A DNA stretch of 64,000 nt, taken from the NCBI GenBank assembly GCA_964016885.1, contig OZ024749.1, positions 44,826,001 through 44,890,000 of the forward strand, written 5' to 3'. Positions 1 to 64,000 of this stretch are shown piece by piece; positions within the stretch are counted from its first letter, which is position 1, and each line of letters opens with the position of its first letter. The position numbers and the translations under genes are program-made. The notes beneath the pieces are model-generated. The model was not told where the DNA came from and ran no database searches. It saw nothing but the letters and a program-made list of their open reading frames with translations. The DNA comes from Eledone cirrhosa. Its lineage: Eukaryota.

Positions 1-1306
1 GATATGAACTAGTTTTAAAGTAAGACAGTTTTTAAAAGTCTTTTTCATATATAAAGTCCCGATGAAAGAATCCGTGAGATTTCATGTTGAAAGCAACTGT
101 AATAACTAACATTAGCAGTTATCATCTTCGAAAACTATATTTAACAATATATTTCTTAATATCGGACAGAAGGTTGCAGATAATACTGAATAAAATAGCA
201 ATGCGCATATTTTTAGGCAATAATGTGGTGTTTAAATTTTGGTGAAGTATTTAATGATCTAGTTTCTATATAATGCTTCTATTGAAAACCCTTTTAAATT
301 TATTAATACTAATATTACAAAATTAGATTGTTCAATAAGTAATCTATTAAAATCTCAGGTGACCAATCTAAGTAATCATACACACTGCTAGACGCACCCC
401 CCCCCCTCACACACATAGACACACACATACAGATATATATATATATATATATACATTCATGTGCGTTCGAGTATATATATTAAATAGCTACCTACTTTTT
501 CCAATGAACATTTTGGATAATGTAATTAGGATGAGAAGATTAGTATTCCTTTGCTCATAGATCTGGGACTAAGAAACTGAGTAATACTTAAATTACTTGG
601 CCCAGTAGCTTTTACAGAACCGTTAGAATAACGAAAAAAAGCCCATGATATTTTCCAATGAGTGTTCGCTGACTTCAGAGTTCAATGTTCAATATTTTCC
701 CGGATAAAATTTGGTTTAGAACCACTTACGTTTTCCAAATATGTAATAATTATGCACATGCGTCATGCGAATCACAGAGGACATATTCCCGTTTTTATTC
801 CAACTTAAAAATACATTACAGCTTCAAATTTCTTGAATTTCTCAGGTGATGTCGATGTCTAAATTACAAATATAGCAACAGATTATATTCAGTAGCCGCA
901 TATAAATAGGAAATCTTGATATCTATACTCGATATTTATAACTCTCAACAGCCCATGCCATCTAGCTGTAAATATATTCCATTTCTTGGTACACTGCGGT
1001 ATCTTATCAAGTAAGAGTATGTATTAATTGATAATTCACTATATATTTTCACTTAGAGCAGCACTGTATCATTTTATTGTTTCTATAAGAAGTTTATGTT
1101 GCAAAGAAAAAAAAAGTACTGAGATCGTATTCTTCCTTTCTTAAGTTTGAAATTGACAATGGAGACCCAGCCAAAATTCTCCTCTCGTAGAGACCTGACT
1201 CTGGCATGATAAATAGAATTTCTATTTCCTACCGATCCATTGGTCTTTACGAAGCTGTTGCTAAAACTTCAAAAATAATAATCATACCAACTGTAATATT
1301 TGTTTC

Positions 1307-1356
1307 ACTTTTGACAGCTTGAGACAAAATACTTTTGACAGCTTGAGACAAAATAC
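1307..1356. repeat. 25-bp tandem duplication
   Basis: ACTTTTGACAGCTTGAGACAAAATA occurs twice head-to-tail. Confidence 0.85.
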
Positions 1357-2871
1357 AAGACTAATGTTTTATTATCATAGTTGATGTATTATTTTGACTT
1401 CATTCGTGCTTTTCAACCCCCGAACTAACAATAAATAAGGCTACAAAAAAACCAAAAAAACCCACAAATACTAAATTTCCTGTTAGATTTGTAATTCTGG
1501 GATGATTGTTTTAAGAAGAAAAAAACAATGTTACATACAACTTCATTATCATAGTTATTGTTGTGACTTTTAGTAAAAGGTTATCACTCGAAAATCGGAA
1601 ACTTTAAAACTCCATCAAACATGTATGTGGTACATTCTTTCTCGATGTCACTAAGTGCTAATTGCCCTTTCCAAAAATATAGGGCTTTGATCTACATCAC
1701 ATGAACCCAATGTTATTCGCTCTCATTTTTCATAACCATAAACACACGACTGATGAAGTTGCACAGATTCGCAACGAAAGGGGGGTGAAATTATTAGCTT
1801 GTATATAATTTATATAGATCTTCAAACAATTGAAATACAAAAGCATTGTGTGAAAAATAATCACAAAAAATATATAAAAGACAGCTATGAAATATTATTA
1901 TAAAACTATTCATGATATTAATATGAAATTTGTGAAGAAAGTAAATTTTAATAGAATTTAATAAATTATATCTTTAGGCATGATATTAAAAAATGGAAAA
2001 TAAAATGAAGAAAAGAACTTCTCTCTTGAAAACCCGGGAAAACTCAGCAAGAGACCGTGCTTGGCTTTAAGAACCTTTTACTGGCATTACAAAAGTTATG
2101 ATCACGCGTATTCAGATTTCCGTGTTCAATTGCGGAAACAGTGACAACTAAATTGACACGCCCTTTTTGTATCATCGCCGTCAAAAACCGCAGCGACAGG
2201 CGGACGTCACGCCCGTGTTCTTGGTAATACACACAGGACCTGGCGATACCACGTAAGAATCCGGTACCCTCAGAAAAGACGAATACCCAACGAGTATCAG
2301 GTAGTAAGTAGGAGGATGGTGGTAATTGTTGTAGAAATGAAGTTGACGTTGAAGCTGGTAACCATGACGGCGGCTAAAGTGACGGATGATGGGTGATGAT
2401 AATGATTATGATGACGATGAATCTGTTGGTGCTGGTGGTGGTGATGGTGTTGGTGTTAGTGTTGGCATTACAGTTAAGGTTTTGGTTTAGAAAATTATCA
2501 GCAACTAAAATTTCAAATGACGAAAATAATCAATTGTCATGCAGTGGACCTCCAGGATATGTTTCTATTTTGGTTACTTAGAAACGTGTGTATTCTGACC
2601 AATTACATGGAACTCTGTGTGTGAGATATTGTGGTTCTATGGTTAGATTAACTTAGGTTACGTTAGCTTAGGTTCGGTAAAGATTTGCACGCATGAAATT
2701 ATTGTACAGATATATAAACTTAGCGATAGGCTACATGAATTTTCGTAACATTTTGCAAATAGAAAGCAATATGGAGCGAGTATGATCCTCATATGTACGA
2801 ATGTGAGAGAATGGCACACACACACGCGCGCCATAACACACATATATATATATGATATATCATCGCCTCTC

Positions 2872-2947
<76 letters not shown>

Positions 2948-3165
2948 CTCGCTATATATATATTTTTTTTTCTGTGTGTGCATGTGTAGGCTTAGACATA
3001 AACGGGGATATGTATAGAATACCGTACATAAGAAATCTCAATCAGTCTGGAGCATAAGTTAAGGTTTCCTGCTAGAGAACCAAGAACGTGATCTTGTTTC
3101 CTGAATTCATTGACTCAATTTTAAATCAGATTAGAAAAGACATGTATGTTACAACACTCACCTTA

Positions 3166-3249
<84 letters not shown>

Positions 3250-3330
3250 GTGTATGTATATATATATATATACATGCATATATACATGTATGTATATACA
3301 TATACCTTCATATATATATATATATATACA

Positions 3331-3364
<34 letters not shown>

Positions 3365-3472
3365 GTATATATTTCCTCCAAGCGTGAACCTAATATGACT
3401 ATATTTGCATCCTTGTATTTGTTTTATTTGTTATCTACTATATATATAGTAACAATATATATATATATACAC

Positions 3473-3532
<60 letters not shown>

Positions 3533-4232
3533 GGCTGTATCTGTGCATGTGTGTGTGTGTGTGTACCTATGTATTTATATATATGCATACATGTATGTGT
3601 ACAGGTTAGTGTGATGGATGTGTATGATAATAAATTGAACATGTAGAAACATCAGAGGTTTCAGGTTGATATAAATACAATGTGAGACAGGACGTTGTGT
3701 GATTACTGACAAAGGAACACCTTAAAAGAAATGGCCAAAGAATGAAGAGATAAGACGATTTGTTAAGCAAGATTTCATCAATCAATTCGAGAACGTAACT
3801 GCTTTTTTTAAATATATTGCTTCTGTGTTGAAGTTGTTGCTGCTGTTGCTTATGCTACTGTTGTTGTTGTTGCTATTTGTAGGAAGGGAAGCAACAACAT
3901 GAGTTTCAGTCCTGACTCGCTTTCCTTACGTTCTTACTCTTTCACTGCAGTCCGTCGTTTCTGATGAGGGCACCAGACAAGACCAAACGAACGTTTTTCA
4001 TTTAACTTCTACTAGCTGAAGCAATGTGTACATCCTGAAAACATTTGAGGGAATTACATCACTACTTTTAAGATATTTACTTATACATTCAGACACATTT
4101 AAACTACAAGTAGCACTAGAAAGTTATAACGTAGTTTTTTTTGGGGGGAGGGGGCTTGGGGCGTGGGCGGGGGGGGGGGGGGGGGGGGCTTAATGAGGCC
4201 TAGCAGACACCAATACTATACTTCCTTCACTA

Positions 4233-4424
4233 TATGAGGTTCGACTGAAGAGTTCATAGGCTGACAAATATATTTTTATAGAATAAATAAATAAGATTTT
4301 TTTCTCAACACAGTCTCTGGAAAGTAACAATGCAGTTATTAAGGGGTGAAATTATGGGGCATGCAAGATTTGACAGATCTAGCAACATCCTTCATGGTCA
4401 ACATATGAACGTATCAGCCTCATA
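4233..4424. mobile_element. Tc1/mariner-type MITE (degenerate)
   Basis: Left end TATGAGGTTCGACTGAAGAGTTCATAGGCTGAC and right end GGTCAACATATGAACGTATCAGCCTCATA are imperfect inverted repeats bounded by TA; a related TIR occurs at 8006-8039. Confidence 0.6.
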
Positions 4425-4531
4425 AGCTCAGTGAGCGAAACCTGATGGTTTTCATAATAAAACAGGAGCGAATTTATTGAAAATTCCTTAGAGATATTAC
4501 AATGTTAGTTTCTCGATGATCTGCCTTGTTA

Positions 4532-4588
<57 letters not shown>

Positions 4589-4845
4589 CTTCTAAGTTTA
4601 ATTTTACACCTAATTGTGTATGGTTGATGATATATTTAGTCAGTTTCTACATGCTGTCGAAATGTTGGATAAATACTCGATTGGGGCCACCGCGAAGAGG
4701 CTACGTTCGGTTATTTGTCGGAGATTTCTACATAGGAGCCTTTCTTCTTATAGCTTGATCTAATTGATTTTTTATATTGTTAATTATGCTAATTAGAAGA
4801 AGAAATAGTATATATTTTATCTGATCATTCTAAAGACATGATTTA

Positions 4846-4896
<51 letters not shown>

Positions 4897-5029
4897 CCAC
4901 GCACGATTTGAACATTGAATGATACCCATGAAATTTCAGTATTTCTATGCGTTAAGAAATCGCTAAATACAACCCAAAACACCCCCACGTACAGTCCCAA
5001 TCCTCACACATACTAACACACATACACAA

Positions 5030-5074
<45 letters not shown>

Positions 5075-5939
5075 ACTTACTTATTACATACACACACGTA
5101 TGTATATATATACATAGAAATTACTTAAACATCTTTTTCCCTTTTTTCGGAGATTCACTGCCAACACTCATCCATTGTTACAATTACGCTTCTATAATAC
5201 TACAGAGATCCCAGTCTGTATAGAAACGGAACAGAATGCCAAAATCCGACGTGTTTGGATCCAAGCAAGAGATTTATGGAACTAATATGAAATCCAAGAG
5301 CGGGAAATCATTGCACTTTGGAAGTATTTTCTGTTTGTTGTTTTTTTTTTCTTTTCTGTGTATTCTTTTTTCATCTTGGAACGTAGTCAGGAATGGTAGA
5401 AGCTATATTTTAAGTTCAACAAAACAACATGGAATATACCCCCTGCAGAAATCAAATGGAATATCGTAAAACATAAATTAAGAAAGGAAATACAAAAAAA
5501 GGAAAAAAAAGAAAATATATAGTGTGTGAAAATATGACTAGAAAGAGAATGTTGCAACAGAAATGTGAGTCAGAATCTAAAGAAGTTTTGTGGGAACTGA
5601 AACAGTGAGAGAGATATAGAGTGATATAGATAAATAGATAGTTAGGGAGTGATAACATTGAGTGGAGAAGAAGAAGAAGAAGAAGGTTGACAAAATCATT
5701 TATCGAATATTTACTAACTTATACCCCGGACATTCAGCTACCTTGTACGTATGACTTTGTGGGTACAAATGTATTGTCGTGTCGAGGATGTTCCGTGTTC
5801 AACTGTGTCTTCAGATAATCCATCGTCAAACATATATCATCATCACTTCCATGTTGTATTGAGAGTTGTATTGTCATAACCTCTACAGTGATGGTCATAA
5901 TTTCTTTCGCTATACAATCATTATTATTGTATATAAAAT

Positions 5940-6132
5940 GGGCGGCGGATTGGCAGTATCGGTAGAGGGTCGGACTCCATGCCTAGGCGCATAGAGTTAC
6001 GGCCCTTGCCTTTCTGAGTTCAAATCCCGCTGAGGTTAACTTTGCCTTTCATCCTTACAGCATCGATAAGATGAAGTACCAGTAATGCAGTGGGTATTTG
6101 CTGGCCTTGTGCTAATAGTAGAAACAATTATT
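5940..6132 (+). mobile_element. tRNA-derived SINE, short 3' form
   Basis: A-box TGGCAGTATCGG, B-box GAGTTCAAATCC, body GCCTTTCATCCTTAC...AGTACCAG, tail GAAACAATTATT; TSD ATTATTGTAWATAAAA at 5923-5938 and 6127-6142. Confidence 0.9.
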
Positions 6133-7453
6133 GTAAATAAAAGGAAATTAAAGAAATCATTTTTTAATCAAGTCTATATCCATTTTGAGTTCAAATCTCG
6201 ATAATAATAAAAGGTACGTATGTTGGACATAATAGAAACATCTAGGTAGTGATTCGTTCTTCGGAGTTATTACGTAAATCTTTTGTCAAATGATATTTTA
6301 CTGGTTTATTAAAAAAGTATAAATGGAGTGGATAATGTAGTTTTAGATAGACCGTGTCTGAAATAAAAACACACAGGTGGATTCGAACTAATTTGTTACA
6401 AATCCCGTCGATATGGTCCAACGTTGGGCAAAACAACAGCGATAATAACAACTTCATTTTCACCGCCAACAACAACAAAAATAATGTTATATGTGTATTT
6501 ATAATTATTACGTTGAGTGTACCATGATGTAATTATTTTCATCACGACACATGATCACATGATCTCAGATCAAATCACTTGCCAAACAAGTGCAACGACA
6601 GGATAAATATGTCAACAACACCAGAAGAAAAACAAATTATTATTGGTTTCTGTGTTTAAAGAGATAATTGTAGAAAAGAATTAACACACACACATACACT
6701 GGTCCATACACTCACACATAGACACACACAGCGATACACTGAGAGTGAAATACACACACAGATATATACACTCATACATACATACATACACATACACACA
6801 GACACACATACAAAACATAAACGAAAGAGAAGGCTAAATAAAGACAAAAAATATTGAAGAAGACAACATTTCGTGTTCTCAATGACACGTTTGAAATAAA
6901 AGCTGTTCCGGAAATGCATAATGATATATTCTCTACCACATATATGGTGCTTAACAGATTCATCATACTCAGTGTAAATATACAGAGTAAGAAGACGAGT
7001 GTGAGAGAGTCAGAGATAAAGAAAGATTATGTGTGATAGAAAGAGTGGGACAGTGCGAAGTAGAAAAAAATGATGCGTGGCTGTATGTATGAACAGATTG
7101 AAGGAAATTACATAGTGTCACACTTATCCCCGATAGAATGCATTAGGCATTCACAGTCAAACCGCGATATGAAATAATTGATATTGTACCAATGTACTTA
7201 ATGACAAACGTAACCCTAGGCGTCCATATAACATGCATTCATATATATATATATGTGTGAATGAAGTAATTCCGTCGGAAAAGTCCATATAGCTCGCTTT
7301 TTTGTTTTTAAGATCCAAATTCAATAAACAAACCAGGATTTTTTCATTCTGAGGATTGAAAGCAAAACCTTTTGCTTTTAAGAAACCACTGGTAAATGGA
7401 ATAATTGCCTTATGTTGTTTATTACATAATAATAAATGCATTCATATATATAT

Positions 7454-7615
7454 ATATTTATTAAAATAACAGATTAAAGTTTAAGCAACGAATCGTTGCT
7501 TTCACCTTTAATCTGTTATTTTAATAAATATTTGCTCTAGGGTTCTTATATATTTGATATATATTTATACTTATCGAGTCCTCTTTGGATTTCAGTCTTC
7601 ACATTTATTATTAAA
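7454..7615 (+). mobile_element. PLE-like fold-back cassette, family C (hammerhead 3' half)
   Basis: Perfect 26-bp IR 7454-7479/7506-7531; minus strand reads GAAA-GCAACGATTCGTTGC-TT-AAAC; homologous to 20763-20941 and 13966-14050; flanked by (TA)n. Confidence 0.6.
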
Positions 7616-7634
7616 ACTATATATATATATATAT

Positions 7635-7791
7635 CAAAGTTGGTGTGGTAAGATACCAGGTGGACCATAAAGCACCAGAGTACTCAATACTTAGGATAGT
7701 AGAGTAGTATGAAAAGAGTCAGGACCCTGACGGCTGTCGGATCTAGCTGTTGAAACGGCCGGAGCTCAGCCATCGGGGTCCTGATTCTTTC

Positions 7792-7792
<1 letters not shown>
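7635..7792 (-). mobile_element. PLE-like fold-back cassette, family A2 (degenerate)
   Basis: Homologous to 31429-31643 and 63505-63670; inverted arm contains GAAACGGCCGGAGCTCAGCCATCGGGGTCC; next to (TA)n. Confidence 0.7.
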
Positions 7793-7870
<78 letters not shown>

Positions 7871-8005
7871 GTGTAGATGTATGTGTATGAATGAAATTGG
7901 TCGATTTTGCAAAACACGTACGACCCTATGTCCCTCCCCTCAGATATATGTAATCGAATCCTAATAAGGTCCAGGTTAAATTTAATTGTTTCATGAGAGT
8001 ATTAT

Positions 8006-8039
8006 GGTCGGCCTATGAACCTTTTAGCTGACACTCGTA
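8006..8039. mobile_element. Solo mariner-type TIR
   Basis: GGTCGGCCTATGAACCTTTTAGCTGACACTCGTA resembles the reverse complement of the 4233 MITE end. Confidence 0.45.
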
Positions 8040-8413
8040 TATATTGCGTTGTTGATATTGTTTATTCAAGTTATATTTATCTAGACAGCAATATTTAATT
8101 TATGTGTTATTTTAACTCAATATATTTATATAGTGTCGTATTGATTATAGCAGACATCTGATACATGCTTCCTTCAGAATTGTTTCCGCCGTATAAGGTT
8201 CCGTGTTAGTTTGTATTTTTACTTCGTATGATATCAAGTTTGTAGTGAATTAAAATTCTTTATTTTTGTTATATTTAGGCTTGACACACTTGGCTGCATG
8301 CTGTTAGGATACTTGGGCTCACTGGGACTTATGATTTCGTAAATTTCGGGAGATACCTAAAAAGGAGTAAGTCATGGCTGAATTACACAATTAGTGGATT
8401 GGATGAAAATAAT

Positions 8414-8480
<67 letters not shown>

Positions 8481-8484
<4 letters not shown>

Positions 8485-8555
8485 GAGGGTGGACTATAAC
8501 GCACCAGGGTACTCAATACTTAGGGTAGTAGATTTGGTATCTAACTCTTTTTCTA
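8481..8555 (-). mobile_element. Family A extension fragment
   Basis: GGACTATAACGCACCAGGGTACTCAATACTTAGGGTAGTAGA matches the family A long arm; lies between (TA)n tracts. Confidence 0.65.
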
Positions 8556-8706
8556 TATATATAAATATTCTGTAACCGCTGCTGGGCAATATTTCCTCCT
8601 TTAAATGTATTTTATTTGAATTTCTAAGGAATGTTTACAGCTATTTCCCTGCATCCGATATTTTCTTCTACTTTTCTAAGTATTACAACATACTCCATGC
8701 CCCAGT

Positions 8707-8767
<61 letters not shown>

Positions 8768-9419
8768 TATGATATATGATAAAGAGAAAAAGCTAAGTGA
8801 GAGACGACGTGCAGGAGGGTTGCATTTATTTTGTGAAGCCATATTAATATGTATATCTGAATATATACCAATGGCTAACAGAACTAATTTAAAAGCATAT
8901 ATGTTTTGAAGTCTTAATGTTTGTGGATATGTGAATACGTAATATATATAAATGCATTCATACATATGGATTTGTGTGAGTATATTTGCATGAATATATA
9001 TATGTGTGTATTTGTGTGTTTATATATATATATATATATATGCATGTTTTGTATGTATGTGTGTGGGTGTTTTGGGGATGTTTATTATTATGTATTTACG
9101 CTGTAAAACACAACTTTAAATCCTGTAATGAATTAATGCTTCAATTTCGTGTTTTCCTTTTGTAATGTATGCAGTTAATTTGGTCTGCTTTTTCTTCTTC
9201 CGTTGCCTAATTTTCCAATATGTTTCTATAATATAATATATATATATTCCACCAAATCTAATAATACATTATATTTCCTTCGTGTAAATAAGTCTATTTC
9301 CAAACACACATACGAAAACCTGCATAGATAGATATATAAACTATACGAATACACACAAACATACATATATAATACATACATTCATATATGTATGTATGTA
9401 TATATGTATATATATATAC

Positions 9420-9513
<94 letters not shown>

Positions 9514-9614
9514 ATATATATACATATATACATATATATATACATATATATATATATACGTATATATATATGTATATATCTATATATGTATATATATATA
9601 TATTTATATATATA

Positions 9615-9691
<77 letters not shown>

Positions 9692-9807
9692 TATGTATAT
9701 ATATATAGACATATATAAATAAATATATATATAGAGATATATATGCATTAATATATATATATATATTATATATATGCATATATATATTATATATATATAT
9801 GTATATA

Positions 9808-9893
<86 letters not shown>

Positions 9894-10411
9894 ATGTATA
9901 TATATATAGATGCATATATTCATAGATAAATAGATAGATAGAATGATATTTATATTTAGCTTTTATTTAGTCATTTTGTTTGTGAGACTTTTCGTTTTAA
10001 TTTTCTCTTGGAACTGCTGTAAGTTGTATTTTGTCATTATTGATTAATTGTAGTAATATTAATGTAAATTTTTATTTCGCTACTTTTGCTTCATATATAA
10101 TCTTGCTCGTTGATTTCTATGTTTGCTAACAATCTTATTTTCTTCCTATTATAAATTCTGTGATAACTCCGCATTGATTTAAATTTAAATTTGATTTACT
10201 GACTGACAGTTATAAAAGAACATTAAAAATGCTTCGAGTCTAAATATCTAAATATCTAAGGAGGATAATGTATGTTCTTCTCTTTTAATTCCGTCTCACT
10301 CCATCACTATGTTTCTCTACCTTCCCCCTTGGATCTTACGTTTTCTCTCACTCCCATATATGTAATATATTTACACATGAATAGATCAAGCACATACACA
10401 CATATATGTAC

Positions 10412-10599
<188 letters not shown>

Positions 10600-10676
10600 A
10601 TTTAAATGTTGATATATATGCTGATTTAAAACTGCACTATTCACAAGTGTGTTTTAACCTTCATATCATGTCTCCC

Positions 10677-10747
10677 TATTTTATCTGACGAAAACGCAAA
10701 TGTTTTTGCATGATGATATTTGTTTTTGAAATGCGCATAATAAGATA
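10677..10747 (+). ncRNA. Minimal type I hammerhead ribozyme (family B)
   Basis: Stem I TATTTTAT/ATAAGATA; CTGACGA 10685-10691; stem II AAACGCAAAT...ATTTGTTTTT; GAAA 10728-10731; palindromic ATGCGCAT stem III; AUA triplet. Downstream GGAACTCTTTTAACCATC is shared with 20711. Confidence 0.75.
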
Positions 10748-10775
10748 CATGGAACTCTTTTAACCATCTTTTGAT

Positions 10776-10831
<56 letters not shown>

Positions 10832-11054
10832 TATACACACATATGATCACAAATTTTCTGATGATTACTTACGAATGAAACAGCACTAGTCCTGTGAAAG
10901 TCTTTTCTAAAATAATAATAATATATATACGTATATAATTGTGAGGTGTTTACGGCTGCAAGAACGAATACTCCTAGTGATGCAAAGTTTAAAAACATAT
11001 TGAATTATGGCTAAGTGATGAGTCTTATTACTCTAAAATGTCGCACACATTCAT

Positions 11055-11126
<72 letters not shown>

Positions 11127-11345
11127 ACACATATACAAATACACACACACATATATATATATGATTACACATGTAATAGCACATACACATACACAGACTC
11201 ACATTCCCATATATATTTACATACACACATGTATTTGTATGTATGTGTATTGATGTATGGTCATGTGTGTGAATCTTTATGAATTTATTTACAAACATGA
11301 TAGAAATCTATACAATGCCTATCGTACATTGAACCTATGGCTTAT

Positions 11346-11532
11346 AATAATTGTTTCTACGTTAGGCACAAGGCCAGCAAATACCCAGTGCATTACTGGT
11401 ACTTTATTTTATCGACCCCGTAAGGATGAAAGGCAAAGTCAACCTCGGCGGATTTGAACTCAGATCGTAAAGGGACGTAACTATGCTGGAAAGCATGGCG
11501 TCCGACCCTCTACCGATACTGCCAATGCACCA
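11346..11532 (-). mobile_element. tRNA-derived SINE, short form
   Basis: Full reverse complement of the 5940 family. Confidence 0.9.
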
Positions 11533-11628
11533 GGTTATAACCATAGTCAATAAGGGCAGAATATTGTACAGAATGAAGTTCATATCTAACTTGATTGTTA
11601 ATCTAACTTCTATTATTATGAAATATGT

Positions 11629-11820
11629 TGGTGGATTGGCAGTATCGGTAGAGAGTCAGACACCATGATTTGAAGCATAGAGTTACGCCCCTTTATGAGC
11701 TGAGTTCAAATCCCGCCGAGGTTAACTTTGCCTTTCATCCTTACGGGGTCGATAAAATAAAGTACCAGTAATGCACTGGGATAATTGCTGGCCTTGTGCC
11801 TAAAGTAGAAACAATTATTA
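11629..11820 (+). mobile_element. tRNA-derived SINE, short form
   Basis: A/B boxes, body and tail; TSD ATTATTATGAAATATGT at 11612-11628 and 11814-11830. Confidence 0.9.
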
Positions 11821-12206
11821 TGAAATATGTATTATATGAATCTTCCTTGTGGTGTGTATGCTTTGTAAGTTAACTTAATCTTATTTACAAATATAGTAGT
11901 TACTAATGTCTTCTATGTCAGCATATATATACTGTATATATCTTATATATATACTGTATATATATTATATATATATATACCACCTAATTTTCTACGACGA
12001 GATGCAATATGTTGTGTAATATATTGGTTTACTTTCCACTGCGAGGGTAGATTTATGTCCATTGTAATAAGTTATACTTTTTTAATTCACATTATCCTAT
12101 TATCCCGTGTCATCGTCTAACTTTACATTTCGTGATGAATGACTAATGTCCGACATTTTCAGACATTCCTTTTCTGACATATATATATATATATATATAT
12201 AAATAT

Positions 12207-12300
<94 letters not shown>

Positions 12301-12303
<3 letters not shown>

Positions 12304-12513
12304 CGAAGGATATGTGGTAAGGAACCAGATGGACCATAACGCACCAAAGTACTCAATACTTAGGGTAGTAGAGTGGGTAATAGGAACGAGTAGGACCCCG
12401 ACAGCTGAGCTCAAGCCGTTTCGACGGCTAATTCTGGACTAAAATGTCCAGAATTTTAGTCCAGAATTAGCCGTCGAAACGGCTTGAGCTCAGCCGTCGG
12501 GGTCCTACTCGTT

Positions 12514-12518
<5 letters not shown>
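12301..12518 (-). mobile_element. PLE-like fold-back cassette, family A1
   Basis: ~80-bp unique extension plus palindrome ~12380-12518; the right arm reads GAAACGGCTTGAGCTCAGCCGTCGGGGTCC and the left arm is its reverse complement with one substitution; (TA)n on both sides. Confidence 0.8.
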
Positions 12519-12566
<48 letters not shown>

Positions 12567-13702
12567 GTTGAACCTATCGCTTCGGTGATTTCAGGCGTTC
12601 GTGATCTTTGTACCACCTCACTAATCACTGCTCTCGCGTTGGAGTTAACCACCGGCAGTACTGACTGAGGCCAGCAATTTGGAATGACTGTTTCAACGCT
12701 TCTTCCTCGATATACTCCAGAGAAATCCTTCCTCCATCATATACGCTGGGACACTGAGGACGTTCTGCACGATAGAGCGCGTTCTTCCACTGTCCATGCT
12801 CGTATCATAAGTGTAGTGATGATTGAGTATTCTTTCGAATATTTTATATATTTTTCAAAAAATCAAATCGATAAATATTGTACATAACAAAATAATGGTT
12901 TAAAAAAGAGAAAATATTTATAAGCTGGGCATTTTAGATATTTTGGACAACACTATTGATTTAAGACAGAAAAAAAAACCTCCTCCAAAAAACACATTAG
13001 CTAAATCAATAAAAAACAAAGCTAAAGTTATCGACAAAAAATTGAAATATATAAATCCTCGAATGCGTTGCCCCAGCATGGTCATGGACATATTCCAATG
13101 ACTGAAACCTATAAATGAGTAAAAAGTAATAAATAAAAAAGATATATAAATACTCTAAACTAAAATATAATAAAAAGACCCTGCTAAACTGAGTAAGAAA
13201 GAAACAAACAAATATCTTAACTTCACTGACCCTTGTCATTAGTTATTCACTGTGTGTCTTAGTGTGTACGCCGTGTCACCTATTACTAGCTTGTATGGAT
13301 CCAGTTTCTAGCCTAGCATGTATGTCACTTGCCATCTACCCCAGTAACCTCCACCTTCCCGGAGATGTCATATGCACCCTTTAAGCGTTTCTTACTTTTA
13401 TATATATATATATATTTGTTGCTATATATTGTGGGTTTATAGTTGTCTTTTGCTTATTTCCTCTTTTTTTCTTTCGTTCTTTTTTCCCCATTTTTTTGTA
13501 TTGTTTTTCCTATATCGGTTTTTCATTTTTTTTATTTCATTTTCTATTGTTTTTGTGTTTTGTTTTTGTTTTGTCGTGCATCTCCTCAAACCGATCCACC
13601 TGGCATGTTGTTGTAATTACACAGGCATTTCCAACACAACAACGTTTCCATCACAAACACAACACGTACGTATGCGCACACATGTCTATAATTATGTATA
13701 TG

Positions 13703-13754
<52 letters not shown>

Positions 13755-13847
13755 GAGAGAGAGACAGAGAGAAAGAGAGAGAGAGATAGAGAAAGAGAGA
13801 GAAAGAGAGAGAGAGTAAGAGAGAGAGAGAAAGGGAGAGAGAGAGAA

Positions 13848-13878
<31 letters not shown>

Positions 13879-13921
13879 TGTGTGTGTAAGTGTGTGTATG
13901 TGAATGTGTGTGAGCGTATAG

Positions 13922-13965
<44 letters not shown>

Positions 13966-13969
<4 letters not shown>

Positions 13970-14050
13970 ATAAAAATAAATTTGAAGACTAAAATCCAAA
14001 GAAGGCTCGATAAGGATATATCAAATGTATAAGAACCCTAGAGCAAATAT
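13966..14050 (-). mobile_element. Family C extension fragment
   Basis: TTTGAAGACTAAAATCCAAAGAAGGCTCGATAAGGATA...AAGAACCCTAGAGCAAATAT matches 20775-20850; follows (TA)n. Confidence 0.7.
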
Positions 14051-15261
14051 ATATTCATACATATATGAGCTTGTATGTATTCCGAAGTTGTGTCGGTAAC
14101 CACAGTTTAAAAAGGTACTCAATACATTGGATGATTTCATATGAATGAAAGAGTTCTATTCCTGTAGAAGTCATTTGTGTGTATGTATGTGTATGTAGGC
14201 GTCTGTGTCTGTACGTCTACATGCAGTTGTAAGGGTACGCGGGTTTAAGAGCTTTGATGATGAAATCGGTGGCGAAAGATTTAGCGCTTCCTATTCGTTT
14301 CAATGCTGAAAAAAGTTAATTTGCAAAGGAGCTAATTTCTTATCTATTTCAATGTATTATAGTTTACAAACAATGTGTTATTTATACACCGAGTTCTACT
14401 TTTGTCTCGGCTCACTCCACTTTTCAACCAAGGTTCATACCACACCACAAATTTATTGTTGAATGAATCCTCATTGTGTTTTGACGAGCTTATATTATTA
14501 GCCAAATCTACTTCAAATTGCATCCATTCCAACGTCGGAAAGGACACAATAGATATTGCAGACGTTAAAAAAAATCCTTCTAAAACTGCCGAATTGTCGT
14601 GGCTAGAATGTATTTATTTATATATGTGTTCGAACAAAAACAATTTATAGATTGCCAACTATCAACAAGTGACCGTCTAAATAATTGTTTCTTCAGCTGA
14701 AAATAGCAGTGAAATAAGACATATCACACGCTGTCTTTCAAAAGGAAAGGGACTTTCGGTAATGTAATCTTAGATATATAATTCGTGGCGTGAATGAAGA
14801 ATAAAATGATGGGAAGTTCAAAGCTAGAGTGTCTTTCATAAAAAATCTGTTCAAGCAAATAACCTAGGGATAAACAGATATGATGAACATATAGATATAC
14901 ATATATTCTCAGCAAAGTACGTTTCTTCAATATATAGAGTGACAGAAGAAAAATATCGGTAATAGATTTATTATTTTTCTGTTCAAGTCTTCATCGCATT
15001 TTGTTAGTTTCTGCTTTTCCTCAATGATGCGACCGCAGTTGTCGCTCCAGACGTCATAATACTGCATTAGAAATCTGAGGTTTATCACCATTAGTTGGTT
15101 CCCTATGGCTGAATGTATCACCAGGAGGGGTCGATGATAGGAGGCGGAATCTGAACTGATAGCGCAATGAACCAGAACTAATACTGCTTGCCATCTTGCT
15201 TGACGCTCCAACACTTGTGCCAATCTACCGTACTGAACATTAGTTTATTTATTGATCCCAA

Positions 15262-15447
15262 AATAATTGTTTCTATTTTTGGCACAAGGCCAGCAATTAC
15301 TCAGTGCATTACTGGTACTTTATTTTATCGACCCCTTTAAGGATGAAAGGCAAAGTTAACCTCGGCGGGATTTTAACTCAAATCATAAAGGGACGTAACT
15401 CAATACTTCCAAGCATGGCGTCCGACCCTCTACCGATACTTCCAATC
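15262..15447 (-). mobile_element. tRNA-derived SINE, short form
   Basis: Family match; perfect 18-bp TSD TATTGATCCCAAAATAAT at 15250-15267 and 15448-15465. Confidence 0.92.
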
Positions 15448-15674
15448 TATTGATCCCAAAATAATGGAAGGAAAAAAGGAAACTCAGTGATATTTAATTT
15501 TAACAAGCTGACACAAAAATCAAAGTATTTTATCTGATGCTAACATGAGGCCCCCATTTTAAAACTGTCGGGATAAATAGAATAGTGGGTTACCAAAGCC
15601 TCAAAACAAAATGGAAGTATATTTACGTTATAACAATGTGCATTTCATGAAGAAGCGGGGTATAATATTTATTG

Positions 15675-15850
15675 TGTTAGGCTCACGATCGTGACTCTAT
15701 TTGTTCGATTCTAAGACTGGTAGGTGCCTTGTGACCTTGAACAAGACACTTCATTTCACATTGTTCTTGTTCACACAGTTGTAAAAAATAAGTACAAGCA
15801 AAAGCTGGATTTTAACTCTGCGAAGGACTGGTGTCCCAGCCAGGAGGAGT
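15675..15850 (+). mobile_element. Older tRNA-derived SINE of a second family
   Basis: B-box-like GTTCGATTC, then TGTGACCTTGAACAAGACACTT and CTGCGAAGGACTGGTGTCCCAGCCAGG, resembling CORE/V-type SINE central motifs; TTTCACATTGTTC...CAGTTGTAAAAA is similar to 53511. Confidence 0.55.
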
Positions 15851-15983
15851 CTTGTAGTCCGTGTAAATTAAAATCAATAAAAATAGATTAATGAGCTGGC
15901 GAATCAATGAACATGGGAAGGAATTTAATCTTTTTAAATGCGTATGGTCAATGACAAGTAGTTAGTAGGATAACTCATTTTAC

Positions 15984-16567
15984 GTGGCGGAATGGCTGGG
16001 GTATTTTAGTGGTGGAATGGCTGGGGTATTTTAGTGGTGGAATGGCTGGGGTGTTTTAGTGGTGGAATGGCTGGGGTGTTTTAGTGGTGGAATGGCTGGG
16101 CTATTTTAGTGGTGGAATGGCTGGGGTATTTTAGAGGTGGAATGGCTGGGCTATTTTAGTGGTGGAATGGCTGGGCTATTTTAGTGGTGGAATGGCTGGG
16201 GTGTTTTAGTGGTGGAATGGCTGGGCTATTTTAGTGGTGGAATGGCTGGGCTATTTTAGTGGTGGAATGGCTGGGGTGTTTTAGTGGTGGAATGGCTGGG
16301 CTATTTTAGTGGTGGAATGGCTGGGCTGTTTTAGTGGTGGAATGGCTGGGGTGTTTTAGTGGTGGAATGGCTGGGCTATTTTAGTGGTGGAATGGCTGGG
16401 CTATTTTAGTGGTGGAATGGCTGGGGTGTTTTAGTGATGGAATGGCTGGGGTGTTTTAGTGGTGGAATGGCTGGGGTATTTTACTGGTGGAATGGCTGGG
16501 GTGTTTTAGTGGTGGAATGGCTGGGGTATTTTAGTGGTGGAATGGCTGGGGTAATTTAATGGTGGAA
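15984..16567. repeat. G-rich minisatellite, 25-bp unit, ~23 copies
   Basis: Unit GGTGGAATGGCTGGG(G/C)T(A/G)TTTTAGT; AATGG recurs at 15991, 16016, 16041 and onward. Confidence 0.95.
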
Positions 16568-16984
16568 GAGTGGGAAGAATAATTATTTGTTAGATTGTAG
16601 AAACGGCATATGCACGAACACACACACTTATATATATATATATATATATATATACACTCAGACACACATGTATGGACTCCTGCACGTATACACACTCACA
16701 CACACGTACATACACGCACTCACACACACATGCACTCACACACACGGACTGACACACACACAAATATATACCATGAAACAAAATATAAAGTTAAAAAATA
16801 GAAAGGAAATTAATACTAGTAAAAACAAAAGGATCAGGACAATGTGATAATCATTTAAAAGTTATTTACTGACTGAACTTGTGATTGTCACGTGATGAGT
16901 GTCAATAAAAGATTAATGTGCTAAGGTGCAAGTCAAGAACAGTTGTTTCATTTATTTATTTCATTTTTTCCCACACACACACCC

Positions 16985-17059
<75 letters not shown>

Positions 17060-17279
17060 AAAGAGTTAAACAAGATTCAATGAGTACATCAAAGAATGAG
17101 TTTTACAGTAGATTGGAAGCACTCTACAGGAAAATAATTTTCCAGAGTTATTAATATTAAAATACAAACATTAATAAAATAGATGTTCTTTTGATCAATT
17201 AAATTTTATTATACATATTTCAGAGGTTAAGATTTAATCAATCTTAACCATTTAACATCTCAGGGTATGTCATGTATCA

Positions 17280-17340
17280 TTATATTTTGTCTGATGAGGA
17301 CGTACTGTTGTACCTCTGAAATATGTATAATAAAATGTAA
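17280..17340 (+). ncRNA. Minimal type I hammerhead ribozyme (family E)
   Basis: Stem I TTATATTTTGT/ATAAAATGTAA (11 bp, 2 GU); CTGATGA 17291-17297; stem II GGACGTAC-TGTT-GTACCTCT; GAAA 17318-17321; short stem III ATATGTAT; AUA triplet. Confidence 0.7.
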
Positions 17341-17392
17341 TTGATCAAAAGAACACCGATTCTATTAATATTTGTATTTTAATATATATATA

Positions 17393-17463
<71 letters not shown>

Positions 17464-17558
17464 TTTTTTGTTTTAAGTCTTACTATCTTCATTTCTATTG
17501 TTCTTGCTTTCATTATCTTATTTACATTCTCTAGAGTTTTCTTACTGTGAACTATCTT

Positions 17559-17632
<74 letters not shown>

Positions 17633-18698
17633 CTCACTCTTTCTCTCTCTCTCTCTCTACCTCTGCACCTCTCTCTCACTGTATTTATTTGTTTCGTTCT
17701 TTCTTCCTTTCTTCTTCCCTTTCACCATTTCTCTCTTTATCGGTATATCATTCTTTCTTTCTTTCTGTCTTACTGACTCTCTTGTATTTCCTTCTTTCTT
17801 TCTATCTTTCCTTCCTTATTTCTCTCGTTATATTTTTTTCTCTCTTTCATTCTTGTCTTGTCCTGTCTTCTTGTCTATTTTTGGTCACTGCACTCTAACT
17901 TTAAAACCTACAAGCTGTCCCTAAAACATTTAAAGCGATGTTTAGCTATCAGCTTAAAGTATGACAACACTGTCAGAGCCACCCCACCCACTCATCTACC
18001 CCCACAACCATTAGTTTCCTCAAAACCACCTACACCAACAACACACTACTAACAACACCAACAACACCAACAACACCACCACCACCACAACAACCACCAA
18101 CACTACCACACTCAATAAGAACAACAAAAATAACATCAACGACATGGAAATCACCAACGCCATCTTCAACAAAATTAAATAGCTACACGACAACAACAAC
18201 AACAACAACAACAACATCAATAAGAACAAAAAAAAATCGAAACAACATCAAGAACAACAATGTCACCTCGGCTTGACAAAGTGTTAATGTCAGGGGTGCA
18301 AAAATAAGATACAAATTATTTAAAAAAAAAAAAAATAATAATACGACATACAAAAAATAAATACGTAAATAAAATACGATAAAAAAAAAATGAAGAAAAT
18401 ACAAAAAATAATCATAAAAATAAAACAACTGAAAATGGGGTTAAGGTAGATGATTGCACTTAGGTGTTGATCTATGATTTCAGACAGCTTTACCTGGTGT
18501 CACTTCACAGTTTGGCATGTTGTCGAGGATGGGACACCGAGTAGAGACAGTGGGATAGCAATCGTATCGGAGTTTACAGCTACTGCACTAACCATCCAAC
18601 ACAGTTCAAGGTGTGTTTAAATGTTAAAATCGTAGATTACGGCACTTAAACTCAGGTCACGATTCCTGTATGTATTTGTTTAATCACCCGGCCTATAT

Positions 18699-18739
<41 letters not shown>

Positions 18740-18840
18740 GACAAACACACATGTTTATACATACATATATACATACACATACAGACAGACACAGACACAC
18801 ACACATACATAATATATATATATATATATATATATGTGTG

Positions 18841-18873
<33 letters not shown>

Positions 18874-19855
18874 GTGTATTTATATCCTCCCCTTGCTCAT
18901 GTGACGGACGTCTCTCTCAAGTTATGTATACACCCGATCTGTTCAAGAGAAGAAAAATGATGATGTGACACATGAAAAATAGAATCCAGTTCTGGGCAGT
19001 TAATTTATATAAACATTTCGAAAGTATGAAAGCCAATATCTATTTCATCGGAATGTTAAATGAAATTATATGACATAGGAAATAACCGCAAGATATTTCT
19101 TAATCAACTCGCTATTTTCTTTGCAATACACCTCGCTAAAGATAAAATTAAGAACTAAATTTGTAATCAGTATATAAACGAAATGTTACTATGAAGCCAT
19201 TTCAGTAGATTAGACTCACTACTTTATTTCACATTCCATAACACATGTTAAAAAAAAAAAAAAAAATTTGACGATTTGACGAAAGTCGATCGTTTCTTTT
19301 TTTTTACCTCCCGAGTTCAAATTCCGCCTTAGGATTAAAATCCAGCACATGACCAGTGCTGATAACACGTCCAACGAACCACAACTAAAAATGAAGGCTG
19401 CAATCACTGAAGATGGATTATAACAATCGGCTACTAGAGTGGAACAAGTATAACGATGACGATGGCAATGAAAATATACATTATAGTCAACTCAGCCACA
19501 TGATATCCATTAACCATTTACAAAATTTATTCTGTTATTGTATTCGAAACAACTCTTATTGTTATATTTCAGATGCATAAAGAAAAAATATTAATAATAA
19601 AATCTGTCAGTTTGTTAATATGTCAATTAATAAAGTCACGCACGGTAAATTAATTATACTTCATTCTTTATATGAAAAATATCATAGTAGGAAACGAGAC
19701 ACATGTCATTCGGGTAGGTCGAAAGATTCCGATCATAGCAATAAATACTAAATATCACAAAGAATTGAATAATTAAATTAACAGTGCAGGTGTTTGTTAC
19801 CTGTGTTGATGTTCAATGATGGCAAGCTGGGTTAAGGCATGTGGATTTCAATTAC

Positions 19856-19987
19856 CTGTGAATGGGTAATCCATTTCTGTGTTTACATACTTTCCCCTCT
19901 GGTTAAGTTGGCTCACGCATTCCTCTTTCATTGTGGTATTCGTTCTTTCGTACTTCCCCAGAATGTGGTGCATCCATAACCAAAAAC
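19856..19987 (-). CDS. Candidate isolated internal exon, product unknown
   Basis: Acceptor TTTTCCCTTTTAAAAGCAG| and donor CAG|GTAATT; 132 nt, phase 1-1; one open frame (GFWLWMHHILGKYERTNTTMKEECVSQLNQRGKYVNTEMDYPFT). No recognised homology. Confidence 0.3.
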
Positions 19988-20072
19988 CTGCTTTTAAAAG
20001 GGAAAACGAGAGTAACTCATATGTTTGTATCTTAATATAGACATATTCACTATGCATATATATATATATATA

Positions 20073-20175
<103 letters not shown>

Positions 20176-20193
20176 GTGTGCGTGTGTGTGTGT

Positions 20194-20253
<60 letters not shown>

Positions 20254-20314
20254 CTGTGTGTGTGTATACATATATATATATATATATATATATATGTCTA
20301 TATGTCTATATGTC

Positions 20315-20346
<32 letters not shown>

Positions 20347-20468
20347 AAGTGAGTAATATTGTAGAACAATAAAACTATGCATATATCAGATAAGTAGCAC
20401 TCAACAGTTAGTAGAACTGGAGTATATATAATAAAGAGGAATTAAAATATGGTTAAAAGAGTTCCATA

Positions 20469-20538
20469 TATTTTATTATGCGCATTTCGAATACCAAATC
20501 ATCCTGGGACAAAAATTGTGTTCTCATCAGATAGAATA
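20469..20538 (-). ncRNA. Minimal type I hammerhead ribozyme (family B)
   Basis: Minus strand reads TATTCTAT-CTGATGA-GAACACAA...TTTGGTATTC-GAAA-TGCGCA-TA-ATAAAATA; core intact, stem III palindromic. Confidence 0.8.
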
Positions 20539-20637
20539 AGGTAACCTGATAAGAGGCATAATAGCACTTGTTTACAGGAATGTAGACTGGACACTTTCCT
20601 GTAAACAAGTGCTATTATGCCTCTTATCATGTTACCT

Positions 20638-20707
20638 TATTTTATCTGATGAGAACACAATTTCTGTCCCAGGATGATTTTGTATTCGAAATGAGCATAA
20701 TAAAATA
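20638..20707 (+). ncRNA. Minimal type I hammerhead ribozyme (family B)
   Basis: TATTTTAT-CTGATGA(20646-20652)-GAACACAA...TTGTATTC-GAAA(20688-20691)-TGAGCA-TA-ATAAAATA; perfect 8-bp stem I. Confidence 0.8.
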
Positions 20708-20762
20708 TATGGAACTCTTTTAACCATCTTTCAATTCCTCTTTATATATATATATGTATATA

Positions 20763-20941
20763 TATAATAATAAATTTGAAGACTAAAATCCAAAGAGGGC
20801 TCGATAAGGATAAATATATATCAAATATATAAGAACCGTAGAGCAAATATTTATTAAAATAATAGATTAAAGTTTAAGCAAAGAATCGGGTGAAAGCAGC
20901 GATTCTTTGCTTAAACTTTAATCTGTTATTTTAATAAATAT
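20763..20941 (-). mobile_element. PLE-like fold-back cassette, family C
   Basis: IR 20847-20888/20900-20941; plus strand reads GAAA-GCAGCGATTCTTTGC-TT-AAAC; extension shared with 7532-7615; (TA)n flanks. Confidence 0.65.
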
Positions 20942-21196
20942 ATATATATATATATATTTATGAGAGTATTGAAGTTTGCTTGAAGCATTGTGGAATAATA
21001 AAAAGAATTTGGTCGTTTTGGAAGCCTCAACAATGCAGATGGGTAAATCTCCGGGTAACAGAATCCGATGGTGAAGAGAAAGATGTAAGAGGAAATTTAG
21101 AATGAGATGTATAGTGTGTAGAGGAACGTAGGAAAGAGCGTAAAAAATAAAAATAATAACACAATATACATATATATATGTCTGTCTGTGTGTGTA

Positions 21197-21257
<61 letters not shown>

Positions 21258-21319
21258 TATATATATATATAGAACCTTTTTCTAGTCCTCGCTGGATTTT
21301 GGTCTTTATATAGATTTAC

Positions 21320-21490
21320 CGGTAGAGGGTCAGACATGCTTTCCAGCATAGTTACGTCGCTTTACGATCTGACTTCAAACCCTGCCGAGGTTAACCTAGC
21401 TTTTCATCCATACGGGGTCGATAAAATAAAGTACCAGTAATGCACGGGATAATTGCTGGCCTTGTGCCAAAAGTAGAAACAATTATTATT
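21320..21490 (+). mobile_element. tRNA-derived SINE, short form, 5'-clipped
   Basis: Family body and (ATT)n tail. Confidence 0.85.
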
Positions 21491-21838
21491 ACTACTAGTA
21501 CTATATACATAGATTAGGAAAATATTAGAATTATTTTCGTACACGAAACTGTTTTTACAAATAATTGCATATATATTTCGTATACAGACATAGGGATACC
21601 TGTATCAAAATGAAAACATAGACCTCGTTAATTTAATAGCGTCACTGTTATATATAAATATAATGTATTTGTGTGATATGATAAAGAATAGATTTGGTAG
21701 TATATTGTCCTCGTATCGTGTACAAAACTTTCTTTCACACAAAAACCTACACTGTTCCTTTCTGTACCGTCTTTATCGTACTTTTAATGTAAGCCCTGTA
21801 TAGCTAATAAAGATAAAGAAACTATTATTATTATAATA

Positions 21839-22301
21839 GTGTGGTGTATTGGCAGTATCAGTACAGCGTTGGACACTATAGTTTTTGGCATAGAGTTACG
21901 GATCTTTACGATATGGGTTCAAATCCTGCTGAAGTTAGCTTTGCCTTTCATCCTTACGGAGTCGATAAAATAAAGTAGCAGTAACGTACTGGAGTCGGTT
22001 TAATCGACTTTCCGCTCTCCTTCAAATTGCTGGCCTTGTGCCTAAACTGAAACAATTATTATCATTATTATTTATGGATTAGCAGTATCGGTAGAGGGTC
22101 GGACGCCATGCTTTGCAGCATAAGTTACGGTCCTTTATGATCTGAGTTCAAATCCCACCGAGGTTAACTGTGCCTTTCATCCTTACGGGGTCGATAAAAT
22201 AAAGTACCAGTCACGCACTGGTGTCGATTTAATCGACTTTCTCCACCCCCAAAATTGCTGGCCTTGTGCCAAAAGCAGAAACAATTATTATCATTATTAT
22301 T
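21839..22301 (+). mobile_element. Two tandem SINEs, long form (21839-22071, 22075-22301)
   Basis: Both carry the extra GTCGRTTTAATCGACTTTC...CAAA segment before TTGCTGGCCTTGTGCC. Confidence 0.88.
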
Positions 22302-23444
22302 AACTAAATTATATTTGAATGAGAGAGATTATATGATTATATATCTTTTTAAAGTTTGGTTATTAAATACACCTCGTCTCATTAAAACATCATATACACA
22401 TATATACACACGCACATATACAAGTAAAGACATACACGCTCACATTCTCAGACACACGCACACACATACCCACATACACATATACACACATACAAATAAA
22501 GACACACACGCACACACATACTTATATACACACGCACATATACAAATAAAGACACACACGCTCGCATTCACAGACACACGCACTCACATACCTACATATA
22601 CAAATAAAGACACACAAGCATATTCTCGCAGACACAAGCACACACAAGCACTCACAAGCACACACACTCACACACACAAATACACACACACGTACACACA
22701 CACACAGTGGGTAGAGAGATTAATCGCATCGACATAACATTCAGGTTTTGAGTAAGTCAAGGATAAATGCAGAGGAGATACACCCTAGTGGAACACATTC
22801 ATTGAAAGCAAATCATTTATTATTGTAGATGTGATGGTGGTGGTGGTGGTTGGGGAGATGGTTGTGCTTGACTGAAGCTACTAATTGCATTCGCATTCCA
22901 ATGACGTCAAATATTGTGTCATGTAATATTAAAATTATTTACGCTTCATCTATATTTCATTTTATTCGTCCTAACATTGTAGAGTGGAAATAATCGCTCA
23001 ACGAGACGAGTCCACAAACCGGTTTTGTTTTTCAATTGCTTGAATAGATTCCACGTTGGTTTTGACGATTGCGTTCCAGTGGTTTGTTAAACGGACCTAC
23101 CTATATATAGTACTATACGTGTAATTGGCTAATAAATCCAAAGACAGGTGCATCTTTAGAGTAATTCCCATTCTGACACACCGTGAAAATGCGTCCTATG
23201 ACGAGAACTGACGTCGCTCAGTTTCCTTCTAGCAAGTTTCATTCGCAAGTCTTATTCTAGATGACTCACAACAGGAGCAAATCCAAATCTACAACTGCTT
23301 AACCACTTCGTCATTCTATTTTTCAATATGGATCTGGTGTATATGTATATGTTTCAAGGACACACACTCATGCATATGTATCAATTATGTGGTGTATTGA
23401 ATACTTCTCTTTCTTTCTCTCTCTCTCACTTGCTCTCTCTCGCG

Positions 23445-23492
<48 letters not shown>

Positions 23493-23497
<5 letters not shown>

Positions 23498-23704
23498 AAC
23501 GAGTAGGACCCCGACGGCTGAGCGCAAGCCATTTCGACGACTAATTCTGGACCATGTGTGTCCAGTATGTCCAGAATTAGCCGTCGAAACGGCTTGAGCT
23601 CAGCCGTCGGGGTCCTACTCGTTCCTATTACCCACTCTACTACCCTAAGTATTGAGTAATTTGGTGCGTTATGGTCCATCTGGTTCCTTACCACATTTCC
23701 TTCG

Positions 23705-23707
<3 letters not shown>
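23493..23707 (+). mobile_element. PLE-like fold-back cassette, family A1
   Basis: Palindrome 23493-23628 with ~16-nt spacer, then extension to CCTTCGTT and (TA)n. Confidence 0.8.
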
Positions 23708-23748
<41 letters not shown>

Positions 23749-23811
23749 AATAACTTTATTTTTTCTGAGATCAAAACAAATAGAATCCACAAAACAAATA
23801 GAAAACCAGTG

Positions 23812-23950
<139 letters not shown>

Positions 23951-24489
23951 TCTGTGTGTGCGTGTGTGTATGTATACAGGTGTGGGTGTTATGTTTTTAA
24001 TATAAATAACAGCTAACAGCATTAGATGCATCTGAACTGATAAATCTTATTATTCGTAAGGAGAATCGTCGCATCTGATGAAAGTTATGGATTTAAAGCT
24101 AACGAGTAGAGATGTTCCTTTACTACTCGCCATATGTCAGGACTATTAACGCACCGCACACAATGAATTACGGTTTTTGGTTATGATACAGTATGTCTAA
24201 AGTGTAACCTCCATCCTGCTCTACTGATTCATTTTCCTTCCGATATTGGATAACATTTTCACAAGAAACATACCCAGGTAGATCTGATTAAGTAATATCT
24301 ATCCTGGCGTCATAGGAATTCTACGGCTTCACTAAATTATTTTGGAGGTTTCGAGAAAATTATGTTAGTAAATTTTGACAGCCTATGATAAAAAATCTTA
24401 AAACTAAATTAGTGCGATCAATTCTGCTAATTCACCATGATCCAATTAATTGCAAGAATATAATAAAATATGCTTATCTGCTTCCAATC

Positions 24490-24720
24490 TACAGACATGG
24501 TGACTCTTTCCTGGGCCTCTCCTACAGATACTATATTGGTCTCTGCCATTATCTGTTTGCTGACATCTTACCACCACCATTCAGCAACTACTGACACATC
24601 GTATCACCACTTTCTCTTTCAGCACGCATGATCTGTCCAACATGTCGTGTCACACACTAACTACAGTTACTCCTAGTTCTTCCTACGCAGAACGTCGGCA
24701 ACCAACAACACTTTCCCTGC
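24490..24720 (-). mobile_element. Highly degenerate RTE-like LINE C-terminal fragment
   Basis: Minus strand gives RHVGQIMRAERES... and CRRG/PRK across frameshifts, resembling the WxGHVxR...RGRPRK terminus of RTE ORFs. Confidence 0.35.
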
Positions 24721-25239
24721 ATATGTCTTTTTCAAAGAAGAGCACTTGTAACAATCATATCAGAACTTCAACAGCAGTGATCGTTCCGGTTTTGGAGGAC
24801 CTGTGAAGTATATGAGCATTTACATTCCCTTCAAATCCACTAATTAAAAACACAATCAAACGAACTATCAATTCATATGCATCTCTACTTTAGTTCCCTT
24901 AAAATTTTATAATATTTTCCCATCACTTGAGTTCTTAGTATTTCTAGAATATTTGAGCTTTATAAATATTATTCAAAGGATTCATTAGTTCTAATGTAAA
25001 GCTATCACGTTGCTAATAAAGCAAATTCTATTTTTAAAATTCAGTGCTTTCTCTTATTAAACGCTGATATTTGCATTGAAATAAATCGAAAACTTTTACG
25101 TCTCCACTAAACTTTTGGACAATGTAAAACTCGAAAGTTATTACATTTCGAAAAATTTTGAAAAATGTAATTGTCGTTTTATTTTCGTTCGTCTTGACCT
25201 GAACAATATTGTTACATGAAATTATATACATCCTTATAG

Positions 25240-25354
<115 letters not shown>

Positions 25355-25559
25355 TATATATATATATAATGTGTTGTTTGCAACATTGGAAATTTGCTGA
25401 CATTCGTATAGTGATCTCATTAAGAGACATCGCCTAATTAATAGAACAGAAATATTACTGATTCCTTCTATTTTTCTTTGTTTTTCAACCTTCTCAGCAA
25501 AACGGAAGCACACGCTTCTGGTCCATATTGTCACACAAAAGAATCATAATAACGACAGA

Positions 25560-26606
<1,047 letters not shown>

Positions 26607-26800
26607 TAATAACATAGGCATACAATGATTGTGATAGCAATGTTCATATAATTTAATTTCAATCCATATTTTAATTCAAGTAATCGCAGTATTAAATTAT
26701 ATTTGAAAACCATATCTTACTATATATGTGTGTGTCTGTATTTGTGTCTTTGTTTAGTTGTTGTCTCCTTGAAATATACATACATATATATATGTATACT

Positions 26801-26906
<106 letters not shown>

Positions 26907-27461
26907 TATATGTGTATGTACGTACAAGTAATGTTTTCGTTGTGTTTCAATTTGATGTGGTTGATTTTGTTTGTTTGCTTTGTATTTTTAGAGAAAATCT
27001 ACCTTTATTTGATTGCTCTCTGCTATCATCAGCCCAAAACACTCCCAGCCACACACATTTCAGCACCTATTTTACACTTTCGTACACACAAGCAAATATA
27101 CATTCACACGTGCACATGCAAATGCACAGAATCACACACAACAACTAGCACGAAAATCACCAGCACCAACACCACTCCCAATACCACCACCACTACCAAC
27201 ACCACTACCACCATCACCAACAACAACAACAGCATCCCCACCACAAATTTAAGTCGATATTGGCATTTGAAGAACTACCTCCGTTTGCCTCTGACGGCTA
27301 TTCAATTAGCATTTGGGTTTAGCTGTGAGAGATGAGCGGTGACATTTAACACAGAAAATATCAAAGTTTGTAAACAGTTGAAACTTCGTATATTTCAACT
27401 ATGCTGGAAATGCCATGTTAAGACTTATTCGTTGATGTTTGTGTGTGTATGTATGAATGTG

Positions 27462-27502
<41 letters not shown>

Positions 27503-27968
27503 TTGTATAATATATGTATATATACACTTGTATATATATTTGTATAATATATAGATATATATAAATGATTATATATATATGTATATGTAAACACACACAT
27601 ATATATATTCACACACACATATATATATATATGAAAAAAAAATATATATATAACATATATATATAGCTTTATATAGAGATTTTTATATGTCTGTGTGTGT
27701 TTTATATGAGTTTATATGCTCTTTTTCTTTTGCAGAATATAACAATTACAAAGTCGCTTAACTTCTCTTAGATGAAGCTCATTTTAATCATCTTATAAAA
27801 CTTAACACTTTATTTGCGCAAAAATATTCCTCGGCTGTATATAGTTAGATATAGTGATTGTTTATATACAATTATTTGTATTCAGGTTCACATACACACG
27901 CACGTGTATATATACACACAGTCACAGACCCCCACACACACATATATAGATACATAGCTAGTGAAATA

Positions 27969-27999
<31 letters not shown>

Positions 28000-28540
28000 C
28001 TATAAGTATAAAGGAACAAAGATTCAGTGCTGCATCATAACCTATTTAATAACATATTACATATGTTTCATATGTGTATATATATATATAAAGGGAGAGA
28101 TGGAAAGAGAGGGAGAGTAAGAGAGAGAGAGGGGCGGAGAGAGAGGGAGGTATATATGTGTGATTGTGTATGTGAAGGTTAATGTATGTGCATATCTGTA
28201 TCGATAGAAGATTCGCATCAGACTAAATTTGTATTTTTATTCGTGATTTCTCATATTTTAATGTTCACCAGTGAAACCTAATTATCCCTATAATGATTTA
28301 CTTCATCATACGTGGACCTAAATGACGTTATAAAATACAGGGTGTTTAAAAAACATTGATACAATTTGTGTTGTTAATAGTCTAGAAACTACAAAGTGCT
28401 GGACAACGAGACTGAACAAGCTTAATGTTGGAAAATATAAGATGTATTCCTCAAATATTGTCAACAATATAACGCTAACCCACAATATATATTTAAGGTG
28501 ACAACTTTGCGAACAGGCAAATGATTTCAACTGTTTAAAA

Positions 28541-28587
<47 letters not shown>

Positions 28588-28627
28588 GGAGGTTAGTTTT
28601 ATTGTAGCACAATAAAGCAATGCAAAT

Positions 28628-28722
28628 ATCGGATAAGTAGCACTCTACAGTTTGTAGGACTGGAGTATAAATAATATAAGATCAAAAGATGGTTAAAAGA
28701 GTTCCAAGTATTTTATTATGCG
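28628..28722 (-). mobile_element. Family B cassette truncated at hammerhead stem III
   Basis: GATAAGTAGCACTC...GGTTAAAAGAGTTCCAAGTATTTTATTATGCG matches 20389-20482 and stops inside TGCGCA. Confidence 0.7.
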
Positions 28723-29960
28723 ACTTTATCCAAGATTACAATATTCTCATCCACATCATTTTCTGTTTCGAATTGCTTCAGTAATATTTCATTAATCAAG
28801 TTTCTTTATAATTAACGAAGATAAACTATGATCAAGATAATCTATTATTAAAATGTGCCATGTTCCAGATAATGTATCATGGGGCACCATATCAAATGCC
28901 GACTTACGCTTTTAAGATTGCAATGTGCGGATTGATGTGAAATGGGAAACTATTTCTAGACATGTCTTGAATATATGAAATGTTCCCTCTGGCAGATGGG
29001 GTTGCATGAACAGAAAAAATATCAGCTTACGTCTTGTTTTGTTTTTTACCACAGGATTCTAATTCACATTTTATACTACATCAGTCTTGGTTTTATTTAT
29101 TATTCTGAGGTCCTTAAAATAGATCTGTGATTTCATATAATCTATTGTTTTTTTTATCCAGCATTGGGTTTTTGCAAATATATAAATCATTATTATTATC
29201 AATAATAAATTCATACAATCAACTATAGTAGGGTACTCGAATTATATGGCATTTCGCCAAGATGAGAAATGAAATCAAACTTATGAGAAATATGAGAAAT
29301 CGAACTGAAACAGCACGTTTAAAAAGTCATTTCGGTCGATAAAAATATAGTAACAATAAACATTTCGAGTAATGATTTCCAGCAATAAAATATTATCACT
29401 TTACGTGCGGAGAGGTGAGTTCAAAATCCCAATGGGATCGACTTTGGTTTTTCTCTCTCCAGGTTCGTTAATTATGTAATGACTTAGTATCTGGTTGGAT
29501 TTAATCGCATATAACCTCGTCCTGCAGGTTTGGAAACCTTTACTTATGCAAATACAAGTGAATATTTCATGATTCTGTATATTTCAGGTAGGCATTGTGA
29601 TTGTGAATGATGGAACGGTGGGATAGCAAAATCATTAGAGCGTTAGATCAAATGTTCTGAGGTGTTCATAGATCCCGGTGTGTTCAAATTTGGCTTTTAT
29701 CCTTCCCTGTTGTGTGATATAAAGTACTAGTCACGTACTTGATTGTTTCCCACACATCAAAATACTGGTCTAGTGCCTTCATTAGAAAACCACTATGTTT
29801 GTAAGTGACCTCATACGATCCCATGAGAATTTGAAACCTGGTTACAGCTTGTTGGGCATGATGCTAACATAAGTAATTGCTTCTATTAACACATTATTTC
29901 TAAGTATATGCTTGGTGTTATAGGAATAACGATTTCGAATCTACGCACCAACAAACAGGG

Positions 29961-30081
<121 letters not shown>

Positions 30082-30211
30082 TTTATCCCGGGTTCAATCG
30101 GGGGTAACCACAGTAAGTAAGGTACCCAATATATATATATATATATATGTACATATATATACATACACACACATACACACACATATATATATGTGTATAT
30201 ATATATATATA

Positions 30212-30319
<108 letters not shown>

Positions 30320-30482
30320 GAGATAGAGATAGGTGTGTGTTTATACACATTGTTTTGACAACTACAAATCTATCTCAATTTTGTTTTTGCATTTATATAT
30401 ACCTATAAGCTAAGCTCACAGAAACCTTTCCTTCTCTCTCTTTTTCTTTCTTGCATACACACAAACAGACTTATAAAGACGC

Positions 30483-30555
<73 letters not shown>

Positions 30556-31139
30556 TATCAATAGATAGATAGATACATAGATACGTAGATACATAGATAG
30601 CTAGATACATAGATAGACAGCCAGTTACATATACATATATATCCATAGGTGTGTTCCTTCAATTAGCCATGCATCTTTGAGCATACCGACATAATATGTA
30701 AATGAGGTTAACTAACCTGTTTAGTCTCTTTTTCTCTTTCATGTTTGTTTTCTCTTTTTGTGTTGTTTTTCTTTAGCAATGTGTCGTGTTTATGTGACAT
30801 CTGTTATGGTCATAAAACGGTCGACTTATCACAGAATCAGAGAATAAAAGAATAAAAGAAGAAACAACGTGAGTTGAACTTTGAATATTTTATGATTCCC
30901 AAGGAAAATATAAATAAAGAAATAGAAGAACCAAATAAGTGTGTGTGCGTGAGGATTGCATCGTAATGGGTATTTTCATTTCTTTGCAAATATTGTTTGT
31001 GATATATATTAGTTCATACGCTTAGAAAGTGTGCAAAACAAAATTATTCATCTCGCATTTCATAATACTGTATCAATGTCATATATTCATAAACTTGACA
31101 GCTGCGCTCGTCAATGCAGGGCTATGATATTACATATGC

Positions 31140-31191
<52 letters not shown>

Positions 31192-31196
<5 letters not shown>

Positions 31197-31399
31197 AACG
31201 AGTAGGACCCCGACGGCTGAGCTCAAGCCGTTTCGACGGCTAATTCTGGACTAAAGACTTTAGTCCAGAATTAGCCGTCGAAACGGCTTGAGCTCAGCCG
31301 TCGGGGTCCTACTCGTTCCTATTACCCACTCTACTACCCTAAGTATTGAGTACTTTGGTGCGTTATGGTCCACTTGGTTCCTTACCACATTTCCTTCGT

Positions 31400-31400
<1 letters not shown>
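31192..31400 (+). mobile_element. PLE-like fold-back cassette, family A1, perfect palindrome
   Basis: 65-bp arms 31192-31256 and 31258-31322 with a 1-nt centre; extension to 31400; (TA)n flanks. Confidence 0.85.
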
Positions 31401-31428
<28 letters not shown>

Positions 31429-31431
<3 letters not shown>

Positions 31432-31643
31432 GGAAAAGAGTTAGAGCCCCGACGGCAGAGCTCCGGCCGTTTCGACAGCTAGATCTGAACTCAGCTAGAT
31501 CCGAAAAGATCTAGCCTTCGAAACGGCCGGAGCTCAGCCGTCGTAGTCCTGACACTTTTCCTATTACCCACTCTACTACCCTAAGTATCGAGTACTCTGG
31601 GGCGTTATGGTCCACCTGGTTCCTTACCGCACTTCCTTCGTTT
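31429..31643 (+). mobile_element. PLE-like fold-back cassette, family A2
   Basis: Imperfect palindrome 31429-31564 with GAAACGGCCGGAGCTCAGCCGTC; same extension as A1. Confidence 0.8.
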
Positions 31644-31658
31644 ATATATGTTCGTTTA

Positions 31659-31763
<105 letters not shown>

Positions 31764-31888
31764 ATATATGTGTGTGTGTGCGTGTGCTTTTGTGTGGGTG
31801 CGAGGTCTGTAGCGTGAATTACGTTGTTTTTATTGTTTCTTCGTCTCTTATTATTTCTCTTTTTATTTGTTTCCCACTCGTTTATTCT

Positions 31889-31925
31889 GTCTTCCGATGA
31901 AGGAGAATCTCCCGAAACGTTAAGA
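31889..31925 (+). ncRNA. Minimal hammerhead variant (CCGAUGA core)
   Basis: GTCTT-CCGATGA-A-GGAG-AAT-CTCC-C-GAAA-CG-TT-AAGAT; palindromic AACGTT; core differs from CUGAUGA at U4. Confidence 0.45.
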
Positions 31926-33092
31926 TTGTTTTCCATACTATTTCGTTATACTCATACATATCATCTTTGCACTGTATTGTTTTGCGGTGTTGATCGTTAT
32001 TTATATAAAATAGTTCAGGACCATGGAGCTTTACGAATGTTCATGACTGGTTTAGAAAATAACCTGTAAAATGCTTTTATGTTAAACATTATACCACTAC
32101 TACTGCAAATAATTATTTTCTGAAATAGACATATGTATGATAAAGGGTTACTGTCAATAATATTGCGTCTGCTATTTGACTTCATTGGCTCAATATTTAA
32201 ACTCTGAATTAGACTAGCATCACTTGTAGAAATCATTTTATCATGATTAAAATGAAAATTATTATAAATACTATAAAGCGATTGGGAGAATTGTTAGATA
32301 AATGGATAAACTGCTACGCAGTATTTATTACGGTATTGTACGGTCCAATCCTGAGAGGGTTAAATTTTCCTTTTCATCCTTTCGGGTTCGATAAAATATA
32401 GTACAAATCAATTGCTTGGATGATTTTATCGATCACCCAGCAAAGAATTTGCTGGCATTGTACCTAATTTAGGAAACATTAATGATATTGATGTTGCTGT
32501 TTTTATCATTAATATAAGTATCATTATTATAATACTATTTACAGGATAACGATTTACGACTGTCAAGGCTATTGATTTTGTGAACGTTCTGGAATAAAGG
32601 CACTTAACATTGAAACGTAAACATTGAAGGAAGGAAAGTATAGAAATCATAGTGGTTTCACTATGACTCTGAGCAATGTTTATTGCCAAAGTCTAGACCG
32701 TATTATGCCTGAGATTAAGAAAATATGATGGTAAATACTGGTAGTTTATATAGTTTACGAAAATGTATAGATTAATGATCAGAAATTGAAGATGTAATCT
32801 GAGTTAGTCGCAGTGAAAAATAATCAATGGAATCCTAGTGAATCCATTTACTGGTTTCAGGTTGGGACTTCGAATGTAATGATTTCTCTTAAATAAATCT
32901 ATCCAATTACTTAGACGAGTATTCATTTTATCGACGTTTATTTAACTAATGTTAGGATATACCCAATAAGGGAGTAATACAACAAGGAAGTTTAATGTTA
33001 TACACACGATATACAAAAACAGACACAAACACACGAATATATACACGATATATATATGTAAAGACGCACACACACACACACACAAACACATA

Positions 33093-33142
<50 letters not shown>

Positions 33143-33298
33143 TTGTATAAAATCCCGACCACGGCATCAAGTTGTTTCGGCTTCTGGTATGTATTAAGTA
33201 CCTTACTTACTGTGGTTACCCCCCCCCCCCCCCACACCCCTGATTGAACCCGGGATAAAATTATATATATATACATATATAAATATACATATATATAC

Positions 33299-33382
<84 letters not shown>

Positions 33383-33793
33383 CACAAGACATGGCTCGAT
33401 AAGATAATAATATTTACAAAGACGGTACTAAATATTGTGATGAAACTTTTTCAGACACCTGAGAAGAAGTAAATCTCTTTAGCACTGAACTAAGTTTTAA
33501 GAAGTTCTTGTAAACTTTTCATTTCTATATTAATTTGGAAATACAGAAATCTCATGATACGCTATTTAATCTCTGTTATATACATCAGTGACCTTGAGCT
33601 TATATAGTAAATCAATAGAATTGCTAATTTACAGATTTTTCCCCGGGTCGCTTGTATAATGTAGGCCCATGAAATACAATTCTTTTGATCGATGTGGCTC
33701 ATCGAAGATTCTATAAATGTCATGAATAATTCTTTGTTCCGTGTCATTTTTTATATTTTTTTGGTTTTGTAATCTATTAAACAATATACCGCA

Positions 33794-33864
<71 letters not shown>

Positions 33865-34008
33865 TCTCTCTCTCTATCTATCTCTCTGTCACTCTCTCTG
33901 TCACTCTCTCTCTCTCTCTCTTTATATATATACATATATATATGACTTTAACACACACACAAGTCTTGATACACGCACAAACACACTCACGTATAATATA
34001 TGTATAGA

Positions 34009-34054
<46 letters not shown>

Positions 34055-34128
34055 CGTACGTATATACACATATACTTTCCCATCACCACACACATATACA
34101 CTCATATATATATGTGTGTGTGTATATA

Positions 34129-34213
<85 letters not shown>

Positions 34214-34450
34214 GTATATGGCGAGGGTGTAAACGGAGAGGTCAGTGTGCATGCATAGTTAACAATAAGTGCGTGAGAGTTTCGAATCTCATCAATATGG
34301 AAGTGAGATTTTACGACTGTATATTCATTTTCTGGCTATTCATGCTCGAATGATTTAATGATACTGAATATATATATATATACATATATACATACATACA
34401 TACAGAAACACAGTCACACCACACACAGATACAAACTCTCGTATATATGC

Positions 34451-34494
<44 letters not shown>

Positions 34495-35650
34495 AATATA
34501 TCCATCTATGTATATATACATGTATACATACATATATCTGTCAATATATCCATCTGTATAACTTCGCTTTTTCTTCTATTATTACATAAAATATATAATA
34601 TTTTATGTAGTGCAGCCTCACTGGAGAAGAAACGTACTTATCATCACAAATCTGTGTGAAATTTATTAAGAGTAACAAAAATATTTTTCGAATATTTCCA
34701 CCATCTTGCATCTTCCTAAAACTTTCATTGTCATGCATAAGTCCAGCAGACACTACTATAAGATTCCTATATTTTCATATCCTTATTTTTCTTCATTTTA
34801 TCGTTCTCCACCCTCAAATATTTTGGCATTTTTTTCTTATCTATTTATTTATGTATTCATTATTTATTCATTTATGTATATATTTATTTATTCTATATTC
34901 TTTGTCCTTACTTCTCATAACTCTCCAGCTCTCATTCCCCTCTTTATTCTTTCTTTCTCCCCCTTTCTGCTCATCCCATCTAGTTTTTCTCCCTCTATCT
35001 CCCCTCTCTTTCAGTCTCTCTCTCTCTTCTTCTTCTTATCTCCCTCTCTTTCACTCTCTTTCTCTTCTTCTCCCTTCTCTCCCTCTATTTTACTGTCTCT
35101 CTCTTCTCCTCCCCATCTCTCTCTATCTCTCGCTGTATTGCTCTATGTCTCACTTCACTCCCCGGGCATAAACACGTTTGCATATATGAGATGAGCATTA
35201 TACCCTCAAATCATTCGTTGTATATATAATTTACTGCAAAATTAACATATGATATGCCGAGGCGCTTTTAACGTTTGAAAGCGATCAAGCTGAAGAGAGG
35301 AGAACAATAAATACGGTCATTTTGATTAATGTCCAACACTGTTTCACTTAAGCTCAGCAATCAATGCGCCATTGATATTGTCGAAATAGCTTCATCACTA
35401 AATTACTTTTAATTATGTGCGCCCAGGAATGTCCTCTTTGTTGGAAACATTCATTCCGAAACTGGCATCAGTGGATGGTAAAACTCCGAAATTATTGCGA
35501 AGCGTTTATTGGTAGCGAACGTACATGTCAATCTGTGTTATTTGCTATGTTCCATGGGGGATATATTTGGCATTGACGTAAAGAGGTTTTCAGATTGCTA
35601 AGCTACTAACTTCGTTTAAATGTATAAGGTATATCATAACTTCTACTAGC

Positions 35651-35739
<89 letters not shown>

Positions 35740-35923
35740 ATGTTCTCTCTCACTCACGTCCTCTCTTTCTCTCTAACCCTCTCAATCTCCATCTCTCTTT
35801 CTGCTGCTTGCAAAGAGGAATTTTAGTATACTGATTTACTTGAAATATACTACATATTACTATATACACATCGGTATGTACACATTTGTGTGTGCATGTA
35901 GCCGCACACACACACATACACAT

Positions 35924-36050
<127 letters not shown>

Positions 36051-36101
36051 TATACATATATATATATATATAAATATATACATGGACACACAGCCACACT
36101 C

Positions 36102-36147
<46 letters not shown>

Positions 36148-36266
36148 ACACACACACATACACATATATATATATATGTACGTATATACATATATGCATA
36201 CATACATGCACATATACATACATACATACATGCACATATACATACATACATACATACATACATACA

Positions 36267-36297
<31 letters not shown>

Positions 36298-36694
36298 TGG
36301 CAGAAAAAGAAAGAGATATATCGAAAGAAATAAAATATAGGCGAGAGTGTACATATTAAGGAGGATGCTTCTGAATAATAAACAAGGCAAATGTTTGATG
36401 TTGCCGCGTTATAATGCTAGAAAAGTATATGGCATCTGTTCAACACAGCCTCACATCATAGTTTTTCATCATAGGTGCATATATACATAGAAATTCAGAG
36501 TGGATGTATATAGCAGAGAGGCGGTTTGTGTATTAAACTTTTTGTTTGCTAGAAAAATATATAGTATCTCTTGCAAATAAACAAACATTAATAACATTAC
36601 CTCTTACATATAATACCACTACATAATGTTTATGTTTGCAGTCATTACTATTATTATTATTATTATTGTTGTTGTTAATAATAATAATAATATG

Positions 36695-36914
36695 AATGGT
36701 TTCTGATTTAGGAACAAGGCCAGCAAATGTTATTTTCTGGGAAGGAAGAAAAAAGTCGATTAAATCGACCACAGTGTCTTACTGATGCTTTATTATATCG
36801 ACCTTGTAAGTATGAAAAGCAAAGCTAACCTCGGCGGGATTTGAACTTAGAACGTAAAGGGCTGTAACTCTATGCTACGAAGCATGATGTCCGACGCTCT
36901 ATCGATACTGCCAA
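36695..36914 (-). mobile_element. tRNA-derived SINE, long form
   Basis: Reverse-complement family match including GTCGATTAAATCGAC. Confidence 0.85.
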
Positions 36915-38739
36915 AATAATAATGATAATGTTATAACTGCTGTAATTGTTTTCTAATTGTCGTATAAGCGTAAGGAATTGTATGGAAGATCATTCCGAAG
37001 AGCGTAGGTTTTATTCGGATTATGTTATGATAAAAGTTTTTTTCTCGCCAATGCGGGTTCTACCTATCATTACTAGAAGTGGAAGAAAAGTTTCACTTTG
37101 GACATTTGAAATGTTTCGTATATATTTATAATATACCCGTTGTCAATATTGTGTATCCCTACCTATAATACGCTATTATTGGCGACGTGTCTTCAGCCAA
37201 CTCAAGGTAAAGAGAGAGTGAAATAAATAAGTGAAAAAACAAAATACCACCCTGCCCTTGAATGTATATCGGAAACGTCAGGAGGAAAGTGATTTACATA
37301 ATGTTTGGTTAGTGTGTCGATAAGCATACGAAAGTGGAGGATAAAAAGCCTTGGTATATTTTCGAATGGATAACATTTCTATCGACTGGTGTAGGATATA
37401 TGGAAGCTTGTACTTGGATTTTAGACTCCAGGTTGAAGAGAGAAGGCAGAGAAAGAGTGTGCGCCACTCGTCCATTTTTCAGTGAATCTCCCAATATATG
37501 GATTGCTTTAATAATTCAGATAACATTGTTGAGTATTGTAAAGCATTGGACTAGTCATCAACTTTGCATAAGCGTTTGGACACGTGGTGAAAGCGGAGAG
37601 AGCACGATGTTTGAGATACTTTGTAGGCATCCAGACTCAATTATCCTAGTCTTCGTGAAGCTTTACCTCGTTGAGGTCATTAAGATTTATTGTTCATAGC
37701 AAAATACAGCATATACAGCAGATGACAGTATCAACATCATCAGCCTCTGACATAGTCAAATTGGAAGCAAGCTTGGCCATATTATCCTCAAGGATAATAT
37801 GGCACAGGGTTTGACGAGGACCCAGCGGCAGAGGTTTTCCCTAATCCAGCATAGCACCAATGAAAGATAGCGTATAGTAATGTCAAGGAGCTGTGTTGTG
37901 GCGCCGAGGGAAGATGGTTAGTGATAAAAAAAAACTGCCAGTTACTGTGAAAAATGAAAGACAAGAAATGAAGTATAATAAATTTTAAATCTGCCAGCAT
38001 GTACCTGGAAGCCAGACATAAAAATGAACAAACATTAAGCTCTCTATATATAATCATTCTTTTAACATTCTCTTTCAATAGCTGATTTTTGTTCGATTTT
38101 GCTTTATACATTTAGAATCAACAAAGTAACTAAAGAATAAAAATATATATCAATCAGAACTTTAATGTATGACAACTTGTCTGTTGTCATACAGTGGTGA
38201 GGTTTTTAAAATCTTCACTCATCGTCTTAATTGTAGTACATATTTCAAATTGTTATATATTTCATCAATCTCTATTTGCCAAACTGCTACCTGAAGGGGC
38301 AGAAGCAAACGTTAAGAATTAGACAGCACCACGTAACCACATGTGCGAAATGTAAGCTGAATTTCAGTAAATAAAGCAACAATATATTAAAATTCAATTA
38401 GTTATAGAGTAGTGTACTTAATACGAATTATCGTGAGGTATTTAGTAAAATACAGATACATTTTTAGAAAGCTCTGATCGCTTGTTTATTTAGTACTGTG
38501 TTCCAAAATATACTGTTCATTTCATCAACAAATAACCTAGCAACGACGCAGGCCTATATATATATATATATATATATATATGTAGATAAATCTACCAAGA
38601 GTTTACGGTAGTGTCCAATCCGTATGAAGAACTCAATGTAATCCGGATATCATGGAAAGAAGAGATGCAATGAAAAATCACTTTCGGTGAAAGATAAACG
38701 GAATACAGAGTCAAGATAAAATATTAAAAAAATAATGAA

Positions 38740-38883
38740 TATTTCTGAAGACGGCATATATATGAGTTGGTATGTATATTTAATTTTGATAGTTTGTATA
38801 ATTTTGTATAATTTTGTACATAGATCTGTTAAATATACATGCCAATTCTAACACATATATATCCCAGAAACGATCGTTAAATA
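38740..38883 (+). ncRNA. Type I hammerhead with ~115-nt stem II (family D)
   Basis: TATTT-CTGAAGA(38745-38751)-long hairpin (AGTTGGTATGTATATTTAA/TTAAATATACATGCCAATT)-GAAA(38867-38870)-CGATCG-TT-AAATA; two mismatches at the stem II base. Confidence 0.65.
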
Positions 38884-38942
38884 ATGAACTTTTTTTGTTT
38901 AATCTAAGGAACTGTTTCATTGTTTTATTCATTATTTTTTTA

Positions 38943-38981
<39 letters not shown>

Positions 38982-39287
38982 GTGAAAGAATGAAGAATAA
39001 CATTGTCGGCTGTACAAAAAGGGTTTTATTTACAGTATTAACAATTGTTTCATTCCTCAGGTGAGTCTAAAGGCTGCTGATCACTCGAAATTGCGTTACT
39101 CGACCTTAAATACAGTGTGCGCTTCTGATCAAATCATCGGAATACTATATATATATAATTTGTCCTGCTATCTAATGTTTGTTATTACTCTGAGCACAGC
39201 TCATGGAGTGGTTGGCTGCATAACTCATGATTGTATTTCGTTAGCTTGGCTACAGCCGAAACTTCGATTTTACTAAACTTCCACACT

Positions 39288-39324
<37 letters not shown>

Positions 39325-39757
39325 GTGTGTGTGTGTGTGTGTGTCTGTGATTGTATATGCATATAAATTAAGAGAGAGAGAGAGAGAGAGAGATAGAGAG
39401 AGAGAGAGCGACTGAAGTAGGTTATGTATTAATATATTAACAAATAATAAATAATGGTAGAGAAAATATAAACAGAGATTGATACTGAGATATATAGTCA
39501 TGAATTAACTACACAATAAAATACACAAAACGAAAGCGTACGCCATATATATATATACATACATACATACATACATGTATGTATGTAAATATATATATAT
39601 GTATACATATATACATATATCTGAATTTCTTCCTTTAATTTTGTCTTACTTACGAAAGACCTTGTAATATATTTCTTTTTGTCCTTTCTCTTACGTGATC
39701 GTCCTTCCATTTTGCTTTTATTATTGTTTCGCTTTGATTTACAAATATTTTGTTGTC

Positions 39758-39803
<46 letters not shown>

Positions 39804-39804
39804 C

Positions 39805-39842
<38 letters not shown>

Positions 39843-39890
39843 CGATAACAAAATATTTGTAAATCATATATATATATGTATATATATATG

Positions 39891-39944
<54 letters not shown>

Positions 39945-40401
39945 CATATATATATATATGCATATATATATGTATATATTTATATATATGGGTGTGTTTT
40001 ATGTTCTTCTTTAAGAAACCAGTATATATCGATATTATTTCAAAACAACCTAAACAAAGCCGAGCACAAAGAACAACAATTTCCGTACACCAATATACGT
40101 ACATTTATTTCGTTTCTTTAATATTATTATTTATTTTTCAGTGAAAGGGGTTTTTCAATAATGACTTCGTTTATTTATGAATTCCGTGTTATTTACTCAT
40201 TTTTCTTCGATGCAGAACTTACTACCATGAGTAACACTAGCTCCACACCCTCACCATAAGCAGTGTAGCTCCCATAGCCAAGACAACTAACAACATAAAC
40301 CTCGTTCCACCCATTATACAAAGCCTACAATAGACTAAAACACTTCCTTCACGTGTTTCTTGACTCGTTTGTGTTTATATATATCCCCCCCCCTCTCACT
40401 T

Positions 40402-40547
<146 letters not shown>

Positions 40548-41086
40548 GTATATATATATATTAGTGCATATTTGTATATAAATTGTTATTTTTTTACAAT
40601 TTGTCGCTACAACACTTCAACCACCACACCATGCCCCTTATTAATTTTCTATTGCATTCATTCATCCACTCCTTCATTGTAATACCCTTAGTATTATTGT
40701 TTTGCTTTTTTTCTTCATTCTTCCTTATATTTCTTCTTCTTCTTCTTCTTCTTCTTCTTCTTCTTCTTCTTCTTCTTCTTCTTCTTCTTCTTCTTCTTCT
40801 TCTTCTTCTTCTTCTTCTCGCTGTTGTTGTTTTCGCCGCCGTTGCCGTTGTTGTTGTTTTGTTGTTGAAGTTGTTGTTTTGGCTTTTGTCATTGTTGTTG
40901 TTGTTGTTTCCAGATTTGGTCCTTTTTTTCATGATATTGGTGTTGTTGAAATGTATGAGTTATTTTTGGAATTGGTTCAGTAGTGAAATTTTGTTAATTA
41001 TATACATTTCATTTTAAACATAAAAGAAATTTAAGAAAAAAAATTGATTTACAAATTCTATGAATATATATATATATATGCATATA

Positions 41087-41228
<142 letters not shown>

Positions 41229-41912
41229 CATAGACAATATGTCTATCTAAATCTTCTCTCTCTCTCGTCTCTGTAAGATATTGGATGTGCATCAGACCTG
41301 GTGAGGGATAATCTCAACCTGGTGTAAATCCCTTTAATATTAACAGCATTTTTTTCTTATTTTTTAGTGTAAATATCGTAATATTTCTTGTTTGCAATAC
41401 ACCATAACACACCTAACCATTCTCTTCATTGTATCACCTGATATTTTTAAAGTCTTACTTTTAATTTCTAATTTTAATTTACATGTGGCTTCACCTGCTC
41501 TACTTCGTCAAGTGTTATTGTTAATAATTGATTTTAATAATTTAATACATTTTAATAATTCAATAATATTAATAATTAATTATATCCGCTCGATTTTCTC
41601 ATATAGTTTTATGTTTTAGTGATTCCTATCGATTTAGTTATATCCTTCCAATATCTCATTCTATATATTATAAATTATTAAACATAAAATTTACTGATAA
41701 TATTCTTAATGTGCCAGTTTCAGTTATTCCATGTAGATTACTTTTAAAATTATAATCTGGATGTTTTATATTGCTATAATTCACTCATTCGTAATGAGAA
41801 GAAGAAGAAGAAGAAGAAGAAGAAGAAGAAGAAGAAGAAGAAGAAGAAGAAGAAGAAGAAGAAGAAGAAGAAGAAGAAATAAGAAGAAGAAGAAGGGGAT
41901 GAGGATGAGGAA

Positions 41913-41962
<50 letters not shown>

Positions 41963-42079
41963 GAAGAAGAAGAAGAAGAAAAAGAAGAAAACGTGGAAAA
42001 ACAAGAAGAGCAATTTGAAGGCGAATGAAGAGTTTTAGAAGAATAGCGTGAAGTTAAGAAACTATTAGTAGTAGTAGTT

Positions 42080-42137
<58 letters not shown>

Positions 42138-43374
42138 AGAAAATGAGGACGAAGACGTTGATAACCAAATAATAAGGATGATAATGGTGGTCATGATAAT
42201 AATAATAATGATAATAAAAATAATACAGACAATAATGACAAGAATGAGTTTTACGAAGAAATTTCCTATAACAATTAACCAGATTGCTACTGTGTTTGAG
42301 ATGGGACAGAGACGAACGAAGTATGTAGAAATGAAGGATATTGAAGACCGAACTTCACTGAATTTTATCATAAGATAACTATATTTTGTGAAGACACTTT
42401 TTAAAAGAAAAAGAAAACATGTATGTATTCTAAGGAAAATATATATTTTTTATGTTTAAAATCAACAAAACTCATATAATTGGGAGTAGAAGAGTCGTGG
42501 GTATAAATGAATTGTATAGTAAAATAAAATTTAATTTAAAAACGAAATAAAGCAGCAACGAAAAAAATATAGCGTTTGAAGGAATATAATATTTGCAAAA
42601 CTGAAGATATAATTAATGGCCTTGTATTGAGTATAAAAATTTAGATGTGGGAGTGGGGTTAATATGAAGTATTCTTTCTTAAGTATCGTTTTTCATTTAT
42701 TTCCAGTTTCAGTTTTGGTCAATAAATAAAAACGGAGAAATTTTAAGATTGTAGAGTAAGATGTAATAATGGCGGATATATGAATATAAAAGAAGTTGAG
42801 GTTTGTTGTTTGTGTGTATGTGTTCACATGAGTTTATAGGGAACGTAGAAATATAGCGAAACAGAAATAAAGTAAATAATATAGAAAAACGGTAAAGCTA
42901 AACAAAGATATAAATATATTACTTTATATGTAAAACATGAAAAAGAAAACAAAGTGAGAGGAAAAAAGAAAGATTGGGGAATATAAACAGATACATAGTG
43001 AGAAGGAGAGGAAGATGTAGAGAGAGACAGAGAAGGACGAATATAGGGCGTGAAGACAGACAAACACTGAAAATATGCGTACAAACATCACCAATTCCTA
43101 CGATAAAGTGTATAATGGATGAAATCAACCAAACTACATAGCTGGTATTCATTTAGTCATATCTAAAACAAATTCTCCCTTAAATTTCAGCTATCGTATT
43201 TGATGTTAGGTATTTAAAGACTCTAAATATTCTGTAAGGAATTCTATTTGTCTATCCAAATACTAATTATGTTGTTGGTGTTGTTGCAAGCTAGTGGTTG
43301 TGGTGGTAGGTAGATAAACAAAGGCCAAACATTTTGCAACAGAGTCTATTGCAATATCTAGTCTTTATTCTTGA

Positions 43375-43525
43375 TGTGAAGGAGGGGCCCTTTGACATCC
43401 TGTTCGTGGTTAATTGTGGTTAAGAACTTTTCCACACGTATATCACTGCTTATTTTCTTCCGTACTCGCTCCAGGGAGTCTATCTTTACTTCTTTCAGCC
43501 TCTCCCAGTAGCTGATCTTATTCAT
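43375..43525 (-). mobile_element. CR1-like LINE ORF2 C-terminal fragment
   Basis: Translates MNKISYWERLKEVKIDSLERVR, then (frameshift) AVIYVWK and VKGPLL, matching the CR1 motif SYWERLxxLxLYSLERRR. Confidence 0.7.
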
Positions 43526-44447
43526 TGACTAATTTATAGATATTCAAGTGAAGTTTTAGACATGCCAATTCTACTCATATCCAAATGATATATTCAATAA
43601 TTTTCCTCAACTGGTTAATATATAATTCATGAAAAATTATACATTAATGTTATCACGCTTCGATATCTTCAACATAAGTTGCACTCAGCCCTCCAATATG
43701 ACAAATCTGCTTAGAGTAAAGAACAATTTGCCTTACACTGCAAAGTATAAATTTAATTAGGTTGCCTGTTTAATTGAATTCTCTGTTGTTTATTTCGAAA
43801 TCAGCACTGGGAAAACAGACATGAAAAAATGAATTCAATCCATTATCCTCACATCGTTTAGAAAGTAAGTATCATATGGAAAGTATATTGTCAGAAACTA
43901 GGATAAAATCTGGTGGAAATGTGACTTCTATTTCCAGCAGGCCGTGTGACAACGTAAATGATCCCCAGTTATAGTTACGTCTAGTTGTTTCAGACACAAC
44001 ATAGATAATATAATAGGACACTGTCCACTGACTATCCAATTAACTGCCCTCTCTGTTAAACACTAGGCCATGTGTGCATTCATAAAGAACCCATTATTTG
44101 ATACAGACTACCACAAATCTGTGTTCGTTTTAATAACTGATAGTCAATGCTTGCCACTCTGAATATGTTACCAAATAAGGTTGACAGCAGTTAAGTAATG
44201 CGTTTTAGGGGCAACAGGGTAGGGATTTTAGGATGTTTAATTTGATAGTTCTGGCCTATTTGTTCATAAAAGGACTGTGACTCAGTCTTTTCTTTTATCG
44301 TTTGTCAGCCATCACATCTAACTCAGCTTACATTTAAGTGGGGTGTTTCATTCAAGAAAGGTAATTTTTCTTGTCTTGCCAATGTGATAATGTCCTCAAC
44401 TATGACTCATGTTAGATAGACATATATGTACTTCTATATATGATACA

Positions 44448-44510
<63 letters not shown>

Positions 44511-44538
44511 ACTCCTGCGTTTGTTTGTCATTTTGAAC

Positions 44539-44569
<31 letters not shown>

Positions 44570-45420
44570 ATGTGTGCGTGTCTGTGTGTGTTGTGTGTAT
44601 GAATGTACGTACGTATGTATATATAAATACGCACCACCACATATATATGCATATATATGTAAGCATATATGTGTGGTAGTGCGGATTTATAAAATACATA
44701 CATAGATTAATTCATATAGTCATACATACTTACATACAATCATATATAAATACATACAAATAAAAAGAAACCTTGAAACACTTTTCTTTATTTAAGAGTA
44801 TTTTTTCTTCTTAAAGGCTAAAGGTTAGGTGGGCAACGAAAGAGAAATCTATGAATGAATTTAAAGAAAGAGATCCTCAACAAAGCTAAACAAATAAATA
44901 ATTATTAACAAAATCTTTTGAAATTTGTCGAATGAATAAGAAGACAAACTGATGAATAGACATAAAAGAGTAATTTATGAATTGATGTTGGGTTTATAGT
45001 GACGAGAAAAAAGACTCTTAATAAAAACGGTTGATATAAGTCATTCACACAATTACAATTTAAATAGCTGTGACGAAAAAAAAAAAACTTGTATAGAAAA
45101 TTTTGAACACGAAACAGTGATCTTGTTTGGGTTAGACTTTCACATTCTTTTTTTCTTTCTAATATTTATTTAAATATATGAATTAATATAAATAAGTCAT
45201 ATAAGAATTAAAATAAAAAATAAAATTATCAAACTACTTTAGACACCGACCATACTGGTGTTCAAATCTGAAGGAAATTAGGCGTTCATATCAAGGCCAG
45301 CAATTACTTTCTCATTTTTTGTAATAATTCTATCGATTTCTTTTTGTCGAACCGCTAGTTTATAGATAGCAAACAGATCTACGCACAACATTAAATACAC
45401 ACACGCACAGACACACACAG

Positions 45421-45456
<36 letters not shown>

Positions 45457-46941
45457 GCATACAAGCATAGTCCCGTAACTCCTGACTGAGAGTGTCATAG
45501 CGGCAAGTATTAAAAATGATGTTTCTCTGACGGTTTCTTCTTTAAAACTTACTGCAGTCCATCTCCTCTCCGGGTGTGAATACACCAGATTTCTTCCAGT
45601 GAAGGATTGAAAGAGTGCGAGATAGAAAGTGAGAAGGCGATATAGAGAAAGAATCGAATTGTACTTTTGTAGTTTTTATCGCCCCAGACTGGATGAAAGG
45701 CAAAGTTGACCTCAGCGAGATTTGAACTCAGAGATGATAGAGACGAAACGAATACGACAAATCATTCTATCGGACGTTCTAAAAATTCTACCAATTCACT
45801 TTATATGTATGACTAGATTTCTACTTAATTTCAGTCTACTATATTTCAATCGCAAAGCAGGGACAAGCCCGAGGCTGTAGTTGAAAAACAAAACATGCCC
45901 AAGGTGTCTGACACAGAGAGATGATCCGAAAACATGTATTTACACGTAAAATGTAACCCAGTTAAATCTGACACATGATCGGGTCGTTGGCGACTAAATT
46001 CGTAACCCCAACAAGCTTGTTTGCTGAGATCGCTGCTTTTTCTGGACAAAATATAGGATGATATCCAAGCCCCAGCAAACAGAAGACGAACTCATCTTTT
46101 TTCGAACAGAGGAGTTCGAATCCCACCGAGTTCAACTTTGACTTTTATCATGTTTAGGTCGTTAAAAAAGTACCAGTCTAGTACTGGGTTGGATTGTTCT
46201 TCTTTCTGGAATAAATCTGTTGTATAAATATACGTATGTTTGTATCATATATAGAAGATGGGCTCCACCAGGCTTAAAATGTCCAATAAAAGCCGTATGT
46301 CAATACAGCATCCCTATGACTCTATTATCAACATATAAGTGCAATCTCCTTCCTCCACCAATATGTCCCCAAACATCTGATCTTTACTTTTTTATTGGCT
46401 AACGCACTCATATGTGTCACAGTAAAATGCTAATTCTATAAATGAAGTTTTCACATAAAAAAGATCATCAGCGTTACGTGTACCTCTTAAGGGAGACACA
46501 TCCTATTCCTTCAATTGCGTGATTATGATTTCGTTTTAAAATATGAATATCGATTTTCTTAGTAAACCAATTTTCGGTTACAGATTCAACCAGTTTTCGT
46601 TGCAAAACCTCGGGCACATGAATACTTTCTGAGGTTTTTGATTGTATTCCTTAACATGGAGACAAAAAGAAAAGTTTATTCCCAGAGGTTATCAAAGAAG
46701 AGTAATTTAGAAAAAGATGAGGCCGTGTATACTGAGATATCTGCAGGAGGGGAAAGACTAATAGAAAGCGGTTAGATGAAGGTAGAGAAAAGAGAATATA
46801 GGGCAAGTAAGATATATGAAGTTAACCCCCACTCGCACTCTGCAGACTTCTCTATGTATAACCTTACTTCATTCTGTAACTTAGCATTGGCGAAGCTCCA
46901 GAGTAAAAAAATCTATGACCTGAAAAATTATGTGTATATAT

Positions 46942-47039
<98 letters not shown>

Positions 47040-47675
47040 ATATATAAGTATATATATATATATATTTGTATAGTCGCACACATACACACACACATGTGTG
47101 TATTCAACACTTAGAATGTGTTGGGCCCTTAATACCCGAGCCTGTTGTATTGCGAATTGTCATGTGTATTTAAATATATCTGAAAACATTCGGATTCTTC
47201 CGCAGACTTCGATATGGGTAGAAAAGAAAGAGATATTAGAGTATCATAATTAATATTGGATTGGGTACATTAATTAATGAATTAGGAAAGAATTAAAAGC
47301 AAAGCTGACACCGACAGGGGTTGAACCTAGAGCAAAAGGATACGGAAATTAGACCGCAAAGTATATTGTCCGGTCTGTTAGAGACTCTGCCAGTTCTCAC
47401 GATTCAATGTTATATATAATTTCAAAAATAGTAGTAACTTATTATTAGTAGTAAATTATATTAGAAATAAAAAGCATATATCTGGTGTTTCATGAATGTT
47501 AAATGTATACGTGTTGTTGTTGATACGTGGTTACACAAAAACATACTATAGCATTAAATAAAGTAATACATGTAAGTTTGCGTCTGTGTGTTCAATCTCT
47601 TATCACACGCATATACATATACATTCACACACACAAATATATATATATACACGTATAATAAATTATATAATATGC

Positions 47676-47748
<73 letters not shown>

Positions 47749-47758
47749 CATATATATG

Positions 47759-47860
<102 letters not shown>

Positions 47861-48519
47861 TATATATATATACATTTATATAATATAAACAGAAAAAGAA
47901 AAGCGCAGAATGGAAAGATCGAGAGAATGAACAATAGAAAATGAGAGAGAGAGAGAGAGAGAAGAAGAGTGTGTGAAAGAGTCAAATGAGAAAGGTGAAA
48001 CATTATATTGGTGCGTGTGTAAGTGAAAATGGGTATGCATTAACCTAAATGTACGTCACTCTAATAAAAACCGGTTTTCCCAATCGAAGGAGAAAAAGTT
48101 TCGAAAAAATACAAGGAAAAAAACAAAATCTGACTTAATTCCGTTAAAACATCGCTGATATGGGAAAATTTATGAGCGCAGTCTTTTGATTGCAAATCTT
48201 TCTATTTTTGTTTATCTCTTCTCAAATCTTTATTTTATATTATTTTTTTATCATTTCTTTTGCACCACACACACTAAGTTATATTCATGCTGACACGCAT
48301 ACATACGCTTTGAGACACATACGCAAACGTATGCTCAACCAGATCGTGCAGAAATAAGTGTACAAAAGTGTGAAATTGGTATTTACTGCTCCGAGAACGA
48401 AGGGCGTGGAATTTGGCACAAATGATTGAAGAGAATGGCTGTTTGGTTCATTGCTATCTACTTTGGTAATTCGCTATTTAAATACATTCAGGTTTTCTTA
48501 TTCGGTCTATTTTCTTTCT

Positions 48520-48650
48520 GGTGCAGCTATGGCTGATTGGTTAAGAAGTTTGCTTAACTATCAGGAGCGTCTTGCGTTCGTTCCCACTGCGCGGCGTCTG
48601 GGGGAAAGTTCCGAGTCGTCTCATGCCTTGTGAGCGATATTGTGGATGGT
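48520..48650 (+). mobile_element. Degenerate tRNA-derived SINE, third family
   Basis: TGGCTGATTGGTTAAG A-box-like and GTTCGTTCCCACTGCG B-box-like head. Confidence 0.45.
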
Positions 48651-48796
48651 TGTTCAATGGAACTTAAAGTTCTAACCTTGTCATATATCATGCTCCACTG
48701 ATTCTCCTTGGAAAATACAATACATTAACAACAAAAATATCAGCACAATGAGATATTCACATTCAAACGTAAGGATGACGACTGAGAATCTTCATA

Positions 48797-49195
48797 ATAA
48801 TAATAACTGTTTCTACTTTTGGCACAAGGCCAGCAATTAACCAGTACATTACTGGTACTTTATTTTATCGACCCCGTAAGGATGAAAGGCAAAGTTAACC
48901 CCGCGGGATTTGAACTCAGATCATAAAGGGACGTAACTCTATGCTTCAAAGCATTGTGTCCGACTCTCTATCGATACTGCCAATCCATATAATAATAATA
49001 ATGATTTCTACTATTGGCACAAGGCCAGCAATTTTGGGGGAGGGGAAATTCGTTTAAATCGACCCCAGTACGTTACTGGTGCTTTATTTTATCGACCCTG
49101 TAAGGATGAGAGGCAAAGTTAACCTCAATGGATTTGAACTCAGGCCGTAAAGGGCCGTAACTGTATGCTGCAAAGCATGGTGTCCGACTGTCTAC
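48797..49195 (-). mobile_element. Two tandem SINEs (long form 48990-49195, short form 48797-48987)
   Basis: Family matches on the minus strand, joined through an (ATT)n tail. Confidence 0.88.
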
Positions 49196-49278
49196 TAATA
49201 ATAATAATGCAGTTGATGAAAATGTTGTTGTTGATGATGATGATGATGATCATGATGATGATAATGATGATAATGAAA

Positions 49279-49345
<67 letters not shown>

Positions 49346-49727
49346 CGACGACAACTGGGATGATGATGATCATGTTGAAGATGACTGACTGTTGGTGACG
49401 ACTGTCGGCAAAAAGGGAAGCAACAGAGTTTCACAACGTGGTTCCATTAACATCAGATCCACACGTAGAAGAAATGTGTAAATATATGATTTCTAATGGA
49501 AAACCATAACGGAAAACAAGACAAGAGCAACAACGTAACTAAAAAAAACTACAAGAGGAGAAAACAAAAATATGAATAGTAACACGAAAAGAAGAAATCA
49601 TCTTAATTAATAACATTGTTATTATTGTTGCTGTTGATGTTGTTGAGTCGCTTGTGGAGAGGTGGCTTTCATGATGATGATGGTGGTGGTTTGTAGTGGA
49701 GTCATTGAATGAATAAAAAGGAAAGGA

Positions 49728-49762
<35 letters not shown>

Positions 49763-49771
49763 ATATATATA

Positions 49772-49807
<36 letters not shown>

Positions 49808-49810
<3 letters not shown>

Positions 49811-50002
49811 CGAAGGAAATGTGGTAAGGAACCAGGTGGACCATAACGCACCAAAGTACTCAATACTTGAGGTAGTAGAGTGGGTAATAGGAACCAGTAA
49901 GACCCCGACAGCTGAGCTCAAGCCGTTTCGACGGCTAATTCTGGCTAGTCCAGAATTAGCCGTCGAAACGGCTTGAGCTCAGCGGTCGGGGTCTTACTGG
50001 TT

Positions 50003-50007
<5 letters not shown>
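49808..50007 (-). mobile_element. PLE-like fold-back cassette, family A1
   Basis: Extension 49808-49886 plus palindrome 49887-50007; (TA)n flanks. Confidence 0.8.
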
Positions 50008-50056
<49 letters not shown>

Positions 50057-50134
50057 TATAATAGATGAATTATAGGGGTAGATGAATTGGAATATATAAT
50101 TTTCATCACACTCACACATATATACACCAGACAC

Positions 50135-50168
<34 letters not shown>

Positions 50169-50354
50169 AAATATATATTTATATATGTATGGAAATATGT
50201 GTATGCATATATACATGCATGTGCAATTGTAAATATATAATTAAATATATATGTGTCTGTATGTCTCTGAGAAAAATTATACTTTTTATATGTATGCACA
50301 TATTCGTATTCATATACGTATATATACACGTATACATGTGTAATTATAAATTTA

Positions 50355-50430
<76 letters not shown>

Positions 50431-51301
50431 TGTCTTCGCGTGTGTGTATGATAGTGTCTGTGTGTGAGTATCTGAAAATGGGCGTGTGCATTTATGTATA
50501 TGTGTATAGATGTATTGTATGTGTGCATGCATGGATAGACGGATCTCAGTATTCTTTTTTTCTTATTCACATTTCATTCTCTAATAACATCAGCAGGCTT
50601 TCAACATATTGCTTCTACAAAGGAGGATAGCTGAGTCAACATTTTCCAGATTTTACAGTAAACATTCACATGTCATACGTAACTGTCAAAAACATAAATT
50701 TGCCAAAATACGAATGAAATTATCTATATACACATCCAAATACAAGCAGATATATTCTTTTAAGAGCGTATATATAATTAGATCGATGTGTGTATGTATG
50801 TATGTTTGTATGAATGTATAAATGTGTGTAGGTTTTTATGTATGCATGTATATATGTGTGTTTGTATATATGTACGTGTGTAAGTATATAAGTTTGTTTG
50901 TACGTATGCACGAATTTGTATGTGTTTGTATGTTTATATCTGTGAGTGCGTGTACAGAAGAATATGTGTATGCCCAGAACTCATACAGTTTCCCCTCTAC
51001 GAAGTTTTCCTAAAAATCATTGGTTTACCGGGGCTAGAGTAAAACTCATTTGCGGTGTTTCAGAAATTCTAAGGCATACATTAATATATATGGTTTACAT
51101 ACGCGTTTTTTCTCAAATGTCTTACCGTTCCTTCTTCTCACTTACTATATTTCTATATACTCTTTTAATTTTCATTCTATCTTCTGGGGAAGAACTAGTA
51201 TCCCAAATTTAAAGACATCTATATCAAGCGTTAACCTAATATAATTCTTCACTGTACTGTTTTTTTTTTGGTTTAAGTTTGCAGATATATACATACATAC
51301 A

Positions 51302-51366
<65 letters not shown>

Positions 51367-51371
<5 letters not shown>

Positions 51372-51669
51372 TGTTGGATGCTTAAAGCGTCCGTATGCGG
51401 TTGGCCGTTTGAGCAGATTATCAGTGTTACGACGAATGGAATTTATTGGATATATTACAATCGTTTCTCTGGCGACCAGCTCGAGGCACAATCGATGTGA
51501 TGATCGAACCTGACTCTGAAAATCGCAAGGTCCTCAACGTCTTAATTCTACGAAGCAAAATCTGCTTCCTTCGTCGCATCGATCGTGCCTCGAGCTGATC
51601 GCCAGAGAAACGATTGTAATATGTCAAATAAATTCCATTCGTCGCAAAACTGATTCTCTTTTTTCTGTG

Positions 51670-51670
<1 letters not shown>
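51367..51670 (-). mobile_element. PLE-like fold-back cassette, family F
   Basis: IR 51430-51503/51571-51644, each arm carrying GAAA-CGATTG-TA; lies between (TA)n and (CA)n. Confidence 0.55.
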
Positions 51671-51763
<93 letters not shown>

Positions 51764-52020
51764 TTATGCATTTGCAAGATTTGTGCGTTTCAAATAATAA
51801 AATTGACAAAATCGTAAATGTAAAATTTAAATGAATGTAAATGAAATATAAGTTAAGTTATATGAAAATGCTGTGGGAATATTACACATGTATTACTGCT
51901 AAAATGGCACAGTTTAGGATTACTTATAAAATTTATTAAACTCCGATAAAATAAATCCGATTAAAAAATTAAATCCCTGTGAAAAAGCATTATATGCATA
52001 TATATATGCATGTAGTATTA

Positions 52021-52116
<96 letters not shown>

Positions 52117-52172
52117 GTTCATGTGTGTGTATGTCTACAGGGTCTCTGACGTATTTGAGCATACATACATGA

Positions 52173-52239
<67 letters not shown>

Positions 52240-52760
52240 TACAGATCCTTCATTTCTATAGAGATTAAAAATGCAAAATTAAATTCTTCACAATTTATAA
52301 TCTAGAGAAAACAATTTACACAAGAGTAATAATATATGATTGACAGAATCAATATGTAAAGATATTTACAAGGAGCATTTCCTTTGGCAAATTTCAGTTC
52401 TCCGTTTACTTTACCATTTTCGTATATTTTTGTATGTTTTAAGGGCGCTGAATCTTGCAAAAGTGAAGTCTGCAATGAATTGCCTTAAGGTGTTTAAGTT
52501 TCATATATTTCTCACGTGAGCTGAAGATGTATTGAAGTGATTCTCTTGGTTTTGTTATTTTTTCTTGTCCTTTAGCTGTTTAGAGGCGATAATATCGTTT
52601 TCAACTTGCAATAGCCACGCCCACGTTTTACCATATTTTCACAGCTACTGTGTCCTTTCAAAAGTTCAGTGCCGATAAAGTATTCCCCAAATAAACAGCT
52701 CTCCTGTCACTTCAAGGGAGTATAACATTATGTGTTAAATAATAAACTGCCATATATATA

Positions 52761-52825
52761 TGGAGATTCAGGACTCCGACGGTTGAACTCCTCTCGTTTC
52801 GACAGCTAGACAGCTAGATCCGAAT
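52761..52825 (-). mobile_element. Family A2 fragment
   Basis: CAGGACTCCGACGGTTGAACTCC...CGTTTCGACAGCTAGA...GATCCGAA between short TA runs. Confidence 0.6.
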
Positions 52826-52960
52826 ATATATATGTTTAGAAAAGGTAAAAATTCTCGAACGCAGAGGATCGAACTGCAGCTTTTTCAATATGCATATATC
52901 ATTGACTTATCTAAGCTGCGTTCACAGTTATTTTCCTGTGTCCAAGATTTTCTACGTTTA

Positions 52961-53058
<98 letters not shown>

Positions 53059-53510
53059 TTATATGTATACGCCTTTATTTAAAATCATTCATTTTTGTAA
53101 ATTGCCTGATTGACTTCCGGTATTTAATGACGTGATTTTTCAAAGCCCAATCACAAATATTCCCCCATCTGCTCCGAATTAGTCAACAGCATTATATATA
53201 ATCAATTGATTTCTTTCTTTCCTGTGCAACACATTCCTTATCACTTCGAGCACTCAACCAATTGACGGATGTCATCACAAAACATTCATTCATAACATGG
53301 TGCATTTTATTTCTTAACTAATATTTATCAATGAAGTTGAATTAATATTTGTTTGTAATAAGGTAATACTTTCATTAATCAGGAATATCGCGTAATATTT
53401 TACACATTTGATTTCAATGATTTGATTAAATCACAAATAATTAGCAAATGAGTGACTTTACGTGTGCATGAGTTGCATGTAAATATATACTATATATATA
53501 TATATATATA

Positions 53511-53749
53511 TTTCATGTTGCTCCAGTTTACACAGCTGTAAAAATGAGTTGCGATGTCACTGGTGCCAAGCTGTATCGGCCATTGCCTTTCTCTTGGACA
53601 TCATTGGTGGCGTGGAGAGAGGAGTCTGGTATGCAGGGCTGACTACTTGCCTTGCTCAAACAACATTACCTGGACTTGTCCCTCGTAGGGAAACTTTCTA
53701 GGTTTAAATCCCATGGTCATTCATTACTGAAAGGGGTCTTTACCCTTTT
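53511..53749 (+). mobile_element. 5'-truncated SINE-like repeat
   Basis: Start TTTCATGTTGCTCCAGTTTACACAGCTGTAAAAATGAGT is similar to 15750-15795; ends in TTTACCCTTTT. Confidence 0.5.
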
Positions 53750-53763
53750 TATATACATATATG

Positions 53764-53850
<87 letters not shown>

Positions 53851-54017
53851 ATGTGTGTGTGTGTTCTCGGTGTCGTAGCAAGTTGAGGGTTCTTTTGCAT
53901 GAGCGGATTATTGGCACTCCACATAATAGTCTGATGATGCAGCCTGATACCAGTGGGACCGCTGACCAGGATGATCCCAGTCACATTGAGCAACAGGAAT
54001 AGATGATGATGAATTGT

Positions 54018-54061
<44 letters not shown>

Positions 54062-54156
54062 CTATATCATTTATATATATTTATATTTATATATATATAT
54101 AAAGAGTGACAGTCATTTTGGGAGCAGAAAAGAATAAATTGTTGCAATAAATTTAA

Positions 54157-54238
<82 letters not shown>

Positions 54239-55408
54239 CAAACATCACACAGCGCCAGTATATTTTACTCTGAGTTCATTGTAGACTCACTTGTAATAAA
54301 CCTGTGACAGTTGAAATCATGAATATATCTAAATTAGATATTTCAACCGTTTTATAAAAACAAATGTTAATTTCTTACATATATTTTAATACTAATGGGA
54401 TTTTCTCCTTAGTTTAACCAGTTTCGTCCCTAGAAATAAACACTCGTTAATCAATATTTTGATATGATAAGATAGTGGAGATTTTGTCACGTTTATTGTA
54501 ATTCTTTTCCGTTATTATATGAAAGGGTGCGCCGAATTCAGTACTACTGAAGTTGGTTTAATGAATTATTTATATATCTTATATTTATGAGTTTCAGAAT
54601 TGGTAGAGCGTTGGACAAATTGTTTTACATTGCCGTATATTCACTGTTTAAAATCTAGTGAAATCGGATTTGCAATTCACGCATACGTAGAAGTAAAAAT
54701 TAATTTTTCAATCAAGAACTCCGTCTATGTAATCAATTGCATTCTCCCCCTGCCCCAAAATATGATGGCTTATGTCTATAATTTAAACATGCGTGGAGTT
54801 TCGTCCCATGGAATCAAATTCCTGACAGCATTGCTATAAATTCATAACGATAGAATAAGTAAAGGTATAGTAAAATTTATATTGGTTTCGTTATGAACGA
54901 TTCATAACCTTTGAAGATTGAATCACCGCAGGGCCGGATCTAATCGATAAAATCGTTAATACAGTAAACACGAAATAGAAAAGTTAGTGTCTGAAATGTT
55001 AATAACAAGTTAGAAATTGGACAATGGAATGAAACTTGGTTCACTTATCCAAAGAAGTGAATTGAATAGTCTACAAAGAAAAGAACATGATTAAAAAAAC
55101 TTGTTCACCGAGTTCTGGTTGGCAGTGACGTAAATTTAAGTTACCGTTTCTTTTATTAAAATGATAGATTCGTCAAATGTCCGCCTATTCGTTTAACTTG
55201 ATAAACCGGTGTCTCAGTTATTAGTAAGTATTACGTATTGTGTCGATGTTGAAATTACGATGCTGCATATTTTCTTCGTTGTTTACCAAATCGAAGAGCT
55301 CTTTGAGCAAATGCTTTCCAGCTATGATTAAACAATCTAGTCATGCAAAGTTTTTCAGCACTAATTTATTTAATAGCACTCCAATTAAATTTATGCTAGG
55401 CTGTAAAG

Positions 55409-55687
55409 TCATCCTTACGTGGTCGACAAAATAAAGCACCAGTAATGCACTGGGGTAATTGCTAGCCTTGTGCCAAAAGTAGAAACAATTAGTTTGTATC
55501 ATCCTATGATTTGAGTCAAAGTTAGTCATTACATAACCATCGTCTTTTAGTTTGAAATATCAAGCAGTTTTCTATGTCTCATATAATAATTGTTTCTAAT
55601 TTTGGCACAAGGCCAGCAATTATCTCAGTGTATTACTGGTATTTTATTTTATCGAGCCCGTAATGATGAAAGGAAAATTTAACCTCG
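55409..55687. mobile_element. Two 5'-truncated SINEs, convergent (55409-55490 +, 55584-55687 -)
   Basis: 3' halves of the main SINE family in opposite orientations. Confidence 0.8.
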
Positions 55688-56018
55688 TATAATAATAACC
55701 AATTGAATTACTTATTCCTGACCATTTCCTTTACAAACGAATACTTTAAGCTGTACAAACGAAATGTGAATGTAGGCAGTTCCTGCACTCCAGGAGCGTT
55801 TTGATCTGAGGATGAGAATGCAAGAAATGATAGATATTCGTAGAAAATCTAACATATATAAGTAACCGGATAAACAACACAACAATTAATATATATATAG
55901 TAATTTCATGTTTGTTTCGGCCGTTGATACCTCATCAGAGGATAGAGGAAGAAACAAGATATAGAAAGCTAGATAGAAAATAGGCCACACACATGCGGCT
56001 AAAACCTCGATTAACACC

Positions 56019-56124
<106 letters not shown>

Positions 56125-56686
56125 ATGTGTGTGTGTGTGTATATATATATATACACACACATGCATAACTATAAATAAATGGGGCAAGTAAAAAACAGTA
56201 AACATCATTATAAACCTACCCTTATTTTGTGGGCGTTTTAATACCTCTGATGACGAAGAACATCAATTTAATATCAGCCCAAACCTTTACAAAAACACAC
56301 AGAATAAAGGCAAATAGACAAAACCCCTTTTTTTTTGTTATCTATCTGTACCATTTTCGTCTTTTTCTTTACATTTTTAATTATATGGGGATTTTTTTTT
56401 TGTTAATTTCCCCACATCTCACACTTTGCGAAGATGTAAAAACGGAGTAACGGCTGCATTTCTGTGGTTGAGGAAAATAAATATTAATCAAAGATTTCAC
56501 AAACCACTAAAAAGACAAAAAATACATAAGATAGGAAGCTGTTCTTTTTTTTTTTTTGTTGTTTTTTTTTTTTTACATTGACAGTTGGTTACTTGTATAT
56601 ATGAATCAAAATGATTCAAAATATACGACCAAAAAACCACAATTGGGCGTTAAAAAAATAGGTATTAATAGGAAAAAACAAATTTA

Positions 56687-56717
<31 letters not shown>

Positions 56718-56768
56718 CTTCTTCTTCTTCTTCTTCTTCTTCTTCTTCTTCTTCTTCTTCTTCTTCTT

Positions 56769-56958
56769 GTGGATTGGCAGTATCGGTAGAGGGTTGGACG
56801 CCATGCTTTCTAGCATAGTTACGTCCCTTTATGATATGAGTTCAAATCCCACCGAGGTTAACTTTGCCTTTCATCCTTACGGGGTCGATAAAATAAATTA
56901 CCAGTAATCTACTGGAATAATTGCTGGCCTTGTGCCAAAAATAGAAACAATTATTATT
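56769..56958 (+). mobile_element. tRNA-derived SINE, short form
   Basis: Full family match directly after (TTC)n 56689-56768. Confidence 0.9.
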
Positions 56959-57054
56959 GTTCTTACTGTTGTTGCCGCAGTTGTTGTTGTCATTGTGGTT
57001 TTATTGTTGTTGTTGCTCTTCTTATTTTTATTGTTGCGGACGTTTTGCAGTTAT

Positions 57055-57086
<32 letters not shown>

Positions 57087-57113
57087 TCCTTCCTTCCTCC
57101 TGTGTTTGTTACT

Positions 57114-57305
57114 ATAATTGTTTCTACTTTTGGCACAAGGCCAGCAATTATCCCAGTGTATTACTGGTAATTTATTTTATCGACTCCGTAAGGATGAAAG
57201 ACAAAGTTAACCTCGACGGGATTTGAACTCAGAATGGCAAGGGCCGTAACTCTGTGCTAGAAAGCATGGCACCCGACCCTCTACCGATACTGCCAATCCA
57301 CCACC
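57114..57305 (-). mobile_element. tRNA-derived SINE, short form
   Basis: TSD TGTGTTTGYTACTATAAT at 57101-57118 and 57308-57325. Confidence 0.9.
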
Positions 57306-57660
57306 CTTGTGTTTGCTACTATAATGTCATAGAATAAGTTAGTCAACAGAGGATGATCAATTCATAACACTGACCCACCCAGATTGATGAGGGAAACAAT
57401 ATATCATAGAAATAGAAAGAAATAAGAACAGATAATTTGTAGTTATAACATTTACCTGTTTATAATAAAAGTCATTCATGATTGTTGGCCCTTTTGTAAT
57501 CTCTTTCTTTAATTCTTTCTTTATTTTTTCTATCACTTTCTTTCCCTCATTTTCTATCGCCTTTCACTCCCTCTGTATCTCTTCGTATTAGATTTCTTTT
57601 TGTTAATATTTAGATGGGCACAGTCATTTCAGCCGGTGACAAGATGCTTCTCATTATTTA

Positions 57661-57977
57661 TTTCGGCTGTAGAAAGTCGGACACCTTGCTTTGCAGCATA
57701 GAGTTACGACCCTTTACGGTCTGAGTTCAAATCCCGCCGAGGTTAACTTTGCCTTTCATCCTTACGGGGTCGATAAAATAAAGCACCAGTAACGTACTGG
57801 GGTCGATTTAATCGACTTTCCCCTCCCCCAAATTTACTAGCCTTGTGCCTATACTAGAAATCATTATTTCTTTCGGCTTTAGAAAGTCGGACACCATGCT
57901 TTTCAGCATAGAGTTACGACCCTTTACGGTCTGAGTTCAAATCCCGCCGAAGTTAACTTTGCCTTTCATCCTTACAG
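57661..57977 (+). mobile_element. SINE long form (57661-57869) plus partial tandem copy (57872-57977)
   Basis: Both start with TTTCGGCTKTAGAAAGTCGGACACC; the second copy breaks off at (TA)n. Confidence 0.85.
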
Positions 57978-58385
57978 ATACATATATATATATATATATA
58001 TATATATGCCCATGTGCATGTGTTGGTGTATAAGAGGGGGACTGTAACGAGATAAAGACAGATAGACAGACATACATACAAAGTGACTGGTATATATTGA
58101 AAGGGAGTTAAGATATTTAGCACTGTTATGACATATGTGATAACGATATGATGAAACAAATAGAGTAGAAACATGAGATGGTTTAGTGTGAACTGTGGGA
58201 GAAAACCACCGGATAATAGTTCGAGAGTATTGAACACAAATCTATTTTGTTTTTTATTACAGTTAATCTCAATAGAATTTATAGACTTTTATAGCCGTTT
58301 AAGATGAAGTCGTTGTGAATATGTCCATGTAGAAATGCACGGTTAAGTCACCGGATATTGAAAAAGTATATATTGCTGCTAAGTA

Positions 58386-58575
58386 ATAATTGTTTCTACT
58401 TAAGGCACAAGGCCAGCAATTACCCAGTACATTACTGGTACTTTATTTTATCGACCCAGTAAGAATGAAAGGCAAAGTTAACCTCGGCGGGATTTGAACT
58501 CAGACTGTAAAGGTACGTAACTATGCTAGAAAGCATGGCGTCCAACCCTCTACTGATACTGCCAATTCACCGACC
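58386..58575 (-). mobile_element. tRNA-derived SINE, short form
   Basis: Perfect 18-bp TSD TTGCTGCTAAGTAATAAT at 58373-58390 and 58576-58593. Confidence 0.92.
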
Positions 58576-58791
58576 TTGCTGCTAAGTAATAATCCTGTCA
58601 ATGTCAAACGATCTCTGTGTGTTTAATTTTGTGGCTTTACAGAGATTTAGAAAAGGGACATAACTGATACTACTTTGTAAACACAGCACACATATATAAA
58701 GGTGTTAAGTATGTACGAAGTTATATATATATATATGTATGTATGTTTCTGTGTCTGCGTCTGTGTGCGTTTGTGCGTAAGTCTGTATGAG

Positions 58792-58852
<61 letters not shown>

Positions 58853-59068
58853 GTGTGTGTGTGTGTTATGTTCAAACATAACAATATTTAAATATATTTT
58901 CATATTCGTCATTATATGTCTGTGAATATATATATATTTATATATATTCATAGATATATAGCTATATAGATATAGACATATAGATATATAGATAGATAGA
59001 TAGATTGATTGATAGATGGATAAATAGATAGAGAGACAGATTGACAGACAGACAGATAGATAGATATG

Positions 59069-59410
59069 TTTCTTAATTAGCCACAGGGGCACAAAAGAAG
59101 GGGACAAATACAAAGGGGAAGTTTACATACAATAAAAACGAGTAAAATGTTATCACAAATGCAATTTAAAAAGTTAGTCGATTTTCCCCAATAGGGGGAG
59201 ACGGTTTATATGGGTAACACATACCCCCGAAAAAATGTGCAACCCTCATCTCCAGGAGTACGAAGAGTCTGTACTCCTTTCCTCTCCTCCTCCTTTTCCT
59301 CAACCTACAGGCTGATATAGAGAGAAGGCCCATTCACTCGGGCCATTCTCGCCACTTTCACCCACCTTTCATAAAACTTGCTGGGGTACAGCACCTCTCT
59401 CTCCATCCTG
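59069..59410 (-). mobile_element. 3' end of a probable L1/Tx1-like LINE within (GATA)n
   Basis: ORF end RMEREVLYPSKFYERWVKVARMARVNGPSLYISL* (59305-59409), a ~235-nt 3' UTR, and (GATA)n on both sides. Confidence 0.55.
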
Positions 59411-59421
59411 ATAGATAGATC

Positions 59422-59473
<52 letters not shown>

Positions 59474-59973
59474 CATAGATAGATAGACAGACAGATAGAT
59501 AGAAAACCTAGTAGACTATGTCACATGTATGTATATCATTTTGTCTAGTCTTAGGAGAATTAATATAAAGAACCGGAAGACATACTAAATTTGAAATATC
59601 TCTCTTTTCAACAATAATCTAATCTGAAGTATTCTATAGACGAAGAGACGAGGAACAAAAATTGATTTATAGAATGTCTTGATACATTTCCAATGAAAAT
59701 AAGATCTGCAAATAAAATCAACATTACAATTTTATAGCAGCTTCATAGGAATATGCTGTTGTTGAATATAGCTGAGTGTCTTGCTTCACAATCTTAATCT
59801 AGTTTCATGGTGTCTTCCCGCCAAAAACCTTGTTAAAATTTCGTTAGCGTTTCACAATCGGTCGATGTATGTCGCTTCTTCTCTCTATTGTTCTCCAGAA
59901 ACTTGGCAACGCGCAAGATGAAAACAAATAATGCTAGCAATATAAATATATATGTATATATAAATACGTACAT

Positions 59974-60023
<50 letters not shown>

Positions 60024-60028
60024 ACATA

Positions 60029-60100
<72 letters not shown>

Positions 60101-60233
60101 TATAAATTCATGTAGATATTTATATATATCTTCCTATCTATCTATCTATATGTATACATGAGACCGTTATTGTTCCAACCAGTTTAGGCACCTTCAACAA
60201 TCTCTCTCTTTACACACACACACGCACACACAG

Positions 60234-60308
<75 letters not shown>

Positions 60309-60519
60309 TGCATCTATACAAATGCAATTTTAACATAACAACAATCAGCATTATCTGATAAAGAACTCAATATATATATTAAGGTTAACCGCACATGTGT
60401 ATAGATAAATGCTTATGAATAGTATCACGTGTAACTGTTCGTGTATACGTGCTAGCATTAGTGTATATATTCATTTGGAATTCCTTCTGATTTTCTGTTT
60501 AAAATCAGCATACCTTGCG

Positions 60520-60727
<208 letters not shown>

Positions 60728-60737
60728 CGTGTGTGTG

Positions 60738-60771
<34 letters not shown>

Positions 60772-60819
60772 TACACACATATACATATACATATATATAT
60801 ATATATATATAATACATAC

Positions 60820-60852
<33 letters not shown>

Positions 60853-60861
60853 CACGCACAC

Positions 60862-60896
<35 letters not shown>

Positions 60897-60954
60897 CATA
60901 CATACATACATATATACATACATACATACATACATACATACATACATACATACA

Positions 60955-60990
<36 letters not shown>

Positions 60991-61470
60991 TATACATACA
61001 TTTATATCATTTTGTATAATCTAGATGGTGTTGAGTGTTTAATGGAATTAATATTTCCTCGCTGATATATTTCCACCTCAACGGATTTCTGGTTTTATTT
61101 CCGTTCGTCCGTTTATTTCAATGTATTGAAATGTTATGAAATTGATTTGCCTCGAAAGATCCACAACTGAAAATAAAGAAGACAATTATCTTGAACGTAT
61201 ATGTTCGAGACACATACTTTAAATATATACTCTTAAGTTAACACCCGCTTATACACATATACAAATATATGTGTGCACACTTCCATATTAAGAAATATAA
61301 ATCCACCTAGAGTAACATTCAAATATCTACACAGTCTCACTGAAATTATATAGACTTTGGAAAATAAGTCTTGTGTTTGTTTCCTTATTGCTCGGTATAT
61401 CTGTCTAGCTTTTTGCTCTATCTATTCAACTGATCATTTTAATCTTTCGATTCCATCCTTACACTTACAT

Positions 61471-61645
61471 ACACACATAAACATAGACATATAAACATAC
61501 TCACGCGCACACACATACTCGCACATACACACATAAACATAGACATATAAACATACTCACGCACACACACATACTCGCACATACACACATAAACATAGAC
61601 ATATAAACATACTCACACACACACATACTCGCACATACACACAAA
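61471..61645. repeat. ~54-bp tandem repeat, 3 copies
   Basis: CACACATAAACATAGACATATAAACATACTCAC...CATACTCGCACATA repeated. Confidence 0.85.
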
Positions 61646-62517
61646 CATATATATATATGCAGTCCGTGGAAACCTGCTTTGACCAGATGCCATAAATATA
61701 TGTAATTTCTTTATTATTTTAGCATACGTAACAGACATATCTCATAGACTGATTTTTTCTACACACCTCTTTTATCAGACATACACCTACCACCCTGACC
61801 TTCATACTCTTAGATTCTCCCTCTTTCTTCTACTATCTTCATAATATATTTTTAGTCAGTAATAGGTTTTTACAGCCATATATATTTCTGCCTTATCTCG
61901 ACTATTTATATGAAAATAAGATTGTTTATTTTTTCTCAGTTATTTCTATTTTCACTGTGATATTGCAAATAATTATTACGTCATCTATACAAATGGACTG
62001 TACTTTAACTTAATGGGACAATTGTTTTTACAGTGTCACCCTGAATCTCCCTGAAATTCTCGTTAAGTGTACACATAATCTGGCAATGGCTCAGCTAATT
62101 AGAAGTTATTTTCACATACAGGTTGTACCGTTCCTTTAACAAATCTCGGCGAAACCTATGGAAGTTTATCCACATGCACTTAATAATTATTTCAGTTAGA
62201 ACCTTAGGATTTTATAGTTTCCTGGTGCATTCCAGATGCATGTCTATTTCTCCAGCATGGTTATGTCTAGCGTTGATATGATCTGCCAAGAATATTCAGG
62301 TTGTATTCAATAACCTCGTCTTTGGTCTACTATGATTTATATTTTATTTTCAAATAGTTTTTAATAAATCATTTTTCATTAGTGTCTAACAATTCGTTTT
62401 GTTTTTGATTATCATTACAGCGATACGACGTGATACGACGAGATACGACGAGAATCGCTTCTTTTCTGCGTACTTCTATTTCGGGTACGCATTTTGTAAT
62501 TATTGTCATGTTAGTAA

Positions 62518-62938
62518 GGACGGTTGATTGGCAGTATCGGTAGAGGAACGGACGCCATGCTTTTCAACATAGAGTTACGACCCTTTATGATCTGAGTTCA
62601 AATCCCGTCGAAGTTAACTTTGCCTTTCATCCTTACAGGGTCGATAAAATAAAGTACCAGTCACGTACTGGGGTTTATTTAATCGACTTTCCCCTCCCCC
62701 AAAATTACTGGCCTTGTGCCTATACTAGAAATTATTATTACAACGAGAGGTGGATTGACAGTATCAGTACAGGGTCGGACGCCATGCTTTGCAGAAAAGA
62801 GTTACGGCTCTTCATGGTCTGAGTTCAAATCCCGCCCAGGTTAACTTTGCCTTTCATCCTTACAGGGTTGATAAAATAAAGTACCAGTAATACACTGGGT
62901 TAATTGCTGACCTTGTGCCAAAAGTAGAAACAATTATT
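62518..62938 (+). mobile_element. Nested SINE pair (long form 62518-62740, short form 62749-62938)
   Basis: Inner TSD ATTATTACAACGAGA at 62733-62747 and 62933-62947; outer direct repeat 62448-62517/62942-63000. Confidence 0.88.
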
Positions 62939-63504
62939 ACAACGAGAATTTCTTCTTTTCTGCGTACTTCTATTTCGGGTACGTATTTTTAGGTTAGTAA
63001 ATTTTTTAGTAATTCTTTCTCCGGGTTTCAATTGACGTTCGACTATTATTTTATTCAGGATTGTGAAAGAATTTCCATTGTATTTTTCTTTGTGTCTTCC
63101 CGTTGTTTGCCGTACAATTTTATAATATTATTCATGATAAAGACAATCTTTTTCAAGTCTTTGATGCCCAGGTTTGCGCTTTTTGTGTGTTATGTCTTTG
63201 TTAATTTCTATATTTCTATCGACAATATACATTTACGACAATAGGGAAATGTATTGATTTAACAAAGTTTATAGTAATTTCACCCGTCATATTATTGTCA
63301 TTTTCATATATACGACCTTTAGAATTTTCTATATATAAATATTTCTCTGATTTTCTCGTGTTAATATTTTCTTTATCTGTTCATTCTGGTCAGTCTTCTG
63401 TCCGTGACTAAGGTTTATTTATTATTCGTAAACTGACACCTTTTTACAGTATAATATTGACATTATTGATGAAGGTTAAACACACACACATATATATATT
63501 TATA

Positions 63505-63670
63505 AAGGAAAAGTGTCAGTACCGACAGTTGAGCTCCGGCCGTTTGGCGAAACGGTCGGAGCTCACCCGTCGCGGTCCTGACTCTTTTCCTATTACCCAC
63601 TTTACTACCCTAAGTATTTAGTATTTGGTGCGTTATGGTCCATCTTGTTCCTTACCACACTTCCTTCGTT
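63505..63670 (+). mobile_element. PLE-like fold-back cassette, family A2
   Basis: Imperfect palindrome centred just before GAAACGGTCGGAGCTCACCCGTC; extension to CCTTCGTT-(TA)n. Confidence 0.75.
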
Positions 63671-64000
63671 ATATATATATATATCCAGAAACAATCTAGC
63701 AATGACAACAATAACAAAAGAAAATCATTATACCTTTATTAAGTACCATCATTACTGAGAAAATTGAAAAAACAACAATACCAAAACGAGAAACAAACGC
63801 AAGAAAATAAATTCGTTAAACAAACAGAGGCCTCAAACAAATATAAACATATATATTTTTTTTTAATACGTAAAATCTATTTCTGTTAAAATTTGTTTAG
63901 TTACCATGGTGATAAACTATTTTAGATTAAATTCAAAGGACTACTTAGTTTTTAGATATTTTATCCTATTTTATTATTATTTCTTTTAATGAAGAAAATT

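Follow-up and report, generated by a model that had tools for sequence, protein, structure and literature searches.

Penelope-like elements (PLEs) of the Hydra clade are defined by a DKT motif, a CxCx5C linker, CxxC and CxH around the E and N residues, (TA)n targets and the lack of CCHH (PMC8557442). Members such as Hydra-1_Obim of Octopus bimaculoides encode a reverse transcriptase (RT) followed by a C-terminal endonuclease, carry a hammerhead ribozyme near the 3' end and are laid out as an inverted 5'-truncated copy with a tail (PMC8557442). The element described here, from Eledone cirrhosa, is alike in all of these respects, and its protein matches the printed Hydra-1_Obim protein motif by motif when compared by eye; element type and inverted-plus-tail layout are thus already known. 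It differs in its size (3.58 kb, compared with mostly under 3 kb), in its tail (79 nt, compared with 30-40 nt), in having RWR where the clade has RWK, and in its ribozyme, which has a YUGANAA core, a long stem II and a 7-bp stem III, whereas all 26 Hydra families with a listed hammerhead have a CUGANGA core and short stems (PMC8557442). The size and core that it departs from are typical traits of the clade, not strict ones.

Other PLEs share parts of this biology. PAc/Poseidon of Anolis resembles the present element in having two RT start sites that bound the tail at the pLTR-ORF junction, an AT-rich target and a mostly uncleaved template, but belongs to a different clade, its ORF starts inside the ribozyme and no RNA reads were reported to end at the cut site; in vitro, both strands were cut and extended, and the two RT start sites bound the tail (PMC11167929). 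The available part of that account leaves 5' limits, inverted joining and template jumps untreated. The Cercyon PLEs of Schistosoma likewise have a U3-A8 covariation in a hammerhead core within the pLTR and nearby opposite-strand motifs, but their motifs are minimal and thought to need dimers, whereas stem III is full and stem I extended here; a circular template has been proposed for tandems (PMC4209133). Penelope palindromes of Adineta also have head-to-head pLTRs, an optional tail and an Inr-like motif in the pLTR; they were attributed to self-priming, possibly on an antisense template, and, being of low copy number, yielded no 5'-end statistics (PMC3846280). Both the way in which PLEs form inverted ends and the in vivo role of their hammerheads have been named as open questions (PMC8557442, PMC11167929). 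Our literature search, with subscription papers and bioRxiv supplements outside its scope, returned no description of a start site in a PLE hammerhead or of run-off joining; within that literature, what is likely new here is a putative transcription start within the ribozyme, signatures of run-off and jumping that point to two cDNAs rather than snap-back, and candidate genomic traces of cleavage.

The window, by which we mean the whole stretch of 64,000 nt that was analysed (contig OZ024749.1, positions 44,826,001 to 44,890,000), contains seven hairpin copies of one family, all lying between (TA)n runs, and two fragments. A preliminary description, made from the letters alone, had named the seven copies, and all were found where it placed them; the hairpin repeats are confirmed as described there, and their interpretation was partly supported. 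Element positions are numbered from the hammerhead cut site, at which the C is 0 and the base after it is +1.

12178..12300: (TA)n target, left flank of the 12301 copy
12301..12445, minus strand: tail-bearing arm, element -44 to +99, its 5'-end U-run longer by one T, by alignment to the long copy L123
12301..12379, minus strand: the 79-nt tail, +21 to +99, between the two 3' ends
12393..12422, minus strand: hammerhead 3' half of the tail arm (GAAA, stem III, GUC, stem I 3' strand)
12446..12452: junction insert of 7 nt, a short duplicate of element sequence beside the join, placed by sequence and by the loop of the predicted fold
12453..12518, plus strand: tail-less inverted arm, element -44 to +20, ending in TTCCTA, the base of stem I
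12476..12505, plus strand: hammerhead 3' half of the tail-less arm
12519..12564: (TA)n target, right flank of the 12301 copy
7635..7792, minus strand: older copy, tail arm from near -5, tail-less arm to about -30 or beyond
23493..23707, plus strand: copy with both arms from -39
31192..31401, plus strand: copy with both arms from -43
31429..31642, plus strand: adjoining copy of an older subfamily, sharing a TA run with the 31192 copy
49808..50007, minus strand: copy with arm starts at -37 and -41
63505..63671, plus strand: older copy with arm starts at -23 and about -21
8488..8539, minus strand: tail fragment of the same family as the 12301 copy
52767..52808, minus strand: diverged lone arm of that family

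The copy at 12301-12518 forms a near-perfect hairpin (RNA fold of -144.7 kcal/mol, z = -20, 0/200 shuffles as good), with GAAA reading from 12476 on the plus strand and from 12422 on the minus strand and the stem I strand from 12499 and 12399. The copies at 7635 and 63505 are diverged and have unequal arms, and at 7635 only the tail-less arm reaches GAAA. Across the 3.0-Gb genome there are 15,802 exact matches to the 30-mer of the half motif and 23,987 exact tail ends (reversed-pattern controls, 0 in each case), and about 90% of copies are shorter than 250 bp. The octopus 'Twin' repeat is a candidate identity for the hairpin repeat.

Although the 64-kb window has no ORF-bearing copy, long copies elsewhere in the genome point to the parent. 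By their motifs, the hairpins are 3' stubs of an autonomous 3.58-kb Penelope-like element of Hydra-clade type inserted in (TA)n. The unit length of 3,578 nt is the spacing of ribozyme cores in L123, where the ORF runs from an ATG at +191 to a frame end near +2364 and encodes, in a single frame, an RT with a YRDD core and then a C-terminal GIY-YIG-type endonuclease (VIY..YIG, with R, H, E and N residues), the arrangement of EN+ Penelope-like elements. A 3' UTR of 1.2 kb follows, with a complete hammerhead at its end. The Hydra-clade traits present are SDKTG, CNCPDGSIC, CNLC and CKH, a single Cys between VIY and YIG in place of CCHH, and (TA)n insertion; aligned relatives show RWR or RWK at the position where this element has RWR. 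The ORF has 168 relatives (best E 6e-125), the sole named one from Argonauta hians (36%); a local Pfam scan of three ORF pieces returned no family, and a PDB search with ORF pieces returned nothing. All five ORF copies read are frameshifted or stopped.

The units are partially tandem (pLTR): L123 has -111 to +99 upstream of its full unit, 11 of 15 ORF-bearing loci extend beyond the upstream cut site, and the 79-nt tail continues into the ORF leader in tandem copies. Two of five near-full-length copies (L122:4201 and L125:3885, set beside the body starts of L123 and L124) begin almost exactly at the ORF start codon. A 47-nt piece of the 3' UTR, probably captured from a SINE, matches a common dispersed repeat that occurs 11 times in the window (6086, 11346, 11772, 15261, 21441, 48802, 48997, 55446, 57114, 58385 and 62893).

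The sense-arm motif of the hairpins had been read as half a hammerhead, and rightly: what it preserves is the 3' half of a true type I hammerhead motif, and the long copies provide what it lacks, namely the stem I 5' strand, the core and the stem II 5' strand, so that stems I, II and III surround the core with an NUH site. Exact 5' halves number 1,839 genome-wide. Among 84 complete motifs sampled, a set biased toward one subfamily, the core reads CUGAGAA in 48, UUGAGAA in 19, UUGAUAA in 7, UUGAAGA in 2 and a single variant in each of 8; position 7 is variable and A8 constant. The U3-A8 pair with a free position 7, a covariation reported for Schistosoma PLEs (PMC4209133), is retained in the 19 UUGAGAA, the 7 UUGAUAA and one UUGAAAA. 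CUGAGAA, commonest in this subfamily-biased sample (48/84), has a C3-A8 mismatch and may be a weak form. CUGANGA had been described as absent from the hairpins, which holds in that no short copy has a 5' core; the long copies lack it equally and have YUGANAA instead. The CTGANGA-bearing master that the preliminary description had proposed to look for was accordingly not found (0/84), and the 21 genome matches with CTGANGA ahead of the half motif were all junction accidents or other elements, yet the identification as a hammerhead stands: the predicted ribozyme of the element is a variant type I hammerhead with a YUGANAA core. Its fold is the MFE structure in one of six subfamilies tested (L189) and lies 0.7 to 5.1 kcal/mol above the MFE in the other five; z-scores of unconstrained folds are unremarkable (-1.05 and -0.47), and Rfam gave no hammerhead match in the window or in three long loci. 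At many loci an 8-nt stretch of the stem II loop flips between reverse-complement forms, even between the arms of one insertion, and appears to be a recurrent micro-inversion hot spot.

We then scored where arms begin, using the first 90 of 100 listed tail-end matches on contig C1; all of our samples are drawn mostly from the start of one contig. An inverted partner arm, counted only when it ended at +17 to +23, was present at 57 of the 90 tail-anchored loci, giving the inverted 5'-truncated copy with tail. The two 3' ends of the family are fixed at +20 and +99, and the partner arms end at the TTCCTA/(TA)n junction (+20), as had been noted for the window, in 46 of 57 cases, the other 11 ending at +17 to +23. 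The 5' starts are concentrated at -46 to -33 (92/147 arms), with only 2 at -47 to -95 and 11 further up. Tail arms (n = 90) start 3' of the cut site in 19 cases, at -22 to 0 in 9, at -32 to -23 in 5, at -46 to -33 in 48, at -47 to -95 in 1 and further up in 8, and 44 of 57 partner arms start at -46 to -33; the earlier observation that turning points cluster in stem II is thus borne out. Alignment overshoot, by 3 to 10 nt, accounts for about 7 of the starts scored at -44. The limit at -44 is sharp and coincides with the 3' edge of the stem II loop. At the joins (n = 57) we found microhomology in 27, inserts in 19 and blunt ends in 11. By hand count, and leaving out arms with A at one upstream place, the U-run is expanded (≥6 T) in 7 of 51 short arms and in 0 of 49 long arms.

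The base at the limit is a candidate transcription start. A(-44) is the +1 of a perfect TCAKTY initiator (6/6), followed by an MTE match of 9/12 at +18 to +29 but by no DPE (3/6) (initiator and MTE consensus from PMC4581360). TCAKTY occurs once more in the unit, and only the site at -44 combines it with a 9/12 MTE; the letters that resemble the MTE coincide in part with the constrained GAAAC of the ribozyme, and for that reason the match may be incidental. These matches suggest that transcription likely starts at A(-44), inside the stem II loop; in Penelope and Chlamys-3, too, the transcription start lies inside the pLTR (PMC8557442). A single copy, L123:3521, has its first base at -111; variant letters of its own create another TCATTT there, which may mark a start further upstream, with the whole ribozyme included.

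A sister family with a canonical core offers a comparison.

20431-20745: sister-family palindrome with a CTGATGA...GAAA core, long stem II and (TA)n targets

This family also has two 3' ends, about 80 nt apart, and its exact halves are nearly balanced genome-wide (3' 724 vs 5' 632). Of 30 arms, 27 pass their own stem II, 6 begin no more than 2 nt from a TCA-type initiator that lies 64 nt upstream of the core and has a DPE match of 5/6 at +28 to +33, and none begins 3 to 26 nt upstream of that initiator. The arm limit would thus follow the initiator and not stem II, with the initiator base having been chosen after the cluster was seen; the starts cluster on ATAT, and part of the clustering could therefore stem from microhomology with the target.

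Whether stem II stops the RT can be read from long copies. The tail-to-leader junction occurs at 60 places in the genome, of which 30 were read. The 15 ORF-bearing copies among them start at +27 to +83 (4) or upstream of -65 (11) and never at -46 to -33, and all 11 long copies that reach the cut site pass through stem II, compared with 13/105 among the sampled arms (Fisher P = 3e-9). Since 0/15 start there and 11/11 pass, stem II is not a stop for the elongating RT. The other 15 junction-bearing copies are short and hold ORF-leader sequence: 7 are direct repeats in which a leader/ORF stretch that runs to a point between +199 and +933 gives way directly to a unit whose first base lies at -33 to -43, 3 have a leader/ORF stretch followed by a unit starting at +1, and 5 end otherwise. 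In these copies cDNA at -33 to -43 or at +1 would have jumped to an inner site of an ORF-bearing RNA, probably the mRNA because the leader/ORF part extends to +933. Jumping at template ends is typical of such RTs, and the short copies appear to jump from -33 to -43 into the ORF leader, as if from an RNA end. One locus, counted as two of the 7 (L247/L248, G000:C1:27009500-27010300), has the leader-then-unit junction three times over, with at least three head-to-tail units of -43 to +214 and an identical junction behind one inverted arm, by repeated jumping or from a small circular template. In L113, a long arm combines the ribozyme 5' half of one subfamily with the 3' half of another, the switch lying between -44 and -3, possibly a jump from a short RNA onto a long RNA.

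From the start positions and jumps, we think it rather probable that head-to-head short copies arise from two run-off cDNAs on an RNA that starts in the stem II loop, primed from the two target ends. An internal polymerase II promoter in the pLTR would start at A(-44), so that half a hammerhead would form the very beginning of the mRNA, whose 5' end would precede the two priming sites by 64 and 143 nt. The element protein would prime on this RNA at +20 and +99 from both ends of the cut (TA)n target, both cDNAs would run off the RNA 5' end, trimmed by up to about 11 nt or stuttering on the U-run, and end joining would then connect them, using microhomology or adding short templated inserts. Hairpins likely carry half a ribozyme because the RNA begins mid-ribozyme and two cDNAs run off that end, which would make the half motif a by-product of promoter position. 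Long copies (about 9%) pass -44 and so need a more-than-unit template, which would be a read-through RNA or a hammerhead-cut, religated circle, with each cDNA stopping at random. Our own prediction that full-length copies would start at -44 of the upstream pLTR failed (0/15), and the two-cDNA account has to assume in addition that priming is confined to a pLTR with the leader behind it. In LINE-1 twin priming, two primers from one target break likewise give an inverted join with microhomology, but the second primer sits at an internal site and the two arms are non-overlapping, whereas here both arms copy the same stretch.

In this scheme the complete 3' hammerhead would cut in vivo at least sometimes. 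In a hand count of 54 distinct places within the first 100 matches listed, two pairs of which are tandem neighbours, +1 is the commonest start (14 clear, 8 ambiguous), with 17 starts at +2 to +5, 13 spread over 0 to -8 and 2 unclear. This second cluster, together with the three jumps from +1 into the leader/ORF among the 15 short leader-bearing copies, suggests that cut RNA is sometimes used as template and that cleavage is real in vivo. Templates had been described as uncleaved at GUC; most were uncut, but a start precisely at the cut site, seen in a minority of copies, makes cleavage of some templates likely.

An alternative with the same two run-off cDNAs, in which the end at -44 is made by a nuclease cutting the AU-rich stem II loop or by a protein footprint that stops a 5' exonuclease, is in our judgement unlikely. 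It accommodates the run-off signs equally well, the taper from -44 to -33 could be RNA nibbling, and the base before A(-44) is G about as often as template C (7 vs 6, hand count), where a transcript start would give a cap-derived G. It does not foresee that a perfect initiator has its A exactly at the limit, nor that the sister-family limit lies outside the ribozyme and again on an initiator-like TCA.

Less probable still is the reading of the preliminary description, that one tail-primed cDNA stalls in stem II, folds back and copies itself to end at +20; on this model, unequal arms would be due to later deletion at the unstable centre. Self-priming has been argued for PLE palindromes (PMC3846280), the junction microhomology (27/57) and inserts (19/57) would suit it, and arm lengths in long pairs are correlated. 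The arms of one insertion also share subfamily letters and rare variants (25 sites in 17 distinct pairs); the rare variants reject random pairing of RNAs from different loci as a rule and place both arms on one RNA or one source locus, which fits both models. Stalling and snap-back are nevertheless not supported, in that stem II stops neither the long cDNAs (11/11) nor the sister family, the limit lies at the loop edge and not at stem entry, and jumps from -33 to -43 lead into the leader. The shorter arm of long inverted pairs also passes -46 in 15 of 15, so both arms share a template class, and of the 11 long pairs that combine a +20-type with a +99 end none is near-symmetric: the tail-less arm is longer in 7 and shorter in 4, by 580 to 3,200 nt, and in L119, L125 and L126 whole ORFs lie on the tail-less arm with a short tail arm. 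Sequence on a tail-less arm that is absent from the tail arm excludes a single fold-back cDNA unless there was a later one-sided deletion. Short copies are skewed weakly in the same direction, the tail-less arm exceeding the other by 10 nt or more in 12 and falling short of it in 4 (P = 0.08) after 4 and 1 rows were dropped as overshoot or inner deletion. Family arms in L033, L037, L039, L041 and L085 abut other hammerhead-bearing repeats with no TA run between; these can be mixed-template insertions or deletions between neighbouring insertions and were left out of the evidence, although L041, where another family's arm is folded back on itself, speaks for snap-back.

Descent as a MITE-like or retrozyme-like non-autonomous family from one or few palindromic founders is very improbable: size is uniform and copy number very high, but 37 of 39 inversion centres are distinct, as the preliminary description had held of copies formed separately, the two repeated centres each occur in different subfamilies, the -44 limit recurs in several subfamilies, the copies grade into ORF-bearing ones, and unequal ends, unique centres and a retroelement parent do not make a MITE, which has fixed terminal inverted repeats derived from a founder and a DNA transposon as parent, nor head-to-head copies with half a ribozyme a non-LTR retrozyme, which consists of non-coding head-to-tail units with a complete hammerhead each (bioRxiv 10.64898/2026.07.22.740005).

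Returning to two cDNAs from a promoter-defined RNA, an extension that we rate as improbable is that division of the ribozyme by the promoter is deliberate: its 5' half, carried at the other end of the mRNA, would pair with the 3' half through stems I and II and cut the cap off at +1, leaving joinable unit-length ends that form a circle. In cofolding, the two halves form a two-strand hammerhead in one subfamily (-29.3 kcal/mol) and do not in two others, and there are copies that begin at +1. If true, the ribozyme would be a switch between a translated capped mRNA, which gives rise to the short hairpin junk, and a circular template for replication, from which the long and tandem copies are made.

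The family amounts to tens of thousands of natural reaction products with 5' ends readable to the base; they record template jumps and argue for two cDNAs off a defined RNA end over fold-back. The run-off account would offer an explanation for the puzzling inverted ends of such elements, and the genome has signs of cleavage at the ribozyme site, where RNA-seq showed none for the lizard element in the available account (PMC11167929). The element also explains a large source of perfect 65-bp hairpins in the genome, which, if transcribed, would likely be substrates for dsRNA editing or silencing. At 17291 in the window, CTGATGA occurs within another inverted repeat, likely a third hammerhead-bearing PLE family, and fragments of other, diverged Hydra-type RT frames adjoin family copies at L122:1641-2762 and L125:1015-1545; the genome contains many Hydra-type families.
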